Assembly (NCBI GenBank): GCA_046758445.1
Contig: JBHIAE010000004.1
Coordinates: forward strand, 1-64,000
Origin: Candidatus Thorarchaeota archaeon
GTDB taxonomy: Archaea; Asgardarchaeota; Thorarchaeia; Thorarchaeales; Thorarchaeaceae
Length of the DNA stretch: 64,000 nucleotides
Reading direction: 5' to 3'
Below the pieces are notes generated by a model, which did no database searches, had not been told where the DNA came from, and worked only from the letters and a program-made list of their open reading frames with translations. Both the position numbers and the translations under genes were made by a program. Every line of letters starts with the position of its first letter. Positions within the stretch are counted from its first letter, which is position 1. Positions 1 to 64,000 of the stretch are shown one piece after another.

Positions 1-2
1 TG

Positions 3-578
3 TTGCCCGAAGCATCCAGAGATGATTTCATGGAGGACCCCACCACTTGGGAAACAATAGACACCGATGACATAGATCCCCATTTTGCAGACAAACTTGT
101 AGATGCCGGTGTTGATAGAATACGAACTTGCATCCAGTGTGGGACATGCTCTGCCGTGTGCCCAAGTGGACGGAGAACTGCTTTCAGGACACGGGAGATC
201 ATTCGAAAGGCTGTGCTTGGGCTCAAAGAAGAGGTTGTTTCAAGTCCGGATCTCTGGCTGTGTACAACCTGTTTCGCCTGCCTTGAGAGGTGTCCTCGCC
301 AAATTAAAGTCACTGAAGCAATTGTCATCCTGAGAAACATGGCTGTTGAGGAGGGTTTCATGCTTCCTCAGCATCGGAAGACATCACAAAAGCTGCTCAC
401 TACGGGTCATGCAGTCCCAATTGATAGAGTGAATCACAAGATGCGGAAGGACCTAGGGCTTCAAGAACTTCCTCCAACTACCCACTCTAACGAGAAAGCG
501 CTGGAGGATGTCAAGAAGATAATGGAAAGGACTGGGTTTAGAACCCTTGTCGAGGGTGAAGCCAAGGAGGAGGCATGA
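3..578 (+). CDS. hdrC: Heterodisulfide reductase subunit C-like (2x[4Fe-4S])
   Basis: CIQCGTCSAVCP and LWLCTTCFACLERCPR motifs; directly upstream of hdrB. The start may be ATG at 30 or lie upstream of the window. Confidence 0.88.
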   Translation: MPEASRDDFMEDPTTWETIDTDDIDPHFADKLVDAGVDRIRTCIQCGTCSAVCPSGRRTAFRTREIIRKAVLGLKEEVVSSPDLWLCTTCFACLERCPRQIKVTEAIVILRNMAVEEGFMLPQHRKTSQKLLTTGHAVPIDRVNHKMRKDLGLQELPPTTHSNEKALEDVKKIMERTGFRTLVEGEAKEEA

Positions 579-579
579 G

Positions 580-1506
580 ATGGCTGTTGCTCAGAAGTAC
601 TCATTATTCCTTGGCTGCGTCATGCCCAACCGCTTTCCGAACCTGGAGAAGAGCATCAGGGTAGTGATGCCTGAGCTTGGTATTGAGTTGGAGGACCTCG
701 ACGGCGCAAGTTGTTGCCCCGCTCCTGGGGTGATAAGATCATTTGACGAGCCGACATGGTTGGCTCTAGCGGCCAGAAACCTTGCACTTGCGGAGAATGC
801 GGGTAATGACATCATCACTGGTTGTAACGGCTGTTACGGTACATTCAAGGATGCGCTAGCAGAGATGCATGATAGCCCCGAGAAGCTCAGAAGAGTCCGA
901 AAGGTCTTCAAGGGGATGAAACTGAGATTCAGGGCGGATGTTGACGCAAAGCACGTGATTGAGGTCATCCATTCCATAGGGCCCTCAACAATCAAGGAGC
1001 TAGTCACGCGCCCGCTTACCGGACTTAGAGTTGCTGTCCACTATGGCTGTCATCTACTGAAACCGAGTAAGAACAGACCTTGGGAACGGACGCAGAACCA
1101 CACGTTTCTTGATGAGCTTGTGGAAGCTACCGGGGCCTTGAGTGTCAATTACAAGGACAAGGACATGTGCTGCGGAGCAGGAGGTGGCGTGAAGGCAAGC
1201 CAAATGGCTATGAGTGTGGATTTCGCAAGAGAGAAGCTTGACAACATGAGTGCCGCGGGAATCGACTGCATCATCAATGTCTGCTCATTTTGTCATCTCC
1301 AGTTTGAACTATCTCAGCCACAACTCAACAAGGAGATCAACGAGGAAAGATATCAGATCCCGGTGCTCTACTACACCCAACTATTAGGGCTGGCCCTAGG
1401 ACTGGATCCCAAAGACCTCGGACTCCACAAGAATGTTGTAGACACTCAGCCTTTGTTGAACAAGATGCTGGGAGAAACGAGATCTGTCCCGAGTCCCTCA
1501 AGGTAA
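580..1506 (+). CDS. hdrB: Heterodisulfide reductase subunit B-like (CCG domains)
   Basis: FLGC, SCCPAPG, CNGC, HYGCH, MCCGAGGG and CSFCHLQF motifs; ATG at 580 follows the hdrC stop. Confidence 0.9.
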   Translation: MAVAQKYSLFLGCVMPNRFPNLEKSIRVVMPELGIELEDLDGASCCPAPGVIRSFDEPTWLALAARNLALAENAGNDIITGCNGCYGTFKDALAEMHDSPEKLRRVRKVFKGMKLRFRADVDAKHVIEVIHSIGPSTIKELVTRPLTGLRVAVHYGCHLLKPSKNRPWERTQNHTFLDELVEATGALSVNYKDKDMCCGAGGGVKASQMAMSVDFAREKLDNMSAAGIDCIINVCSFCHLQFELSQPQLNKEINEERYQIPVLYYTQLLGLALGLDPKDLGLHKNVVDTQPLLNKMLGETRSVPSPSR

Positions 1507-1626
1507 GGCTCATATAGCTCGACGTTTCGCCCATGCTCAAGGCAGACAAAAGTTGTCTCCTACAAGCCTCAGAGTCGATAGTCCTCTTCCGTTAGACCTT
1601 TGTCAGTGTTTTAGGAGTATGCATTG

Positions 1627-1971
1627 ATGGCAACCGCTCGAAAGCCTATAACCCCAAAGCCTCCACGGACACGACAGAAGGTGCTCGTAATTCTTGAGGA
1701 ACAATGCAAACAGTGCAGTCTTTGTGTCGAGTTCTGCCCAAAGAAAGTGCTCTGCCTCGATATGTCCAAGTATAACCGCAAAGGGTATCATCCCGTCACT
1801 GCATGCGATATTGACGCGTGCGTCAACTGTGAATTCTGTGAGAGGATCTGTCCGGACATGGCGATATTCTTGGCTGACAAAGATGAAGCCCGAAAAGCAT
1901 ACGAAGCCGGAGCCATGGAAGAGGGAACAGTGATTCCTGAGTTTGAAGAAGAAGCAGAGGAGAAGGACTAG
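1627..1971 (+). CDS. korD: 2-oxoacid:ferredoxin oxidoreductase delta (ferredoxin) subunit
   Basis: CKQCSLCVEFCP and CVNCEFCERICPD; NRKGYHP motif; abuts korA. Confidence 0.85.
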   Translation: MATARKPITPKPPRTRQKVLVILEEQCKQCSLCVEFCPKKVLCLDMSKYNRKGYHPVTACDIDACVNCEFCERICPDMAIFLADKDEARKAYEAGAMEEGTVIPEFEEEAEEKD

Positions 1972-3108
1972 ATGCCCAAGCGTGTAATGTTCACGATGGG
2001 CGATATTGCCTGCGCTGAGGGCGCTCTAAGTGCCGGATGTCGGTACTTTGGAGGATACCCTATCACTCCGGCCACCGAAATAGCCGAATGGATGTCAATG
2101 AGAATGCCTGAGGTCGGGGGGGCATATGTTCAGTATGAGGATGAGATTGCCTCCATAACCAGCGTGATTGGGGCTTCTTGGACTGGAACAAAATCGATGA
2201 CGGCCACATCTGGCCCTGGAGTGAGTCTGATGCTCGAAGCGATCGGACTTGCTGTAATGACTGAAACCCCGTTGGTGCTGGTCAACATCATGCGTGGTGG
2301 TCCAAGTACTGGTCAACCAACAAAGGGGCAACAGGGCGACGTCATGCAACCAAAATGGGGTAGTCATGGTGACTACCAGATAATCGCACTGACGCCTGCT
2401 TCTGTTCAAGAGATGTTTGATCAGACCGTACAGGCATTCAACCTTTCTGAGAGATATAGGACTCCGGTCTTTGTGCTTGCAGACGAAACTGTCGGGCACA
2501 TGCGTGAACGGCTGGTCATTCCGAGCGAAAAGGACCTGAATCTCGAATACAGAAAGCTGCCGACGGTTGATCCTTCGGAGTATCTCCCATTCAAACCAGA
2601 CGATGATCTTGTGCCACCAATGGCCCTCCTTGGCTCAAAGTATCAGTTCTATGCTACGGGTCTGACTCATGATGAAAGGGGATATCCAAGTGACAAGGAG
2701 GATATCCAGATAGAACTAATCACTAGACTGAATGACAAGATTCTGAAGAATGCAGACAAGATCATTGATGTTGAAGAGTTCATGCTTGACGACGCGAAGA
2801 TTGCCATCGTTGCATATGGCACGCCTTCTCGAAGTGCGAAACGGGCAATCAAGGATGCTCGCGAGGAGGGAATCAAGGTAGGAATGCTGAGGTTGAAGAC
2901 GGTATGGCCGTTCCCTGAAGAGCAAGTCGCACGAGTGGCCTCCCAGGTCGACCATATCATTGTGGCCGAGCAGAATCTTGGACAGATGTACTACATGATC
3001 AAGGCCGCCGCAGCGCCAACGAAGATCCATCTGATGGCAAAGCCTGCTGGAATGCCACAATTGCCACATGAGATCCTAGAGAAGATTAGAGAGATCAAAC
3101 CTGTTTAG
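1972..3108 (+). CDS. korA: 2-oxoacid (2-oxoglutarate-type):ferredoxin oxidoreductase alpha subunit
   Basis: GGYPITPATE, EDEIAS, TATSGPG and MRGGPSTGQPT motifs. Confidence 0.92.
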   Translation: MPKRVMFTMGDIACAEGALSAGCRYFGGYPITPATEIAEWMSMRMPEVGGAYVQYEDEIASITSVIGASWTGTKSMTATSGPGVSLMLEAIGLAVMTETPLVLVNIMRGGPSTGQPTKGQQGDVMQPKWGSHGDYQIIALTPASVQEMFDQTVQAFNLSERYRTPVFVLADETVGHMRERLVIPSEKDLNLEYRKLPTVDPSEYLPFKPDDDLVPPMALLGSKYQFYATGLTHDERGYPSDKEDIQIELITRLNDKILKNADKIIDVEEFMLDDAKIAIVAYGTPSRSAKRAIKDAREEGIKVGMLRLKTVWPFPEEQVARVASQVDHIIVAEQNLGQMYYMIKAAAAPTKIHLMAKPAGMPQLPHEILEKIREIKPV

Positions 3109-3193
3109 TCTTGCGTTGGGAGAGTCTAAAGAGGCTCTCAGCCAGTTTCTTTCAGTCAATCTAGTAGACCTGGCCGAAATGCAATTTGCGAGC

Positions 3194-3874
3194 TCAGCTT
3201 GACATTGGATGAGTTGCGACGGGTCTTGACACGTCCGACGTTCTAAGGGAGTTGATTGTGAGTCCGATTGAGAGTGTGGCTGCAGAGAGAATGTTCAACG
3301 TATCGGACACGAATGCCCAACCTGCCGCCGAAAGTGCCAATCTGGCGCCCTGGCTTATGAAGATGAAGACCATTGCCAGAAGTATGAGGTCACTTCTGAC
3401 CTCAGTTAGGCGTCCAGTCTTCCAAGTCACAGCGAATGTGGCCATCATAGCAATCGAAACCACGAAGAGCAAGGGAATTAGGAGGCCTAGGACTAGTGGC
3501 TCAGTAGGAGCAAGAAATGAAACCCCTGTCCAGTAGAGTATTGTAAGCGAGATCATGTGAGGATGAAACTTGGCAAGCCTTCTGACCCAGATAATGAGGA
3601 GCATGACCACCATGGGGATGACCGCCCCTCCTATCAACAGAGCTCGGATCCTCAGCGTTTCCATTGTGTCTAGGACCACGCCAAGCGTGGTGAGTGATTG
3701 GACTAGCAGATTGAGGGCTGCAGCAATCAATGTGACACCGAACATAAGTGGCATGTCAGTATAGAGGCGACCCTCCTGGCGGATCCAGAATGCCAGCAGA
3801 TAGAAACCGGCAAATAGTGACAAAAGCACACCAATAGGGCCTGTGATATTCTCGATAGTGATTGTCTGGTACAT
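3194..3874 (-). CDS. Uncharacterised integral membrane protein, about 7 TM helices
   Basis: Seven hydrophobic segments. The likely start is ATG at 3874 (the ORF track extends to 3925). Co-oriented downstream of the small GTPase. Confidence 0.75.
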   Translation of the reverse strand: MYQTITIENITGPIGVLLSLFAGFYLLAFWIRQEGRLYTDMPLMFGVTLIAAALNLLVQSLTTLGVVLDTMETLRIRALLIGGAVIPMVVMLLIIWVRRLAKFHPHMISLTILYWTGVSFLAPTEPLVLGLLIPLLFVVSIAMMATFAVTWKTGRLTEVRSDLILLAMVFIFISQGARLALSAAGWAFVSDTLNILSAATLSIGLTINSLRTSDVSRPVATHPMSS

Positions 3875-3940
3875 AATGAACCAACCAGGGCTCTGTCCAG
3901 TAGTCGCCCTCAAAAAGACCCCCAAAGACTGAATGTGTTG

Positions 3941-4456
3941 TCAGAAGAGCCATTCACTGATGCTCTTGCCAATCTTTGCGAAAGCTTGGTTCACGTTCTT
4001 GTCTAGTCTGACTGAAGTTTCGATGTAGTCCATACCGAACTTTTCGGCCATGTTCAGACCCTCTTCCTCGGATACGACCCTCTCCACGACCAGATCTGTC
4101 TTGTTTCCAACGAGGAGTGCTTTGTATTCGTCCACATTCCGATCAACCTCTTTCTTCCATTCGGGCACATCATTCAGGGACTCCCAAGATGTAACGTCAT
4201 ACATAATGATGACACCTTGCGTTCCGCTGTAGTAGTTGCCCCTAACCCGCTCGAGGAAGTCTTGCGAACCGAGGTCCCAGATCTGTAGGTTCACTATGTT
4301 GTCGCCTAGCCTCATCTTCTTGTATGCGAATCCAGTTCCGAGTGTTGGAGAATAATGTTCACGGAAGGCTCCTGTGGAATAACGAATAATTAGACTAGTC
4401 TTTCCGACTGACGCAGAGCCTACTGTGACTACCTTGAAGAGATAGGTCGGACTCAT
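3941..4456 (-). CDS. Rab-like small GTPase (Ras superfamily)
   Basis: G1 GSASVGKT, G2 PTLG, G3 WDLGSQ, G4 NKTD, G5 ETSV; Rab-like LQIWD, YYSG and MYDVT segments; no C-terminal prenylation Cys. Confidence 0.92.
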   Translation of the reverse strand: MSPTYLFKVVTVGSASVGKTSLIIRYSTGAFREHYSPTLGTGFAYKKMRLGDNIVNLQIWDLGSQDFLERVRGNYYSGTQGVIIMYDVTSWESLNDVPEWKKEVDRNVDEYKALLVGNKTDLVVERVVSEEEGLNMAEKFGMDYIETSVRLDKNVNQAFAKIGKSISEWLF

Positions 4457-4560
4457 TCTGTACCAACTCGTGGATTTGCGCGTATCTATGAGACGACGAC
4501 TTAGATAATGGTTGTTCAGATAGATTTGCCTAGATTCGCGACCAGAAAGTGTGAGTTGAT

Positions 4561-6141
4561 TTAGTAGGCTTCCTTTGGCAATGATACTCGCAGTTGTCTT
4601 GAGAGAATCAATAGAGTCAGCCTGGCTGCATAACCTAGCTTCGCGTACTCTGCGAGAAGTTTCTCAATACTCTCTGCCTTTTGCCAGCCTGTCCAGAAGT
4701 CAGGAGGAACGTCGGTCAATGGAACACCGGCGGTGGTGCAGATCCTAGAGATGCGTTCCTGCCCGTGGATGACCTGTCCTCTGGTCACGAGAATGTACGC
4801 CAACTCTTCTGGACCATCCTCGCCTGTAGGCTCAAGTGAACCGGTTCTGATGGCACGGGGTTGGGACAGTATCTCGGTACTCAATTGCTCCAGCCAAAAC
4901 GAGAACTCTTCGAGCCCTCTCAAGTCACGCGGAGCATAACGGTTGACTATGCGTTCGTGAAACTCCTCTGTTATGATAGCAATGAATACGTACAGATTCT
5001 CTCGATCCAAGACTGCAACAAACTGTGCCAGTATCTTCATCCATTCGCCATAGAGCAGCATAAGTCTTCGATGACTCAGACCTTCAAGAAGTTTGAAGTC
5101 AAAGTCGACTGACCATCTGTCGTCTACGAAACGAAGTTGACCCAGGGTTTCAGGAGTGACACTCCTGTTCACAACGGACCTCATAGCCTGTATAGACTGT
5201 GCTCGGTTGATGTCCTCCGCCACACGAAGCGAAATCTCCAGGGCCTCCTTGACAAGAAGAATGCGCCGTTTCTCGGAGGACAGTGCCTCGATGACGTCAT
5301 TCTCGAGTAGATGGTCCAACACCCTCAGCACCTGGCGTTCGTCATATGATTCCCCAAGCTCAGCGACCATTTCTCGGATTGTTCGTCGTCCGTCCATGAG
5401 CCCGGCCAAGCGGGGCAGGACTTCTGCCATCTCGGGATGCAGACTTCGTAGTTCCTCTGTTTCTTGGGAGTCTGCCTGGATATATCGCAGGAAAGGTGTC
5501 TTTGCTCCTACAAAGTCGTCAAAGCTGAGCATGTTACGGAATCGGATTACTCTGTGCGCCCACAGCCTAGATGCTTCCATCAACATCTCACTCTGGGAAA
5601 TCCCACTGACTTCTCTGATCTCTTTCACGCTTCTTGACCCGTCGATGAATGGTATGATTGGGCCACTGGTCGTCGTCATCGTTTCCGGGTTGATGGTGAA
5701 GTATGGTATCCATGAGTCCGGAAGATCTTCGAGAGAGAGATTTTTCATGACACTCTCCCCGAACGACTCAAAGTATACGTCTTCGAGAAACGAACCGGGC
5801 TCAATGGACTTGGCGGCTGGAAGCCACTCGAGCTCAAATTCTGCCAGCAGCGAGTCCAAAACGTCCATGACCTCTAGACTCAGGCGTTTGGCACCTACAG
5901 CAATTAGATTGGTTTCCACTCCCTTTAGGACAGTGAATATTCGAGGCCCATAGTCAAGATGAAACACAGGCTCGCTCTCTTCAAAGACCTCGTCGGAGAA
6001 CATATCGAGAGCAGCGAAGAAGATAGATGCTTGCGCAGGATCCATTCCGAATGCACGTGGGTCAAGCTGCATGTAGAATCTGGTACTGCCTGTCTTGTCC
6101 GTTATCAGGATGGCCTCGATGGCATGACCAGTACTCGTCAA
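4561..6141 (-). CDS. Longin-like N-terminal domain plus winged-helix repeats (NPRL2/GATOR1-like architecture)
   Basis: N-terminal AILITDKTG...ASIFFAALDMFSDEVF longin/roadblock-like pattern; two wHTH repeats (PFIDGSRSVKEI and GLMDGRRTIREM); adjacent to the small GTPase. Confidence 0.65.
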   Translation of the reverse strand: MTSTGHAIEAILITDKTGSTRFYMQLDPRAFGMDPAQASIFFAALDMFSDEVFEESEPVFHLDYGPRIFTVLKGVETNLIAVGAKRLSLEVMDVLDSLLAEFELEWLPAAKSIEPGSFLEDVYFESFGESVMKNLSLEDLPDSWIPYFTINPETMTTTSGPIIPFIDGSRSVKEIREVSGISQSEMLMEASRLWAHRVIRFRNMLSFDDFVGAKTPFLRYIQADSQETEELRSLHPEMAEVLPRLAGLMDGRRTIREMVAELGESYDERQVLRVLDHLLENDVIEALSSEKRRILLVKEALEISLRVAEDINRAQSIQAMRSVVNRSVTPETLGQLRFVDDRWSVDFDFKLLEGLSHRRLMLLYGEWMKILAQFVAVLDRENLYVFIAIITEEFHERIVNRYAPRDLRGLEEFSFWLEQLSTEILSQPRAIRTGSLEPTGEDGPEELAYILVTRGQVIHGQERISRICTTAGVPLTDVPPDFWTGWQKAESIEKLLAEYAKLGYAARLTLLILSRQLRVSLPKEAY

Positions 6142-6307
6142 CTATGCCCACTCGTCCAAATCTCTTGTTTAGAAAGAATATTAGCATTCTTCGGGGAAAG
6201 GTAGTGACTTCTTGTGTACAATATGGTCTCTCAGGCGTCAAATTGAGGTGTCCTCATCAACAACTCTTTTATCATCAAGGTCACGAGAACCCAACTGTGG
6301 CCTTGTC

Positions 6308-7150
6308 ATGACCGAATCACAACCAGTTCTCAGGCATCCAATGCAGAGATACATCCGAACAGATAGACAGCCTTTCATCTGGTGTCCAGGTTGCTCCCTC
6401 GGCGTGGTCACGCAGATGATCGCACACGCAATAGACAATCTGGAGCTAGACTTCTCCAAGGTTGTAATTGTTTCAGGAATCGGATGTACTGGACGCATCT
6501 CAGGCTACTTCAAGACTGGCACCTATCACACCACGCATGGGCGCGCGATAGCCTTTGCAGAGGGCGTGAAGATTGCCAACCCAGAACTGGAAGTCATTGT
6601 GGTCAGTGGTGACGGAGACATTGCTGCAATCGGTGGCAATCATCTCATTCACGCCTGTCGCAGAAACATCAATATGACTGTCATTTGTTTAAACAACTTT
6701 AACTATGGTATGACGGGTGGACAGTTCGGTCCCACAACCGAGCACGAAGCCTACTCACAGACCAGTCCGCGGCCCCTTGGTAATCCAGAACATCCATTCA
6801 ACCTAGTGCAGCTCGCAGCGTCATCAGGGGCCACATACGTCTCTCGTTGGACCGCCGTTCAGGCACGTCGAGCAACGAAGTCTATCGAGAGGGGCATCAA
6901 GAAGGACGGATTCTCGTTCATTGAGATTGTTGGCGCATGCCCAGTCGAATATGGTCGAATGAACAGGCTCGGAGACGGCCTTGATATGCATCTTCATCTC
7001 TTACGCGTTTCTGACATTCAGAATGGCCTGCCTCCTCACGAAGCAGAGTTGGACTATGATAACAGAATCGTCTGCGGAGAATTTGTCAACATTGAGAAGC
7101 CGGAGTACACTGCGGTCCTGAAGGAGATGCAGAAGAAGCTCAAGGAGTGA
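6308..7150 (+). CDS. korB: 2-oxoacid:ferredoxin oxidoreductase beta (TPP-binding) subunit
   Basis: WCPGC, SGIGC, HTTHGRA, GDGD...NNFNYGMTGGQ TPP motif; ATG at 6308 preferred. Confidence 0.92.
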   Translation: MTESQPVLRHPMQRYIRTDRQPFIWCPGCSLGVVTQMIAHAIDNLELDFSKVVIVSGIGCTGRISGYFKTGTYHTTHGRAIAFAEGVKIANPELEVIVVSGDGDIAAIGGNHLIHACRRNINMTVICLNNFNYGMTGGQFGPTTEHEAYSQTSPRPLGNPEHPFNLVQLAASSGATYVSRWTAVQARRATKSIERGIKKDGFSFIEIVGACPVEYGRMNRLGDGLDMHLHLLRVSDIQNGLPPHEAELDYDNRIVCGEFVNIEKPEYTAVLKEMQKKLKE

Positions 7151-7728
7151 ACAACTTGAGTGACTACGAGTCAGGTAGATACGAGGTCAGAATTGGTGGT
7201 TTCGGCGGCCAGGGAATTGTGACAATGGCCGTCGTAATGGGGGAGACTGCCTCTTTGGTTGACAAGAAGCACGTCGTTCAGACTCAGTCGTATGGTCCTG
7301 AGGCACGTGGAGGTGCCAGTAAGAGCGAGCTAGTGATTAGCGACGAAGAAGTCGATTATCCGAAGGTCTTGGCACCCGACGTCTTCATCGCAATGAGCAG
7401 AGCTGCCTTTTTGGAGTACGTTGAAGGCCTCAAAGAGAATGGTGTACTGATCGTGGACGAAGATCTCGTCGAGATCGAGGGTGACCTTCCTGAGGGAGTC
7501 AAGGTCTACAGAATTCCCGCTACCCACATCGCAGACAAAGATGTCGGCAATAAGCAGACGACCAATGTTGTGATGATTGGGGCATTCACCGCAATCACAA
7601 AGATGCTGTCGGTGAGGGGACTGAAGAAGAGAATCAAAGAGCGATGGCCGCGCTTTGCAGAACTGAATCTGAAAGCACTAGAGCTTGGGATGAAGGCTGG
7701 TAAGAAGGCTCTGTCCGCTCAGAAGTGA
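7147..7728 (+). CDS. korC: 2-oxoacid:ferredoxin oxidoreductase gamma subunit
   Basis: GGFGGQG and QSYGPEARGGAS motifs; overlaps the korB stop. Confidence 0.92.
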   Translation: MNNLSDYESGRYEVRIGGFGGQGIVTMAVVMGETASLVDKKHVVQTQSYGPEARGGASKSELVISDEEVDYPKVLAPDVFIAMSRAAFLEYVEGLKENGVLIVDEDLVEIEGDLPEGVKVYRIPATHIADKDVGNKQTTNVVMIGAFTAITKMLSVRGLKKRIKERWPRFAELNLKALELGMKAGKKALSAQK

Positions 7729-7773
7729 AACCAATCCGCCAATCTTATTTCTCCACGAGTTCCACTTTGTGAT

Positions 7774-8235
7774 ATGATATCAACACCACTGGACACCTGG
7801 CATTTCCTTGTTGGCGAATGGAAGGGATACTCCAAGGACCAGTTTGGCGGAGAAGGGGTTATAGAAACGTCCAACATATTCACATTGGAGATGAACGCTC
7901 GATATCTAATGTCTATACATGAGGCGCGCAGGGAAGGGAAACTAGAGAATCAGAGCATGGCCCTAATGTTCTACGACAGTAGAAATAAGCGGTTTCTCAG
8001 GAAGACTTTCTTCTCATACGGGTTTGTGAACAACGAGGTAGAGTACGAAAGCAGCGACACTGAGATTCGTTTTGACATCATATCCGAACCCACTCCTGAA
8101 CAGTCTGACAATACCAGATGGAGGTCCTACATTCGAAAGATATCGGATGATGAGGTACGGATGGGACTAGAAGTGGCCAGAGATGGGAAGGAGTTTGAGA
8201 ACTACGGAGAAACCTTCCTGACCAAACTGAAATGA
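7774..8235 (+). CDS. Hypothetical beta-barrel protein (DUF1579/lipocalin-like)
   Basis: N-terminal FLVGEWKG motif and a beta-strand-rich sequence. Confidence 0.55.
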   Translation: MISTPLDTWHFLVGEWKGYSKDQFGGEGVIETSNIFTLEMNARYLMSIHEARREGKLENQSMALMFYDSRNKRFLRKTFFSYGFVNNEVEYESSDTEIRFDIISEPTPEQSDNTRWRSYIRKISDDEVRMGLEVARDGKEFENYGETFLTKLK

Positions 8236-8243
8236 TGACTGGA

Positions 8244-9032
8244 TCACGCATCCTGCTCTTGCAGGGCGATTGTAGCTGCGCCAAGAGCTCCTGTCAGTTG
8301 TGGTTCTTCCGGCATCCAAAGCTCGGCCTCCAACTGTTCTCCAAGGTAATGGCGGAATGCAGGGTTTAGAGAAACCCCGCCAGTGATGCAGATTGGTCTA
8401 GCTGTACCTACACTCTTGGACAGGCTCGCGATCTTGGCAGCCATGGCCACATGCACACCGGCCGCAATATCAGCTGCTGACTCGCCGGAGCCAATTCGAC
8501 CGATGACCTCACTCTCTGCAAACACAGTGCATGTGCTGCTGATTGTACAAGGAGATTTGGACTCTAGAGCCAACGGACCTAGTTCGTCAATGGATATTTC
8601 GAGTACACGAGCCATGACTTCAAGAAACCTACCTGTGCCGGCACTGCATTTGTCCGAAATCGAAAAATCCTCAGGACGACCCATGGGCCCCACTCGTATG
8701 ACCTTGGAGTCTTGACCACCCACGTCAATGAGAAGACGAATCTCAGGGTTTAGCGAATGAACTCCAACACTGTGACAAGTTATCTCTGTGACGGTCTTGT
8801 AAGCGATTTCGACAATGTTGCGCCCATAGCCTGTTGCGATGATGTGACACCCATTCAGACCTTGTCCAGACTCTGAAGAGAGATGGTCCAACACGCGTTG
8901 AACAGCTTTGGATGCAGAGGCACCAGTGTTTATGAGATGAGTTGACAGGATTCGACCTTCAGAGTCGAGCATGACACCTTTGGTTGTCGTGGAGCCCACG
9001 TCGAGGCCAATCCCATATGTCTTCTCAGTCAA
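8244..9032 (-). CDS. 2-hydroxyacyl-CoA dehydratase activator ATPase (HgdC/HadI, ASKHA family)
   Basis: GLDVGSTTTK, ATGYGR, EITCH, IDVGGQDSK, DKCSAGTGRFLE, STCTVFAESEV. Confidence 0.92.
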   Translation of the reverse strand: MTEKTYGIGLDVGSTTTKGVMLDSEGRILSTHLINTGASASKAVQRVLDHLSSESGQGLNGCHIIATGYGRNIVEIAYKTVTEITCHSVGVHSLNPEIRLLIDVGGQDSKVIRVGPMGRPEDFSISDKCSAGTGRFLEVMARVLEISIDELGPLALESKSPCTISSTCTVFAESEVIGRIGSGESAADIAAGVHVAMAAKIASLSKSVGTARPICITGGVSLNPAFRHYLGEQLEAELWMPEEPQLTGALGAATIALQEQDA

Positions 9033-9044
9033 TCCGGGTTCACC

Positions 9045-10256
9045 CTATACAAACATTTCAAGTAGCGCATCCACGCGTGTCCGAATCTGGGCCTCGTTGA
9101 AGAGTCGACTGTCCACCATATCGCCTTCGATGACGACACCAGGCACTCCAGTTCTCTCAGTGACTATCTCTTTGGACACAAGCTGGCCTAAGGAGTATCG
9201 CTTGCAGGAGCGCACAGAGAACATCATGAATCCGTCTAGGTCATACTCCTTGATCAGTTCGCTCATTTTGTCGACCTTTGCTTCAAGGCCCTTATTCAGG
9301 TAGACATTAGAATAGATCTCGACTGCTCCATCAAGGTACGAATCCGTGTCCGCCCCCTGGATTGCGCCAGACCATGCATGTGTGTAAGTGTCCGCAGGAA
9401 ATACGACTCCTCGCTCCGCTAGCCTGTTGAAGAACCGAAGAATGAACCATGGGGGAATGTTGTCCCATAGGAGACGCACCTTCTCTTCACGAATCGCACC
9501 GATGCCCTGTTTCACACGGTCTTCGACCTCGGCAAGCAGTGCCTCGTAGAACTCAGTGCATTGCTTTAGACCACGACTTGAAACCACGGGTGCCATAGTC
9601 AGAAATCGATCTGCGCAGTTCAGTGGACTTGGTTTGTTCCGACAGGCCTTCAGAGACCCGATCCAGAGGTTTGTAGCCTTGCTTGATAGATCGGCCACCT
9701 CCCGAAACTTGTCGTCCTCAAGTGTTGTGTTGAATGTCTTCCCCAGGAACTCCACCAGACGATCAACGCCTTTACGAACGTAGGCTCTATGATGCGGCTG
9801 CTGTTCCTCATCTAGAGGAGGTGTGTCAAGAAGGAAGACAGGGGCTCCAGTCATCTCTGAGATTGCGTCATACCATTTGAGAACTGTTCCGCAGATGTTG
9901 TTACAGGCCAAGAGTGCTTGGGGAGTGGGGAGTGTCCCCATAGGAACTTCATCGGGTCTGTCGGTTGACCCAATGCTTGCTCGAGCATAAGAGCAGAGCT
10001 CCTGAGAGTATCCGAGGTCCTCAGCATACCCGCATACGTCCGGTCCTATCTTCTGTGCACCAATGATAGCTCCCGCTTGTTCAGGATATGTAGGAAAGAC
10101 TCCCATTGCAAGCGGAATCTCAACGGGGAAGCCTGAGGTCACCCAGGCTAGCTTGCCATCCTCACTCGCCGCTGCTGCCTCAAGTCCATGGCGGAATGCA
10201 ATCTGCTGCAGCAATGCTTGGGTTTCCAATCGCCGGTACGGCTTATCTGCTGACAT
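9045..10256 (-). CDS. 2-hydroxyacyl-CoA dehydratase subunit (HgdA/HadB/FldB-like, HGD-D family)
   Basis: YPE, GYSQELCSYAR, NNICGTVLKWY, RSCK and EGDMVDSR motifs; start ATG at 10256. Confidence 0.88.
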   Translation of the reverse strand: MSADKPYRRLETQALLQQIAFRHGLEAAAASEDGKLAWVTSGFPVEIPLAMGVFPTYPEQAGAIIGAQKIGPDVCGYAEDLGYSQELCSYARASIGSTDRPDEVPMGTLPTPQALLACNNICGTVLKWYDAISEMTGAPVFLLDTPPLDEEQQPHHRAYVRKGVDRLVEFLGKTFNTTLEDDKFREVADLSSKATNLWIGSLKACRNKPSPLNCADRFLTMAPVVSSRGLKQCTEFYEALLAEVEDRVKQGIGAIREEKVRLLWDNIPPWFILRFFNRLAERGVVFPADTYTHAWSGAIQGADTDSYLDGAVEIYSNVYLNKGLEAKVDKMSELIKEYDLDGFMMFSVRSCKRYSLGQLVSKEIVTERTGVPGVVIEGDMVDSRLFNEAQIRTRVDALLEMFV

Positions 10257-10269
10257 TACTCTTACTCCT

Positions 10270-11469
10270 TCATTTGCTCTCGAGCGTTTCAATAAATGTC
10301 TGTATGCGACCCTCAAGTCTAGCACGATCTGACAATTCTGGGTCGATAGGTAGCTTCACAGTTGCGACACCCACTTCCTTAGCTGCTCTTTCAAGTGAGG
10401 GGGCCTCAAACTCATCTGGATCGCAGAATGACTGCTCACATATGATCAGTCCATGAATCGATAGCTTGGTCAAGATTGCCCTTAGAAAGGCTGTGCGTTC
10501 TGGAAGACCTTCCTGCGTTGGCTCACCCGGAGCTCCAAGTATTGAACGTGCCGCATTGTCAAACGGGTCGCCCCGCGTACTGACTGGTGGTGCGAAGACT
10601 GTCTTGAAGCCAAATGAGAGCAAGTCAAGTACAAGCGCCGAATCGGTGAATCCCTGAACACCGTTGACAAGTCCGGCAATTGTGCTTGGCTCAATCATTC
10701 CTCCGATGACAGCGATTCTTGGGCGAGTGTCCTCGAATTGTACCGTTAGACCTTCAAGATTCTGGCTGAGAAGTGCGTTCTTGAGCTTCTCTGGAGCACC
10801 CGAAAGTCCCTCCTCAATGCTCGCAGATGCGGCGGCCAGTTCCCTTTCAATCCTATCTAACCCAGTATTGGTCGGGGAGGTCAAGAGATCGCCAACGAGC
10901 TCATACAGAGTATCACGAGAAACAAGGCTGGGTTGGATGAGTCTTGTTGCATAGAGTAATTGAAGACCATCTCTGATTCTCCGAATCAGAGTGGCTGCAT
11001 CTTTGAAGGCGTCCTCGGAGAACGTGGTGCCATAGTTGGCTGAAAGCGTCCTGGATAGAGTCCTAATCTCTTCCGCAAGGAACTGAACAGCGGACTCCTT
11101 TGGCTTTCCTGCAGGGTACGTAAGCCGAAACACACTATCCCCAGGAAACCGTAATCGCCAGACATCTCCAACATTCTGCAGAGCATCACAGGTATTCCCC
11201 GGGAATACAATCCCTGCCAGCTGAGGTAGACTATCATTGACCCTCTGGCTGAAGAGGTTTCGAGTGAGCGCGCAAGAGAATGTCTGAAGACTTGCCTCGT
11301 ATGCACCAACGATTGATGGACTCGTACGGACAAGTGAGGGCGTCAGTCCATGTGCCAACACAATCTCCAGAGGGAAGTGAGGATATATGTAGCCGAGGAC
11401 TCGCTCTCCAGCGTCTACAAGCTCTCTGAGCACCTGATTGGATTGTTCAATTACCTGTGGATAGCTCAA
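10270..11469 (-). CDS. 2-hydroxyacyl-CoA dehydratase second subunit (HgdB/HadC-like)
   Basis: FPLEIVLAHG, QTFSCALTR, NTCDALQ, SFCDPDEFE and RIQTFIE motifs. Probable TTG start at 11469 (the ORF track extends to 11619). Confidence 0.82.
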   Translation of the reverse strand: MSYPQVIEQSNQVLRELVDAGERVLGYIYPHFPLEIVLAHGLTPSLVRTSPSIVGAYEASLQTFSCALTRNLFSQRVNDSLPQLAGIVFPGNTCDALQNVGDVWRLRFPGDSVFRLTYPAGKPKESAVQFLAEEIRTLSRTLSANYGTTFSEDAFKDAATLIRRIRDGLQLLYATRLIQPSLVSRDTLYELVGDLLTSPTNTGLDRIERELAAASASIEEGLSGAPEKLKNALLSQNLEGLTVQFEDTRPRIAVIGGMIEPSTIAGLVNGVQGFTDSALVLDLLSFGFKTVFAPPVSTRGDPFDNAARSILGAPGEPTQEGLPERTAFLRAILTKLSIHGLIICEQSFCDPDEFEAPSLERAAKEVGVATVKLPIDPELSDRARLEGRIQTFIETLESK

Positions 11470-11732
11470 GCAGACACCCCTCAACTCTCTTTGTTGAGGA
11501 CGAACGAATAGTATCGAATCTCTCTCGTTCGCTTTCTTATTTGTTGTGCTGGAAGCACGCATAGCATGAGTATGGTGAAAGTGGGCATCTTGAAGCCAAG
11601 TTGAGCAAGAATCGAGCAAACAGAAGGAATATCAAGCAGTGTTGCCGTAAAAAGACGTCTATGCCAACTGCACGGCTTCTGGCCTAGTGCGGTGGATGAA
11701 CGAATGAAGAGAGTAATGGAGAGGAAATATCC

Positions 11733-13478
11733 ATGGATGAAATGCTCTGGCACAAACACAAGTGGCCAGAAACCGTAAAGAAATCAATAGAGTATCCTGA
11801 TGAGCCGCTCTATGCAATACTGGACAGGGCAGCAGACAATTATGGCGATGCGACGTCTACGATTTTTAGAGGCGTCACTCGGACCTTTGCGCAAGTCAGG
11901 GATGATGCGAACAAGATTGCCAACTTCTTGACTACCCGCGGGGTTGGTAAGGGCGACCGCGTTGCAATCTTTCTGCCTAACCTACCTCAGTATCCTCCGA
12001 TCTTCTTTGGAATCCTGAAGACAGGAGCGACAGTAGTCACCTGCAATCCGCAGTATAAGGCAGGTGAGTTGAACTTCCAGCTGAAAGATGCCGGGGTGAA
12101 AGCAGTCTTCTGTATGGACCACCCCACGTTCACACCTACAACATATGAGGCAGTCAAAGGGACTGACGTGGATACCGTAGTCGTTTGCGGTACGAAATCT
12201 CAAGTTCCTAGGGCGGTGGGGATAATTGGAGGTCTGCTTGGCAGGATTCCAAAGAGTCCGTACTATGAAGAGGATTCTATCTTCTATGACGACATCATGA
12301 CCGAGTTTGAGGCCAAGGCGCCAGAGGTCACAATAGATTCTGACAAGGACCTGGCACTCATCCTGTACACAGGAGGAACCACAGGCACTCCGAAGGGTGC
12401 TATGCTCACACACAAGAATCTGTATGCAAACGTCAAGCAGATTGACGAGTGGACTCAAATGATACCTGAAGGTGGTGGTGCTCCAGAGAAACTCAAGCCC
12501 CTTGGCGAGGTGTATGTTGGTGCCCTTCCATGGTATCACAGCTATGGTCTCACACTGACAATGGTTGCCTCCTACGATTTGCCAGGGAGTCTAATCTGTA
12601 TACCTGACCCAAGATCTGGAAAGCCCCCAATGTCTGATCTACTCTCAGACATTGAGAAGTACAAGGGCACCATACTACATTGTGTCCCTGCTCTCTACGC
12701 AGGAATTGTGAACCATCCAGAGCTCGGCAAGTACGACCTCTGTAGTATCAAGGCATGTGGTTCTGGCGCAGCTCCACTTCCACCGGAACTGGCCAGAGCC
12801 TTTGAGGCCAGTACTAGCGCGACGCTGTTTGAGGGCTACGGACTTACTGAAACCGCACCGCTCGCGACAGCCAACCCATCTTTGGTGGCCACTCGCAAGT
12901 TCGGTTCGATTGGTCTTCCCATATCAGACACGTACTTGACAGTCGTCGACATGGAAACTGGGAAGAAGGAACTGAAACAGGGTGAGACCGGTGAGATTGC
13001 CATTTCGGGACCTCAAGTGATGCCCGGTTACTGGAACAAACCAGATGAAACCAAGGTGGTCATGAGAAAAATCAAGGGTCGACGTTACTTCCTGACAGGC
13101 GATATTGGCCACATGGACGAAGAGGGCTTCTTCTACATATCGGACCGCAAGAAGGACATGATCAATGTTTCCGGTCTGAAGGCATATCCAAGGGAGATCG
13201 AGGACACCCTTTTTGAGCATCCTAAGGTTGCTATGGCCGCGGTCATAGGACTCCCAAAGGATGATGGAACGACCGATGAGTACGTGAAGGCCTACGTTGT
13301 CCTCAAAGCTGGCGAAACCGCCACTGAGGAGGAGTTCATCAAGTGGTCAAAGGAGAAGATGGCAGGCTACAAGAGGCCAAAGGAGGTCGTCTTTGTCGAC
13401 TCGCTGCCCTTGACTTCAGTAGGCAAGGTTCTGAGAAGAGAATTGCGTGAGGCAGAACTGAAGAAAATGGGTAAGTAG
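11733..13478 (+). CDS. AMP-forming long-chain acyl-CoA ligase (FadD-like), copy 1
   Basis: YTGGTTGTPKG, EGYGLTET, TGDIG, DRKKDMI and VGKVLRR adenylation motifs. Confidence 0.92.
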   Translation: MDEMLWHKHKWPETVKKSIEYPDEPLYAILDRAADNYGDATSTIFRGVTRTFAQVRDDANKIANFLTTRGVGKGDRVAIFLPNLPQYPPIFFGILKTGATVVTCNPQYKAGELNFQLKDAGVKAVFCMDHPTFTPTTYEAVKGTDVDTVVVCGTKSQVPRAVGIIGGLLGRIPKSPYYEEDSIFYDDIMTEFEAKAPEVTIDSDKDLALILYTGGTTGTPKGAMLTHKNLYANVKQIDEWTQMIPEGGGAPEKLKPLGEVYVGALPWYHSYGLTLTMVASYDLPGSLICIPDPRSGKPPMSDLLSDIEKYKGTILHCVPALYAGIVNHPELGKYDLCSIKACGSGAAPLPPELARAFEASTSATLFEGYGLTETAPLATANPSLVATRKFGSIGLPISDTYLTVVDMETGKKELKQGETGEIAISGPQVMPGYWNKPDETKVVMRKIKGRRYFLTGDIGHMDEEGFFYISDRKKDMINVSGLKAYPREIEDTLFEHPKVAMAAVIGLPKDDGTTDEYVKAYVVLKAGETATEEEFIKWSKEKMAGYKRPKEVVFVDSLPLTSVGKVLRRELREAELKKMGK

Positions 13479-13485
13479 CAAAGAA

Positions 13486-13514
13486 GGGGGATCTTCCCCC
13501 GCCCCATCCTTTTT
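13486..13514 (+). terminator. Putative terminator after ligase copy 1
   Basis: GGGGG-ATCTT-CCCCC hairpin followed by a pyrimidine/T run. Confidence 0.4.
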
Positions 13515-13576
13515 CCCCAACAGATATGAGTCACCTAGGCCATAATAGGCGACTAGTCTAGCCTAGTATTTGAGGT

Positions 13577-15340
13577 GTGGATGAAACTATGGATGAGATG
13601 TATTGGCAGAGTGGACCAAGATGGCCGGAGCATGCACGTAGGACGTTGGAGTACCCCAAAGAGCCTCTGTTCGCGATGCTGGACAGAACAGCAGAAGAAA
13701 GCGGCGAACTCCCGTATACGGTGTTCTCGGGTAAGTCCAATACTTATTCAGAGGTTCGAGAGTCTGCAGACCGGATCGCCAACTTCTTGGTCAGCCGAGG
13801 AGTCAAAAAGGGCGATCGCGTAGCATTGTTCCTTCCCAATGTACCTCATTTTCCTCCAGCGTTCTTTGGGGCTCTCAAGGCTGGAGCTAAGGTAGTCACG
13901 TGCAATCCAATGTACAAGGCAAGTGAATTGAGGTATCAGTTGACGGATACAGATGCCGTTGCAATCTTCGCGCTGGACCATCCTGTGTTTACGCCAACAT
14001 GCTATGAAGCCACTAAGGATACCTCCGTCGAAACAGTTGTTGTATGTAGTGTCAAGTCATTCCTCCCAGGGGTCAAGGCGATTCTCGGAGGCTTGCTGGG
14101 AAGGATCCCTAAGAGTCCCTACTACGAGGACGACAAGACCTTCTTCTACGAGGACATAATTGATCAATATGAGCCGAAGGCACCAGATCTCACAATTGAC
14201 CCGGAAGACACAGCCATTCTCATCTACACCGGAGGCACAACAGGAACTCCAAAGGGGGCAGAACTATCACACACCAATCTAGTGTCAAATGTCCTACAGA
14301 TCACTGAATGGGTGTACCTAGAAGCTGAAGATGTTGACAATCCGGGAGGTGTGAGGTATGGAGAAGAGGTCTATGTGGGAGCAGTCCCATGGTACCACAG
14401 CTATGGTCTTACAGTGACTCTCCTGATGGCAACTTGGCATGCTGGCCAACTTGTGTGCGTTCCGGACCCAAGAGCAGGAAAGCCACCACTGACGGACCTT
14501 CTCAGGGAACTACATGATAACAGGGGAACCGTCTTGAATTGTGTGCCTGCGCTGTACGCAGCAATTGTCACCCATCCAGATGTTGGTAAGTACGACCTGA
14601 CTTCAATCACAATCTGCACCTCTGGTGCTGCTCCACTCCCACCAGAACTGGCGAAGAACTGGGAGGAAGTGACTGGAACACTACTGTTTGAGGGGTATGG
14701 CCTGACAGAAACCTCTCCCGTGACTCACACAAATCCAATGAACAGACGCAATCGCAAGTTCGGGTCGATTGGGCTCCCGATATCTGACACGGATTGCAGA
14801 ATAGTCGATACAGAAACCGGGACAAAGGAATTGCCCATTGGTGAAACTGGCGAGATTGCCCTCTCCGGACCCCAAGTGATGAAGGGTTACTGGAAGAAAC
14901 CCGAAGAAACTGCAAACGTGATACGAGAGATCTCCGGAAAGCGCTTCTTCCTCACCGGTGACATCGGACATATGGACGAGGATGGATACACCTACATCAG
15001 TGACAGAAAAAAACAGATGATCATAGTCGGCGGCCTGAAAGCGTATCCGAGAGAGATTGAAGATGTCTTCTTCGAGCACCCAAAGGTGAAGATGGCTGCT
15101 GCTGTGGGGATTCCCAGGAAGGACGACCCCAGCAACGAGTTCGTAAAGGCATATGTCGTATTGAAGGATGGCGAGGAGGCCACATCTGAGGAATTCATCG
15201 AGTGGGCCCGCGACAAGATGACAGGCTACAAGAGACCTAGAGAGGTTGACATAGTAGACTCGTTACCCCTGAGCCAGGTTGGCAAGGTTCTTCGGAGAGT
15301 CCTCAGAGATGAGGAGCTAAAGAAGAGAGGGATGGCGTGA
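13577..15340 (+). CDS. AMP-forming long-chain acyl-CoA ligase (FadD-like), copy 2
   Basis: Same motif set as copy 1; clear tandem paralogue (shared LGRIPKSPYYE and PDPRxGKPP segments). Confidence 0.92.
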   Translation: MDETMDEMYWQSGPRWPEHARRTLEYPKEPLFAMLDRTAEESGELPYTVFSGKSNTYSEVRESADRIANFLVSRGVKKGDRVALFLPNVPHFPPAFFGALKAGAKVVTCNPMYKASELRYQLTDTDAVAIFALDHPVFTPTCYEATKDTSVETVVVCSVKSFLPGVKAILGGLLGRIPKSPYYEDDKTFFYEDIIDQYEPKAPDLTIDPEDTAILIYTGGTTGTPKGAELSHTNLVSNVLQITEWVYLEAEDVDNPGGVRYGEEVYVGAVPWYHSYGLTVTLLMATWHAGQLVCVPDPRAGKPPLTDLLRELHDNRGTVLNCVPALYAAIVTHPDVGKYDLTSITICTSGAAPLPPELAKNWEEVTGTLLFEGYGLTETSPVTHTNPMNRRNRKFGSIGLPISDTDCRIVDTETGTKELPIGETGEIALSGPQVMKGYWKKPEETANVIREISGKRFFLTGDIGHMDEDGYTYISDRKKQMIIVGGLKAYPREIEDVFFEHPKVKMAAAVGIPRKDDPSNEFVKAYVVLKDGEEATSEEFIEWARDKMTGYKRPREVDIVDSLPLSQVGKVLRRVLRDEELKKRGMA

Positions 15341-15342
15341 GT

Positions 15343-16197
15343 CTAGACCCTCTCGAATGTTGCTCTGACTGAGGCCCCACAGTACTTGCATTCTGCCTCT
15401 AGAGGACCCACCCAATCAAGGGAGTCCGGAAACAATGAGGCCGCACAGTTCGGGCACTTCTGTGGCACACGAACTGTTCTGATCTCAGTCCCATCTGTCC
15501 GCTGCTGTCCACGATGCTCATCAGGGATTGCGTAGTCTGGGACGTCCATGGTGAAGTGTCGCATTCTTCGAAGCTGTCGTCCTCTGAACCGTCGTGCCAT
15601 ACGCATAGGGAGTCTGCCACGTCTTCTCAATGAGCTGAAGACGATGATCAGGACGCAGAATACGAATACAAATGGAATCAGAATGAAGGGCATGATCCAG
15701 CCCCAGATATCGAATCCTGGAAAGAAGCCACCATTCGGAGGTCCATGGGCGTCATCGTAAACTCCAATGTCGTAGGACCCACTTGTGTCGCCATAGACCG
15801 AGTTCTCTTGCACTCTGATGTAGATCGTTTCACCTGTACTCAGGTCAAAGTCCGCTGAAGGGAAATGACCCCAACCACTGCCGCTCTCTGCAATGATGTC
15901 AGTGAATGCACTGTCGCGTGCAACTGTTACATTGAGCTCCGAGTCTGAGAGAACAGAGGTGCTCGCAACCACCGTCCAGTGTCCCGCTGTGAGAGTCACA
16001 GAGTAGTCGTTAGGTGCATAGAACGAGTCTTCCCTTCCCCAGATGAACTCGCCCTCTTTGACCTCGTTAGGTATAAGGCTGGTCTGAGCAGCTACCGAGC
16101 TGGCAACGAACAGTACGGTCATGATCAATGCCAAGACGATAAGTGTGAAACGACGGCTGGTCTTCAACCTTCTTTCTCCTGGTGTATCACTCGTCAT
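15343..16197 (-). CDS. Single-pass membrane protein: signal peptide, extracellular beta domain, cytoplasmic Zn-ribbon
   Basis: N-terminal hydrophobic signal, central TM helix followed by an Arg-rich stretch, C-terminal CPNC...CKYC. Confidence 0.7.
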   Translation of the reverse strand: MTSDTPGERRLKTSRRFTLIVLALIMTVLFVASSVAAQTSLIPNEVKEGEFIWGREDSFYAPNDYSVTLTAGHWTVVASTSVLSDSELNVTVARDSAFTDIIAESGSGWGHFPSADFDLSTGETIYIRVQENSVYGDTSGSYDIGVYDDAHGPPNGGFFPGFDIWGWIMPFILIPFVFVFCVLIIVFSSLRRRGRLPMRMARRFRGRQLRRMRHFTMDVPDYAIPDEHRGQQRTDGTEIRTVRVPQKCPNCAASLFPDSLDWVGPLEAECKYCGASVRATFERV

Positions 16198-16309
16198 TCT
16201 ATCATTTAGACTTGACGGGGATGCTCAGAAGGGCTGACTCGTCTTGTGCCTCGAGTTTATTAGGGGCGAGCCGCAGGTGTTGGGGTTACTGTTTGATTGC
16301 ACCTAAGGT

Positions 16310-16927
16310 GTGGTGAAAGGATTGAATTGGAAGAGAATCGGAGCATGGTGCGGCATTTTCGCGGGCATTCAGTTTGTGATCATCACCTTTGGAATCATGA
16401 TATTCTATCCTGAGGGATACTCCTTCCTAGAGAACTCATTCAGCTCGTTGGGCCTGTCTGTCACTCGAGGGATTCCTACGCCTCTGAACTGGTTCATGTT
16501 TGCGACAGCTACCACACTCGCTGGAGCACTCTCAATGCCATTCTGGGTTTCTCTACGTACCCTCTTCACGGAAACGACTCCGTTGAGAGCACTCGGTTGG
16601 CTTGGAACAGTACTGGGACTCATTGCTGGACCCCTTCTGGCGGGGGTTGGTATCTTTGCGGGTGACGTATTCCCTGCACAGCATGGTTTTTCGACCATCT
16701 ACTTCTTCCTGTTGTTTTCTTCAGCGATCATAATATACTCGATTGCGATATTGATCAACAAGGACTACGAGAATGTCTACGCTCTAATCGGGATCATCGT
16801 GGCTATCATCTGTTACACATACGTCTTGGTTCCAGGTTTCGGAACAGCGGCAATGCAGAAGCTAGCAGTATACGCACTTGTCTTGTACTCCGCGTTCCAG
16901 GGATACAAGCTGCTGAAGGTCTACTAA
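16310..16927 (+). CDS. DUF998-like membrane protein
   Basis: YPEGYSFLENSFSSLG motif, GVGIF...H, multiple TM helices. Confidence 0.65.
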   Translation: MVKGLNWKRIGAWCGIFAGIQFVIITFGIMIFYPEGYSFLENSFSSLGLSVTRGIPTPLNWFMFATATTLAGALSMPFWVSLRTLFTETTPLRALGWLGTVLGLIAGPLLAGVGIFAGDVFPAQHGFSTIYFFLLFSSAIIIYSIAILINKDYENVYALIGIIVAIICYTYVLVPGFGTAAMQKLAVYALVLYSAFQGYKLLKVY

Positions 16928-16971
16928 CGGACAGGAAGTAGTGCCGTTCCAGAGGTGGAGTAGTGACTCCA

Positions 16972-17505
16972 CTACTCTCTTCCTACAGGTGACTCCTTGT
17001 GCCTGCGTCCGAGTTCGACATAAAGTTCTGCGCCCATCATGAAGGCCTCTTTCATCCTGTCCGAAACCTCTTTGACTACCTTGCCGGGCATGCCAAGAAC
17101 CAAGCTGTTGTCAGGGATGATGGTATTCTCTGTGACCACTGATGCTGCTCCTATGACACAGTCGTTTCCAATCTTGGCACCTGTGAGAACAACTGCCCCC
17201 ATTCCGATGGCAGTCCGGTCACCTATCTCACAAGCGTGAAGCACGCTGTTGTGGCCAACTGTGACGTAGTCCCCGATTGTAGTCGGGTTGAAGGGAGTGA
17301 CGTGAACCGTGCAGTTGTCCTGCACAGACGACCCCCGACCGATGGTGATCTTATTGAAATCCCCCCTAAGAACTGCAGACTCCCAGATGCTACAATCCTC
17401 TCCTATATCCACGTTTCCAATCACTGATGCTCGAGGAGATATGTATGCTTTCGGATTGATTGTCGGCGTCATGCCTTCAAACTCATAGAGGCCCATATTG
17501 TGCAC
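16972..17505 (-). CDS. Gamma-carbonic-anhydrase-like hexapeptide-repeat protein (PaaY/CaiE family)
   Basis: AVLRGD, QDNCTVH and VTVGHNSVLHAC metal-binding His residues; hexapeptide repeats. Confidence 0.9.
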   Translation of the reverse strand: MHNMGLYEFEGMTPTINPKAYISPRASVIGNVDIGEDCSIWESAVLRGDFNKITIGRGSSVQDNCTVHVTPFNPTTIGDYVTVGHNSVLHACEIGDRTAIGMGAVVLTGAKIGNDCVIGAASVVTENTIIPDNSLVLGMPGKVVKEVSDRMKEAFMMGAELYVELGRRHKESPVGRE

Positions 17506-17578
17506 CAGAGGCGTCAGTACAACTCATGGTCTTTAAGAGTATTGAAAAGGGGTGCTTCACCGAGAGTTTCGGATAACA

Positions 17579-18121
17579 TTGCCTGTCACCCCTCTACACT
17601 ATCCAGTTGGTTTCGCCCTCTCGAAATCAAGCAAGCGACTCTCTCTGCCCGGTCTTGTTGTCGGTTCGTTCATTCCAGACCTTGAAGTGCCCATCATGTG
17701 GTTCCTATTTCCTAGTCTTCCCGACCACCTAGTGCTTCACAGTCTGTTGGGCGTTGGGACTCTTGGAACCTTGGCGGCTGTCCTAATTACCAGATTCCTA
17801 TATGCCCCTATCATCTCCACCATATTCAAGGTCGATAGAAACCAACTTAAAGAGGCCTGCAGACTCACCCCAGCTCTTGTGCTCTCATGTATGATCGGTG
17901 CAGTTCTCCATCTGATACTTGACATCCCAATGCACCCTTACAATCCTGTACTGTGGCCTTGGGTCAATCCCGGCCAAGTTGTCGGCTTCCTCTTCGTTCT
18001 CTATGGATTTGAAGTGGCAAATCTCATACTGAATGTGATAATGGGGATTGCTGGACTGTTGATCCTGCTCAAATCCCTGAGCGATGACCTCTGGAAGAAG
18101 ATCTGGATGGGCGACACCTGA
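17579..18121 (+). CDS. DUF4184-like membrane protein (putative metal-dependent hydrolase)
   Basis: (M)PVTPLH, GSFIPDLE, HSLLG and HLILD motifs; TTG start at 17579. Confidence 0.65.
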   Translation: MPVTPLHYPVGFALSKSSKRLSLPGLVVGSFIPDLEVPIMWFLFPSLPDHLVLHSLLGVGTLGTLAAVLITRFLYAPIISTIFKVDRNQLKEACRLTPALVLSCMIGAVLHLILDIPMHPYNPVLWPWVNPGQVVGFLFVLYGFEVANLILNVIMGIAGLLILLKSLSDDLWKKIWMGDT

Positions 18122-18142
18122 CGTGTTCAATGGCCTAGACCA

Positions 18143-19096
18143 TTATCCTGATCTCTCAACTGGCACAAACCACTCCTCCAGGGAGATCTGTGACTGGGTG
18201 TCCACAATGCTCTCATTTGCGTAAAGTCGGCGAAGGAATTGATTGTAGCCTTCGACGCTCTCTGTACGGACAGTGGCAAACAGATTGTATTCCTCGCTTG
18301 TACGATGTAGATCCCATACCTCCTCCATCTCGCTGATTCTTAGTGCAGTTGGAGAAATGGTGCCGTGTCTTGACTTGATTTGGAGGAAGAACTTGATTGG
18401 GAGCCCGATATGCCTGAACTGAATGTCTACGGAGTAGCCTGCGATTGCACCTCGGCTCTTGAGCCTTCTCATGGCTTTTGATACTGCTGGCTGACTGAGG
18501 GTCGGAGTCATCCGCTTTCCAACCTCGCTCTGGGCAAGAGGGAATGGATTGTCCTCATTCGGAGCATACCTATAGAGTGTCTTCATCAGCTCCCAGTCCT
18601 TGGCCGACACTGGTTCTGGACGGGCCTTCTCTCTCTTCAGGATGAACCCGTGCGTCTTGTACGTCGTCAGCACCTGCACAAGCTGATACTTCTCGGCTCC
18701 TGACTTTGCCACAACCCCGTCAACGTCATCAAGGAAATCTTCGAACTGGCCCTCCCCACGAAACCGGAAAAGTCCAAGGAGAGAGTGTTCTCCCGAGATT
18801 CCGTCCAAGGATTCAAGCTCCGGTATCTGCAGAAGCCCTCTACTCACCGCAAGCTCTCTAGGATTGGTCTTAATGAGTAGCATTGTACTCTTCTCAGGGA
18901 AGACCCGAGCAGGATCAAATACAGTCACGTACGCTTGAATGACCTCGTTTTGAACTAGCCGTCGAATGGCACGAGCGACCCAGTTGCGGCCTTTCCCTAA
19001 TTGCTCAGCAAGACTGGCAAGACTCTCTCTAGAATCACGAAGCAGCCTTTTCAGAAGCTTCTGCTCGCTCTCTGTAATGGATTGCACGGCATGCAC
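18143..19096 (-). CDS. Tandem (double) Lrp/AsnC-family transcriptional regulator
   Basis: Two HTH + RAM repeats (RESLASLAEQLG...IQAY; SQPAVSKAMRRL...IAGY); divergent from ahcY. Confidence 0.8.
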   Translation of the reverse strand: MHAVQSITESEQKLLKRLLRDSRESLASLAEQLGKGRNWVARAIRRLVQNEVIQAYVTVFDPARVFPEKSTMLLIKTNPRELAVSRGLLQIPELESLDGISGEHSLLGLFRFRGEGQFEDFLDDVDGVVAKSGAEKYQLVQVLTTYKTHGFILKREKARPEPVSAKDWELMKTLYRYAPNEDNPFPLAQSEVGKRMTPTLSQPAVSKAMRRLKSRGAIAGYSVDIQFRHIGLPIKFFLQIKSRHGTISPTALRISEMEEVWDLHRTSEEYNLFATVRTESVEGYNQFLRRLYANESIVDTQSQISLEEWFVPVERSG

Positions 19097-19137
19097 AGCC
19101 CACTAGTGCATCTGATTCCGAAACATGATGTAGGATT

Positions 19138-19146
19138 CATATAAAC
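19138..19146 (+). promoter_or_regulatory. Putative TATA box of ahcY
   Basis: CATATAAAC about 25-30 nt upstream of the start-codon cluster GTG/ATG (19168-19177), in the short divergent intergenic region. Confidence 0.45.
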
Positions 19147-19167
19147 AGTATTGGTCAGTCGATTCGT

Positions 19168-20465
19168 GTGATGACAATGGCCGATTACAAGGTAAAGGAC
19201 ATTGGGCTTGCCGAAGAAGGCAGGATGCTAATCGACTATGCGGAGAAACACATGCCTGTGCTTATACATCTCAGGAAGAAGTACTCCAAGACAAAGCCAC
19301 TCAAGGGTATGAAGATTGCTGGCTGTCTCCATGTGACAAAGGAAACAGCTGTACTCGTGGAAACTCTTCGAGAGGTCGGAGCTGAAGTGGCCTGGTCTGG
19401 CTGCAATCCACTGTCGACGAACGACAAAGTGGCTGCAGGACTTGCCGCCAATGATGTTCCGGTGTATGCCTGGCACAATCTGAACACCGAGGAATACTAC
19501 TGGTGCATTGAACAGACCCTCAAGACTGAGCCAACGTTGACGCTTGATGACGGAGCGGATCTGATTTTTACGTTACACAACAAGCACCAAGAGTTGATAC
19601 CCAATCTCTATGGAGGTTCTGAAGAAACCACAACTGGGGTGATTCGTGTCCGAGCAATGGCTGAAGATAGTGCCCTGAAGTACCCAATCATGGCCGTCAA
19701 TGATGCAGACACCAAACACTTGTTCGACAACGTATACGGTACCGGACAGAGCGTTTTCGATGGTGTAATGAGAGCTTCTGCGATTCTGATTGCTGGTAAG
19801 ACCGTAGTCATCGGTGGCTACGGGTTCTGTGGTCGCGGAATGGCGGAGCGTGCAAGAGGACTGGGTGCAAATGTGATTGTCACTGAAGTTGATCCAATTC
19901 GCGGACTACAGGCTCGAATGGATGGTTTCAGGGTTATGCCTATGAATGATGCTGCACGTGAAGGCGACCTGTTTCTGACTGCCACTGGTATGAAGGACAT
20001 CATCACTGGTACTCATATCAAAGAGATGAAGGATGGAGCAATTCTGGGAAATGCTGGACATTACAATGTTGAGATCAATGAGCCAGACCTTGCCAAGCTT
20101 AGCACTGGGAAGAGAAGGGTTCGACCTTCTTTGGATGAGTATACATTGAAGGATGGCAGAATTGTGTACCTTCTCGGAGAAGGTAGGCTTGTCAATCTGG
20201 TCGCTGCGGAAGGTCACCCCAGTGTCAGAAGAGCATTCGCTGCTCTCTAGATGGAAAGGTGATGGACCTCAGCTTTGCAGGCCAGCTGAATGCAATGATC
20301 TGGTTGACCAAGCATGGGAAGGACCTCAAACCAGCCGTGTATGAGTTTCCGAAGGAACTTGATCAGCAGACTGCCTTGGCAAAACTAGAAACCATGGGTA
20401 TAAAGATAGACAAATGGACCCCAGAGCAGGAGGCCTACGCAAAGGCTTACGCCGAGGGAACCTAG
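19168..20465 (+). CDS. ahcY: S-adenosylhomocysteine hydrolase, split by a 32-nt intron: join(19168..20224,20257..20465)
   Basis: GCLHVT, CNPLST, DDGAD, SEETTTG, KHLFDNVYGTGQS and GRLVNLVAAEGHPS motifs. Removing 20225-20256 restores GHPS-E-VMDLSF and gives one ORF of 421 aa (418 aa from ATG 19177). Confidence 0.92.
20225..20256 (+). other. Putative bulge-helix-bulge mRNA intron (32 nt) in ahcY
   Basis: TCAGAAGAGCATTCGCTGCTCTCTAGATGGAA. Outer helix UCACC:GGUGA; central helix CCAG:AUGG; bulges UG^U and AA^A; inner hairpin GAGCA-UUCGC-UGCUC; contains an in-frame TAG. Confidence 0.8.
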
Positions 20466-20475
20466 TCAAAGAGTA

Positions 20476-20513
20476 GAAGAGGCAGACAACTATGCCTCTT
20501 CACCTCTTTTTTT
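20476..20513 (+). terminator. Terminator hairpin between convergent ahcY and the endonuclease-like gene
   Basis: GAAGAGGCA-N8-TGCCTCTTC perfect 9-bp stem followed by a T7 tract. Confidence 0.7.
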
Positions 20514-22370
20514 CTACCCAGAATCTTCAGCTTCCAATTCAGGCGATTTAGTCAATTCCAGCCACTTTTGCGTTTGCTCAATCTTATTTCGGGCTTCCTT
20601 CACTCTACGGGGATGAGCCTTCATCCACTTCTCCAGTATTCTTCGCTTTCTCTTGTCGTTGGGAGGTGCTTGAATCCCCCACATAGCAACATCCTCTTGA
20701 CTACTAGTTGCCGTAGTCCATTTCACTGAAACTCGACCTGTCTGCTCAGAGTAGCTGATGTATGAAGGGTCCTGTTCCTTAGTCATAATACCATTGGCCA
20801 AACAGAGTTGTTTCTCGTCCTCAACAAAGCCTGAGGGATTGGTACGAACAATATAGTCCAACTCTTTCGCAGCCTTAGCGTCTGCTGAGTCCTCAGATTC
20901 CATCAAGCTCTCTAGCATGGTAATAGACAACTCACGAAATCGGCCCTCAACAGCGTCCCTTCCGTATCTACGCTCAGTAGGTTTCCCATGCTTCTTAATG
21001 AAGTCAACTTGACTACCTGTCAGTCTTGACACGAATCTGTATTTGTCAGCCTTCAAAGGATCATGAAGAACTACAGAACGACTCCAAGTGATTCTTGCAT
21101 AGTCCTTTGCATCCACTGCGACTGAGCCTTCTTCAGGAACTAGCTCACAAAGATACGCTAACTGAACCCGAGAAGAGCCATATTTAATCCAATCCGGTAG
21201 TCGGACTCCTTGCAGAACCTTGTCCCCGACGGTCATTCCTAGTCTGGCCAAAAGACGCCCAATGATATTCGGAACGTGAAAACCACCCTCCGACTTGTTT
21301 CTGTTGCGTATAATTGGAGTTGCAACTTCTCCAATTCGCTGCAGCATCGATCTCACAATGGTGCGGCGAGTGGCATCGTTTTCATAGTAGAATATACGGT
21401 GACCAGATTCGATGCTCCCATCGGAAGCAACGATTGCAAAAAGCCTCGCCATCAATGTGATGAAATCCACTTCTATGAGGAACTTTGGTCTGACAATCTG
21501 CCTCCCTTGACCCAATCGAGTTATTCCAGACTCGACGTCTTTGAGCGACTTCCCTTGTGCGTCCATCAGCAGCTGAAGCGTTCTTCCTCGCAAATGAGCT
21601 GAGTTCGGAGTGAAATCGGAGATGATTCGCCCTTCTCGACCTGTTACCTTCTCTTGATAGTCAGCTAGCTGTCTTACGACGTTGCTGAGGTCATAATCCC
21701 CATTGAGGCCAAGAAAGTTACGTCCTTCGCGAGTAATTGGCTTTCTCTCTCTCTTGCCGAAGAAGAAGAGCTCATCCGCGAACAGGTTGAGATAGTTGAA
21801 TTTGCGAGTGTCTTTGCGCCAAAAGTAGAGAAGCGATCCCACGACGGCTATCCGCATCTCCTCATCAGGGTTTACATCCAGCCCAAGATTCTTGTTCAGT
21901 TTCTCTTCTATCTGCTTACGATTTGCTTGTATCGACTTTCGTACATCTAGCAGCCATCTTGGACCATGATTGTAGTTGTAGGGTTTCAAGTGAGCGAAGG
22001 CAACTCGTTGAATAGGAGTTCTGGCAAGAAGATGCTCTAGAGCCCTGGCCATCCTTCCCACACTGTGCCGTTTTCGGTTTCTAATTGAACGAAGAGCACG
22101 AAAGACTGTTGAGGAATCGATAAGATTCTCGAGTGCTCTAGTTGGTTGTTTCGATTCTAGCTTCCTTCTCATGACCTCATTCTCGACCACTTGGTTGATC
22201 AATTCTGGAGTCCTTCTTCCTGAAACCCACGTCCTAGCAGTACCGAATGGCACGTCCTGAGCCATACGAGCCACTGCCGAATGAGAGAGCTCCGAGTCCT
22301 CTCTTCTAATACGCATGAGCCGAAAGTATTCCTTGACTGCATTCAACATCTTGGCGAACATCTTGGCCAA
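20514..22370 (-). mobile_element. Free-standing HTH + double-LAGLIDADG (DOD/intein-type) homing-endonuclease-like protein
   Basis: N-terminal HTH (SHSAVARMAQDVPFGTARTWVSGRRTP); motif 1 LFAIVASDGSI; LPDWIKYGSSRVQLAYL linker; motif 2 AYLCELVPEEGSV. No HINT splicing termini recognised. The 5' end is uncertain. Confidence 0.65.
22345..22367. repeat. Tandem direct repeat AACATCTTGGC x2 (period 12)
   Basis: Copies at 22345-22355 and 22357-22367, at the junction between the endonuclease-like ORF and the truncated flavoredoxin. Confidence 0.75.
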
Positions 22371-22715
22371 CTAGCTAACTACATAGGGACCAACTCAGGA
22401 AGAGAAGTGGACAAGTCTGCATTGTTCAAGATATTCTATGGTGAAACAGAGGCTCCAATGATTGAGGAGTGTATTCTCAACATGGAACTTGAGGTGAAGG
22501 AGATAATCGAGTTTCCAGATCACTTCATGGTTCTTGGAGATGCCGTGACATCTTATGTTGATGAAGAGAATATGACCGATAACAAACCAGACATGAAGAA
22601 GATGAATCCTGTCATATACACCGGAGCTGAAAAACGACCGACATATTGGGCACTGGGTGAAAAGCTTGGAGATGCGTTTCGAATAGCGAAGGACTTCAGG
22701 AAACTCAAGTCATAG
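22368..22715 (+). pseudogene. 5'-truncated flavin reductase/flavoredoxin-family gene (C-terminal half only)
   Basis: LANYIGTNSGREVDKS...APMIEECILNMELEV...H...G...YWALGEKLGDAF matches the flavoredoxin C-terminal half. The upstream in-frame sequence is antisense to the endonuclease-like ORF. Confidence 0.75.
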
Positions 22716-22772
22716 AACCGCATGTGGACATTAGCCATCTGATTCATGCTCTCGGTAAGGACTTTCTTTCTT

Positions 22773-23303
22773 CTAATCTCTGAGCTTCAGCTTGAAGACT
22801 CGCTCGAACTTGTCTAGTTTGGGCTTTATGACCAGCTGACAGTATCGTTGGTTTGGATTGCGACGGAAGTAGTCTTGGTGGTAGTCTTCAGCTTGGAAGA
22901 ACTTGGTGAAAGGGACAATCTCCGTCACAACTGGGTTATCCCAAACACCACTTTCATCGACACTCTTCTTGGCCCGTTCAGCTGCCTTTCTTTGTTCCTC
23001 ATCGTGGAAGAAGATTACCGAACGATACTGGGGACCTACATCGTTGCCTTGGCGGTTCGGTGTTGTGGGATCGTGAATCTCGAAGAACGCCTCGAGTAGC
23101 TCGTCGTAGCTTATTTGCTCTGGGTCATACTCGATCCGGCAGACTTCTGCATGACCAGTTCTGCCTGTGGTGACCTGTTTGTAGCTTGGATTCTCAACAT
23201 GCCCACCTGAATATCCTGATACTACAGATTCTACTCCTTTCAGTTGCTGGAATGCTGCTTCTACACACCAGAAACAACCGGCTCCAAATGTAGCAACTTC
23301 CAT
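22773..23303 (-). CDS. msrA: Peptide-methionine (S)-S-oxide reductase
   Basis: GAGCFWCVEA, TGHAEV, HDPT..NRQGNDVGPQYRS and AEDYHQDY. Confidence 0.95.
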   Translation of the reverse strand: MEVATFGAGCFWCVEAAFQQLKGVESVVSGYSGGHVENPSYKQVTTGRTGHAEVCRIEYDPEQISYDELLEAFFEIHDPTTPNRQGNDVGPQYRSVIFFHDEEQRKAAERAKKSVDESGVWDNPVVTEIVPFTKFFQAEDYHQDYFRRNPNQRYCQLVIKPKLDKFERVFKLKLRD

Positions 23304-23390
23304 GCTCTACACTCTCATTTTGGGTTAATCAACTGCTGGAAAGGGGCAGAAGCATCCAGGCCAGCCGCTTCATACATCTTTTGCGGTCAA

Positions 23391-24773
23391 TCATACACAT
23401 ATTCAGAACCACTCAACGTATTCTGGCGAGTTCATCACCCTGACGTCTGACGGCAGATGAATATGATTCCCAAAGAATCTTGAGAACTCCCGCGAACCGG
23501 ATTCATATACCCAACCACAAACGGCAAAGGACTTGTGACCGTTTATGGCCTCCACCCAGTAGCTCCTAACCACATCTGCGTCACCAATTGAATCATACCA
23601 CTGGAGCTCATAGGTGAGCACTCCTTGGTCAGCAAGCGACATGATCACATCTATGGCAGTGACCACGCCATCCTGAAATGTATCGTTCCTGAGATTGCGG
23701 GCAGTCACAACAACATCTCGGCCATAGATCTCGACTTGTTCACTGCTGATGAACACCTCTGGTATGATTGCCTGACCGTTGTTGTCATTGAGTCTTGCCA
23801 CTTCGTTTCTGAATACCGAGTATATCATGTCGATGCGAGATGGGATTTCAGGCATGAACCGAAGCTCTGTTCCCTCATTCCAGGGGTAGTGGTCCATGCG
23901 AAAGGCATTCATCTCGAACCACCCACCGCTGTAGATTACTCCGTACCACCAGTTGGATTCGCCCTCTAGAGTGTCGATGACATGAGTGTTCATCGATTCA
24001 TCAAAATGGTACTCCAGCTCAACAACACTTCGATTGGCGAGATGGACAAGAACATCAAACACCGAGAACTTGCCAGGTCTGAATATGTCCAGTCTGACTG
24101 TCGTCACTTGAGTCGAGTCGAACCCGTAAGTCGATGCTCCAATGGTCACCCGTGCATCCGGAGTATAGCCATTCGTAGGTACGGTGACAGGACCTCCCGG
24201 AAATGGGTTGGTATCTCTGGCCACATCCAAGTACACAGTGCTGAAGAGCAGAGAGATGGCCAGACCAGCAACAATCACCCCGACCAGAGGGCCCTTCATC
24301 CTTCTTCGCATCATAAGGAACCTGATACCGACTGCCACATGAATGATGATTGCACTCACAAGGAGGACGTCAAAGACTCGATGAAACTCGAAGGGTACTA
24401 CATCTTCAAGGACTTGGGCAAAGACCTCGTAACCATTGAGCCCAGGAAGAACCATAGAGATTAGGAAGAGAACAATCAAAATAGCTGAAAGCCTTTGAAT
24501 GATTCTAAGAGCATGAACTGATGTAGCCCTTCGGGTCTTGACCTTTTCGACATTCTTACGCCAGTTGAACCCATAGAATCTCAATGTGATGCCGACATGA
24601 AGAATGAGAACTGAGAGAAAGACTATCTCGAAGAGCCGATGGACTAGGGAGAGAAGATGCCTGTCCTGAAACCACCCAGTCCCCTGGCTATACCCTGTAA
24701 AGATCGTCAGTGCGGACACTAGAGCGAGCTACCAAGAGAGAAGACGATGTAGTCGTATCGTTGGCTTCGTCAT
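23391..24773 (-). pseudogene. Cytochrome-b-like membrane domain plus duplicated extracellular beta-grasp-like domains; two in-frame stops
   Basis: The frame is continuous across TAG 24729-24731 (HRLLSW*LALVSAL) and TGA 23403-23405 (EYVEWF*ICV*). TM helices carry paired His residues. The intact part is 23403..24719. Confidence 0.6.
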
Positions 24774-24973
24774 GGATTTCGGTTTCAAACTGTAACTACG
24801 ATTAATAACCGTTGGCGGTGACATTGAACGATTTCTTTGTCGCCGGGAAGTGCCGGATGCAATCCTCTGCGTACCACGTTTCTGAAACCGTTCCATCACC
24901 CTGGCCAAAACCGTGAAATGGGCTTTTGTACAACGACTCTCCGTCATTCCGTGCACAAGGAGGATGATTACTG

Positions 24974-26386
24974 TTGGAGCTTGATGATAGCGCTAAGATT
25001 CTATCTGACTTTGGGCTAACGCCCTATGAGGCCAAGGTCTACCTTGCTGCTGTCAGGCTTGGCCTGACCTCGGCGAGCAGAATCTCGAAAGTGACGAACA
25101 TTAGAAGAGAAGAGGTCTATAGGACTCTCCCCAAACTCGAGAACGCCGGATTGATTGATAGAGTGCTTGGCAGGCCAGTCAAGGTGAGAGCTCTTCCAAT
25201 GGAAGATGCCCTGACGATGCTAATCAAGAGAAAGGAAGAGGAGGCAGAGAGAGAGAAATCTGAATTGATTGTGAGGAAGAAAGTCCTTCTCGATAGCCTC
25301 CAAGAAGAGAGTTTCATGATTGAACCAGAGGAGCATGATTCTCATTTCATACTGGTATCTGAGAAGGATGCTGTCACAACTAGGATTACGTCTCTGATTA
25401 ATGGCACTGAGAATGAGATAGAAGTGGTGGATTCCAGTGACAACATCATACGATTCATCATGCAATATTCTGACGATTTGGAGAAGGCGCATAAGAGAAA
25501 TGTCAGTTTGAGGATACTCACTGAGTGTCCGGACGATGAGAGTCTGATACCGAATAGCTTTCAGAAACACCTGCCTGAAGGCTCCTTCATTCTCAAGTAT
25601 GTCGATGACCTCCCCGGTCGTTACATACTCTTTGATGGTAGTGAAGCAATGCTCACTACATCAGCCAGAGGAACTTTCTCAGACAGTAAGTCTCTTTGGA
25701 CAGACGATAGTAATCTGGTGGCACTAATCAGAAGCAACTTCCAGGATCAACTTGAGAGTGCTCAGGACTGGGAATCGTTTAGGTGGTCATCTTCTGAGAG
25801 AATGGACCGCATCCTTAGCCGACTGAAACCCAGAGACCATGCAATCCTTGTCTATGATTCTTCGAGTGCGAAGCACTACACGCTATTCAACTACATCAAG
25901 CAAGGTCTGGAGAACGGTGAGGCCGCCACGTACGTCTGTTACGAAGAGTCACCACGCCAGATTAGAGATGCAATGAGGGATTTTGGTCTGGAATTGAACA
26001 AGTGGGAGAAGGCTGGAGCTCTGAATGTGATCAACTATACTGACATCTACATACGTGATGGTCACTTTAGTATAGAAGACGTCATGGACTCTTGGGGAAG
26101 GCTCTACGAAGAGGCTATCTCCAATGGTTTCAAGGGCATGAGAGTCACCGGCGAGATGGGCTGCTTCATGGAACATTCGTTGGTCGAGGAGTTGATAGAG
26201 TACGAGAAAGCGTTGCACACTATCCTTGACATTCCGATGACCGCCATCTGTGCCTATAACGCCGAGATTCTAGCGAGAGTCGACAGACCTATTGACGTCT
26301 ATTCGGAGCTCGTCAAGGCACATGGGAAGGTGCTGTTTGCCGAGAGAGGCGGCACCGCTGAAGAAATAGAGATTCGCATCACCTAA
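24974..26386 (+). CDS. TrmB-family regulator fused to a C-terminal MEDS sensory domain
   Basis: FGLTPYEAKVYL...VYRTLPKLE HTH; central TrmB effector domain; HAILVY...GLENGE...GMRVTGEMG...YE...ICAY MEDS pattern. Confidence 0.82.
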   Translation: MELDDSAKILSDFGLTPYEAKVYLAAVRLGLTSASRISKVTNIRREEVYRTLPKLENAGLIDRVLGRPVKVRALPMEDALTMLIKRKEEEAEREKSELIVRKKVLLDSLQEESFMIEPEEHDSHFILVSEKDAVTTRITSLINGTENEIEVVDSSDNIIRFIMQYSDDLEKAHKRNVSLRILTECPDDESLIPNSFQKHLPEGSFILKYVDDLPGRYILFDGSEAMLTTSARGTFSDSKSLWTDDSNLVALIRSNFQDQLESAQDWESFRWSSSERMDRILSRLKPRDHAILVYDSSSAKHYTLFNYIKQGLENGEAATYVCYEESPRQIRDAMRDFGLELNKWEKAGALNVINYTDIYIRDGHFSIEDVMDSWGRLYEEAISNGFKGMRVTGEMGCFMEHSLVEELIEYEKALHTILDIPMTAICAYNAEILARVDRPIDVYSELVKAHGKVLFAERGGTAEEIEIRIT

Positions 26387-26406
26387 GACTTCGTTTCACC
26401 ATGCGG

Positions 26407-26652
26407 CTACGCGGGAATGTAGATGAATTGCCTCATGTCCATTAGACATGGTATACGTCTGACCAGATTGTTCTTGAGCAGCTTTCTTAGGGCGTACCTG
26501 ACAGTCCTTGGTGCAAAAGACACCTCTTCCATGAGTTCCTTTGGAGTCACACCATTTCTGCCTCGCTTTCGCAAAAGATCAAGCACAATGCTCTGGCTCT
26601 TCGTCAGCTTGATGTACTTGAGCTCCTCTGTCAGGCGTTCATTACTCATCAA
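26407..26652 (-). CDS. Small winged-HTH regulator
   Basis: TPKEL...APRTVRYALRKL...DMRQFIY; paralogue of 61252..61539. Confidence 0.75.
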   Translation of the reverse strand: MMSNERLTEELKYIKLTKSQSIVLDLLRKRGRNGVTPKELMEEVSFAPRTVRYALRKLLKNNLVRRIPCLMDMRQFIYIPA

Positions 26653-26849
26653 GGTTCAATCACCCCTTTTTACAGCTCCTTCGCTTTCTAAATTATGATT
26701 TAAGCATATGTGACTGTGTTGTCACAGATACATTCTCGGTATGAGGGTTAGTAACTTCAGAAATGCCGCTACGCAGCGAGTATTCACCGACAGGACTATG
26801 TGTCGGATTGCATTGAGAAACGAAGCAATCTGGAAGGAGGCGACACAAG

Positions 26850-27321
26850 TTGAAACTCAATGCGAAGAACCCAGAGACCCTTCTTGACTCCATCAATGTG
26901 GGAGTTGTCATGATTGATCCTGATGACCGCATTGTCGTCTTCAACCGAATGGCAGGAGAAACGCTCCAACAGGATCATGGAAAGCAGAAATGGGACCTCG
27001 ATTCTTCTTTGCCATCCAGAGAGATTGGAGGCTGAAGTCCTGAAGATGATTGGGTAGATGAGAATCGGTGAGCTGAAAGAGTATGAGGGCAGGGTCAACT
27101 TTGCGGGTAGAGTTCTATACGAGTACGTCTATCCTCTATGGAGTGAGGACGGCGAAAACATGGGTGCCATAGCCGCGCTTCATGACGAGGGAGAGAGGGC
27201 AGAGTATCTGAAGAGCAAGGGTGAATGGAAAGCCCCAGAAATGTACGGGCTAGGTGAGAGCTCGCCGCGCAGTCCTCGTCCAGACTGCTCCGTTTTGATA
27301 ATAGACACGCCACTTGATTGA
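26850..27321 (+). pseudogene. Stand-alone PAS-domain protein, disrupted
   Basis: LLDSINVGVVMID...IVVFN PAS start; a frameshift near 26975 leads into ESRNGTSILLCHPER; in-frame TAG at 27055-27057. Confidence 0.7.
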
Positions 27322-27323
27322 GT

Positions 27324-29711
27324 CTACCGATACTCTCCGTACTCCTTCAGAGTTTCAGCCATCTCTCGAAGGCGCTCGTTGACCATGTAACTAACGGTTC
27401 CCTCTTCAAAGGTTCCGTCGGGATTCCGTTGTCCAGCCTTGACACCTGTGAGAATCTCGATTCCTTCATCGATTGTTTCCACAGCAAAGATATGAAATTT
27501 GTCGGACTCGACTGCCTCAACGACCTCTTCCTTGAGCATCAGATTCTGAATATTGCTTCTCGGAATGATGACTCCTTGTTCGCCGGTTAGACCCTTTGCC
27601 TTACAGACCTCGAAGTATCCCTCAATCTTCTCATTGACTCCGCCAATTGGTTGGACATCACCGTTCTGGTTGACTGAACCCGTGACTGCATAGCACTGCT
27701 TGATTGGAAGTCCCGAAAGGACTGAGAGAATAGCGTACAGCTCAGTGCTAGAGGCACTGTCACCATCGACGCCAGAGTAGCTCTGTTCAAAGACTAGGCG
27801 CGCTGAGAGCCCTAGAGGCTTGTCATGGGCATAAGTCTTGGAGAGGTAGCCACCAAGTATCATGACTCCCTTAGTATGGATAGGTCCGCCCAGGTTCGAT
27901 TCTCTTGCAACATCAACGATTCCATGTCTTCCGACACCAACACTAGCCGTGACCCTTGAAGGACCACCGAATCTGATATCGCCAAATGTCATGACAGTAA
28001 GTCCATTGATCTGCCCAATCTTCTCACCTTCAGTGGCAATGAGAATAGTTCCTCGTTCGATCATCTCCTGAATCTTCTCTTGAATCAGGTTAGACCTGTA
28101 CACCTTCTCCTCGATGGCCTTCTTCACGTGACTACCTTTGACATATTCAGAGTCGTCATTCTCTGCATAGAATGTAGCCTCGCGCACAATGTCAGCCACC
28201 TCTGCGAATTTCGTAGACAACTTGTTCTGGTCGTCAGCAAGACGTGAGCTGTGCTCAACGACCTTTGAGATGGCATCGGCATCTAGGTGTTTCAAACCCT
28301 CTTTCCCACACACTGAGGCCATTGCTGATGCATACTTGAATATGTTCTCATCATTTCGTTCCATCGTCGTGTCGAAGTGAGCCTTGACCTTGAACAGTTC
28401 TTTGAAGTCCTCATCCCGAGTGTAGAGGAGTTCATAGATTGATGCACTGCCAATCAACACATCTTTGACCCTCAACTTGATTGGTTCTGGTTTCAGGCCC
28501 CTGGTTGATATGATGCCGGAGGACAGGGGTATGTCCTCAATGACAATTTCGCCGTTCTTCAGTGCTCTCTTGAGTCCTTCCCGTGCCATGGGGGTACGCA
28601 AGAGGTCCTCTGCAGGAATCATCAAATACCCACCATTTGCTCTGTGAAGGCTGCCCGGTTGAATCATGGTGAAGTCAGTCATGAGAACACCGAATCTGGC
28701 CTCTTTCTCTACTCTGCCAAAAAGGTTCAGATAGGTTGGATTCAGCTCTGAGATAACAGGTGCCCCGCTTAGACCCTGATTGTCAACTAGAATATTCACT
28801 TCATACTTCTTGAAGAACTGTTCCTTCGCCACAACACCCTCGCGAGAAGGAGGAGGAGCATCGGGAGCCTCCAGAAACTGCGAGATGTTCTCAAGGATGT
28901 CCTTCTCAACTGCATCGATGTGCTGTACAACCTCTTTGTTGTCTGAGAACTTCTCTTTCAGATCCGTCACAAAGTGGTCAATAGCGTAGAGTGCAGATTC
29001 TTGGTTCAAGCGATCCAACTCAGACTTGACCGTTTTGTCAATCTTCCGAAGTTCTCTCATTGCGTTTCGCAGGTCGATGTTCAGTTCATCTCGTTCCTTG
29101 GAGATCTCTTGGATTGCCTCCGGGCTCAGTGATCTCATGTCCTCATCACTGAGAGGTTGACCCTCTACCAAGGGAACAATCAATAGTCCACTCGGGGAGC
29201 TTTGGAGAACGAATCCCTTCTTCTGGGCGATCTTGTTAATCTGAGAGAAAAGCGTGTCTCGAGTTGTCTGTGCAGATCTTAGAACAGCCTCTCTTTTGGT
29301 GATGTATTCTTCACTCTCGAATACTTCTGGAAGGACCTTCCGGGCGTTCTCCAGTAATTCACTCATGTCCTTCTGAAACTCCCTGGCCATCCCTTGCGCA
29401 AGTTCGATTGCGTGAGGTTCAGATGAACTCTGGAAGTTGTGGACGTAGCACCAGTCTGAAGGTGCTGGTTCGTCTTTGGCCTTCTCTTCAAGGAATCCTG
29501 TCACGGTTGTCGTCTTGCCAGTACCCGGTTGTCCCGCAGCGAAAATGTTGAAACCATGTTCACCAATACCCAAGCCGAATGTCATTGCCTTCAGTGCTCT
29601 CTCTTGCCCAATCATCTCATCAAGAGGCGAGAGCTCGGCAGTCGTCTTGCATGGCAAGAGCTCAGGCCTCTGAGTTCTTCTCAAACTCTCAAGAGGAAGT
29701 TCTTCAGTCAT
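27324..29711 (-). CDS. Lon-like ATP-dependent protease (LonC/AAA_32 type)
   Basis: IGQERA, GQPGTGKT, GSLHRANGG, catalytic GVDGDSAS Ser and GGVNEKIEG Lys. Confidence 0.9.
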   Translation of the reverse strand: MTEELPLESLRRTQRPELLPCKTTAELSPLDEMIGQERALKAMTFGLGIGEHGFNIFAAGQPGTGKTTTVTGFLEEKAKDEPAPSDWCYVHNFQSSSEPHAIELAQGMAREFQKDMSELLENARKVLPEVFESEEYITKREAVLRSAQTTRDTLFSQINKIAQKKGFVLQSSPSGLLIVPLVEGQPLSDEDMRSLSPEAIQEISKERDELNIDLRNAMRELRKIDKTVKSELDRLNQESALYAIDHFVTDLKEKFSDNKEVVQHIDAVEKDILENISQFLEAPDAPPPSREGVVAKEQFFKKYEVNILVDNQGLSGAPVISELNPTYLNLFGRVEKEARFGVLMTDFTMIQPGSLHRANGGYLMIPAEDLLRTPMAREGLKRALKNGEIVIEDIPLSSGIISTRGLKPEPIKLRVKDVLIGSASIYELLYTRDEDFKELFKVKAHFDTTMERNDENIFKYASAMASVCGKEGLKHLDADAISKVVEHSSRLADDQNKLSTKFAEVADIVREATFYAENDDSEYVKGSHVKKAIEEKVYRSNLIQEKIQEMIERGTILIATEGEKIGQINGLTVMTFGDIRFGGPSRVTASVGVGRHGIVDVARESNLGGPIHTKGVMILGGYLSKTYAHDKPLGLSARLVFEQSYSGVDGDSASSTELYAILSVLSGLPIKQCYAVTGSVNQNGDVQPIGGVNEKIEGYFEVCKAKGLTGEQGVIIPRSNIQNLMLKEEVVEAVESDKFHIFAVETIDEGIEILTGVKAGQRNPDGTFEEGTVSYMVNERLREMAETLKEYGEYR

Positions 29712-29795
29712 ATAGAATCATCTTCGATGTAAAACCATCGTCAATACACCGTCTTCCGAAGAGTTTCTAACGTCAGCAACGTGATGCAGAATCTG

Positions 29796-30746
29796 TCACT
29801 CTCGTTTTTCTCGTTCTAGAATCCCGGTCAGACAGCCGATTCCTCCTGCTGCCTTTGCGAGCTCACTGGTTTCGACGGTCTTACACTTGATTCCTACATC
29901 CCCATAAAAGGACTGAGATGTAGGATTTCCGGCTGCCATGAGGATTCGACCGGGGCCTAGGGTCACAAAGTTCAGAGCCATTCCCTTTGCTGCCTCCTCT
30001 TCATCTGGGGCAAAGACTAGTGAGTAACCTCTTTCGCGTAATGCGTTCATCGCGGTGTAAGGAGTTCTACCGGATCTGCAAACAGCTAAGTCGCGACCCG
30101 GGAATCGCAGGCTGCCCATCAGGTGCATAGCTCCATGGGCCAGATCAACAGGAATGGCCTCCACATCCATCTCATGAAGAAGACCGGCTACCTGAGATGC
30201 ACCCTCTTTGTTGGTGCGGAGCCCTACGCCAATCAGTACTGTTTCCGGATCTATCCATGCTGCATCGGCTCCCTCGAATGTTCCAGTCCCCCTGACACTG
30301 AGCAGAATCGGAATCCCAAGCTCTGCCAGTCTTCGTGCCACAAATCTCTCTTCGCCGGCACGGACAGTTGAAGCTGGACGCGAAAGGATCACACCTTCAG
30401 GTGTCATGAATAGAAGATCGGCCATGAACATAAGATTGGAAGGAGGTGTTTCGGGCGGTTCTGCATAGAACACTGATACTCCAACATCCCTATAGGCATC
30501 TGCCAAGGCATCATGTTGTTCACGGACTATGTCGTAGTCGGGAACTTCCAACATCTGAACTCTGTTAGGTTCCGTGATGTCATCCATCTCTTGGCCTGGA
30601 CAATGTAATATGACTGACTTGAGCGGAGCCCACTCTGATTCGACTCCGCACTGACCCCAGACAACTCCGATTTCATCACGCAGAGATTCCTCCCGTGGTG
30701 ACCAGCCTGCACCCCCATAGGCCGAGGCCTTTGACCTTTCTGTCAT
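29796..30746 (-). CDS. Amidinotransferase / arginine-deiminase-like (pentein) enzyme
   Basis: SEWAPLKSV, RAGEE, FEGAD, RTN, MHL and C-terminal GGIGCLT catalytic Cys. Confidence 0.85.
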   Translation of the reverse strand: MTERSKASAYGGAGWSPREESLRDEIGVVWGQCGVESEWAPLKSVILHCPGQEMDDITEPNRVQMLEVPDYDIVREQHDALADAYRDVGVSVFYAEPPETPPSNLMFMADLLFMTPEGVILSRPASTVRAGEERFVARRLAELGIPILLSVRGTGTFEGADAAWIDPETVLIGVGLRTNKEGASQVAGLLHEMDVEAIPVDLAHGAMHLMGSLRFPGRDLAVCRSGRTPYTAMNALRERGYSLVFAPDEEEAAKGMALNFVTLGPGRILMAAGNPTSQSFYGDVGIKCKTVETSELAKAAGGIGCLTGILEREKRE

Positions 30747-31001
30747 TCTTGGACGAACCTTCCTTTACTATGATTGCCAATATCGGGAATACTGCCGACT
30801 TGTTGTTATCTCTTCTGCAAGACAGCTATTGCAGGTCTAATGAAAGGCCCTCGACTGGGGACTACTGATCGTAGGTACTCCATTCAGTGAAAAATGCCCC
30901 TCATGTAGAATCATCCGTTCCAGTCAATAGATGTTATGATCACAAGGCAATCCTTAAGATATGATTCCAGCTCGGCCGGCGCATCGGCGAGCTGAGTTTG
31001 A

Positions 31002-31283
31002 ATGGCCTATTGTGTGATGATACACGGACCATGCAGAGGGAGAATGTGTGATTTCTGGGCCAGAGTGAGAATCAGGAAATTGGATGAGAATAGACTAATC
31101 CTTGATCTTAGGGAGGGCATATCCAGCTGCAAGGAAGGTAGAGTGGAAGACCTTGAGTCTGCCTTTGCTCAACATTGGATTGATCTTGGGGTGAGGGATA
31201 TCAGAAGACTGTGTGAAGAGGAACCGGACCTTTGCTCCAAGATCAGGCACGTTGAAGAACGGGTTCGCCATATGGTCCTCTGA
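31002..31283 (+). CDS. Small Cys-rich hypothetical protein
   Basis: ATG start, YC.....PC...MCDFW and LCEEEPDLC; fills the intergenic gap. Confidence 0.55.
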   Translation: MAYCVMIHGPCRGRMCDFWARVRIRKLDENRLILDLREGISSCKEGRVEDLESAFAQHWIDLGVRDIRRLCEEEPDLCSKIRHVEERVRHMVL

Positions 31284-31327
31284 GTGAAGACTTGGAACAT
31301 GTTGTATAGTCCAGCGTCAATCACATC

Positions 31328-31380
31328 AAAAAGAAAAGGATACCAGAGGGGCAGCAGGGAAATCCCACTGCCCGCCTGGT
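31328..31380 (-). terminator. Terminator of the extracellular nuclease gene
   Basis: Imperfect GC hairpin (ACCAG...GGGCAG...CTGCCC...CTGGT) with an A-rich run on + (T-rich on -), just downstream of the stop at 31403. Confidence 0.5.
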
Positions 31381-31402
31381 CCTCGACTCTATTGTCCAAA
31401 TT

Positions 31403-33142
31403 CTAGGGTAGCCAGAATGAGGCCATAAGCACCTCGTGGTCCGAGCTCCGCACTCCAGTAGTTGAATCTCCACTCCAGAGAGACTCCGGGAAGTCCACAT
31501 TGAAGTGAACAATCCTTGACCTCAGGAACGACCCCCTTAGTGAGGGTGTGATCAGTATGTGATCAAGGACCTCGGAAACTCCACGGTAGATGTAGGTGTA
31601 CCGACTATACTTGGGAACGCGGAGGACTAGGTTCTTCAGTCCACCAGTCTTCAACACCTTCAATGGAGCCTCATTGGTGAACGAGTTGAGATCGCCAATC
31701 ACTATGACCTTTGCGCGTCGGTGACTATCCTGAATCTCATCGACCAGTGCTCCTACCCACTCAGCCTGCTGAATACGGCGGGGTTCTGTGTCAGCATACG
31801 TGGGACCGTATACCGACTTCGACTTGAAGTGGTTGATGATTAGCCATAGGTCTGTGCCAGATCTATGCCTGTGCCATCTGTTCCACCAACTGCACTTGGC
31901 CTTGGTCCTGAGATGAACCACCAGAGGTGGTCGTGAAAAGAGCGGATTATAGCCCTCAGGACATGGGAAGTTGGGGTCCGTTCCAGGCCCGTAGCCATCA
32001 TCCAAGTCCGTGCACGTCTGCCGCGCCTCAGCACTCACAACCTCCACACGATCCAGCTTATAGAGTAGAGCAACGTCAACGGCCCGGTAGTACGGCCCTT
32101 CAATGAGTACTACTCCGTATACTCCGTCGATTGGCGGAGTGTTCGCTAGTCTCTCGAGGATCTCGATGTTCTCCACCTCTTGTACTGCGATTAGATCAGG
32201 CATTCTAAGAAGGTCGTGGATAGCTAGAGCATGCTTTGTGAGCTGCAGCTCGACCTCCCAAAGGGGTGGAGGCGGATCATGCTTGTCCGGGTCATCGAAC
32301 TCGTCGAAGAGGTTGTACATGTTATAGGTGGCAACAGTGAGGCCAAACCTCAATCCGAGCGGCCACACCCAATCAGATTCGGCCCACCATTCGGGTATGA
32401 CCTCTGGTGGTGCATCTGGGCTGGGCAGCACCTTGTATTCATCGTAGGTGTAGTCAAGGGGGCCAACGAGATCCTTGATGTAGTTGCCCGTCCTTGCAAC
32501 GACTTCGTATCCTCCCGCATCGTCTGTGAAGATTATGTTACCTGTGCCCACAGGGTCATCCTGAAAGACTCGTTTCATGTGTGAGTCTGCGACAACGCCG
32601 GCAGCCTCGCCATATTGGTTAGTGCCAGCAATCGCCCTCATGCATGCAACTGTAACGAGCATTCCCTCCAGTGCTTCATAGTAGACGTCAGATGCATAGT
32701 CGTCGCGTGGCGGGTCGAGCTCAACCGGGTCAGGAAGTGGATTGTCCCAAGACAGTACCGTAACTGAGGGTCCAGACAGTTCAGTCAGGCCATAGTATTC
32801 CACGACCTTACCTGATAGCCAGACCTCATCGCCTACACTCACGTCACTCCAGAAATTCCACACAAAGATACCATCTGAGGTGTCAGGATTGTCATCACCC
32901 GCTACATCTTGCACAAAGAAGCCACTCTTCTCGTAGTAGCCTTGGTATACTGCCGTCACAACACCCCAAGTGTCAACATACTGGTTCTTGAACGGACTGA
33001 CAAAACCATCGCCTTGGATTTCAGGAATGGAATGGTCTGGATTGTCATAGGCTTGAACCATTCCTGGGACAAAGCCTAACGTCATCACAAAAATACTCAG
33101 AAAGCAGACTGTGAGTAGTCTGTGTTTCTTTGTCAGTGTCAT
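31403..33142 (-). CDS. Secreted ExeM/NucH-like nuclease (OB-fold + endonuclease/exonuclease/phosphatase domain)
   Basis: Signal peptide; SIPEIQG...GFFVQD...TSDGIFV; ATYNMYN, AVQEVEN, NHFKSK, GDLNS, LDHIL and SSDH. Confidence 0.88.
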   Translation of the reverse strand: MTLTKKHRLLTVCFLSIFVMTLGFVPGMVQAYDNPDHSIPEIQGDGFVSPFKNQYVDTWGVVTAVYQGYYEKSGFFVQDVAGDDNPDTSDGIFVWNFWSDVSVGDEVWLSGKVVEYYGLTELSGPSVTVLSWDNPLPDPVELDPPRDDYASDVYYEALEGMLVTVACMRAIAGTNQYGEAAGVVADSHMKRVFQDDPVGTGNIIFTDDAGGYEVVARTGNYIKDLVGPLDYTYDEYKVLPSPDAPPEVIPEWWAESDWVWPLGLRFGLTVATYNMYNLFDEFDDPDKHDPPPPLWEVELQLTKHALAIHDLLRMPDLIAVQEVENIEILERLANTPPIDGVYGVVLIEGPYYRAVDVALLYKLDRVEVVSAEARQTCTDLDDGYGPGTDPNFPCPEGYNPLFSRPPLVVHLRTKAKCSWWNRWHRHRSGTDLWLIINHFKSKSVYGPTYADTEPRRIQQAEWVGALVDEIQDSHRRAKVIVIGDLNSFTNEAPLKVLKTGGLKNLVLRVPKYSRYTYIYRGVSEVLDHILITPSLRGSFLRSRIVHFNVDFPESLWSGDSTTGVRSSDHEVLMASFWLP

Positions 33143-33331
33143 CTTCTTCTCTCTCTCTCCCTTTACGAAATGTCATGACATCCCTCTAGGTTGAATCGTC
33201 AGACATCGGATTGCTGTAGATGTTCACGTGGTATATGTCTGTTATGCCTCAATCTCTCTAAACTTCGGAGACTGGGACTGAATACGGTGAAACCTGGTAG
33301 ATTTTTGGACGCTGCTAGTAATGCTTGAACC

Positions 33332-34999
33332 TTACACCTGGCTAAGAGCCTCAGGGACAGCAATCATGTTACCACGATTTAGAAGCCACTTGGAATCCAA
33401 AGAGAGCTTCACTGCCTGCATTTCTTGAATTCCTCTCTTACCATACATGACCTCGAGGAATGCACGCTTGAGCTTGCCTATCCCGTGCTCGGCTGCGACT
33501 GTCCCGCCAATCTCTACAGCCCTCTTTGCAAAGAGCATGTAGTTGTCCATGCCTTGATGGACCTCCTCGTTGTTCCGAGGAAGCATGTTCACGTGAAGGT
33601 GATTGTCACCAATATGGCCGAAGATGACATATTCCATCCCTTGAGCTTCAAGGGTTTCTCGGTAGAATCTGAGATAGTCACGTAGAGCCTCATCCGGAAC
33701 AGCCATGTCTGTACCAATCTTATGGACCTCGTGGTACTCCGCCTTCCTCTGAGCAATCAGAGCATTCACAGTTTCAGGAACGAAGTGGCGAACTGTCTTC
33801 ATCTTCTTGAGTTCCGACCTGTCCATGCCTGCCCAGCTTGACTCGGAGGAGGTGTTGTTCTTGTTGAGAGCCTCCTCAAGACCCATGACCATCGACTCCA
33901 TGGTTTCATCCGTGTACGAGAACTCGAAGAAGACTATGGCCTTGGTTTCTGGCGACATTGCTGGAACCTTGATTCCTGAAGCGGCTGCCTTCTCCTTTAT
34001 CATCTCTATTGCATTCGGACCGAAATACTCTATGAAATTCATAGGAACAGGCGAGTCGGGAGCTCTGACGTCATATACGAAATTAACAGCATCCTCTTCG
34101 CCGGGAAAGAATGCCATTACGGTCATAATGTTATCTGGCATCTTGATGAGACCAAGTTCAACCTCTGTTATGGCTCCAAGGATTCCCTCACACCCAATGA
34201 AGAGATCAATAAGGTCCATGTCTGGCTTTGCGAAGAGTCCGGCTGCATTCTTAGTATTTGGCATCTTGTAGCTAGGGATTGGAACCTCAATCATACTCCC
34301 GTCGCTAAGTGTTATCTCGAACTTCCCGTCTTGCGCGAACACCTTCCCCCGTTCGATCTCAAGGATGTCTCCGTTCATCAGTACCACTTGAACTCTACAG
34401 ACCCAATCGCGCACAGATCCATGCCTGAAGGTCCTGGCGCCAGAGGCATTACATGCCACAATTCCACCGAGCCAAGCACTCATTTCGGTGGGGTCAATTG
34501 GAAATGTGAAACCGTCCGATTCTGCAAGAAACTTCTCAAGAGCCTTCTTTTGGTCTGGCGTTCCTTTGCCTTCTAAAGCATCAAGACTCTTCGATGTCAC
34601 TGCGCTGACCATGTCTTCTAGCAGCATTCCTGCCTGCGCGCATATAGAGTAGAGTCCATCTTTAGTACTGAAGTCCATATAGAGCAAGTCAGTCATCTTC
34701 TCCAGGTTTAAAGTCATGCCGCCGAGTGGGACCGCCGCTCCGGTGAGACCAGTTCTCCCACCTTGAATTGTGACTGGTGTTCCGGCTTCATTAGCTTCCT
34801 TCAGGATTGCCGCTACCTGTTCCGTTGAGTCAGGGAATGCTATCTTGTCTGTCTGGCCTTCGAAGGAGTGACTCTCATCGTCGAGGTAGAGAGCATAAGT
34901 GTCTGTGATCTCGGTTTGGTCTGTTGCCACCTTCATTTCAGAGAGGTCTGCGTCGGCAGGTGCCAACGCTTTGATTTGATTCGTCATGATGGGTTTCAC
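33332..34999 (-). CDS. FAD-linked oxidase (GlcD / D-2-hydroxyacid dehydrogenase family)
   Basis: GGRTGLTGAAVP, GGIVACNASG, LFIGCEGILG, GHIGDNHLH and AEHGIGKLK. Confidence 0.88.
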   Translation of the reverse strand: MKPIMTNQIKALAPADADLSEMKVATDQTEITDTYALYLDDESHSFEGQTDKIAFPDSTEQVAAILKEANEAGTPVTIQGGRTGLTGAAVPLGGMTLNLEKMTDLLYMDFSTKDGLYSICAQAGMLLEDMVSAVTSKSLDALEGKGTPDQKKALEKFLAESDGFTFPIDPTEMSAWLGGIVACNASGARTFRHGSVRDWVCRVQVVLMNGDILEIERGKVFAQDGKFEITLSDGSMIEVPIPSYKMPNTKNAAGLFAKPDMDLIDLFIGCEGILGAITEVELGLIKMPDNIMTVMAFFPGEEDAVNFVYDVRAPDSPVPMNFIEYFGPNAIEMIKEKAAASGIKVPAMSPETKAIVFFEFSYTDETMESMVMGLEEALNKNNTSSESSWAGMDRSELKKMKTVRHFVPETVNALIAQRKAEYHEVHKIGTDMAVPDEALRDYLRFYRETLEAQGMEYVIFGHIGDNHLHVNMLPRNNEEVHQGMDNYMLFAKRAVEIGGTVAAEHGIGKLKRAFLEVMYGKRGIQEMQAVKLSLDSKWLLNRGNMIAVPEALSQV

Positions 35000-35153
35000 T
35001 CTCAGCTTGATGGTCTAGGGCCTGTAGTGTCCTCAATATCAAGCATTTGGTATGTTTGGAGCCATGTGATTGTGCAGACGTTTTTTATGACCTGGCTGCA
35101 TTGTCAATTCCTCTCTCATCTGCAGATTACTGCTTGCTAGGTGGTGATGAGGA

Positions 35154-36059
35154 ATGAGGATTGCGGCTCTTTCCGATCTTCACGTTCATCCAGACCAGGG
35201 TGATGAGTTCCTTCTTCAGGAGATTCATCATCGTGTTCAAGAGATTTCTCCAGATGTCCTTGTCATCGCGGGAGACGTGAGCAGCAAGTTGGACATTCTC
35301 TCTGATGCCCTATCTAAGCTCCACATTCCAAATGCAGCTAACCTGTTTGTTTCTGGCAACCACGACATCTGGTTCGAAGAGAAGATTGGACTAGGGTCAC
35401 TGGAGAAGTATTCTAGGTACATAGGGGACGTTTGCAGAGAGAATGGGTTCTTTCATCTTCCAGATGCCCCCCACATCGAGGAGGATGTCGCCTTCATCGG
35501 TTCTTTGGGATGGTATGACTACTCGTTCAGACGCACAGACATGGACATCCCAGAACATGCATACGAGCAGAAGGAGTATGGAGGGAGTGTGTGGTACGAT
35601 GTGCTCTGCGTCGACTGGGAGTTTACGGACAAGGAGGCCACTGATCTTTTCAACCAGAAGCTCGAGTATGACCTTTCTGTACTTCCAGACAGTGTTTCCA
35701 GAGTAGTCTACGTTTCACATCATCTTCCATTCCGTGACCTCACTCTATACAAGAATCGACTTCCTTGGGACTTCTTCTCCGCGTTCATGGGTGCGGCAAG
35801 CACTGGCGATATCTTGTTGAACGACGGGAGAGTTGTCCTAACCATATCAGGTCATAGCCACGTGAGAATGAACAAGACGTTCGATGGCATAACCTCGATT
35901 ACAGTACCACTTGGTTACGGGCGTCCAGCTGACGACGAGATTCCGGAGCTTGCTCAAGCCACAGTCGCCAACATCGAGCTCGTCGACAACACGGTTCAAG
36001 TTCATGATTTTGTCGAGGGAGATATCTGCGAGGGAATGCCATATAGAAATGCCAGATAG
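35154..36059 (+). CDS. Calcineurin-like metallophosphoesterase
   Basis: SDLH, AGD, GNHD, HH and SGHSH motifs. Confidence 0.85.
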   Translation: MRIAALSDLHVHPDQGDEFLLQEIHHRVQEISPDVLVIAGDVSSKLDILSDALSKLHIPNAANLFVSGNHDIWFEEKIGLGSLEKYSRYIGDVCRENGFFHLPDAPHIEEDVAFIGSLGWYDYSFRRTDMDIPEHAYEQKEYGGSVWYDVLCVDWEFTDKEATDLFNQKLEYDLSVLPDSVSRVVYVSHHLPFRDLTLYKNRLPWDFFSAFMGAASTGDILLNDGRVVLTISGHSHVRMNKTFDGITSITVPLGYGRPADDEIPELAQATVANIELVDNTVQVHDFVEGDICEGMPYRNAR

Positions 36060-36143
36060 GCTCTCTGATACGACACATTAATGAGCAGGACCCAGACACA
36101 CCCTACTCAGTTGCCCTCCTGAAGTCATTCAGTAGGTAGAAGC

Positions 36144-37553
36144 ATGAATGGTGTGAGCACAACAATGAAGATGCCGGGATGGGAAGTCATCGGCGCACTC
36201 CTTGTCGCGGTGATGACCATCTGTGCACTCGTTTTGACTGCGGTCTTCAGCGAACTCAAAATCCCTGTCCTCATTGTGTTCGTAGGAACATACGTTCTAA
36301 TCAGTACTGAGAAGGTGAACAGGACCGCCATGTCACTCTTGGGCTTGGCCATTGTTGGCGTGGTTCTATGGGTTGGCCTTGAGATGGGGCTCGGGGGAGG
36401 CGAGGATTTTGAACACCTGATTGTGGGTATCGATTGGACAACCATCATCTTTGTCATCGCCATGAGCGTCATCGTGTCGGTTTCTGCGGCCTCTGGCCTG
36501 TTCCAGTACATTGCACTCAGGATTGCTGCACCCAGTGCGGGGGACCACAAGGCTCTGTTCACAACCTTCTTGGTTATTGTGGCCAGCATTAGTCTCTTCT
36601 TTGATACAGTTTCAACGATGCTAATAGCGGCTCCGTTCACAATCGAAATATGCAAGGCCCTCGAGATTGACTTCAAGCCCTTTCTGGTGTCTGAGGCAAT
36701 AGTGTGCAACTTCTCCTCGATACCCTCAATCGTTGGCGCAGTGCCAAATCTCGTCATCGCAGGTGTGACTGACCTCGATGTCGGATTCCTGTTTGTTGCA
36801 TTCATGCCGTTATCCATCATTCTGTTCTTGGTCAGCCTTCCGATACTGCACCGTTGGTACGGAAGCAAATTCGGCACATCAGACGAGCATCGGGTAGATG
36901 CGATTTTCTCAATCGACCCTGAAACAATGATAAAGGACCGCTGGGACTTCAAAGTATCAATAGTTGCCATTGTGTTTCTTGTAATTGGCTTTGCACTTGG
37001 CCCGACCTTTGGACTCGTGCCCCCGATGACTGCGTTGATCGTTGCTTCCATCATGCTCCTGATAGCGCATGAGAGAGCAAATGAGTTCTTGAACCGGATA
37101 GGATGGCCAACTGTCTTCTTCCTAGTGGGCCTCTTTGGTCTAGTTGTAGCCTTGGAAGTCACTGGCCTGATTAATGATCTAGCGCTTCTCGTGGGCGAGA
37201 TCATAGGCGACAATTCGGCCTTTGCAACAGTCTTCCTTGTCTGGATACCTGCTATCCTCTCGGCCTTCTTGGACAACCTGCCAGTATCAGCCGTGCTAGC
37301 ACCGATTGCTCAGCAGTACGCCGCTGTCAGCCCTGTACTTCCACTGGCGTTGGTGTTCGCAGTGAACATTGGCGGCTATATCTTCACACCTTTGGGGTCT
37401 CCAGCCAATATGGTTGTAATAGGACTGTCTGAGATTGAACATGATCCGATACCATTCATAGATTTCATCAAGATTGGCACATTACTGGGCATGATTCATC
37501 TCATCATTGGTAGCGGATATCTCCTGTTAATACTGGCTCTGCTAGGGGGCTGA
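36144..37553 (+). CDS. ArsB/NhaD (IT superfamily, P-protein-like) transporter, copy 1
   Basis: IDWTTIIF, ASGLFQY, SAFLDNLP and GSPANMV motifs; many TM helices. Confidence 0.85.
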   Translation: MNGVSTTMKMPGWEVIGALLVAVMTICALVLTAVFSELKIPVLIVFVGTYVLISTEKVNRTAMSLLGLAIVGVVLWVGLEMGLGGGEDFEHLIVGIDWTTIIFVIAMSVIVSVSAASGLFQYIALRIAAPSAGDHKALFTTFLVIVASISLFFDTVSTMLIAAPFTIEICKALEIDFKPFLVSEAIVCNFSSIPSIVGAVPNLVIAGVTDLDVGFLFVAFMPLSIILFLVSLPILHRWYGSKFGTSDEHRVDAIFSIDPETMIKDRWDFKVSIVAIVFLVIGFALGPTFGLVPPMTALIVASIMLLIAHERANEFLNRIGWPTVFFLVGLFGLVVALEVTGLINDLALLVGEIIGDNSAFATVFLVWIPAILSAFLDNLPVSAVLAPIAQQYAAVSPVLPLALVFAVNIGGYIFTPLGSPANMVVIGLSEIEHDPIPFIDFIKIGTLLGMIHLIIGSGYLLLILALLGG

Positions 37554-37665
37554 GTTTTACAAGAACGCTTGGAACACGTCTGATGAGTTGAAGTCAGGGG
37601 CATCTTAATTGGCCCATTATAGAGCGTCCCAAGCAGACGAGTTATCAAGACGGAGAAATGCACTA

Positions 37666-38948
37666 GTGGACGTGGTAGCTGCAGTAGTACTGATCGTCTT
37701 CGGTGGCACATACATTGCCATCTCGTCCAGAAAGTGAACAGAACCGCTACTGAATTGTTGGGAATGGGAGTAGTCGGGATAATCCTCTGGACACCCGGGA
37801 CAATAGAGCCTTTCTCTCAAATCGTGCACGAGATTGAATGGGCGACCATTCTATTTGTGACGGCCATGTTCATTGTCGTCACTATCGCTGCGTCCTCGGG
37901 AATGTTTCAGTATCTCGCAATTGAACTCACTAGGCCCACGCATGGCGAAACGAAGCGCCTATTCGTCGCTCTGCTCGGTTTTGTGTTTATCATCTCCTTG
38001 TTCTTTGACACCACCTCTACGATGCTGATAATGGCACCACTTACGATTGAGCTCTGCAAGGCTCTTGAGATTGATTTCAGACCGTTCCTAATCTCAGAGG
38101 CGATTACCAGTAATTTCGCATCGATTCCTTCAGTTGTCGGTGCAGTGTCCAACCTCATTGTGGCAGACGAGGCATCTGTGGATCCTGCCTTCCTCTTCGA
38201 GATTCTAATGCCGCTCTCTGTCATTCTCTTCGTAGTTTCTGTACCACTTCTGCTCAAGTTCTTCGAGAATCAGCTTGAACCCTCTGAGGAGTATCTTGTT
38301 TCACAGACGATGCGCATTAGTTCGAAGTATATGATTCGCTCTCGGTCTGACTTCTATCTATCCATTGTCGCGATGTTCACGCTTGTGATAGGTTTCACTC
38401 TCGGGCCCGCATACGGACTCGAGCCTGCTGTGATTGCAATCACTGTGGCGGCTGCATTTCTGATAGTTTCACGCGAATGGGTAGACGAGATCTTGAAGCG
38501 GGTGAACTGGGGCACGATATTCTTTCTGGTCGGCCTCTTCGGGCTGATTGCAGCTCTCGAGCTCACTGGGGTGATCGAAATGCTGGGAGCAGGCATACAG
38601 GCGTTCATCCAAGGGAACGATGTCTTGGGGATAGTTTTCATGACGTGGGTGCCTGCATTGCTCTCAGCAGTCATCGACAATATCCCCATCTCCGCAGTCC
38701 TGTCACCTATTGCGGTACAGTTCGCTACTCTGAGCCCCCTTCTGCCAGTGGCCTTGATCTTCGCAGTTAACGTTGGTGGCTTCATACTGCCAATTGGATC
38801 ACCGGCGAACATTCTTGCATTGGCTCTCTCTGAGAAAGAGCGCAGGCCAATCAGAATGCGGGAATTTGCGAAGATAGGAGCTCCACTTGGGCTCCTGATG
38901 CTTGGTATTGGAACTGGGTGGTTACTCTTGGCAGGAATGTTAGTCTAG
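37666..38948 (+). CDS. ArsB/NhaD transporter, copy 2, with an apparent 1-nt deletion near 37729
   Basis: The upstream frame VDVVAAVVLIVFGGTYIAISS matches copy 1 (VFVGTYVLIST-EKVNRT) and joins KVNRT one base short. The main ORF is 37734..38948. Confidence 0.75.
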
Positions 38949-39083
38949 AAAGAGGGTGGTGCCCGCCCCCGTCTTGTGCCGCCGGGAGGACAGAACTCAA
39001 CGGAGACAGGACACCGAACAGCTAGTTGTAACTGAATGCTAATTAGGTGTTTGGTAGGGACAGCCACACAAAGAAACAGGGGT

Positions 39084-39587
39084 ATGAGATTGCCAAAGCG
39101 TGCTCGTTGTCCACACTGCGACAGGTTGTTCAATCGTTCTGCATTGGATAATCATGTCATAAAGTGTAGAGCACGACGTAGGGTTGATGGTTCACATCGA
39201 GAGATTTCGAGAAGCTCCACTGTGATAGTTGATGGGAACAACGTAGCCTATCATTTGGCACCTAATGGAAATCCCAGGGTGGCAAACTTGATTCTCGCAA
39301 GCCGGAGTCTGACTAGAGCGGGATATAGACCCATCATAGTAGTTTCAGCTGCCTTGATTCATTCGGTTGACGACCCAGAAGCTCTACAGCAGATGATAGA
39401 CAACAGAAAGGTCGTTCAGGCCGCTAGGGGCACCAATGACGACTTGACCATAATTCGCATGGCCCAGCGCAACAATGCTGATGTGGTCAGCAATGACAGA
39501 TTCCTCGACTGGCGTGACAGACATCCATGGCTGGCATCTAGGCTCAAAAGGTACAGAATGACACCATCAGGTATCATCTTGGTCTGA
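39084..39587 (+). CDS. C2HC Zn-finger + NYN/PIN (Zc3h12a/Regnase-like) ribonuclease
   Basis: CPHC...H...C finger; IVDGNNVAY, NDDLTII and VVSNDRFLDW acidic catalytic motifs; ATG at 39084. Confidence 0.78.
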   Translation: MRLPKRARCPHCDRLFNRSALDNHVIKCRARRRVDGSHREISRSSTVIVDGNNVAYHLAPNGNPRVANLILASRSLTRAGYRPIIVVSAALIHSVDDPEALQQMIDNRKVVQAARGTNDDLTIIRMAQRNNADVVSNDRFLDWRDRHPWLASRLKRYRMTPSGIILV

Positions 39588-39666
39588 GTTCCTGTGTTTC
39601 AGCAAAAGCGTTAAAATGATACAGGCAAAGCCCTCGTGAAACACTCCTGCTGAGAGGTGAAAGAGT

Positions 39667-41454
39667 ATGCGTATTGACGAGCTTCGGAAGACATACTTGC
39701 GGTTCTTCAAGGAAAAGGATCACGCAATATTAGGCTCGTCATCGCTTCTTCCGGAAACTGATCCGACTGTTTTGTTCACCATGGCAGGAATGCATCCGCT
39801 TGTACCTTTTCTACTCGGCCAACCGCATCCTCAAGGAACTCGACTCGCAAACTGTCAGAAATGCATTCGGACCACTGATATCGATGAGGTTGGTGACACT
39901 ACCCACCTCACGTTCTTGGAGATGCTTGGAAACTGGAGTCTTGGAGACTATTGGAAGGAAGAGGCAATAACCTGGAGCTATGAGTTCCTGACCTCCAAGG
40001 AGTGGCTTGGATTCGATCCAGAGAAACTGTCTGTCACAGTATTTGAAGGGGATAGAGACGCTCCACGAGATGATGAAGCGGCTAAAGTATGGAAGAGTGT
40101 TGGTGTACCAGCGGAGCGCATCTACTATCTGCCAAAGAAGGATAATTGGTGGGGACCCCCGGGAGAAGTGGGCCCTTGTGGACCCAGCACAGAGATGTTC
40201 ATTGAAGTAGATGAGATACCAAAGTGCGGTCCAGATTGCCAACCCGGCTGCAACTGTGGGCACTTTGTGGAGATTTGGAATGACGTCTTCATGGAGTACA
40301 ACAGGACGAAGGACGGCACATACGAGAAACTAGACCGAAAGAACGTTGACACAGGAATGGGCATGGAACGGACTGCAGCCATGCTCCAAGGAGTAGGCAG
40401 TGTCTACGAAACAGAAGGATTCCAGCCCCTCGTTGAGTGTGTAAAGCGGCTATCAGGGAAAGACGAGTTTGACGAGGAAGAGGTAAGACTTGTCCGGATA
40501 ATCACGGATCACGTGAAGGCTTCCGTGATGATAATGGCTGATGACGCACAGATTGCTCCCTCAAATGTCGAACATGGGTACATAGTACGAAGACTCCTGA
40601 GAAAGGCCATCCTGAGCGCAGACAAGATGGGTATTGGGAAGGGTTTCATGAATGACTTGGCAGACATCGTGATTGACATCTACAGGGACGTCTACGATGA
40701 GGTGACAAGGAATCGCGACTTCATTCATGAGAACCTTGAAGCAGAGGAAACCAAGTTCAGGAAGACTCTCAAGAAGGCTCTAGGCAAGTTCGACAGGATT
40801 CTGAAGGAAACGGGTTCCATAACAGGCACTGATGCCTTTTTGCTCTTCACGAGCTTTGGCCTCCCTCTAGAGATGACAAGGGATCTCGCCGAAGAGAATG
40901 GCATTGAGATAGATATGGAAGAGTTTCGGCGTCAATTCGAACATCATCGAGAGATCTCAAGAACTGCCACAGAAGGGAAGTTCAAGGGCGGCCTTGCTGA
41001 CCACAGCGAAGAGATTACAATGCTTCATACTGCGACTCATCTTCTACAGGCGGCACTCAGAATAGTCCTTGGGGATTCGGTTCGTCAGAATGGAAGCAAC
41101 ATTACTAGGGAGCGACTGCGCTTCGACTTCACCTTCCCGAGGAAACTCACTCCTGAAGAAGTTCAACAAGTGGAAGACTTGGTGAATGAAGTCATCGAGC
41201 AGGATCTGGAGGTTGAACACAGGTTCATGCCCTACGATGAAGCGATTGAACAGGGAGCTCTGGCATTCTTCAGAGAAACATACGGGGATGAGGTTTCTGT
41301 GTACAAAGTAGGCGACTTCAGCATGGAACTGTGCGGAGGCCCTCATGTAGTACGGACTGGGGTACTGGGCCGCTTCAAGATCACAAAGCAGAAGAGCATC
41401 GGGTCAGGACTGATGCGAATCCGTGCTGTGATTAGTCCCGAAGGGTCACCATAG
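39667..41454 (+). CDS. alaS: Alanine--tRNA ligase (short form, no C-Ala domain)
   Basis: LFTMAGM, CQKCIRT, FLEMLGNWS, GPCGP and DTGMGMER; editing domain HTATHLL...CGGPH. Confidence 0.93.
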   Translation: MRIDELRKTYLRFFKEKDHAILGSSSLLPETDPTVLFTMAGMHPLVPFLLGQPHPQGTRLANCQKCIRTTDIDEVGDTTHLTFLEMLGNWSLGDYWKEEAITWSYEFLTSKEWLGFDPEKLSVTVFEGDRDAPRDDEAAKVWKSVGVPAERIYYLPKKDNWWGPPGEVGPCGPSTEMFIEVDEIPKCGPDCQPGCNCGHFVEIWNDVFMEYNRTKDGTYEKLDRKNVDTGMGMERTAAMLQGVGSVYETEGFQPLVECVKRLSGKDEFDEEEVRLVRIITDHVKASVMIMADDAQIAPSNVEHGYIVRRLLRKAILSADKMGIGKGFMNDLADIVIDIYRDVYDEVTRNRDFIHENLEAEETKFRKTLKKALGKFDRILKETGSITGTDAFLLFTSFGLPLEMTRDLAEENGIEIDMEEFRRQFEHHREISRTATEGKFKGGLADHSEEITMLHTATHLLQAALRIVLGDSVRQNGSNITRERLRFDFTFPRKLTPEEVQQVEDLVNEVIEQDLEVEHRFMPYDEAIEQGALAFFRETYGDEVSVYKVGDFSMELCGGPHVVRTGVLGRFKITKQKSIGSGLMRIRAVISPEGSP

Positions 41455-41568
41455 TCATAGAATGCGAAGGTCTATTTGCCCTGCCACTGTAAGAGCGGCC
41501 AAGTGGGAGTCTTAGCTCCTTTTCAATTCAGGAATATGAGATAAACGGTTCAACATGAGTGAAAGAAA

Positions 41569-42231
41569 ATGGGAACGTTCTCTAGGATTTTCGGACTGGG
41601 AGACAAGGACCTGCAGAAGCAGGCAGATGAGCTTCTCCTAAGACTCAGCAAGGCGCTTCAATCCGCGAGTGCAAAGCTGAACGTCTGTGCAGACGACTGG
41701 GATGAGGGAAAGACGAAGAACCTTGATGACCTTGAGTCGGAGATCATCAGCCTTGAGAGAGAGGCTGACGTCGTGAAGGACGAGCTCTTTGAGAAGATAT
41801 TCTCTAAACGGGCATACCTTCCGCAGCAGACTCAGGAGCGGCATGAACTAGTCATACATATGGACAGCGTCATAGACGCAGCAGAGGAAGCTGTGAGAAT
41901 GATGCTGATAGGCCGCAAGTATGAGCCACCCAAGGAGATACATGAGATAGCCGAGAAAGGCTGGATTTGCACTGACCTTCTACAAGACGCAGTGAAGTAT
42001 CTCTTTACTGACTTCAAGAAATCAGTTGAGTATACTATCAAGCTTGACAGAGTCAGAGAGGAAGCGAGAGATCTCCAGTTTGCGCTCCTAGAGAGGCTCT
42101 TCAACGATGAGAGATTCAGTCCGAAGGAAGTAAGTCTGTTCCGTGCCATCTCGGAGAGAATTCTTCGCGTGGCCATTAGGGCTGAGGAAACAGGCGATTT
42201 CATCCGAACGCTCGCTGTGAAGTACTCATAG
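41569..42231 (+). CDS. DUF47/PhoU-like phosphate transport regulator
   Basis: LEREADVVK and MDSVIDAAEE helical repeats; upstream of a Pit transporter. Confidence 0.82.
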   Translation: MGTFSRIFGLGDKDLQKQADELLLRLSKALQSASAKLNVCADDWDEGKTKNLDDLESEIISLEREADVVKDELFEKIFSKRAYLPQQTQERHELVIHMDSVIDAAEEAVRMMLIGRKYEPPKEIHEIAEKGWICTDLLQDAVKYLFTDFKKSVEYTIKLDRVREEARDLQFALLERLFNDERFSPKEVSLFRAISERILRVAIRAEETGDFIRTLAVKYS

Positions 42232-42248
42232 ACGGAGGGCCTTTTGGT

Positions 42249-43277
42249 ATGGACCCCCTCCTGTTAGGAGCCCTGCTCATCATCAGTTTTCTAGTTGCCT
42301 TTGCAATAGGGAGCAATGATGAGGCCATGGCTCCTGCTGTTGGGGCGCAGGTGTTCACAGTGCGGGCTGCTGTAGCCATAGGAGCCTTGATCACAGTATT
42401 TGGAGCGGTGTCCATGGGGGGCAATGTATCTGAAAAGGTGGGGTCAGACCTAGTAGGAGGAATGACACTCACCACTGGAATGGTATTTGCCATCCTAATC
42501 TCAATGGCTATGTGGCTACTGATTGCATCAGCGACAAAAGGTCTGCCAATTAGCACAACTCAATGTATCGTGGGTTCAGTGATTGGTGTCGCAATATTCG
42601 CTCCAGTCGCGGGCTATTCCGATTGGGGGTTACAAACAATTGACTGGCTTGTAGTCCTTGAGGTCTTTGCAGGTTGGATCATCTCTCCAGTGATTGGATT
42701 CTTAATTGCCGCCGCTGTCTTCGCATTCGTAAGACGCATTCAGAAGAGAGCACAAGGGTTCACAGCTCTTGAGAGGCAGGAGAGAATCGCATCCTACGGG
42801 CTTGCCGTCTTTCTCATTATCACGTCACTTGCCAGGGGAGGGAATGATGTCGCCAATGCGATAGCACCCTTGATAGTGCTGCCAGAGTTTGCAGGGACAT
42901 TTGACGTGGCAATCGCCGTCGTGCCAGCGATAATCATCCCATTACTGGTTGGTGGAATCGGTATGGCAATTGGCCTCATAGTGATTGGTCGGAAAGTAAT
43001 CAGGACTCTAGCTACAGAAGTAGTGACTCTATCTCCATCATCGGCACTCTCGGCAAGTGTATCAGTAGCCCTTGTGATGTTTGTGGGTACGCTTCTAGGA
43101 CTGCCCTTGAGTGGAACACATGTACTAGTGGCAGCGTTGATTGCAGTCGGTTGGGTGTCAGAAACACCAGTTCAGATGACGCAAGTGAAAGAAATCCTGA
43201 TTTCCTGGGTAGTCACTGTTCCCATATCAGCTCTGTTTGGAGTGGCTGTGCTTTGGATTCTTCAGGGTCTAGTCTGA
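42249..43277 (+). CDS. Inorganic phosphate transporter (PiT family)
   Basis: GSNDEA, LPISTTQCIVG, GGNDVANAIAP and LPLSGTH signature repeats. Confidence 0.88.
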   Translation: MDPLLLGALLIISFLVAFAIGSNDEAMAPAVGAQVFTVRAAVAIGALITVFGAVSMGGNVSEKVGSDLVGGMTLTTGMVFAILISMAMWLLIASATKGLPISTTQCIVGSVIGVAIFAPVAGYSDWGLQTIDWLVVLEVFAGWIISPVIGFLIAAAVFAFVRRIQKRAQGFTALERQERIASYGLAVFLIITSLARGGNDVANAIAPLIVLPEFAGTFDVAIAVVPAIIIPLLVGGIGMAIGLIVIGRKVIRTLATEVVTLSPSSALSASVSVALVMFVGTLLGLPLSGTHVLVAALIAVGWVSETPVQMTQVKEILISWVVTVPISALFGVAVLWILQGLV

Positions 43278-43344
43278 GTTTGGCTAGGGCGAGAATCCTG
43301 TGAAGCGCGAATCTCATCAGAACGCTCATGAGCTCTTAGTGACC

Positions 43345-44097
43345 CTACCGATCGACTTGTGGAATCCTATGAATCAGGATATACTCCTTGGCCAGTTGTC
43401 CGATTTGCCTAGCCTCATCCTTGGAAAGATGGACCCTTCGCTCTGATTGAGGGGTTTCTTTTCTGGTGGCCTCTATGATAGCAAGGTCTGTGCCGCGTGC
43501 CACAGTTTCGGCACCAAGGCAAGGTCTTGTGTCACCGGTGTAACCAATTATGGTGTCCCCAACGCGTACCCTATAACCCAGAGCTGGCATGAATACATCT
43601 CCTTCTGCAGCATTCTCCATGCCGTAATGCTCTACTCGGATTCCTTTCACCTTGAAGAAATCGGTGTCGAATTCTGAATCTGGTTTCAGCTCATGATACC
43701 AGAAACTGAAAGGAAGAGTGTCGCTGTAGGCCTTCCTAAAACCTCTGATTGCATCTATTGCCTCTTTGCAGCCCTCTGGTAGGAGAATGTGCAACTGTTC
43801 TGTCCTCTTCATCATGCGTAAAAAGCCGAGGAGCGAATGAATTCCACCCATGTGATCAAAATGACCGTGAGTGATTGATACTAGGTCAAGATCATGCACG
43901 AGTTGAGTACCGCCCCATTCAAGCAGATCCCTGAGCGCACCATCACCCACATCCAACAGCATAATCTTGCCAGTGAATCTAGAGGTGAGAATGATGGTAG
44001 TGCCTACGCCCGCTGCACTGAAGGGTATATGGACCTCAACCTCATCATTCTCCCAATGGAAGGGTCCTTGTTCAGATTCTTGATTCATTTGAATCAC
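43345..44097 (-). CDS. Metallo-beta-lactamase-fold hydrolase (RNase Z-like)
   Basis: LLDVGDG, THGHFDHMGG, VEH, YTGDT, EAT and LIH. Confidence 0.8.
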   Translation of the reverse strand: MIQMNQESEQGPFHWENDEVEVHIPFSAAGVGTTIILTSRFTGKIMLLDVGDGALRDLLEWGGTQLVHDLDLVSITHGHFDHMGGIHSLLGFLRMMKRTEQLHILLPEGCKEAIDAIRGFRKAYSDTLPFSFWYHELKPDSEFDTDFFKVKGIRVEHYGMENAAEGDVFMPALGYRVRVGDTIIGYTGDTRPCLGAETVARGTDLAIIEATRKETPQSERRVHLSKDEARQIGQLAKEYILIHRIPQVDR

Positions 44098-44177
44098 ATG
44101 CGTCTTGAAGTTCGAGAGTGCGGTGAGGTTCCTCGTGGAGGAATCTTGGGCGACTCCTCCATACTGGAACCGATAGA

Positions 44178-45401
44178 CTAGGATTGGTCATAGCCTAGCT
44201 TTGGAACTCGCGCAAGCCAGTTCAGGAAGTAACCTATGATAACTGAGATCACGAGGCCGCCTGATGCAAGGAGAAGCGTGTCAAAGAGCGTTGGAGTAGC
44301 CCCACTCAGAATCTGCATCCAGCTCCAGTAGAATCCTGCCAGAGTCATTCCTGAGAAAGCCACCTTCTTCAGCGGCACCTTGACGCGCTTGGTCTGGAAG
44401 ACGTCCATATCTGTCAGTGCGGCGGCCAGTGCGCCACCTTTGTCAGGCTTGAGTTTGAGGCGCTTCGAGAAGACGCCAACTGTCACCTTGCTCTTTGGCT
44501 TGACCACTTTCAATGCTTTTGGAGCGTAATCCGCAATGTCATCCGAGAAGTATCGCACAGCGCTTGGTACATCAATGCCACACTTCTGACACTCCACTGC
44601 GTTCTTCTTCCACTTCTTTCCACACTGTGGACACCTCTTGTGATCCCATGCGCTCCCAGCAGCCTCACTGACACGTTTCACGACCTCCTCTTTGCCTACC
44701 TTTTCAGCTTGTTTCTTTGGACTTCTCCTTAGCACGACCGCTGGTGGGAAGATCCCCACGTCTGAGGCGCTCTTTGCTCCTCGAAGCTTGCGTGCAGCAA
44801 ATATCCCCCCTTGGAAATCATCAAGTGCCATAATGAGGGAGAAGACAGCCATTATCGTGAACGTTAGTGTAAGGAGCCCGTTCAGTGAGAGTATTGCTCC
44901 GAAGCCCGTGGCTCCAAGTTGCATAATGAAATCCTGATTGAGTGCGGTATAGTTGCCTGGGTCCGCATCAAGCGTGTAGTTGAGCCCGAAGGATCCAAGC
45001 AACGTGCCTGACAAGAGATCAATTCCGCCATAGGTTAGTGAGGCCAGGGGGACTGACGCATTCATTAGACTCGCTGTGTATCCTGACGGCACAGATGCAC
45101 CTATTGAGAACGGTTGGTTGATGATTGGGACTCCGAGGTAGGTCATCATGAGGATTCCCGAGTGAAGTGTCATGTTCGCAGCCACATCTATTGTGATCTC
45201 AATGGTCATGCCTTCTGTCAGGTTTACTGGAATCTGGTTCGTTTCACTCGAGTCTGCAGCAGAAATACCATTCACTTCAAGTAGAAAGGACAGATTCCCA
45301 TCATCCGTCCATGTCTGTGCCTGCACCGGTAACATCAGTGGCGCACACAGAGTGTACGCTAGAAACAGCAAGAGCGCAATCTGTGGTAGCGTCTTCTTCA
45401 T
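44178..45401 (-). CDS. Membrane protein with signal peptide, extracellular beta domain and cytoplasmic Zn-ribbon
   Basis: Signal peptide, TM helices and CPQC...CQKC. Confidence 0.65.
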   Translation of the reverse strand: MKKTLPQIALLLFLAYTLCAPLMLPVQAQTWTDDGNLSFLLEVNGISAADSSETNQIPVNLTEGMTIEITIDVAANMTLHSGILMMTYLGVPIINQPFSIGASVPSGYTASLMNASVPLASLTYGGIDLLSGTLLGSFGLNYTLDADPGNYTALNQDFIMQLGATGFGAILSLNGLLTLTFTIMAVFSLIMALDDFQGGIFAARKLRGAKSASDVGIFPPAVVLRRSPKKQAEKVGKEEVVKRVSEAAGSAWDHKRCPQCGKKWKKNAVECQKCGIDVPSAVRYFSDDIADYAPKALKVVKPKSKVTVGVFSKRLKLKPDKGGALAAALTDMDVFQTKRVKVPLKKVAFSGMTLAGFYWSWMQILSGATPTLFDTLLLASGGLVISVIIGYFLNWLARVPKLGYDQS

Positions 45402-45504
45402 TCAAGACTATCCTCCTATTGCCAAAGCATCGAAACGTGCTAAGTCTGCGTCACTTTAATGATTATCGAGTCTGTAATAGAGGGCGGGCATGACATGTCC
45501 ATTC

Positions 45505-45882
45505 TCAGTACTTGCTCTTGAATGCGTCTTCTATCTCCCTATCAAACTCCTCGTCGTCATCAAGCTCGAAAACTACGCGACGCTTTGGTGGAGGAGGCGG
45601 CGGCATCTCCCAGTGCAAGGCTGCACCCAGCGCAATCCCACCAAAGGTGGAGAAGATACTAAGCATGACCTCGAAAGTCCCAACATCTGTAAAGAATCCA
45701 GACCCTGCATAGGCAAAGGCGATGATGGCCCCTCCAAAGAGTCCAAAGACGATGCTTAGCATTGCACGATCCCGAACTCTGAAACTCTTGTACCCTCCCA
45801 AAGAGTAGCCGATAACGAACCCAATCAGTAGACCGGGAAGACCCCAGATGAGTGCATCAAAGGGTGTGATGGCCTGCAGCAA
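45505..45882 (-). CDS. Small 3-TM hypothetical protein with Pro-rich/acidic tail
   Basis: Three hydrophobic segments followed by PPPPPPKRR and DDDEEFD. Confidence 0.6.
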   Translation of the reverse strand: MLQAITPFDALIWGLPGLLIGFVIGYSLGGYKSFRVRDRAMLSIVFGLFGGAIIAFAYAGSGFFTDVGTFEVMLSIFSTFGGIALGAALHWEMPPPPPPKRRVVFELDDDEEFDREIEDAFKSKY

Positions 45883-45999
45883 GACTCAATCCACTCGATG
45901 GATGAATATGAAGTCAGCTCACATAATACTTACCATTTCAGATTTGGCCATCAAAACAGTTTTACTCTGCGAGAAGTAGCTGCGATAAGGTGCATTTCG

Positions 46000-46560
46000 T
46001 TGAGCGCGAGGACCGAGCTAATCCTTGGGGAGATATTAAGGCGTAGAAGTGGCCGGGCGTATTCGGATGAGCCAGTACCTGATGATATGTTAGAGTCAAT
46101 CCTAGAGGCAGGCCGTAGAGCACCATCCTGTGGCAACACTCAAGCATGGAACTTCATTGTCTTGAAGGACAGAAACGTCTTGGAAACTGCACACGAAGCC
46201 TTGAGCCGAGGTAACTCATGGTGTAAGAGAGCTCCAATCATGCTCATCGTCGCTGCAAGAGAGGACGGTGGATGTTCTTCACATGGACTACCCTATTTCA
46301 TGATGGACATCGGTCTCACTACTGAGAACATCCTTCTTCAGGCGTTTCATCTCGGACTGATGGCTCATCCCACTGCAGGCTGGAGTGAAAAGAAGCTGAA
46401 GGAGATAACGGGAATTCCTGAGGAGTATCGGATTGGAACTGTGATCTTCATTGGATATGAAGGAAACATAGAAGAGCTAAATGAAAGAAACCGTGAGAAG
46501 GAGAAGACTCCCTCTACTAGAAGACCACTCTCTGAGATTGTACACTGGGACAGATGGTAA
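46000..46560 (+). CDS. Nitroreductase-family protein
   Basis: RRSGRAY, APSCGNTQAWNF, DIG...ENILLQA...GL and RRPLSEIVH. Probable TTG start near 46000 (the track starts at 45898). Confidence 0.88.
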   Translation: MSARTELILGEILRRRSGRAYSDEPVPDDMLESILEAGRRAPSCGNTQAWNFIVLKDRNVLETAHEALSRGNSWCKRAPIMLIVAAREDGGCSSHGLPYFMMDIGLTTENILLQAFHLGLMAHPTAGWSEKKLKEITGIPEEYRIGTVIFIGYEGNIEELNERNREKEKTPSTRRPLSEIVHWDRW

Positions 46561-46561
46561 T

Positions 46562-46729
46562 CTACGGCTTGTACTCCATGTATTCTCCACAGTGCTCCGG
46601 CACCGATTGACTACCACAAGTTGCACCCATCCAACAGACTAGTTGGTCTCCCTCTTGGTGCATTTCCTTGCCGCAATGTATGGGAACGGCGATCTTCTCG
46701 CCGCACTTGGGACAGACTAGGCTTGCCAC
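46562..46729 (-). CDS. Unlisted 55-aa double Cys/His metal-ribbon protein (desulforedoxin-like repeats)
   Basis: MASLVCPKCGEKIAVPIHCGKEMHQEGDQLVCWMGATCGSQSVPEHCGEYMEYKP; GGAGG upstream of the GTG; below the ORF-track length cutoff. Confidence 0.75.
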   Translation of the reverse strand: MASLVCPKCGEKIAVPIHCGKEMHQEGDQLVCWMGATCGSQSVPEHCGEYMEYKP

Positions 46730-46829
46730 TACATTGTTCCTCCATGAGACTACTAAAAGGCTCGATCGTCTAAGCCTCTTAACTATCGTGAACGGTTTTG
46801 CTGCTATAAAGCTTTGCCTGAGGCCTCAG

Positions 46830-48128
46830 TCATTTGGACTTCGGATAGTACTTCTTCGGGTCCTCGCTGAATACTTTCTCGGCTGTCTTGTGAGCACCAG
46901 GGGTGTCAAGCTCAATGTCCCGCTTCAATGACCGGTCTTCTTCTAGGACCTCCTTGAATACTTCATTCTGAATTATGAGCCTTTGAACTTCGTTGCTCCC
47001 AGTCCATATCGTCGCGAGCCTTGCATCTCGAAAGAGCCGCTCGATTGGATAGACATCCGTGTACCCAATTCCGCCAAGAATCTGCATAGACTCATGGACT
47101 GCATTATAACCCGCCTCGGTGCAAAATGCCTTGGCCATGGAAACCTCCTTCCTACACCAAGCGCCTGTGTCTGCAACCTTTGCAGCCCGGTACGCAAGAC
47201 CTCGGGCCGCATCGAGCTCCATTGTACAATCGGCGACTTTGAAACTAATCCCCTCAAACCTTCTGATTTGTCGACCAAAAGCTTCTCTCTTGTTTGCATA
47301 TCGAATAGCGATCTCAAGGGCGGCTCTTCCCATACCTATGCAACCCGCAGCAGACGTCAGTCGTTCTGGAACCATCATCGCATTGAAGACATCATTTCCG
47401 CTGTTGAGCTCACCCAGAAGATTGTCCTCAGGAATCTCTACATCCTCCATGACGATCCTCGCGGCACCCATCCCTCTACATCCTAATAGTTCATACTCTT
47501 CCTCGACGCGGACTCCGTGGTTCCGGTCCACGAGAAACGCGCTGAGAGACTCGTGAGGCTTGGCTTCGAGGGCAGTCTTTGCATAGATTAGGAAGTAGTC
47601 AGCACCCACTCCTCCCGCAACAAAGCGCTTCTCACCATTGATGACGAACTTATCCTTCTCTCGAACTGCAGTGGTTATGGTTCCAAAGAAGTCTGATCCA
47701 CTTCGCGGTTCAGTCAGTCCCTCGCCTCCGATTCTGTCACCTTTTAGTGTTGGAAGAAGATAGCCGCGTTTCTGTTCCTCAGTGCCGAACTTGTCGATTC
47801 CTTCTCCAATGATACTGGGGAGCGAATACGCGCAGCCGAGTGAGATTCCCAGAACGCCTATCTCTTCGATTGCGGCCATCTCAGATACCCACCCAAGACC
47901 ACGTCCGCCGTACTCCTTCGGGAATCTTAGGCCAAGAATATTCTCCTTCCCAGCCGCCTTGACGAACTCGTATGGATACTCCTTTTCCCTCGAGTCCATC
48001 TTCAGGATAAGGTCACGATCCACCTTGTCACGGACAAACGCTCGAACTTCGTCACGAACCTTCCTCTCTTTGTCGCTCAATAATACATCAAACACGATCC
48101 TAACCTCACGACTTGTACCACTATGCAC
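46830..48128 (-). CDS. Acyl-CoA dehydrogenase
   Basis: PKEYGGRG, LTEPRSGSD, INGEKRFV, REAFGRQI, QILGGIGY and RDARLATIWTGSNEVQR. Confidence 0.92.
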   Translation of the reverse strand: MHSGTSREVRIVFDVLLSDKERKVRDEVRAFVRDKVDRDLILKMDSREKEYPYEFVKAAGKENILGLRFPKEYGGRGLGWVSEMAAIEEIGVLGISLGCAYSLPSIIGEGIDKFGTEEQKRGYLLPTLKGDRIGGEGLTEPRSGSDFFGTITTAVREKDKFVINGEKRFVAGGVGADYFLIYAKTALEAKPHESLSAFLVDRNHGVRVEEEYELLGCRGMGAARIVMEDVEIPEDNLLGELNSGNDVFNAMMVPERLTSAAGCIGMGRAALEIAIRYANKREAFGRQIRRFEGISFKVADCTMELDAARGLAYRAAKVADTGAWCRKEVSMAKAFCTEAGYNAVHESMQILGGIGYTDVYPIERLFRDARLATIWTGSNEVQRLIIQNEVFKEVLEEDRSLKRDIELDTPGAHKTAEKVFSEDPKKYYPKSK

Positions 48129-48465
48129 CCCGCAATAAAGAGTCTAGGGTGTCACCGGATCCACCTTCTCTCTTGACATGAATGGCATCTGATGGACACA
48201 GTAGTTCGCAGACAAAGCAGAGTATGCAATCGACCTCGCGGGCTGGGTCCACAACCTCACCCCACTCATCAGTAGCCCAACGATTGAAGACGTCTGTAGG
48301 ACATGCCTCAACGCATTTCATGCAGCTGACGCAGGACTCCATGTGGACCCCGACAACGTCTCCGTGAATCGTGCCATCGGTTTCGCTGGACCCCCTCCAG
48401 ACGGGATGGGCTTCATGATGGGTCTGAACTGACCAGGTAGTTCTGAAGTCCCTGTCAATTGGCAC
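48121..48465 (-). CDS. Zinc-containing (Zfx-type) dicluster ferredoxin
   Basis: MPIDRDFR...HEAH...TIHGDVVG N-terminal extension; CVSCMKC...CP and DP...CILCFVC...CP. Confidence 0.82.
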   Translation of the reverse strand: MPIDRDFRTTWSVQTHHEAHPVWRGSSETDGTIHGDVVGVHMESCVSCMKCVEACPTDVFNRWATDEWGEVVDPAREVDCILCFVCELLCPSDAIHVKREGGSGDTLDSLLRGA

Positions 48466-48745
48466 GTCGCGTGAGGTAACGTCGCTTCTTATAGCACCTG
48501 TGCTCCTGCGGCTTCAAAGGCCTCTGCTACCGAGATGGTCCATCATTCTTCCGCTGGATCTGTGTTCTTTCGCCACTGAGCTCTTCCTAAACTGGAAGGT
48601 GTCGAACTATGCTCTGTCGGCGTACTGTTGCGGCTGTTCCTGAACCGATGGAATACCTTGAGTAGATAATCGATCTTCGTGTCTCATATGAATGACGTTG
48701 AAGCCTTGCTTCAATGAACAGGACGTCATCATTGTGAAAGGATTA

Positions 48746-49509
48746 GTGAGCAAGAGACTTGGTACCGTGACACCTCAGTTCGGAGTTGTCTTTCTACTGC
48801 TACTTCTGTCATTCGCCGCAGAACCCTGCAATGCGCAGAGGTGTGGTCGGACAACTTCGATGACGGTAATCACGATGGTTGGACAGCAAGTAGCTGCTCG
48901 GTCACTGCGGGTACTTTGCGAACAACGAGTGCCTCTGGATCTGCGTACCATGAGAGCACAGTCGCCGATGGCACATGGAGTTTTGATCTGGAGCACACAA
49001 ACTTGGCAGTAGGGGTATAGATTGGGGATGGCACGGTTACATTCTCCCAACGGTCTTCTTTGTGAGTACGCACCCTGAGGAAACGCCTTGGTACTTCTAC
49101 TGTGTTGTCGCCACTCAAGCATCAACGCAGACAGGATACAAGCCCGTTTTAGAGGCCCGCAAGAATGCTCCCGATGGAGCCGGAGCGTTCTACACTTGGG
49201 CCAAGATTGCCAGCTATGATGGTGAGGACGGTGACTTTGGTTGGAAACATGTCGACATAGCTCGAACGATAGGTGGGCAGATAACTGTCTGGATTAACGG
49301 CACTCTTGTCATTCAGGTGGTAGACACGGACATTGACACGTCGGAGTACTTCGTGTTCATGGCAGGAAATGATAGGGGGCATAGACAACGTGGTTGTGGA
49401 CAACGTGCCAATTGCAGCTGGAGTGCCTCTGGAGCTACTGGCGCTTGGAATCTGCGTGCCGGTCGTCATTGCCGGGACCGTAGTCTGGACTCGTAGAAGA
49501 GGTGCATAG
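48746..49509 (+). pseudogene. Degraded secreted beta-sandwich (lectin/ConA-like) protein with C-terminal membrane anchor
   Basis: Signal peptide, then WSDNFDDGNHDGW...GTWSFD, WKHVDIAR...ITVWING and IDNVVV...TM-RRGA, spread over several frames with in-frame stops. Confidence 0.65.
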
Positions 49510-49690
49510 AACAGGTCATTTTCTGGCCTGGAGCAACAATCCACTACCACAGACTGCGGCAACTTGACACTATGTTGTTGTAACTCCCTAGCAATGCCCG
49601 GTCCTCAATCTACTACTGAGTCCTCACGACTTATATACACAACTACAGATAGGTTGCGGCACAACTTCGCGAAGAATACGCTTTTGCGGG

Positions 49691-51391
49691 TTGACACAGG
49701 AGGTTAACTTCGTGGAAAGAAACCAAACAATCGCGATAGTGGTGATTATCGTTATCATAGCGGGAGCAGCCGTTGGCTACTATATGTTTATGATCCCGCC
49801 AGAAGGCGGCCCTGTCGAGCAGGTTCTCATCATGGGAACAACTGACTCGGTGGAGTCTAGTCTCGATATCGCCCAATCGTATGACTACTTCGGTTGGGAG
49901 ATAATAGGATCTCTCAGTTCAGGATTAGTCGAAATACAACCCGGCTCTGAAGCAGGAGCCGATGACATAAACCCGGCTCTAGCCCTAAGTTGGGTACCGA
50001 GCTCGGGAGGAACAGTATGGGACTTCACCCTTAGAGAGGGTGTGTTATTCGAAGATGGTAGAGAGTTCAACGCCACCGATGTCGTATACACGTTCGAAAG
50101 GAACTGCAACCTCACTGGTGACGGTCTCTATGAAGGGGACGGACCTCAGCTCAACATGGGCTATGGTGACATCATCGACAACGTGACAGCCACAGGCGAG
50201 TTCACGGTTAGATTCGAACTCAACATCGCCTTTGCACCATTCCTTCAATTGATGGCTGCACAATCATCCTTCATGGTCGACAGAGTACATGCACCTAAGG
50301 CTACCCTAGTGGCCTACACTCAGGGTGAGAACCGCACAAGTCATCCTGGAGGCCTAGGTCCATTCCTCTTGGAAGAATGGTCCAGAATTGGCGGAACCGA
50401 TGAAAGGATAGTCTTGGTGAAGAACCCCGACTATTGGAATGCTGCTGCGGGACTGCCCAAGGCTGACAAGATCACTATCGTCATGTATGCGTCCGATACA
50501 GCATTGGCGTCAGCGATGACATCAGGTGAGATTGACATCGCATACAGGCAGCTCACTGCACCACAGATTGAGTCATTCAGAGCCAATCCGAATGTGCGTG
50601 TCTGGGATGGTATTGGTGCTCAGATCCAGTACATGTGCTTCCAGCAGGCCACATATCCCTACAACATAACTGGAGTCAGGCAGGCCATCACTGCTGCTCT
50701 AAACAGGAGTCGTGTAACAGAAACTGTCTTCCTTGGAACGTTCACCCCACTGTTCAGCATGATTCCAGCTGGAATGGCATACCACAAGCCGTCCTTCGAG
50801 GTACACGGGTCTGCAAACTACACGTTCACTCAGACCGAGCTTGCAAAATACGGGTACAACTCGACTAACAAGCTGGTCATTGAATTCTGGTATGAGAGCT
50901 CAGGGCACTACCCACAGAGTGCTGAACAGGCGCTTGTCTATGAGGAGGACTTGGAAGCGAGTGGAGTCATTCAGGTCAACCTGAATAATGCCGAATGGTC
51001 CTCATACAGAGACCACAGGAACGCGGGCGACATGGAAGTGTTCATCTACGGCTGGTATCCGGACTTCATAGATCCGGACAACTACGAGTTCTTGCCGTTT
51101 GCCTCGTGGCTCAACATGGGTTACAACGCGACCTACCCTGTGGGAGGCGGAGGCGAACAGCAAGCAGCCCTTTGGAACGATGGGCGCGCTGCTACTACAG
51201 ATGCTGCTAGGCAGGCTGCATACTATGCTTTGCAGGACCTGCAAGCCCAAGAGGCCTCTGTAGTTCCACTCTGGCAGAGTGCAACGACTGCGGTGACCAA
51301 GCCCACCGTCCATGGTGTTGTGCTAGACATCACTGTGACATGGCGCCACTGGCTCCTTTACCTCGGTGATGCAGCGACGACTGGTCCATAA
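49691..51391 (+). CDS. Peptide/nickel ABC transporter substrate-binding protein (family 5, DppA/OppA-like)
   Basis: N-terminal anchor; WDFTLREGVLFEDG, GLGPFLL, NPDYW and GWYPDFIDPDNY. Confidence 0.88.
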   Translation: MTQEVNFVERNQTIAIVVIIVIIAGAAVGYYMFMIPPEGGPVEQVLIMGTTDSVESSLDIAQSYDYFGWEIIGSLSSGLVEIQPGSEAGADDINPALALSWVPSSGGTVWDFTLREGVLFEDGREFNATDVVYTFERNCNLTGDGLYEGDGPQLNMGYGDIIDNVTATGEFTVRFELNIAFAPFLQLMAAQSSFMVDRVHAPKATLVAYTQGENRTSHPGGLGPFLLEEWSRIGGTDERIVLVKNPDYWNAAAGLPKADKITIVMYASDTALASAMTSGEIDIAYRQLTAPQIESFRANPNVRVWDGIGAQIQYMCFQQATYPYNITGVRQAITAALNRSRVTETVFLGTFTPLFSMIPAGMAYHKPSFEVHGSANYTFTQTELAKYGYNSTNKLVIEFWYESSGHYPQSAEQALVYEEDLEASGVIQVNLNNAEWSSYRDHRNAGDMEVFIYGWYPDFIDPDNYEFLPFASWLNMGYNATYPVGGGGEQQAALWNDGRAATTDAARQAAYYALQDLQAQEASVVPLWQSATTAVTKPTVHGVVLDITVTWRHWLLYLGDAATTGP

Positions 51392-51405
51392 ACACATGAC
51401 TTGTT

Positions 51406-51446
51406 GAGAATGCAGGCTCAATGCCTGCTTCTCTCTCTTCTTTTTT
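51406..51446 (+). terminator. Hairpin/T-tract after the substrate-binding protein gene
   Basis: GAGAA-T-GCAGGC-TCAAT-GCCTGC-TTCTC followed by a CT-rich and T6 tract. Confidence 0.6.
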
Positions 51447-51602
51447 CAAGAATAGCTCATCTAGTGAGCTCCATTAACTTGCCCTCTTCATTTGGCGGAG
51501 CATATAGAGACCCTCACCACTGGGTGAGTACCGATTTCGAAGACCTTAAGTTGGCTTCACCAGCAGGCTCTTAGTACCGTCCTTCATGCCAAAGGACAAG
51601 AG

Positions 51603-52622
51603 GTGATCCGGATGTCCCTGAGGTCCTACATTGTCACCCGTATACTGATGACGATTCCAATGATCATGCTTCTGCTCACATTCGTGTTTGTCATAATCCG
51701 TGTCATTCCAGGTGATCCAGCCCTTCTGCACTTCGAGAAGAATGTAGATCCTGCGGTCTTAGAAGCGTTTCGTACAAGGCTGGGACTGGACAAACCAATA
51801 CACGAACAGTTCATTGACTACCTAGTGGGACTGCCTCAAGGAGATTTCGGACTGTCAATGCAGGACTACAGCCCAATCAGCTCTCATATCGTTGCTAGGT
51901 TCCCAGCAACACTCGAGCTGACTATATACTCGATGCTCTTTGCTGTGCTTTTAGGAGTCGCCCTTGGGGTTCAAGCCTCAAAGAACTATGACACTATGAA
52001 GGACTACACGATCAGGACTTTCGGAATCGTGACCTATGCGATTCCAGTCTTCTTTCTGGGCATGATTCTCCAGTTCATCTTCTCAATATACCTCGGGATA
52101 CTGCCTACCGGGACCCGCTTCTCTCCACGGTATACGCCGCCAGATACGATAACTGGCCTCTATACTATTGACAGCATTCTCACGGGCAACTTCGAGGCGT
52201 TTATAATCTCGTTCAGATACTTGTTGTTGCCTGCAGTTACACTGGGTACAGTACTATGTGGCATCTTCATCCGACTGACGCGTACAAACATGCTTGAAAC
52301 TCTCAGGATGGACTTTGTTGTAGCGGCTAAGGCCCGAGGGCTGTCAGAAGGCACTGTAACATACAGCTACGCTCTCAAGAATGCGTTTCTTCCAGTCTTG
52401 ACTATGATCGGCCTACAATTCGCCGCCCTGTTGGCAGGAGCAATTCTTACAGAAACAACCTTCAGCTGGCCCGGACTTGGAACGTACCTTGTGCAGAGGA
52501 TTGCCCACCGTGACTATACGGCCATCCAAGGCACCGTGGTCTTCTTTGGGATTCTTGTCAGCTTGGTCACGCTGTTCGTTGACATACTGTATGCGTACCT
52601 AGACCCGCGCATAAGGCTCTAA
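51603..52622 (+). CDS. dppB: Peptide ABC transporter permease (DppB-like)
   Basis: PGDPA, LGLDKP, FPATLEL, AKARGL EAA loop, ETTFSWPGLG. Confidence 0.88.
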   Translation: MIRMSLRSYIVTRILMTIPMIMLLLTFVFVIIRVIPGDPALLHFEKNVDPAVLEAFRTRLGLDKPIHEQFIDYLVGLPQGDFGLSMQDYSPISSHIVARFPATLELTIYSMLFAVLLGVALGVQASKNYDTMKDYTIRTFGIVTYAIPVFFLGMILQFIFSIYLGILPTGTRFSPRYTPPDTITGLYTIDSILTGNFEAFIISFRYLLLPAVTLGTVLCGIFIRLTRTNMLETLRMDFVVAAKARGLSEGTVTYSYALKNAFLPVLTMIGLQFAALLAGAILTETTFSWPGLGTYLVQRIAHRDYTAIQGTVVFFGILVSLVTLFVDILYAYLDPRIRL

Positions 52623-52634
52623 GGAGGACTTGCT

Positions 52635-53894
52635 GTGGAAAACGAGAAGATAGTAAGTGGAATGTTCTTCCGGGTTGGAAGAGTTCGGGACACTCTCAAG
52701 GACCGATCGAGAAAGTGGTGGGTTGGATTCATCGTCATTGTCGGGGGATCGCTAGTCCTGATCTCATCCTTCATCGGGCTCGCCGCGAGCTCGGGCAGTG
52801 GGGTTGGAGTTCAAGTCGTCATTATCACAATCGTAATAGGGCTTCTAGTCTTGATGGGTAGGTGGCTTGGGAGTGGTATAGAATCAGAAAGAAAGCTGAT
52901 TGCTCGATTGGTGACGCTCCTGCCTCTCATACTCTTCGGACTGATTGCAGTGATCACTCTGCCGGTCATATTTGACCCTATTGGCGGTCTGGGACTCTAT
53001 CTAGCCCTCCTAGAAGGGGGCTTTGTAATGTTTCTGATAATGCTGGTTCTGCACGATGGCTATCCCATGCTCAAGGATAGAGGCACTCCTGGCCTCATCA
53101 CAATGGCCGGTTTCCTGATCGTCTTCGCAGTGTTATACATGACTGCGATATCACTCTGGATTGTTCCGTATAATCCCGGACAACTGACCGTTGGGCCACT
53201 GTTGGGACCACCCTCGCCGAATTATCCACTGGGAACGACGTCACTGGGCCAAGACCTACTCAGTCGAACGGTATCAGGCGGGGCAGTCATGCTTCAGGTT
53301 GCGGCCGTGTCAGTGGCCGTATGTTTCTCGATTGGAGTACCACTAGGACTCGCCACTACATACAGAGGGGGAAACGTGGAGAAAGGGACAGGAATTGTGA
53401 TGGACAGTATCTTCGCGTTTCCAGGCCTTGTCCTTGCCATCGCCATCTCTGCGATGCTTGGACCAGGTGTGGTCAACATGGCACTGGCTATAGCTGTTGT
53501 CTACATTCCCTCGTACTACAGAGTAGTACGGAGCCAAGTGCTCAGCATCAAAGAACTCCCGTACGTTGAGGCGGCAGTGGTAATGGGGGCCAGAAACCGA
53601 GACATCATCTTCCGATACATTCTGCCGAATCTACTTCCCTCAGCTGTTGTGGTGATGTCAATCAACTTCGCTGATGCGGTCCTCACGGCAGCAGGACTGA
53701 CCTTCATCGGTCTGGGATTGCCTGTCAATGTGCCAGACTGGGGCTGGGATCTCACGTTTGGTTCCCACCAGTACATAACGGGCGCCTGGTGGGTAATCAC
53801 CTTCCCAGGAGTCATGATAGTGATTCTTGCTCTTGGATTCACCCTCGCGGGAGAGGGCCTCAACGAGCTTCTTACGCCCAAGCTGGAGGAGTGA
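52635..53894 (+). CDS. dppC: Peptide ABC transporter permease (DppC-like) with N-terminal TM extension
   Basis: PLGTTSLGQDLLSR, YVEAAVVMGA, PDWG and WWVITFPG. Confidence 0.85.
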   Translation: MENEKIVSGMFFRVGRVRDTLKDRSRKWWVGFIVIVGGSLVLISSFIGLAASSGSGVGVQVVIITIVIGLLVLMGRWLGSGIESERKLIARLVTLLPLILFGLIAVITLPVIFDPIGGLGLYLALLEGGFVMFLIMLVLHDGYPMLKDRGTPGLITMAGFLIVFAVLYMTAISLWIVPYNPGQLTVGPLLGPPSPNYPLGTTSLGQDLLSRTVSGGAVMLQVAAVSVAVCFSIGVPLGLATTYRGGNVEKGTGIVMDSIFAFPGLVLAIAISAMLGPGVVNMALAIAVVYIPSYYRVVRSQVLSIKELPYVEAAVVMGARNRDIIFRYILPNLLPSAVVVMSINFADAVLTAAGLTFIGLGLPVNVPDWGWDLTFGSHQYITGAWWVITFPGVMIVILALGFTLAGEGLNELLTPKLEE

Positions 53895-53900
53895 GGACCC

Positions 53901-54911
53901 ATGGCTGACATTCTCTCAATAAACGACCTCACAGTGGAGTACGTCACACGTAGAGGCACAGCACGTGCCGTAGACAAGGTGTTCCTAACGCTAGAGGAGA
54001 ACAAGACCTTGGGTCTGGCGGGCGAATCGGGATGTGGAAAATCCACTCTGGGCCGTTCGATAATGCGCCTTGTTCCTCATCCTGGTCGAATCGTTAAAGG
54101 GAGCATTGTCTTCAACATCAAGGAGGAAATTCAGTTCAATAAGCATTCTATCGAGAAAGGCAACGTAAACCTCATGGAGTTGAATGAGGATCAGATGAGG
54201 AGACTCCGCGGAGAGGAGATTGCCTACATCTTCCAAGACCCGATGACATCTCTCAACCCGATGTTGAGTATAGGTGAACATTTCACACAGCTCATGAAGG
54301 CACACGATCCAACCATCGAGAAAGAAGCTGCTATCGATAGAGCACAAGAGATCCTTGATAGCCTGGGAATACTTCCAGAAAGAACAATCGATTATCCTCA
54401 CCAATTCTCTGGAGGTATGAGACAGAGAGTGATGATAGGCCTGGGGCTGGCCCTGCGACCAAAGCTCCTAATCTCGGATGAGCCAACTACCTCTCTGGAT
54501 GTCATCGTCGAGGCTCAGATACTAGAGGAGATGGCTGCACTCAAGGATGAGTTCAATCTCACAATGATTCTAATAACACACAACCTTGGCGTTCTGGCGC
54601 AGACAGCGGACGACATAGCCATCATGTATACAGGAAGACTGATGGAGTTGGCACCTACGGATGTGCTGTTCGCGGAACCCTTGCATCCATATACTCAGGA
54701 GCTGCTGAAGGCCGTTCCCGATGTTACGAAGCCTGAGAAGAAACTATCCTGGATTCCAGGTGCACCACCAGACCTTGTTGACCCGCCACCAGGTTGCATG
54801 TTTCACCCAAGATGCCCCTATGTCATGGACATATGTAAGGTGGAAGTACCGCCTCTGATACCGAGCAAGACAGGCGGGGTGGTTGCTTGTCACCTGTATA
54901 ATGGAGGCTGA
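53901..54911 (+). CDS. dppD: Peptide ABC transporter ATPase (DppD-like)
   Basis: GESGCGKS, FSGGMRQR, DEPTT and C-terminal GCMFHPRC...C...ACH. Confidence 0.9.
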   Translation: MADILSINDLTVEYVTRRGTARAVDKVFLTLEENKTLGLAGESGCGKSTLGRSIMRLVPHPGRIVKGSIVFNIKEEIQFNKHSIEKGNVNLMELNEDQMRRLRGEEIAYIFQDPMTSLNPMLSIGEHFTQLMKAHDPTIEKEAAIDRAQEILDSLGILPERTIDYPHQFSGGMRQRVMIGLGLALRPKLLISDEPTTSLDVIVEAQILEEMAALKDEFNLTMILITHNLGVLAQTADDIAIMYTGRLMELAPTDVLFAEPLHPYTQELLKAVPDVTKPEKKLSWIPGAPPDLVDPPPGCMFHPRCPYVMDICKVEVPPLIPSKTGGVVACHLYNGG

Positions 54912-54914
54912 ACC

Positions 54915-55892
54915 TTGAAGATCATAGAGGTGAAAGACGTCAAGAAGTACTTTCCAGTACAGAAGAGCTTCCTTGATTCGCTGGTTTCAAAGGATAAGGA
55001 ATATGTGAGGGCAGTGGACGATGTTTCCTTTGCCGTGGAGAAGGGAGAAGTCCTGGGCCTGGCGGGGGAGAGTGGTTCGGGTAAGACCACGACTGGGAGA
55101 CTCTGTGTACGCCTCATCGAGCCAACAGAGGGTCAGATCTTGTTCGATGGGAAGGACATCGCGAAGCTTCGAGGTAAGGAGCTTCGCCTCATGAGAAGGA
55201 GAATACAGTTCACCTTTCAAGATCCCACATCCTCTCTGAATCCTCGACGAAAGATTGGTGATGCTATTGGAGATGCACTCAAGCTGCAACAGATCGGCAC
55301 GCCTGATGAGAGGAAGGAGCGAGTGGAAGAGGTACTGGATAGAGTAGGACTCTCACCTGCGAGTTCCTTTATTGACAGACTGCCACACCAGCTGAGCGGT
55401 GGTCAGAAGCAGCGTGTCGTCTTTGGCAGAGCGATTGTGTTGAATCCTGAGTTCGTCGTCACTGATGAGCCCGTTGCCATGGTCGATGTCTCAATAAAGG
55501 CGCAGATTCTGGAACTGATGATGGATCTGAAGAAAGAGTACGGACTGACATATCTGTTCATTTCTCACGACCTTGCGACATCCAGACACGTGTGCGACAG
55601 AATTGGCATCATGTATCTTGGGAAGATAGTCGAAGTGGGTGACAAGGATAGCATCTACGAGGATCCATTGCATCCATACGCCGTCGGCCTAATCAGTGCC
55701 ATCCCTGTGCCAGACCCGAAAGTGAAGAAATCAGAGGCGATACCTCGCGGGGAGATTCCAAGCCCGATCAATCCCCCCAGTGGCTGCAGGTTCCATCCTC
55801 GATGCCCCAAGGCATTTGATAGGTGTCCGCTGGAAGAGCCGGAACTGCGAGATGTTGGCAACGGTCGTCTTGTTGCATGCCATCTGTATTGA
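54915..55892 (+). CDS. dppF: Peptide ABC transporter ATPase (DppF-like)
   Basis: GESGSGKT, LSGGQKQR, DEP and GCRFHPRC...ACH. Confidence 0.9.
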   Translation: MKIIEVKDVKKYFPVQKSFLDSLVSKDKEYVRAVDDVSFAVEKGEVLGLAGESGSGKTTTGRLCVRLIEPTEGQILFDGKDIAKLRGKELRLMRRRIQFTFQDPTSSLNPRRKIGDAIGDALKLQQIGTPDERKERVEEVLDRVGLSPASSFIDRLPHQLSGGQKQRVVFGRAIVLNPEFVVTDEPVAMVDVSIKAQILELMMDLKKEYGLTYLFISHDLATSRHVCDRIGIMYLGKIVEVGDKDSIYEDPLHPYAVGLISAIPVPDPKVKKSEAIPRGEIPSPINPPSGCRFHPRCPKAFDRCPLEEPELRDVGNGRLVACHLY

Positions 55893-55939
55893 GTTCAGAG
55901 CCAGTCATCATTCGTGTGCTCGATATCCACTGCAAGATC

Positions 55940-56824
55940 TCATCCCCTCTTTCCGGCCTCGTCGAGCATGCAGTCCAGAACACTCTGCCAGATGGTCCCG
56001 TCATCACGCATCTTGTTCTCGAAGTTGTTGGTGTTGATCCATTCTTGAAGGGCTCCGTCAGCCTTCGAGGTGAAAGCATCGTCCACGGAATCAAGATAGC
56101 CCAGTGTCTTCAATGCTTCCTGAATCTTGACGGCCAAGTCGCCCTCTATTCGAAGAAGCCTACTCGGATCCTCTCTACTGAGGAGTGTCATGTCATAGAG
56201 AGAGAAGACGCGTTCAAGCTCCTCAATTGGACTCGGATGATCGTCGACCCTGACGTCAACGTATCTGTCATTCCCGCCTTCGTATCCGCCCGCCTCTCGT
56301 ACAACCAGAATGGCCGCAGACTGCATTCCTCTCCTGTCACCGCCTGCCGCTTGCCCAGCCCTCAGACTTGCAAGCAATCTGTCTATCAAGTCACCGTCTG
56401 TTCCTTCGTACGCGTCTGCCATGTTCTTTACAACGGCTTCTCCTGCGAGGATGTTTCCTTGGCATGCATAACCATCACCTACTATGTGACCCGCCCACTC
56501 CATGCACTCGCTTCCCGTGTGTGCAACTGCACGTCCTTTGGCGTCGACAATCCCGACCTGACGATGCTCAGCCTTTTCGTCATCGCTGAGAAGTGCCTTC
56601 AGTGTTTCAGAGGCACTCTTTCCAGCCAGCATTAACTCTAGCCCTCTTGGACCATAAGACGAATTGGCCCAGGCCTGAGTAGCAACGGCTCCAACCTCGG
56701 CCGCGGCCCAAGGCACGATTGCTCCGACGGCCGGAAACTTCGACTGCACGACGATTCCTAGGTCTCCATTAGTAGGGTCCCTTGCTACGATGGAGAACGT
56801 GCAGAGGTTGCTAACTTCCTTCAT
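55940..56824 (-). CDS. DUF1028 (Ntn-hydrolase-like) protein with C-terminal helical peptidoglycan-binding-like domain
   Basis: TFSIVARD, GAVATQA, QGNILAG, GGDRRG.QSAA and DVRVDDHPSPIEEL. Confidence 0.82.
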   Translation of the reverse strand: MKEVSNLCTFSIVARDPTNGDLGIVVQSKFPAVGAIVPWAAAEVGAVATQAWANSSYGPRGLELMLAGKSASETLKALLSDDEKAEHRQVGIVDAKGRAVAHTGSECMEWAGHIVGDGYACQGNILAGEAVVKNMADAYEGTDGDLIDRLLASLRAGQAAGGDRRGMQSAAILVVREAGGYEGGNDRYVDVRVDDHPSPIEELERVFSLYDMTLLSREDPSRLLRIEGDLAVKIQEALKTLGYLDSVDDAFTSKADGALQEWINTNNFENKMRDDGTIWQSVLDCMLDEAGKRG

Positions 56825-56998
56825 GGTTCGTTGTCCTCCTTTTCATGGTTGACGCATGAATCTTCGTTCCTCTTTAGCCCATCGGTGAAAGTGACTAGAG
56901 TTCCAATGCAGAACAAGCAATTCTTAAGAGATGGAACTGCCTGTGGTCTGGTTGCCGTTCCAGCCATGTGCCAGGACTTACTGAGAGGTCTGCTCTCA

Positions 56999-57493
56999 AT
57001 GGCCGAGATCCACATCAGGTATGTCACAAGCACCGGACTTGAGAAGAGTCTAGAGATCAGAGCCAGCGAAACATACGTCAATCTGGACCTGCGTGACATC
57101 GCATCAATAGACTTGCTCCCTCTAATCTGGTGCACTGGCCTCGAAGAGCTCAGCATTCGGAATAACAAGATCTCATCTGTGGACCTGTCACCGTTGAGTA
57201 AGTGTAAGAAACTGCAGTCCCTCAGACTGAGCAACAATCAGTTGGAAGAAATCGATCTCACTCCACTTGGATCTTGTCCGGAACTTGCGGAGCTGGCACT
57301 CCAGGGTAACCGATTTAGAAGGGTTGACATATCAGCTCTCTTTCATTGCCAAGATCTGACCGACCTCAAGCTTGACGACTCAGTCACACTTCTAGCAGAC
57401 CTCACGCTGAAGTCTGTGGGCAGTTGGCCGGAAGTTCTGGTGGAGCGATTTCATAGAATCCTCTGGAAGGTTCCTGAACCTCTGCGAGGTTAG
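56999..57493 (+). CDS. Leucine-rich repeat protein
   Basis: Repeated LxxLxLxxNxI/LxxVDLxPL units; probable ATG at 56999. Confidence 0.82.
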   Translation: MAEIHIRYVTSTGLEKSLEIRASETYVNLDLRDIASIDLLPLIWCTGLEELSIRNNKISSVDLSPLSKCKKLQSLRLSNNQLEEIDLTPLGSCPELAELALQGNRFRRVDISALFHCQDLTDLKLDDSVTLLADLTLKSVGSWPEVLVERFHRILWKVPEPLRG

Positions 57494-57565
57494 ATGAAGA
57501 AAGACGGATCCGGGATTTCGTTCCGGGTCCGAACGTTGTCATGATTCTGACAGAGATTGAGGATA

Positions 57566-58567
57566 CTAACGCCGGGCTCTGACTATGACTACTAGTGCAA
57601 CCGCAGTGACTCCTCCAGCTAGTACCAGCAACTGAATGTAGTCTATTCCGAAGAACGTCCAAGTTGTCGCTAGTTGAGAGAGTCCAATCGTTGGGTCGTA
57701 GTCTAGGTCATCACTGCCGAAGTTCTCGAATGCCAGGTAGATTGACTTACCTTCCTGAGGTCCCAATGCGTCACCATGTGAGGCGTGCACTTGAACCTGA
57801 TGGCTCGCGTTGCCGGCAAAAGCATTCTGAGCGTACTCCATCCAACCATGCCCGAATGTGAACCTATTACCTTCGTGCTCAATGATGTCCACCTCCCGAG
57901 GTGATTGAATACGATTATGCTCGGATTCAGACACAGTGAACTGGAAGACAAGGATTGAGTCGTTGTATGTCCACTCCCATCCTGAGATGCGCAAGTCGAA
58001 CTTGAATTGGTCCGGAGTTGCTAGGTAGAAGTGTACTCGGATTTGAATCTCAACAACCATTGGATTCATGTGACCGGGCATTCCTGGCATTCCAGGCATT
58101 GTCGTGGTCATTCCAGCGCCTTGATGCGAGTAGGTTTCCGTGCTTGTGAAGTTGAAGTGTATTGCCGTGACAACACCGTTCTGTTCCTCTTCCACAAATC
58201 CATTGAACTCCCAACCTGCTACAGGCAACACAAACATGGCACCAACCAACCGATCCTCACCAGGTACGAACATACCATCGCCATTCGTGTCATTTGCCTC
58301 GAATAGTCTGAGGAACATTATGTGGTAGTCAGTACCAGGGTCAGTTTCGTTCCACCAACGAAAGTGCGGGACCTCACCATTGGAGCTGACCATCACACCA
58401 ATCTCACCTGTTGTGATGGTGGCAACTCCCATCGAGTACTGGTGTTGCATTCCGCGATGGGGCTGTGCAACTGCAAAAGGCGCTGACACAAGAAGCACCA
58501 ATGCAGCAAGCGTGACTAATACTCCTTTGTTGAACATCTTAGACGTCACCAAGATGTGACTCATCAA
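57566..58567 (-). CDS. Secreted/membrane-anchored beta-rich hypothetical protein
   Basis: Signal peptide; DTNGDG Ca-binding-like loop; YDPTIG; C-terminal TM + RARR. Confidence 0.65.
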   Translation of the reverse strand: MMSHILVTSKMFNKGVLVTLAALVLLVSAPFAVAQPHRGMQHQYSMGVATITTGEIGVMVSSNGEVPHFRWWNETDPGTDYHIMFLRLFEANDTNGDGMFVPGEDRLVGAMFVLPVAGWEFNGFVEEEQNGVVTAIHFNFTSTETYSHQGAGMTTTMPGMPGMPGHMNPMVVEIQIRVHFYLATPDQFKFDLRISGWEWTYNDSILVFQFTVSESEHNRIQSPREVDIIEHEGNRFTFGHGWMEYAQNAFAGNASHQVQVHASHGDALGPQEGKSIYLAFENFGSDDLDYDPTIGLSQLATTWTFFGIDYIQLLVLAGGVTAVALVVIVRARR

Positions 58568-58641
58568 ATATGTATATAATAGTTCTATTCCACGTCTATA
58601 GAATTCGGACTTCGATACCTCTCGAAGTGATTTTCATCAAC

Positions 58642-59499
58642 TCAAGGTATCGGAGCCGAGCTAATCAAGGCCAAGAGTAGAAGATTAAGATTCATCACAA
58701 CCAGTGTCACAATCGCGGCCCTCGAGTATCTCACTGCCTTGGCCCTCGCGACAGCTACTGTCAGAATGAGGATACTCCAACATATGATTGCGGTCAAGAG
58801 TATGGTGAGGGGCCACCCGCTGAGTATCTCAACGGATGGGATGAAGTAGAACATCATCTCTACGAGAATGTGTGGCACAAACGCTAGGGGAACTGACGCG
58901 AATAGACCCTTGGAAAGGCCTTGTTTGCGAAGGATTGGAGCCGAGAGTGCTTCAACGAGTAGGTAGGTAGAAATCCAAGATCCCAGTGCTGCTAGGATAG
59001 TGACTCCGGCGTCAAACCCTCCCTGAAGGAAGAATAGGAAGACGGGCAGAAGTCCTACCTCGGAGGCAAAGTAACCGTAAAGACCAAGGAATATTACAGT
59101 CTCAAAGAAGAATCGCCAGGGATCGGATTGAATTCGCACTACAATTGGCTTCAACGCGGTGAGGTCAACAATGATGGCTCGGTTGGTGCTAGATTGCTCT
59201 ATATCCTTTATAGCCATACCTGCCTGGTCCTCGCCTTGTAGAATGATTTCGTATGCGGCCTGGCCCAGTTCTGTAAGCGCATACAACTTGTTACCTGTAC
59301 GCTTCAACAAAGGCTCTTCAGACTTCGCCAGATGATCTAAATGAAAATAGAGCGTCCCTGGCTCAAGATCTAGCTCAGTCAAGTCAGTGTAGGAAACGGC
59401 CCCTTGGTCGCCAATCATTACGATGATCTGTCTTCGGATGGTGTGTGACAGAGCACTAAACACTGAGTCCAACACCGAGTCCTTGTCGATCAGATTCAT
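58642..59499 (-). CDS. ArsR-like wHTH regulator fused to a multi-TM domain
   Basis: VFSALSHTIRRQII...GTLYFHL...YALTELG, then about 5 TM helices. The start is ATG at 59499; the upstream ORF extension overlaps the methyltransferase gene. Confidence 0.75.
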   Translation of the reverse strand: MNLIDKDSVLDSVFSALSHTIRRQIIVMIGDQGAVSYTDLTELDLEPGTLYFHLDHLAKSEEPLLKRTGNKLYALTELGQAAYEIILQGEDQAGMAIKDIEQSSTNRAIIVDLTALKPIVVRIQSDPWRFFFETVIFLGLYGYFASEVGLLPVFLFFLQGGFDAGVTILAALGSWISTYLLVEALSAPILRKQGLSKGLFASVPLAFVPHILVEMMFYFIPSVEILSGWPLTILLTAIICWSILILTVAVARAKAVRYSRAAIVTLVVMNLNLLLLALISSAPIP

Positions 59500-59555
59500 C
59501 CCTCGTTGCAATTCTCTTGGTTCGCAGGCACGACCGCATCCACTTATTCGTTTCT

Positions 59556-60317
59556 CTACATTCGTGTTGCGTTGACCACGAGATTCCTCGAACTCTCCGG
59601 TTTGAAGGGACTTCGATTGTAGTCTGAGAAGAACTCTGTCCGTCCAAAGCCAGCCTTGGTCAACATACTCTTCACAACTTCCAGATTTGTGTGCAGGATG
59701 GGCTGAGTAGAGATACTTGTGACCCACTCCTTGCCTTGCCTGACAAAGGAGGAGGCAACCAGAGTCGAATGGGGTCCCTTGCCGTGTTCGTACAATCTGG
59801 AGAAGATTACTTCCTCGCCACTGCTCGTGACTCCACCCTTGAGTGGGAAAAACCGAAAGCCCGAGAGAAGGATCTCTTGGAAGTTGAGTACTTGGATGAT
59901 GAATATGCCCTGAGGGCTTAGAGAAGAGTAGACATCCTCAACCACACTCTCGAGAGTTTCCTTATTGGGCAAAAGCGCAAGTGAGTTTCCAAGGCAGATC
60001 ACTACATCAAACTGTTCCTCAATCACGGAGCGGAAAGTCATCATTTCTGCTACACGGAAATCAACAGCTACGCCGCGTTCCTTAGCTAGCCTCTTGGCGA
60101 AGTCTATCATGACTGGGCTGATGTCAAAACCAACAACTTCCATTCCATTCGCGGCCATCTCTACTGAGTGCCGGCCACTTCCGCATGCCATATCGAGAAC
60201 GCGACTCAGACCTGACTTGGGAATGCCTTCGAGCAAGAACGGCATCTCTCGCTTGAGCCGCGCATCCCAGTCAATCGAGTTGTTGTAGGCCAATGCAATC
60301 TCATCAAACGAACTCAT
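59556..60317 (-). CDS. Class I SAM-dependent methyltransferase (glycine/sarcosine N-MTase-like)
   Basis: VLDMACGSGRH, GFDIS and FDVVICLGNSL. Confidence 0.85.
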   Translation of the reverse strand: MSSFDEIALAYNNSIDWDARLKREMPFLLEGIPKSGLSRVLDMACGSGRHSVEMAANGMEVVGFDISPVMIDFAKRLAKERGVAVDFRVAEMMTFRSVIEEQFDVVICLGNSLALLPNKETLESVVEDVYSSLSPQGIFIIQVLNFQEILLSGFRFFPLKGGVTSSGEEVIFSRLYEHGKGPHSTLVASSFVRQGKEWVTSISTQPILHTNLEVVKSMLTKAGFGRTEFFSDYNRSPFKPESSRNLVVNATRM

Positions 60318-60322
60318 TAGTT

Positions 60323-61165
60323 CTAGCCTCTCGAACGAGATGGATCTATCTCATCATGGCTGAAAAGTACCCGACCTTCCATTCCACCGGCTACGTTGAT
60401 TGTCTGCCCGCTGACGTGGCCCGAGAGTTGTTCGGAAGACAGGTAGAGTACTGTGTTTGCAATGTCCTCGGCCGAGGCGACTTTGCGCATTGGTATCGTT
60501 TGAAGGATTCTTCTCACCTTTTCATGGTCTTTGAGTGCGTAATCTGCCATTGGAGTGATAGTCCATCCTGGGTTCACCAGGTTTACTCTACCCTTACGTG
60601 CAAGATGAACTATCTCGTTCTTCAGACTCAGCATGAGACCATTGAGTGCTGCTTTCGAAGTCGCGTAGTCACAATACCATGCCTCTCCAAAGAAACCTGC
60701 CGTGGAGCCCATCAAGACCAGTGATGCGAATTCTCCGGGATGGCGTTCAAGATTGGCAAAGAAGTGTTTGACACAGAGGAATGTGCCTGTCAGGTTCACA
60801 GAGAGTGTATTCTCCCATTGCTCAAGGCTCATTTCTTGTACGCCCTTTCTTTCGGGGTTGACAATGCCCGCGCTTGGCACCATTATGTCAACCCTCCCAA
60901 AGGCAGCGTTTGCGTTGCGGAAGAGTAGCTCTACCTCATCCTCTTGGGACACGTCAGTCTGGCTGATAATCAAATCATCCGGCCATTTCTCCTGCAGGTC
61001 AACTAGCCCTCTCTTGGAAGTCCTGTAGGACGCTGTTACTCTGGCATCCTCCTCAAGGAAGACTCGAGTAATCTCGATTCCAATTCCCCCGGAAGCTCCG
61101 GATACAACGGCATGTCGATTCTGAAGACCAGTGTCCAAGGTATCGCCTCCATGTGGTAAGTGCAT
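60323..61165 (-). CDS. Short-chain dehydrogenase/reductase
   Basis: SGASGGIG, YATSK and VNPGWTITPM. Confidence 0.88.
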   Translation of the reverse strand: MHLPHGGDTLDTGLQNRHAVVSGASGGIGIEITRVFLEEDARVTASYRTSKRGLVDLQEKWPDDLIISQTDVSQEDEVELLFRNANAAFGRVDIMVPSAGIVNPERKGVQEMSLEQWENTLSVNLTGTFLCVKHFFANLERHPGEFASLVLMGSTAGFFGEAWYCDYATSKAALNGLMLSLKNEIVHLARKGRVNLVNPGWTITPMADYALKDHEKVRRILQTIPMRKVASAEDIANTVLYLSSEQLSGHVSGQTINVAGGMEGRVLFSHDEIDPSRSRG

Positions 61166-61251
61166 CTAAGACTGGCAGATATCTCCCTTTCAAGGGTTAT
61201 GACGGTCTTGGTAATGCCCTGTTCTCATTCTTCTCATGGTTATGAATCAAG

Positions 61252-61539
61252 CTACTTTCTCAGAAGCAAAGTCAACTGTGCACCAATCATTGAGTCGGTT
61301 CCATGCACATTGACCATTCTACAGGCTACTTCGAGATTAAGACTGTAGAGGCATAGACGCATGTTCATGAGATTGGGGACTCTGATAACCAGTTGTTTCT
61401 TCATGAGCCGACGTAGTGCATCAGTCACAGTCCGGGATGGAATCTTGGATTTCCGGCCAATCTCCTTCGGAGACATAGGACCATGTCTGACAAGACTCTG
61501 GAGCACTGTGAGCGCACTCGCCGACAGGCCATACGACAT
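61252..61539 (-). CDS. Small winged-HTH regulator
   Basis: LSASALTVL...MSPKEI...SRTVTDALRRL; paralogue of 26407..26652. Confidence 0.75.
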   Translation of the reverse strand: MSYGLSASALTVLQSLVRHGPMSPKEIGRKSKIPSRTVTDALRRLMKKQLVIRVPNLMNMRLCLYSLNLEVACRMVNVHGTDSMIGAQLTLLLRK

Positions 61540-63029
61540 TATCCCGACCTCCTGCGACGTGCTAAGACGGCTAGAGAGATGACAACGATTGCGCCTGCTG
61601 ACGTAATCATTGAATGAGGCAGTTCAATTGCTCCTAAGAGTGCGGACTCCAATGAACTAGCTGCGGCATTCCATAAGTCAGCAATGGCAATGAGATGTCC
61701 TCTGATCTCGCTGAGCTCTTCATCAGAATCGGCGAGAGCAGCGTTGAGGTCTCCAGACTCACGATAGGCTTCTGCAACTCGACTGAAGGTTTCCGTAACG
61801 ATGGTCGCATTGCCGCTGTAGCCTATCTCAATGAGACTTGAGTTGTCACTGAGAACTTCAAAGTGAGGAAGAGCTTCGAGTCCTCGTTCTAGGAACTCGT
61901 CTAAATCAAGATCTGAGAGTATTCCTGGTAGAGCTTTGAGGCCCTCCCGGAAGGAGAGATATTGGAGGGCCAGCATGCCCTCCATCTGCATGCCAATTCC
62001 AATCAGTCCGTAGTATCTTTCTTCAACATTGGAACTGAAGTCATCAAGATAGGCGGCGATCTCATCTGGTGTGAGATCGTAGGCAAGGCCTCTGAATGAG
62101 TCGGCTCCGAAGTTCGCGAAGAAAATGTTCTCCAAACCCTCGCCGTAGGAGGCCCGGTCGCCGCGGAGTCTCTCACAGATGTAAGAGGCCAGTCTGGATA
62201 CGAAGTCCTCTGGAGGACCTGTGTTTGGCCTCACTACTATGCATCCATACCCTATCGGATTCATGGCATGTTTCAAAGAGATATAGTCGACCTCGTAATG
62301 CCAGCGGCCGTCATCGGGAAAGCCAAAGTACTCACCGAATGCGCCCACTCCGGGATCCATGACCTCCGCAGTGCCTGCAGTATCATTGTATCCGACAAGT
62401 AGAACAGCATGTCCCGAGCCTGTGTCTTCTGATTGAAGTCCAAGGTCTCTAGCTATGTCGTAGTCTATTGCAGGTAGGTAGTACGGGTCGGTCCATACCA
62501 CAATTGGATATCCCTCATCTATGGTCGTTCGTATCAAGTTGATAGTGTCCGTCCATCCATTGGTGTCTGTATAGTTCAACCCCCACGCGTCCATCGCAGG
62601 ACCGTAGAAACTACCGAAGCCCGAGTCATCATCATAGTAGATGTCAATATCAAGGCCATAGAGGTCTGCTAGAGTGGGCAGCGGTTCCATTTGTCTCAAG
62701 GCGGCTCCGGGGAGGAAGACCGCAAGTTCCTCATAGCGTATGTATCCTGCTGAGAATCCGATACCAGATGCTGCAAAGAGGTTCCGGAGGTCAAGCGGAG
62801 CACCAGCGTATTGTAGAGCCATTGATAGGGCAGACCAGTGACAGAAACCATTGATTTCCTGCCACTGGTAGGGAACTCCTGAAATGTGTCCATATCCCTC
62901 GATTGCGGGACTATGAACATGGTCGGTTGTGACAATATCTGGTGCGATGGCTGGTGTTGTGAGTTGCAGAGCGGTCAGACAGATGATGACAGCAAGCGCC
63001 GCTGTTTTGTAGCTCGAATTCACTTTCAT
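61539..63029 (-). CDS. Membrane-anchored papain-like (C39-like) peptidase
   Basis: Signal peptide; VPYQWQ...GFCHWSAL (Cys), GHAVLLVGY (His), MDPG (Asp); C-terminal TM + RRRR. Confidence 0.75.
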   Translation of the reverse strand: MKVNSSYKTAALAVIICLTALQLTTPAIAPDIVTTDHVHSPAIEGYGHISGVPYQWQEINGFCHWSALSMALQYAGAPLDLRNLFAASGIGFSAGYIRYEELAVFLPGAALRQMEPLPTLADLYGLDIDIYYDDDSGFGSFYGPAMDAWGLNYTDTNGWTDTINLIRTTIDEGYPIVVWTDPYYLPAIDYDIARDLGLQSEDTGSGHAVLLVGYNDTAGTAEVMDPGVGAFGEYFGFPDDGRWHYEVDYISLKHAMNPIGYGCIVVRPNTGPPEDFVSRLASYICERLRGDRASYGEGLENIFFANFGADSFRGLAYDLTPDEIAAYLDDFSSNVEERYYGLIGIGMQMEGMLALQYLSFREGLKALPGILSDLDLDEFLERGLEALPHFEVLSDNSSLIEIGYSGNATIVTETFSRVAEAYRESGDLNAALADSDEELSEIRGHLIAIADLWNAAASSLESALLGAIELPHSMITSAGAIVVISLAVLARRRRSG

Positions 63030-63047
63030 TCTAAATCACTCCCATAA

Positions 63048-64000
63048 TCAATCAGGTCTTGCCAGCCTCCTTGTGCCGACAGTTGTGAAGACGCTACCCA
63101 GTGAGATCATGACTGCACTGGGACCAAGAATCATCAAGATTAGGCTTTGAAACCCCGTCAGGAGTCCAATGGGTATCGCTAATTGTGTCGTTATCATGAT
63201 GACCAACATTGAGGCCCCAGTGTTGTCCTTGAACGTCTTGCTCTGCTGGTCATCATAGTTGGGATTGTTGGCTGTGATGCCAGTACTGACGAGAATCGAA
63301 CCAGTTACCGCAAGACAAGCATTTGTGAGTGTCATCAGTGCATCAAAGCCATGAAGTCCAATCATCATGCAGACGAAGGTTGATGAAGTCCAGGCCATTG
63401 GAAGAGCGAACATCATGGATTCAACTATTCTGGCTCTCACGAAGTTTGTGACCCCATTGGGGGCACTCTTTAGCATCCATAGTTGGTCCTTTGAATCTAG
63501 GAATCCAACTCCACCGAATGTCATAGCTCCAATCATGGCCAACATCACCCCTGCAGTGAGGGCAGAATAGAATGCGACAATCCCCGGGTCGTTTCCTCCG
63601 ATACCTGATACATTTAGCATCAGGGGAAAGACCACAGCAAGTACGACTCCAAAGGCAATCTTTGATGTGTTCTGGGCTTTCCTTGTGAAGTCCTTCAAGA
63701 CGGAAACGACTAGTATCCCGAAAGAACCAGGAAACAGTTGCCGCATGCCTCTGAGGACTATATTCTCTTTTCCAACAGTGGTCACCCTCTCGCTTCGGGC
63801 TCCGGCCTCGATTCTGAAGAGTCGGTCAGCAGTCACCAAGGCAACAGTGACTGTACACATGGAGAATGTTACAAGTAGAGCAAGGTCCACTGCCGGTCCG
63901 AACCCGAGGATTGACTCAAACGCAACAATGGAAGAGGGACTCAAGCCGATTCCATTAAACAGTACAATCACCCAGGTAACGAGGTCCGCGCCCCAAGTGA
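63048..64000 (-). CDS. Putative ABC-2-type exporter permease (5' end outside window)
   Basis: Multi-TM; KDFTRK and KDQLWMLKSAP segments; runs off the window edge. Confidence 0.6.
   Translation of the reverse strand, partial: TWGADLVTWVIVLFNGIGLSPSSIVAFESILGFGPAVDLALLVTFSMCTVTVALVTADRLFRIEAGARSERVTTVGKENIVLRGMRQLFPGSFGILVVSVLKDFTRKAQNTSKIAFGVVLAVVFPLMLNVSGIGGNDPGIVAFYSALTAGVMLAMIGAMTFGGVGFLDSKDQLWMLKSAPNGVTNFVRARIVESMMFALPMAWTSSTFVCMMIGLHGFDALMTLTNACLAVTGSILVSTGITANNPNYDDQQSKTFKDNTGASMLVIMITTQLAIPIGLLTGFQSLILMILGPSAVMISLGSVFTTVGTRRLARPD

What the first reader, a model, noticed from the sequence alone, without database searches (positions are those of the whole stretch)
20214..20262. Bulge-helix-bulge mRNA intron in S-adenosylhomocysteine hydrolase (ahcY)
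Seen in sequence: ahcY breaks exactly in the conserved GHPS-E-VMD motif. Excising 32 nt (20225-20256) joins AGT G|AG GTG ATG GAC CTC AGC TTT (S-E-V-M-D-L-S-F) and yields a full-length enzyme of about 420 aa. The two neighbouring 32-nt registers give K or V instead of E. Independently, the pre-mRNA folds into a relaxed BHB: outer helix UCACC(20214-18):GGUGA(20258-62), central helix CCAG(20219-22):AUGG(20251-54) with 3 Watson-Crick pairs plus G.A, 3-nt bulges UGU(20223-25) and AAA(20255-57), and an inner hairpin. Established: archaeal EndA cuts after the second nucleotide of each bulge. Here that gives UG^U and AA^A, which are the boundaries needed to restore the protein. BHB introns in archaeal protein genes are rare; the classic case is crenarchaeal cbf5. 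Unspliced mRNA hits UAG (20248-50) and loses the adenine-pocket Met/Phe and the C-terminal region. Inference: this is a real EndA/RtcB-spliced mRNA intron in a core methyl-cycle gene, and annotation pipelines would mis-call it as a pseudogene.
Basis: partly seen in the sequence, partly recalled or inferred. Interest (0 to 1): 0.92.

Follow-up and report, generated by a model that had tools for sequence, protein, structure and literature searches.

The report
tRNA-type intron inside Asgard ahcY
The only S-adenosylhomocysteine hydrolase gene of this Thorarchaeota (Asgard) archaeon is split by a 32-base insert shaped like a tRNA intron; relatives keep such an insert at the same codon, so the mRNA very probably has to be cut and rejoined by the tRNA-splicing enzymes, which papers I could search document inside only one other archaeal coding sequence (cbf5).

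Summary
ahcY (19171-20465, +) is broken at GHPS|EVMD by 32 nt (20225-20256). Removing them gives one open 420-aa frame. No second ahcY was found in the 93%-complete genome.

The fold in this genome is a relaxed bulge-helix-bulge (BHB) and is not above chance on its own. The case rests on comparison:
- 17 of 400 Asgard genomes, in three families, plus 14 metagenome contigs, carry a 20-34 nt insert at exactly this site.
- In all 17 genomes (13 of the 14 contigs), cutting after the second base of each bulge restores S-E-V-M-D.
- The central helix covaries (C-G to U-A).
- Exon 2 is under strong purifying selection (dN/dS 0.03-0.14 where it can be estimated).

The host encodes a crenarchaeal-type alpha/beta splicing endonuclease, with the specificity loop lysine, and RtcB.

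Pseudogene, artefact, split-enzyme and recoding readings fit poorly.

The kind is known (crenarchaeal cbf5 pre-mRNA intron); the gene and phylum are new in print as far as I could search. This scan has already reported the same ahcY intron on other DNA (at least 11 other genomes).

Confidence that it is a real EndA/RtcB-spliced mRNA intron: about 0.88.

The parts
19171..20224 (+). ahcY exon 1 (ATG 19171; residues 1-351 plus the first base of codon 352)
   Evidence: AdoHcyase and AdoHcyase_NAD Pfam domains (E 1e-58, 4e-55); 82-97% identical to ahcY of the same family.
20225..20256 (+). 32-nt BHB-type intron (predicted cuts UG^U at 20224|20225 and AA^A at 20256|20257)
   Evidence: only this register restores GHPSEVMD and an open 420-aa frame; homologous 28-33 nt inserts at the same site in related Thorarchaeota.
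20257..20465 (+). ahcY exon 2 (last two bases of the Glu codon, 67 further codons, stop TAG 20463-65)
   Evidence: AdoHcyase profile positions 226-291 of 299; dN 0.02-0.3 with synonymous sites near saturation among intron-bearing alleles.
20213..20218 (+). outer helix h, 5' strand (GUCACC), exon 1
   Evidence: pairs with 20258-20263 (GGUGAU); the three pairs next to the bulge are kept in 15-16 of 16 distinct sequences.
20219..20222 (+). central helix H, 5' strand (CCAG), exon 1 (Pro codon bases 2-3, Ser codon bases 1-2)
   Evidence: 93.8% of cells paired; the second pair switches C-G (9) to U-A (6).
20223..20225 (+). 5' bulge UGU (5' splice site after 20224); U20225 may pair with G20250
20226..20250 (+). 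inner hairpin h' of the intron (apical stem 20230-34:20242-46, loop AUUCGCU 20235-41); holds the in-frame TAG 20248-50 that stops unspliced translation
   Evidence: the apical stem covaries among 32-nt introns (A-U/G-C/C-G/U-A).
20251..20254 (+). central helix H, 3' strand (AUGG), intron
   Evidence: CUGG or CUAG in relatives, which gives four standard pairs.
20255..20257 (+). 3' bulge AAA (3' splice site after 20256)
   Evidence: a 3-nt purine-rich bulge (AAA, AGA, ACA) in all 17 genomes.
20258..20263 (+). outer helix h, 3' strand (GGUGAU), exon 2

Best explanation
A 32-nt archaeal bulge-helix-bulge (tRNA-type) intron interrupts the coding sequence of the only ahcY gene found.

Proposed mechanism:
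1. The pre-mRNA folds so that exon bases ACC/CCAG pair with intron AUGG and exon GGU. This places the two splice sites in bulges on opposite strands, four base-pair positions apart.
2. The host's heterotetramer-type (alpha-beta)2 splicing endonuclease cuts after the second base of each bulge (20224|20225 and 20256|20257).
3. RtcB joins the exons and probably circularises the intron.
4. The mature mRNA encodes a 420-aa S-adenosylhomocysteine hydrolase with an intact GHPSEVMD motif.
5. Unspliced mRNA would end at UAG 20248-50 and give a 359-aa product without the C-terminal 68 residues.

The intron is most likely an old, tolerated passenger of Thorarchaeota ahcY that has been lost repeatedly, not a regulator.

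Shown here: the insert, its boundaries, its conservation and covariation, selection on exon 2, and the presence of the enzymes. Inferred: cleavage and ligation in vivo.
For: 1. Boundaries. Only excision of 20225-20256 restores E and one open 420-codon frame. These are the positions the BHB rule predicts.
2. Same-site inserts elsewhere.
   - 17 of 400 Asgard genomes carry a 20-34 nt insert at this site: 12 of 86 in the window's family, 2 of 3 in f13 and 3 of 3 in f31.
   - 14 metagenome contigs carry a 28-33 nt insert there; a 15th pattern match (L149) is not convincing.
   - In all 17 genomes the same rule restores GHPSEVMD, although lengths differ and most break the frame.
3. Covariation.
   - 83.4% of cells are paired, against 75.5 +/- 1.3 in shuffles (0 of 500 reach it) and 19-46% when the partners are slid.
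   - The central pair changes C-G to U-A, where the 5' base is the wobble base of the Pro codon.
   - The closing pair of the inner helix shows four Watson-Crick types.
4. Codon choice. The Ser codon inside the helix is AGY in 17 of 17 intron-bearing alleles, against 12 of 22 intronless ones.
5. Exon 2 is translated in the spliced frame. dN/dS is 0.025-0.14 where it can be estimated and dS is near saturation.
6. One ahcY only in a 92.7%-complete genome.
7. Machinery.
   - A catalytic EndA subunit best matches Aeropyrum pernix EndA (3p1z_B, E 3e-45), without gaps through the Crenarchaea-specific loop. K50 aligns to K44, the RNA-recognition residue (PMC3241643).
   - A second EndA paralog has no His at the catalytic position in the printed alignment (my reading).
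   - One RtcB.
   - Asgard archaea are reported to have (alpha-beta)2 EndA with this loop (PMC5829648).
8. Not an assembly artefact. The same truncated product is on 3 Logan contigs. One of them, from an independent run, is identical over 19168-20465.
9. The BHB-enforced fold is only 1.5 kcal/mol above the MFE.
10. A second gene of this genome, hutU, has a 32-nt insert with the same geometry that restores YGESGQ.
Against: - There is no RNA or protein evidence. That is expected if the entries come from DNA.
- In this genome the motif is relaxed: G.A as the fourth central 'pair', and a 5' bulge that may be only 2 nt.
- Its MFE fold is not the BHB and is not unusually stable (z -1.56).
- A genome-wide scan shows that BHB-like, frame-restoring geometry of this quality is common by chance.
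- Archaeal translation is coupled to transcription, so some truncated product is expected.
Confidence: 0.88

Rival explanations
1. Split enzyme: the two ORFs (359 aa ending in VRRAFAAL, and 67 aa starting at ATG 20262) are translated separately, perhaps by termination-reinitiation, and assemble into an active hydrolase without any splicing.
For: Gene callers predict exactly these two products. The conserved Met of VMD supplies an ATG 11 nt after the stop.
Against: It does not explain the conserved BHB geometry, the covariation between an exon wobble base and an intron base, or the AGY-only Ser codon. It loses the conserved Glu. The G330 allele has a 21-nt in-frame insert without a stop, and the f31 alleles carry further inserts, so no common two-ORF solution exists. 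The purine-rich stretch before the ATG abuts it with no spacing and is not conserved (AGGUA, AGGUC and AGGUU in relatives).
Confidence: 0.05
2. Recently inactivated pseudogene: a 32-nt insertion broke ahcY and the gene is decaying.
For: Frameshift and premature stop. The closest relative, G007, has an uninterrupted gene.
Against: It is the only copy found. Exon 2 is under strong purifying selection across intron-bearing lineages that are saturated at synonymous sites. The insert is conserved at the same site in 17 genomes of three families, with structure-preserving changes.
Confidence: 0.03
3. Translational recoding: ribosomal frameshift or bypass (as in T4 gene 60) over the insert.
For: A hairpin followed by a stop codon lies at the break.
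Against: There is no matching take-off and landing codon. No route recreates the Glu codon from unspliced RNA, because GAG exists only after joining G|AG. A frameshift would put about 10 variable residues into an invariant active-site motif. Insert lengths of 20-34 nt and unrelated insert sequences in f13 and f31 show no coding constraint.
Confidence: 0.02
4. Assembly or sequencing artefact: the 32 nt are not in the organism's DNA.
For: The source is a metagenome-assembled genome of 113 contigs.
Against: Identical DNA occurs in an independent Logan assembly, and the truncated product is on three contigs. Related inserts occur in many independent MAGs and JGI contigs.
Confidence: 0.01

Closest known systems
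BHB intron in the cbf5 (pseudouridine synthase) pre-mRNA of Crenarchaeota (Desulfurococcales, Sulfolobales; Watanabe 2002; Yoshinari 2006; Yokobori 2009, PMC2738675)
   Same: A short ORF-less intron (16-44 bp in cbf5) inside a coding sequence. The motif is often relaxed. Cuts are predicted between the second and third bulge residues. It depends on a hetero-oligomeric endonuclease. It shows lineage-specific loss and confuses gene callers.
   Different: Different gene (methyl-cycle enzyme) and different phylum (Asgard/Thorarchaeota). cbf5 splicing was shown by cDNA and in vitro cleavage; here splicing is only inferred. Here the site recurs in three Asgard families, and one family has at least five inserts in the same gene.
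[quoted passage not shown]
   Same: Same hBHBh' geometry, the same size class (about 20-35 nt) and the same enzymes. Non-canonical or relaxed motifs go with EndA that carries the specificity loop (PMC5829648, PMC3241643).
   Different: The host RNA is an mRNA, so the exon halves of the helices are also codons and splicing must restore a reading frame. Neither paper reports introns in protein-coding genes.
BHB intron in the 5' UTR of Haloferax volcanii HVO_1309 (PMC7714728)
   Same: An mRNA processed by the splicing endonuclease; a 46-nt intron found as a circle and cut in vitro.
   Different: It lies in the untranslated leader, not in the coding sequence, and the enzyme is the homodimeric euryarchaeal type.
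Unconventional HAC1/XBP1 mRNA splicing and RTCB-dependent 'SOS splicing' in eukaryotes (PMC12779559)
   Same: Spliceosome-independent excision from an mRNA, defined by RNA structure, with RtcB-family ligation; a frame change decides the protein made.
   Different: A different endonuclease (IRE1, or unknown), different motifs, and a regulatory or defensive role that is not shown here. This is a resemblance in logic only.

Membership tests
Archaeal BHB (EndA-dependent) intron | Two 3-nt bulges on opposite strands separated by a 4-bp central helix | tested here: inconclusive
   In the window: 3 Watson-Crick pairs plus G.A, a clean 3' bulge AAA, and a 5' bulge UGU whose third base can pair, so formally 2 nt. 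This is a relaxed motif. It is fully met in 13 of 17 homologous introns (CCAG:CUGG or CUAG:CUAG).
Archaeal BHB (EndA-dependent) intron | Flanking helices h (exon-exon) and h' (intron-intron) | tested here: met
   A 6-bp outer helix 20213-18:20258-63 and an inner hairpin with a 5-bp apical stem. The outer three pairs are kept in relatives.
Archaeal BHB (EndA-dependent) intron | Cuts after the second base of each bulge give a functional joined RNA | tested here: met
   The predicted cuts restore GHPSEVMD and a 420-aa frame here, and the same motif in all 17 genomes and 13 of the 14 metagenome contigs.
Archaeal BHB (EndA-dependent) intron | Structure kept by compensatory change across homologues | tested here: met
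   C-G to U-A in the central helix; four pair types at the closing pair; covariation score 0.232 against 0.095 in shuffles; slid controls 0.036-0.081. Related sequences are not independent.
Archaeal BHB (EndA-dependent) intron | Host has a splicing endonuclease able to cut relaxed motifs, and an RtcB ligase | tested here: met
   Two EndA paralogs. One is a catalytic subunit with the Crenarchaea-specific loop and K50 = K44. The other has no catalytic His in the printed alignment. One RtcB.
Archaeal BHB (EndA-dependent) intron | Excision and exon ligation observed in RNA (cDNA junction, circular intron, in vitro cleavage) | not testable with these tools
Pre-mRNA BHB intron (cbf5 type) | Lies inside a coding sequence whose downstream part stays under selection in the spliced frame | tested here: met
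   dN/dS 0.025-0.14 for exon 2 among intron-bearing alleles.
Mobile intron with homing endonuclease (archaeal rRNA-intron type) | Intron-encoded or consistently linked LAGLIDADG endonuclease; repeated copies | tested here: not met
   32 nt is too short to encode a protein. There is no second copy in the genome. The neighbouring 618-aa ORF has no Pfam match and is not next to ahcY in other intron-bearing loci.

The most novel reading that the evidence does not exclude
Splicing of protein-coding mRNAs by the tRNA-splicing machinery is routine and old in Asgard archaea. On this reading the GHPS|EVMD intron predates the split of several Asgard families. It has been inherited vertically with many precise losses. 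It is also one of many such introns: hutU in this genome, and at least five inserts plus a 15-nt micro-exon in ahcY of another family. The closest prokaryotic relatives of eukaryotes would then already live with interrupted protein genes and obligatory mRNA splicing. The alternative that the evidence also allows is repeated independent insertion at a 'proto-splice' site, because the conserved codons themselves supply ACC-CCAG...GGU.
Probability: 0.35. Interest if true: 0.9.

Novelty: new member of a known kind. Interest (0 to 1): 0.78.

Why it matters
- In the papers I could search, endonuclease-dependent splicing inside an archaeal coding sequence is documented for one gene, crenarchaeal cbf5. 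One 5'-UTR case exists in Haloferax. A 2020 paper states this count explicitly.
- Here a core methyl-cycle enzyme of an Asgard archaeon can only be made if its mRNA is spliced. The same holds in many related genomes.
- Archaeal mRNA splicing would therefore reach the lineage closest to eukaryotes.
- It gives a concrete, conserved substrate for testing Asgard EndA/RtcB on mRNA.
- Public annotation systematically truncates these genes to 353-361 aa 'adenosylhomocysteinase'. That can distort metabolic reconstructions and pseudogene counts in Asgard MAGs.

Tried and rejected
2. Spliced transcripts hidden in protein databases.
   - No protein is identical to the spliced product.
   - The 402-aa member of the window's cluster is the intronless allele of a related species.
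   - The best truncated/full-length pair (P0113/P0111, 99.4% aa identity) are both from DNA assemblies.
3. Genome-wide scan of G000 for BHB-like excisions that rejoin long open frames.
   - Strict version: 193 hits against 161-203 in slid controls.
   - Relaxed version: 291 against 281-317.
   - There is no excess, so the number of mRNA introns cannot be estimated this way. ahcY and hutU were among the hits.
4. The intron as a repeated mobile element: blastn-short finds only chance matches of 13 nt or less elsewhere in the genome.
5. Link to the neighbouring 618-aa ORF (20514-22370, minus). It has no Pfam family at E <= 0.001 and is not adjacent in the other intron-bearing loci within the 1.5-kb flanks held.
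6. Known RNA families: only a sub-threshold miRNA chance hit, downstream of the gene.
7. Thermodynamic folding as support for this allele: the MFE is not the BHB and z is -1.56. Several relatives do fold into BHB-like structures unconstrained.
8. The '1 TAG/TGA inside' flags for ahcY of same-genus genomes. The open frames there start only about two codons before the MADYKV start, so these stops most likely lie upstream of the true start. They are not further introns or recoding.
9. An automatic search for all introns in the f31 ahcY picked wrong combinations. The inserts were then read by hand.

Full report
**1. What is in the sequence**

On the + strand an AdoHcyase/AdoHcyase_NAD gene runs from ATG 19171 (or GTG 19168). 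It reads ...LVNLVAAEGHPS, then eight unrelated residues, and stops at TAG 20248-50. The missing C-terminal 68 residues (VMDLSFAGQ...AYAEGT) match AdoHcyase profile positions 226-291 of 299. They lie in another frame at 20259-20465.

Removing 20225-20256 (32 nt) joins AGT G|AG GTG ATG GAC. This gives one 420-codon frame with a single terminal stop. The two neighbouring 32-nt registers give K or V at the Glu position. The outer helix is in fact 6 bp (20213-18:20258-63).

**2. Is the fold itself significant? Not in this genome alone**

- The 68-nt region folds to -22.6 kcal/mol, with z = -1.56 against shuffles. The MFE pairs UGUC with GAUG instead of forming the BHB.
- With the BHB core enforced, the best fold of 20213-20264 is -17.3 against -18.8 kcal/mol for the MFE, so the BHB is accessible but not preferred.
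- I scanned the whole genome for BHB-like geometry whose excision rejoins long open frames. It gave 193 hits against 161-203 in slid-partner controls. A relaxed version gave 291 against 281-317.
- Geometry of this quality is therefore common by chance, and the argument must rest on other evidence.

**3. Comparative evidence**

The closest named ahcY loci are from Thorarchaeota/Promethearchaeota MAGs, so the organism is an Asgard archaeon.

*Distribution.*
- Among 40 relatives, four had a frame-breaking insert at the same codon.
- A pattern scan of 400 Asgard genomes found the insert in 17:
  - 12 of 86 in the window's family (32 nt in G000, G003, G350, G353; 31 nt in eight genomes of seven other genera);
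  - 2 of 3 in family f13 (34 nt);
  - 3 of 3 in f31 (20, 21, 22 nt).
- The other 12 pattern hits are chance matches outside ahcY.
- A metagenome scan matched 15 contigs; 14 carry 28-33 nt variants and one (L149) is not convincing.
- The pattern limits what could be found (inserts of 15-45 nt, conserved flanks), so these counts are lower bounds.

*Frame restoration.* In all 17 genomes one rule, cutting after the second base of each 3-nt bulge, restores GHPSEVMD[L/M]SF.

*Helix conservation.* The central helix is CCAG:CUGG or CUAG:CUAG (four standard pairs) in 13 genomes. It is CCAG:AUGG in three, including the window, and CGAG:CUAG in one.

*Pair counts on the alignment.*
- 83.4% of cells are paired, against 75.5 +/- 1.3 in shuffles (0 of 500 reach it) and 19-46% with slid partners.
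- The central pair changes C-G (9) to U-A (6). Its 5' base is the wobble base of the Pro codon and its 3' base is an intron base.
- The closing pair of the inner helix shows G-C, C-G, U-A and A-U.
- These sequences are related, so the shuffle figures overstate independence. The slid controls keep relatedness and are far lower.

*Codon choice.* The Ser codon inside the helix is AGY in 17 of 17 intron-bearing alleles, against 12 of 22 intronless ones (the same caveat applies).

**4. A detail on the relaxed 5' site**

In the AUGG subclass of 32-nt introns (window, G350, G353 and most metagenome variants), a register in which the third 'bulge' base U pairs with the last base of the inner part fits much better than the textbook register. 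In that register 3-4 of 4 basal positions pair, against 2-3 of 4 in the textbook register.

The 5' site is then a G.A next to a 2-nt bulge. The 3' site is a canonical AAA bulge between two helices. Only a cut after UG gives the Glu codon, so the G.A must act as the fourth position of the central helix. This is the kind of relaxed motif that needs a broad-specificity endonuclease.

**5. The gene is alive**

- Only one ahcY was found in the 92.7%-complete genome.
- Among intron-bearing alleles of the family, exon 2 (204 nt) has dN 0.03-0.30 with synonymous sites near or beyond saturation. dN/dS is 0.025-0.14 where it can be estimated.
- The pairs in f31 give about 0.03; for the f13 pair dS was saturated, with dN 0.058.
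- The region after the insert is therefore translated in the frame that only excision provides.

**6. The machinery**

The genome has two EndA-family genes and one RtcB.
- The 195-aa EndA best matches Aeropyrum pernix EndA chain 3p1z_B (E 3e-45). The alignment runs without gaps through the Crenarchaea-specific loop.
- Its K50 and K52 align with K44 and R46. K44 is the residue shown to be needed for cleavage and for broad specificity (PMC3241643).
- The 250-aa paralog aligns to EndA folds but has no His at the catalytic position in the printed alignment. That fits a structural beta subunit.
- Asgard archaea are reported to have (alpha-beta)2 EndA with this loop (PMC5829648).

**7. Not an artefact**

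The truncated 359-aa product is on three Logan contigs. The one that could be read comes from an independent run and is identical to the window over 19168-20465. Public gene callers split the gene into 359 + 67 aa. Many JGI, NCBI and Logan records of 353-361 aa named 'adenosylhomocysteinase' are such truncations.

**8. History**

On an ahcY tree of 35 rows, intron presence needs at least 6 changes even counting only well-supported branches.
- The early-branching lines of the family that were sampled, apart from G019, all carry the intron.
- The window's sister, G007 (97% aa identity), lacks it.
- The intronless rows come only from the 40-genome sample, whereas intron-bearing rows come from the 400-genome scan, so the proportions are biased.
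- The 31- and 32-nt introns share the apical GC-AUUCG-N-U-GC hairpin and are homologous. The f13 and f31 introns are not alignable to them.

One near-identical pair (96.7% nt identity) differs by presence or absence of the intron. Its differences cluster around the site, and the Ser codon is TCG instead of AGT. This suggests loss by recombination with a divergent intronless allele.

There is no second copy of the intron in the genome. The neighbouring 618-aa ORF is not linked to the intron elsewhere.

**9. Rivals**

- *Split two-polypeptide enzyme.* This is what gene callers imply. It explains neither the conserved geometry, the exon-intron covariation or the AGY bias, nor alleles without a stop in the insert.
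- *Pseudogene.* Excluded by selection on exon 2 and by conservation.
- *Frameshift or bypass.* It cannot recreate the Glu codon.
- *Artefact.* Excluded by independent assemblies.

**10. What is known**

- The closest known case is the cbf5 pre-mRNA intron of Crenarchaeota. It is 16-44 bp, often relaxed, with cuts between the second and third bulge residues. It depends on a hetero-oligomeric endonuclease and shows lineage-specific loss.
- A 2020 study states that besides tRNA and rRNA only cbf5, plus its own 5'-UTR case, were known.
- Papers on Asgard introns deal with tRNA genes only.
- My searches found no paper on BHB introns in Asgard protein genes. The library lacks most subscription journals.
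- This scan has already reported the same ahcY intron on other DNA, in at least 11 genomes, and other introns in this genome. My results agree with those notes and were obtained independently of them.

**11. Verdict**

This is a real feature and very probably a functional EndA/RtcB-spliced mRNA intron (0.88). It is a new member of a known kind. It is of high interest because of the lineage and because it is evidently not a lone case. RNA-level proof is still missing.

Noticed in passing
L143:2433-2464 (minus strand; G000 contig C1, about 123179-123210): The urocanase gene hutU of the same genome is broken at ELVTYGE|SGQV by a 32-nt insert. It has BHB geometry (ACGG / AGA / 11-bp hairpin / CCGG / CGA). 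Cutting after the second bulge base restores YGESGQ. It has no sequence similarity to the ahcY intron.
   Followed up: partly
L122 (G328), minus strand, about 1311-2698; also L123, L124: ahcY of Asgard family f31 (1.4-2.0 Mb genomes) carries at least five short inserts relative to intronless relatives. Two frame-shifting ones flank the TTTGV...WDFD segment. A 27-nt insert sits in NTGH|FNVE (GGCC/ACA...GGUC/AAU). A 30-nt insert sits in AAA|EGHPS (CCGC/AGG...GCGG/AAA). The fifth is the 20-22 nt GHPS|EVMD intron. The last two leave a 15-nt micro-exon.
   Followed up: partly
L160 versus L161/L162: Two Thorarchaeota assemblies 96.7% identical in ahcY DNA differ by presence or absence of the 31-nt intron. 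Nucleotide differences cluster within about 45 nt of the site, and the Ser codon is TCG in the intronless allele and AGT in the other. This hints at loss by recombination with a foreign intronless allele.
   Followed up: partly
L002 (G007), L004 (G001), protein P0122: The intronless alleles closest to the window's gene have Ser (TCT) instead of the otherwise conserved Glu at the junction codon (GHPSSVMD). No single 32-nt deletion of the window's sequence gives TCT.
   Followed up: no
window 20514-22370 (minus): A convergent 618-aa ORF ends 48 nt after ahcY. It has no Pfam family at E <= 0.001. The only relatives in the loci held are a 64-residue, 41%-identical stretch in L012/L039. It is not next to ahcY in other intron-bearing loci. 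The LAGLIDADG reading in another note was not verified here.
   Followed up: partly
public protein records (P0019, P0025, P0044, P0054, P0065, P0074, P0077, P0089, P0113 and their clusters): Dozens of database proteins of 353-361 aa named 'adenosylhomocysteinase' from Thorarchaeota end a few residues after GHPS. They are intron-truncated calls.
   Followed up: yes
window 18143-19096 (minus): Divergently oriented 317-aa protein with an HTH_24 domain and a C-terminal Lrp/AsnC ligand-binding domain, directly upstream of ahcY. The same neighbour is present in the independent Logan contig.
   Followed up: no

Follow-up and report, generated by a model that had tools for sequence, protein, structure and literature searches.

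Homing endonucleases of archaea are known from inteins and from introns of rRNA and tRNA genes. The archaeal rRNA introns with a bulge-helix-bulge (BHB) motif carry LAGLIDADG genes, such as those of I-DmoI and I-Tsp061I, and ORF-less derivatives of these introns exist. A BHB intron of a protein-coding gene is found in the cbf5 pre-mRNA of Crenarchaeota; it is short and shows patchy gain and loss among relatives (PMC2738675). Collaborative or trans homing has been described in phages for F-CphI with the psbA intron of cyanophage S-PM2 (PMC6083498) and for mobE of phage T4 with the I-TevIII intron (PMC2790892). In fungal mitochondria, elements designated as mORFs occur in atp6 of Allomyces macrogynus and in atp6, atp9, cox2, and nad3 of Glomus. 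They consist of a free-standing LAGLIDADG or GIY-YIG gene with a foreign copy of the C-terminal coding part of the host gene, while the host's own C-terminal part persists downstream as a duplicate in decay, and the two copies have different phylogenetic affinities (PMC3630166).

The locus described here belongs to an Asgard, Thorarchaeota-like genome designated as G000 (other G-numbers are related genomes), in which ahcY, the gene of an essential enzyme, is split by a 32-nt insert. The window, i.e., the whole stretch of DNA analysed, is 64 kb long, and the features of the locus are listed in Table 1. As in mORFs, a free-standing nuclease goes together with a substitute for the 3' end of its host gene and, in relatives, with a decaying, displaced native copy. 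In contrast to the mitochondrial mORFs, the carrier is an archaeal chromosome, the nuclease gene converges with the host gene instead of being in phase with it or downstream of it on the same strand, the proteins are far larger, with acidic N-termini and HTH-like repeats, a BHB intron stands at the border, and the activity is predicted from sequence and a structural model. With phage collaborative homing, the locus shares a free-standing nuclease adjoining a gene with an intron at or near the target, and co-conversion of flanking markers. However, the phage introns are self-splicing group I introns in a regular partnership, whereas the 32-nt BHB intron is predicted to be spliced by the host. 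The nuclease fold (Z 15–17), the intron class, and the splicing machinery are the same as in archaeal rRNA BHB introns, but the nuclease gene lies outside the intron on the other strand and the host gene codes for a protein. The cbf5 intron differs by its gene and phylum, and the ahcY site additionally falls on a hot spot of recombination to which a homing-type nuclease is linked. In the literature searched, no report was found of a chromosomal free-standing archaeal LAGLIDADG family moving with the 3' ends of housekeeping genes, which is not proof of absence. If the reading preferred below holds, the locus is an archaeal instance of a cassette kind already known from fungal mitochondria.

Table 1. 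Features of the ahcY locus of G000 (positions in the window).
Feature	Position	Strand	Remarks
ahcY (S-adenosylhomocysteine hydrolase)	19168/19177–20465	+	start maybe 19168 or 19171
ahcY exon 1	19177–20224	+	residues 1–349 and first base of Glu codon; Pfam AdoHcyase 1e-58, AdoHcyase_NAD 4e-55
Recombination/border zone	20197–20224	+	codons L-V-A-A-E-G-H-P-S; putative double-strand break zone
BHB motif	20213–20263	+	comparative covariation
BHB outer helix	20213–20218 / 20258–20263		
BHB central 4-bp helix	20219–20222 / 20251–20254		
BHB 3-nt bulges	20223–20225 and 20255–20257		
BHB inner hairpin	20226–20250		
ORF-less mini-intron (type I)	20225–20256	+	32 nt; predicted cuts after second base of each bulge, giving AGT G|AG GTG
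ahcY exon 2	20257–20465	+	last 69 codons and stop; Pfam AdoHcyase 1e-08; segment exchanged/duplicated in relatives
Spacer between convergent stops of ahcY and nuclease gene	20466–20513	.	48 nt; hairpin and T-run, read from sequence
Free-standing LAGLIDADG endonuclease gene	20514–22370	-	618 aa, TTG start
Double-LAGLIDADG nuclease domain	20601–21473	-	residues ~300–590; motif 1 LFAIVASDG (D317), motif 2 LVPEEG (E414)
Flavin-reductase-like gene, 3' fragment	22368–22715	+	~76 first codons missing; Pfam Flavin_Reduct, profile positions 58–138 only
msrA, conserved right-hand neighbour	22773–23303	-	

Mini-intron of ahcY

The reading frame of ahcY is broken after GGT CAC CCC AGT G (20224) and resumes with AG GTG ATG GAC (20257). 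When the insert is deleted, the product reads GHPS-E-VMD, as in about 59 uninterrupted orthologues; cuts in the bulges TG|T and AA|A give the same product and restore the frame. Exon 1 has 80–97% aa identity to its orthologues. The ahcY site was readable in 71 related genomes, and the intron position is occupied in 12 of them from eight genera, with both ahcY exons intact in all 12 carriers. The inserts are 31–32 nt long, except for the longest one of 59 nt in G059, which contains an internal duplication. An ORF-less 32-nt intron in a conserved ahcY block had been proposed in the preliminary description, and the frame break, the restored product, and the shared site all agree with it.

The minimum-free-energy fold of the intron region was mildly better than that of shuffled sequences (z −1.9) and did not have the BHB form; a comparative pairing count was therefore used instead. 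In the shared BHB structure of 11 introns, 86.6% of cells were paired, while controls slid by 1–3 columns reached only 27–54%, and seven pairs had changes on both sides. The central helix was 91% paired and covarying, with the variants CCAG/CTGG or CTAG/CTAG. Its fourth pair in G000 is a G.A mismatch (relaxed motif). Sequence and covariation confirm the insert as a genuine BHB intron with predicted splicing. It would be cut from the mRNA by the splicing endonuclease of the genome itself and RtcB, and two EndA genes (PF01974; on C1 and C7) and an RtcB gene (C6) are encoded there. A search for the intron core GCATTYGNTGC across G000 gave only chance-like matches in coding sequences and no intron family. 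No matches were obtained with Rfam (gathering threshold) and ARAGORN on the whole window.

Nuclease gene and its relatives

The stop codon of the nuclease gene lies 48 nt past the ahcY stop, and the gene is 258 nt from the intron end, which corresponds to the spacing of 48 bp and about 260 bp given for the convergent gene earlier. No Pfam match of the 618-aa protein was found at E 0.01. One homologue matches PF14528 at 3.9e-06, and the protein itself has a weak NCBIfam match on the endonuclease part of an intein RtcB model. As these databases offered no usable family, the assignment was settled by the fold search. The AF2 model has a pLDDT of 88, and the top Foldseek matches are all LAGLIDADG homing endonucleases. 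The nuclease domain superposes on 7qsu, 1dq3, 2dch, and I-DmoI with Z 15–18 and rmsd 2.2–3.1 Å over 160–190 residues; the fold matches include I-DmoI, I-Tsp061I, and intein endonucleases, and WhiA-type LAGLIDADG regulators match at Z ~16. Two alpha-beta-beta-alpha-beta-beta-alpha half-domains are packed via the LAGLIDADG helices in the model. Of the acidic metal-binding residues that close the two LAGLIDADG helices, D317 is invariant, and the one at 414 is either E or D throughout the 13 aligned family members. The protein is thus confirmed by structure as a double-LAGLIDADG nuclease, with cleavage predicted from the model. Its N-terminus is helical with repeated W-x4-P motifs, and Pfam HTH models are matched by a single member of the family. 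From the architecture proposed earlier, the double-LAGLIDADG part stands, and the HTH is a plausible but weak assignment. The N-terminus is also shorter than that of the orthologues (757 to over 1268 aa), and the G000 copy, which lacks their N-terminal part, could be decaying.

The best genome matches of the protein are copies adjoining ahcY in G041 (two contigs), G016, and G014. A further such copy is in G072, and remnants are in G053, G018, and G077; over the 71 genomes, an intact ahcY-linked nuclease gene is present in five and a remnant in three. In G016, G041, and G072, the contigs terminate within the nuclease gene. In the tree, the copies linked to ahcY group in a single clade from three genera (SH-aLRT 96, or 86 with G014), and those linked to scpB (100) and LSm (99) fall into separate sister clades, also across genera. 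The layout of host 3' end, nuclease, and displaced 3' end is seen at four of the 19 other family loci with testable flanks, namely at argF, twice at scpB, and at LSm, where two displaced copies are present. In a survey of 87 genomes for a mini-intron at the border in argF, the orthologues listed ran on uninterrupted to the last residue, and the G053 match ended at residue 334. The preliminary description had allowed for chance adjacency. With host-specific clades and displaced 3' copies, the adjacency of the nuclease to ahcY is not chance. Some family members are located behind a membrane HerA/VirB4-like ATPase gene or with a ~220-aa partner gene, so not all of the family can be regarded as simple homing elements.

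Exchanged and displaced ahcY 3' segments

The empty site is represented by G058, G081, and G082, where msrA directly follows ahcY. In G000, the right-hand end of the inserted block is marked by the flavin-reductase fragment, located immediately at the start codon of the nuclease gene, and homology to G084 begins at 22368. A complete flavin-reductase gene of 190 aa is present in G053, G084, and G012. The ahcY gene is single-copy in G000, and a search for a second ahcY 3' copy there found none. Many of the related genomes are fragmented MAGs, in which extra ahcY copies on other contigs could stem from co-binned strains. On the same contig, a second ahcY 3' segment lies downstream in at least nine genomes: G053, G040, G012, G065, G084, G026, G032, G042, and G014, the last counted here by joining C69 and C28 over an exact 127-nt overlap. 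The nuclease gene or its remnant is between both copies in G053 and G014. The extra copy follows the flavin-reductase gene in G012, G084, and G026, and a 445-aa secreted-protein gene in G040. No nuclease remnant was found by HMM in the stretch separating the ahcY copies of G012, G040, G032, and G026, and none was detected at the extra copy of G084. The nuclease is thus a presumed and not an observed cause in G012, G084, G026, and G040.

The full-length extra copies have their 5' borders grouped at A|GGNCAY|CCN (the GHPS codons), 6–14 nt before the intron site. As the displaced copies keep these 6–14 nt, the break is probably at the GGNCAY/CCN codons and not at the insertion point of the intron, with a putative break zone 6–28 nt upstream of this point.

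Sequence identity changes at the same place. Between G000 and G084, its closest relative in ahcY, it is 91.4% before the zone (267 nt at the end of exon 1, without its final 27 nt), 20 of 28 nt within it, and 72.5% in exon 2 (Fisher p 9e-8). The fall occurs about 25 nt upstream of the intron; the median difference between exons 1 and 2 is −5 points in other genomes. The pair G000 and G053 shows the reverse, with about 72% before and 81% after. Identity of G040 to G073/G075 drops from 84.6% to 70–72%, and the break is at CATCC|TAGTG, right at the G040 intron. In G000, the exchanged tract holds both the intron and the nuclease gene, and in G040, a presumably foreign, intron-bearing 3' segment would have displaced the intron-less resident copy. 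A co-conversion tract in the 3' part of ahcY, as suggested in the preliminary description, was thus found. The AU tests on the 204-nt exon-2 tree did not reject concordant placements (p 0.10, 0.42, and 0.13), so the discordance rests on the identity contrasts between gene segments.

Probable homing cassette and alternative explanations

The probable explanation is a free-standing homing-endonuclease cassette with a replacement ahcY 3' end, similar to mORFs, with the mini-intron at its left border and sometimes carried along. The 618-aa gene would be a member of a LAGLIDADG lineage specialised on the ahcY 3' part, and the mobile unit would comprise the last ~70 ahcY codons as a replacement copy, the short spacer, and the convergent nuclease gene. 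A nuclease-free ahcY allele would be cut near the GGNCAY/CCN (G-H-P) codons, and the cassette would be copied during repair from a presumed donor to this allele. With homology on both sides, the resident 3' end would be replaced and mosaic genes would arise; by one-sided repair, it would be pushed downstream and decay, which would give the displaced copies. The intron stands at the left edge of the exchanged segment, and therefore can be carried along by co-conversion, as would be the case in G000 and G040. As part of this explanation, the mini-intron is probably an element separate from the nuclease gene, and neither needs nor depends on the other. Marks of mORFs are present in these genomes: a displaced native 3' copy lies beyond the nuclease gene in G053 and G014 (ahcY) and at argF, scpB, and LSm; the 3' end of the host gene has a history different from that of the 5' part on identity contrasts (AU tests not significant); and nuclease lineages are specific to one host gene for ahcY, scpB, and LSm.

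A collaborative-homing module was proposed in the preliminary description, in which the nuclease would cut the intron-less site, the intron would split the recognition sequence and protect its carrier, and intron and nuclease gene would spread together by co-conversion. The tie of the nuclease to the ahcY 3' end and the exchanged tract of G000, which holds both elements, are in agreement with it, and so is the foreign intron-bearing segment of G040. The position of the intron near the putative break zone has by itself only about a 2–5% chance in this 1.26-kb gene. The inner ahcY clade with an intact nuclease has mostly an altered site as well, as GAR is changed to TCT in G041 and G016 (GHPSS), G072 has AGDGHPSE, and G000 has the intron. 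However, the expected co-occurrence across relatives was not found: only G000 carries both the intron and an intact nuclease gene, i.e., one of 16 genomes with either. No intact adjacent nuclease gene is present in 11 of the 12 intron-bearing genomes, and ahcY is uninterrupted in four of the five genomes with an intact ahcY-linked gene, G014 among them with an ordinary site. In a rough tally, the intron is about equally frequent with traces of invasion (~4/21) and without them (8/~46), and within genera the exons of intron-bearing and intron-less alleles are closely related. The displaced copies point to a cut away from the insertion point, and the family occurs at other loci without introns, including the argF-linked relative. 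The intron and the nuclease gene are distributed almost independently, an outcome named beforehand as counting against the proposal, so there is no obligate collaborative-homing module, and collaborative homing is unlikely here. It is likewise unlikely, though conceivable, that the mini-intron is kept as a shield, which would split or displace the ahcY target, make its carrier immune, and spread on the repair of breaks provoked by the nuclease.

Chance neighbourhood would mean a domesticated DNA-binding or non-homing LAGLIDADG protein beside duplications caused by unrelated recombination at a conserved block. The fold match of WhiA-type regulators, the coupling of some paralogues to ATPase or partner genes, and the several duplications with no nuclease remnant between the copies are compatible with this. 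It is nevertheless quite improbable, as both catalytic acids are conserved family-wide, the clades follow the host gene across genera, the same layout recurs at ahcY, argF, scpB, and LSm, and the nuclease remnants that G053, G018, and G077 have at the corresponding place fit a cycle of invasion and decay. Very improbable is also that the mini-intron is the stump of a BHB intron which once carried the nuclease gene, the gene having later escaped to the intergenic space or been deleted from the intron. Although the fold matches include the intron-encoded archaeal enzymes I-DmoI and I-Tsp061I, and the intron and nuclease gene target the same short ahcY stretch, a long intron is at this site in none of the 71 genomes, the nuclease gene is on the opposite strand, and at scpB, LSm, and argF, the free-standing sister lineages do without introns.

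If the cassette explanation is true, a chromosomal free-standing archaeal LAGLIDADG family would move with replacement 3' ends of ahcY, scpB, LSm, argF, and perhaps rpS19, and selfish-gene mobility of the mitochondrial and phage style would be extended to the archaeal lineage closest to eukaryotes. An explanation would be at hand for the mosaic genes and captured cargo at the hot spot behind ahcY, where the flavin-reductase gene and the secreted-protein gene belong to the cargo. One of very few BHB introns of protein genes would be placed exactly at such a hot spot, and gain, loss, and movement of ORF-less archaeal introns would become directly testable. Should the intron act as a shield, ORF-less BHB introns in protein genes would gain a selective reason and a route of mobility.

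The ahcY gene, its insert and the convergent nuclease

The genome of the window (G000), a Thorarchaeota-like Asgard MAG to judge by the sources of its nearest homologues, has one ahcY (S-adenosylhomocysteine hydrolase) only, and Pfam recognizes AdoHcyase on both of its pieces, exon 1 and exon 2 (the last ~70 codons). Re-reading of the sequence reproduced all numbers of the preliminary description for the insert, the distances and the convergent ORF. The nuclease stop lies 48 nt past that of ahcY and is separated from the intron by 258 nt.

Coordinates of features in the window and at related loci (G, genome of the same order; C, contig; L, locus)
Feature	Location	Strand	Remark
ahcY	19177-20465	+	frame stops after ...GGT CAC CCC AGT G (20224), resumes at AG GTG ATG GAC (20257)
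Mini-intron	20225-20256 (32 nt)	+	excision restores GHPS-E-VMD, as in uninterrupted orthologues
Nuclease ORF, 618 aa	20514-22370	-	convergent to ahcY
Truncated flavin-reductase-like gene	22368-22715		first ~76 codons missing; cut exactly at nuclease start codon
Variable ahcY codons (AAEGHPSEVMD)	~20205-20262
Host-gene-linked nuclease loci	L114 (G016:C108), L101 (G031:C109), L103 (G039:C37), L107 (G052:C328), L104 (G014:C48)
Nuclease paralogues behind ATPase	L056:108-5822 (G000 C91), L058:1-4820 (G000 C2)
Partner gene, ~215-224 aa	L057:4898-5569; equivalents in L102, L111, L112, L118
Extra ahcY 3' copies	G016:C254:1-14000 (L061)
argF match	G053:C40:27862-28695
Secreted-protein gene	L046:2576-3913 (G040)
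Flavin-reductase gene as cargo	L079:3106-3672 (G012), L065:3048-3605 (G084)

Eleven introns aligned with their flanks fit one structure: the exons pair in an outer helix, a central helix of 4 bp (CCAG/CTGG or CTAG/CTAG) is flanked by a 3-nt bulge on each strand, and the inner part forms a hairpin. Pairing holds in 86.6% of cells, and sliding the partners by 1-3 columns lowers it to 27-54%; seven pairs show changes on both sides. If each bulge were cut behind its second base (TG|T, AA|A), exactly the Glu-coding junction would result. Two splicing-endonuclease genes and RtcB are encoded by G000. Judged by its sequence and pairing, the 32-nt insert is a real bulge-helix-bulge (BHB) intron, which would be spliced.

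Pfam gave no match for the 618-aa protein. Only 8 homologues were found among 5.8 billion proteins, one with PF14528, and both of those with a source organism are from Thorarchaeota. An AF2 model from a 13-sequence alignment has pLDDT 88, and its Foldseek matches are all LAGLIDADG homing endonucleases. In VIA-align, residues about 300-590 matched the Tli VMA intein endonuclease, PI-PfuI, I-Tsp061I and I-DmoI (Z 15-18, rmsd 2.2-3.1 A, 160-190 residues). The acidic ends of both LAGLIDADG helices, D317 and E/D414, are kept in every member of the alignment. The neighbour is a LAGLIDADG nuclease by its predicted fold, and with these residues the identity proposed earlier is borne out. The 'HTH' label is plausible for the helical N-terminal 190 residues, with repeated W-x4-P motifs, but weakly supported. 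The G000 nuclease is shorter at the N-terminus than its orthologues of 757 to over 1268 aa.

On two other G000 contigs, two paralogues of the nuclease are each preceded by a membrane-anchored HerA/VirB4-like P-loop ATPase of ~1070 aa in the same frame, with a single TAG between the ORFs; read-through, a Pyl codon and coincidence are candidates. In one subgroup of the family, a conserved partner gene that matches no Pfam family lies on the same strand and overlaps the nuclease stop.

Distribution of the intron and of the nuclease gene

The 87 searched genomes of the order are all MAGs, many fragmented; counts refer to genomes searched, and relatives are not independent samples. The ahcY site was readable in 71, and 12 of these have an insert at exactly the same position: type I of 32 nt (G000, G035, G052, G064), a 59-nt variant with an internal duplication (G059) and type II of 31 nt (G004, G040, G066, G021, G047, G024, G032). 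Carriers are spread over 8 genera, and the exons of intron-less congeners are closely related.

The nuclease family is multicopy (39/61 sampled genomes, up to 8 matches each). An intact convergent copy lies behind ahcY in G000, G041 (two contigs), G016, G072 and G014 (locus assembled from C69 and C28, exact 127-nt overlap), and remnants in G053, G018 and G077; contigs of relatives often stop within the nuclease gene. No intact nuclease gene adjoins ahcY in the 11 other intron carriers, of which G035 cannot be judged, as its contig ends there. Only G000 has both. The distributions of intron and intact nuclease gene are therefore nearly independent, and this co-occurrence check, suggested in the preliminary description, gives no support to an obligate form of the collaborative-homing module.

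Mosaic identity of ahcY and displaced 3' ends of host genes

For exon 1 and the neighbouring genes, G084 is closest to G000 (protein identity 93% for the AsnC-type regulator and 94% for msrA). Nucleotide identity is 91.4% in the last 267 nt of exon 1 (final 27 nt excluded) and drops to 72.5% in exon 2 (Fisher p 9e-8); the median difference in all other genomes is -5 points. The switch is near 20197, about 25 nt before the intron. Between G000 and G053 the contrast is reversed (about 72% vs 81%), and exon 2 beside the nuclease gene therefore appears to have its own history. This rests on the segment contrasts, since AU tests on the 204-nt exon-2 tree were not significant (p 0.10-0.42). The predicted co-conversion tract is thus seen in G000, and likewise in G040, where identity to G073/G075 falls from 84.6% to 70-72% at the intron itself (CATCC|TAGTG); the resident intron-less copy was displaced there by a foreign intron-bearing segment.

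In many genomes the last ~68 ahcY codons occur twice, the additional copy being displaced. It is on the same contig in G053, G040, G012, G065, G084, G026, G032, G042 and G014; several further genomes have it on another contig. The two copies flank the nuclease gene or its remnant in G053 and G014. The 5' borders of full-length extra copies fall at A|GGNCAY|CCN, in a cluster about 10 nt wide that precedes the intron insertion point by 6-14 nt. The arrangement with a nuclease gene between the host 3' end and its displaced counterpart is found again at four other family loci: argF, scpB (twice) and LSm, where two displaced copies are present. In the nuclease-domain tree, ahcY-linked copies from three genera form one clade (SH-aLRT 96; 86 including G014), and scpB-linked (100) and LSm-linked (99) copies form their own cross-genus clades. 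Chance adjacency, allowed for in the preliminary description, is disfavoured by the ahcY-specific clade, the displaced copies, the clustered borders and the same layout elsewhere.

Family members convergent to LSm, argF, scpB and rpS19 genes lie at most 76 nt behind the host stops; at the first three, the displaced copies span the final 20-35 codons of the host gene. G016 has three extra ahcY 3' copies within 10 kb, far from the functional gene, and another on C5, apparently a graveyard of such copies or the result of repeated invasions. An argF match in G053 ends at residue 334 of 387, near the border of the G031 argF-linked cassette, and could be another interruption.

In G058, G081 and G082, msrA directly follows ahcY; in G084 and G012 the two genes are separated by a 190-aa flavin-reductase-like gene and an ahcY fragment. 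In G000, intron, exon 2 and nuclease gene form a block up to 22368-22370, where it abuts the truncated flavin-reductase-like gene, probably a pseudogene left by deletion. A deletion probably removed the N-terminal coding part of the nuclease gene together with the displaced ahcY copy and the start of the flavin-reductase gene.

Origin of the arrangement

On balance, the locus is probably an ahcY-specific homing-endonuclease cassette, with the mini-intron independent of the nuclease. The endonuclease would cut nuclease-free ahcY alleles near the G-H-P codons, and the cassette would be copied in by repair. One-sided repair, at times with imported cargo, would leave the displaced copies. The BHB intron would sit at the left edge of the exchanged segment and be carried along in some events.

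A functional link, with the intron shielding ahcY from cleavage (putative immunity) or moved in trans by the break, seems unlikely. The intron does lie close to the putative break zone, and ahcY sites are altered beside most intact nucleases: uninterrupted with Glu -> Ser (GAR to TCT) in G041 and G016, AGDGHPSE in G072. However, G014 has an intact nuclease at an ordinary site, the two elements are almost independently distributed, and the listed argF orthologues are contiguous, so that the argF-linked relative needs no intron.

The cassette resembles the mobile ORFs (mORFs) of fungal mitochondria in its signature of host 3' end, nuclease and displaced end; there an endonuclease gene moves together with the C-terminal part of a foreign atp6, cox2 or other gene, and the native part is left behind (PMC3630166).

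Between functional and displaced ahcY 3' copies, G040 has a gene for a 445-aa secreted, beta-helix-like protein, and G012 and G084 the flavin-reductase gene. The ahcY hot spot apparently takes up unrelated genes. In some lineages the AAEGHPSEVMD block, elsewhere invariant, shows radical codon swaps: Glu -> Ser on either side of GHP (GAR to TCN or AGY), and HSSS in genus g5. Past selection for nuclease-resistant sites may have left these swaps.
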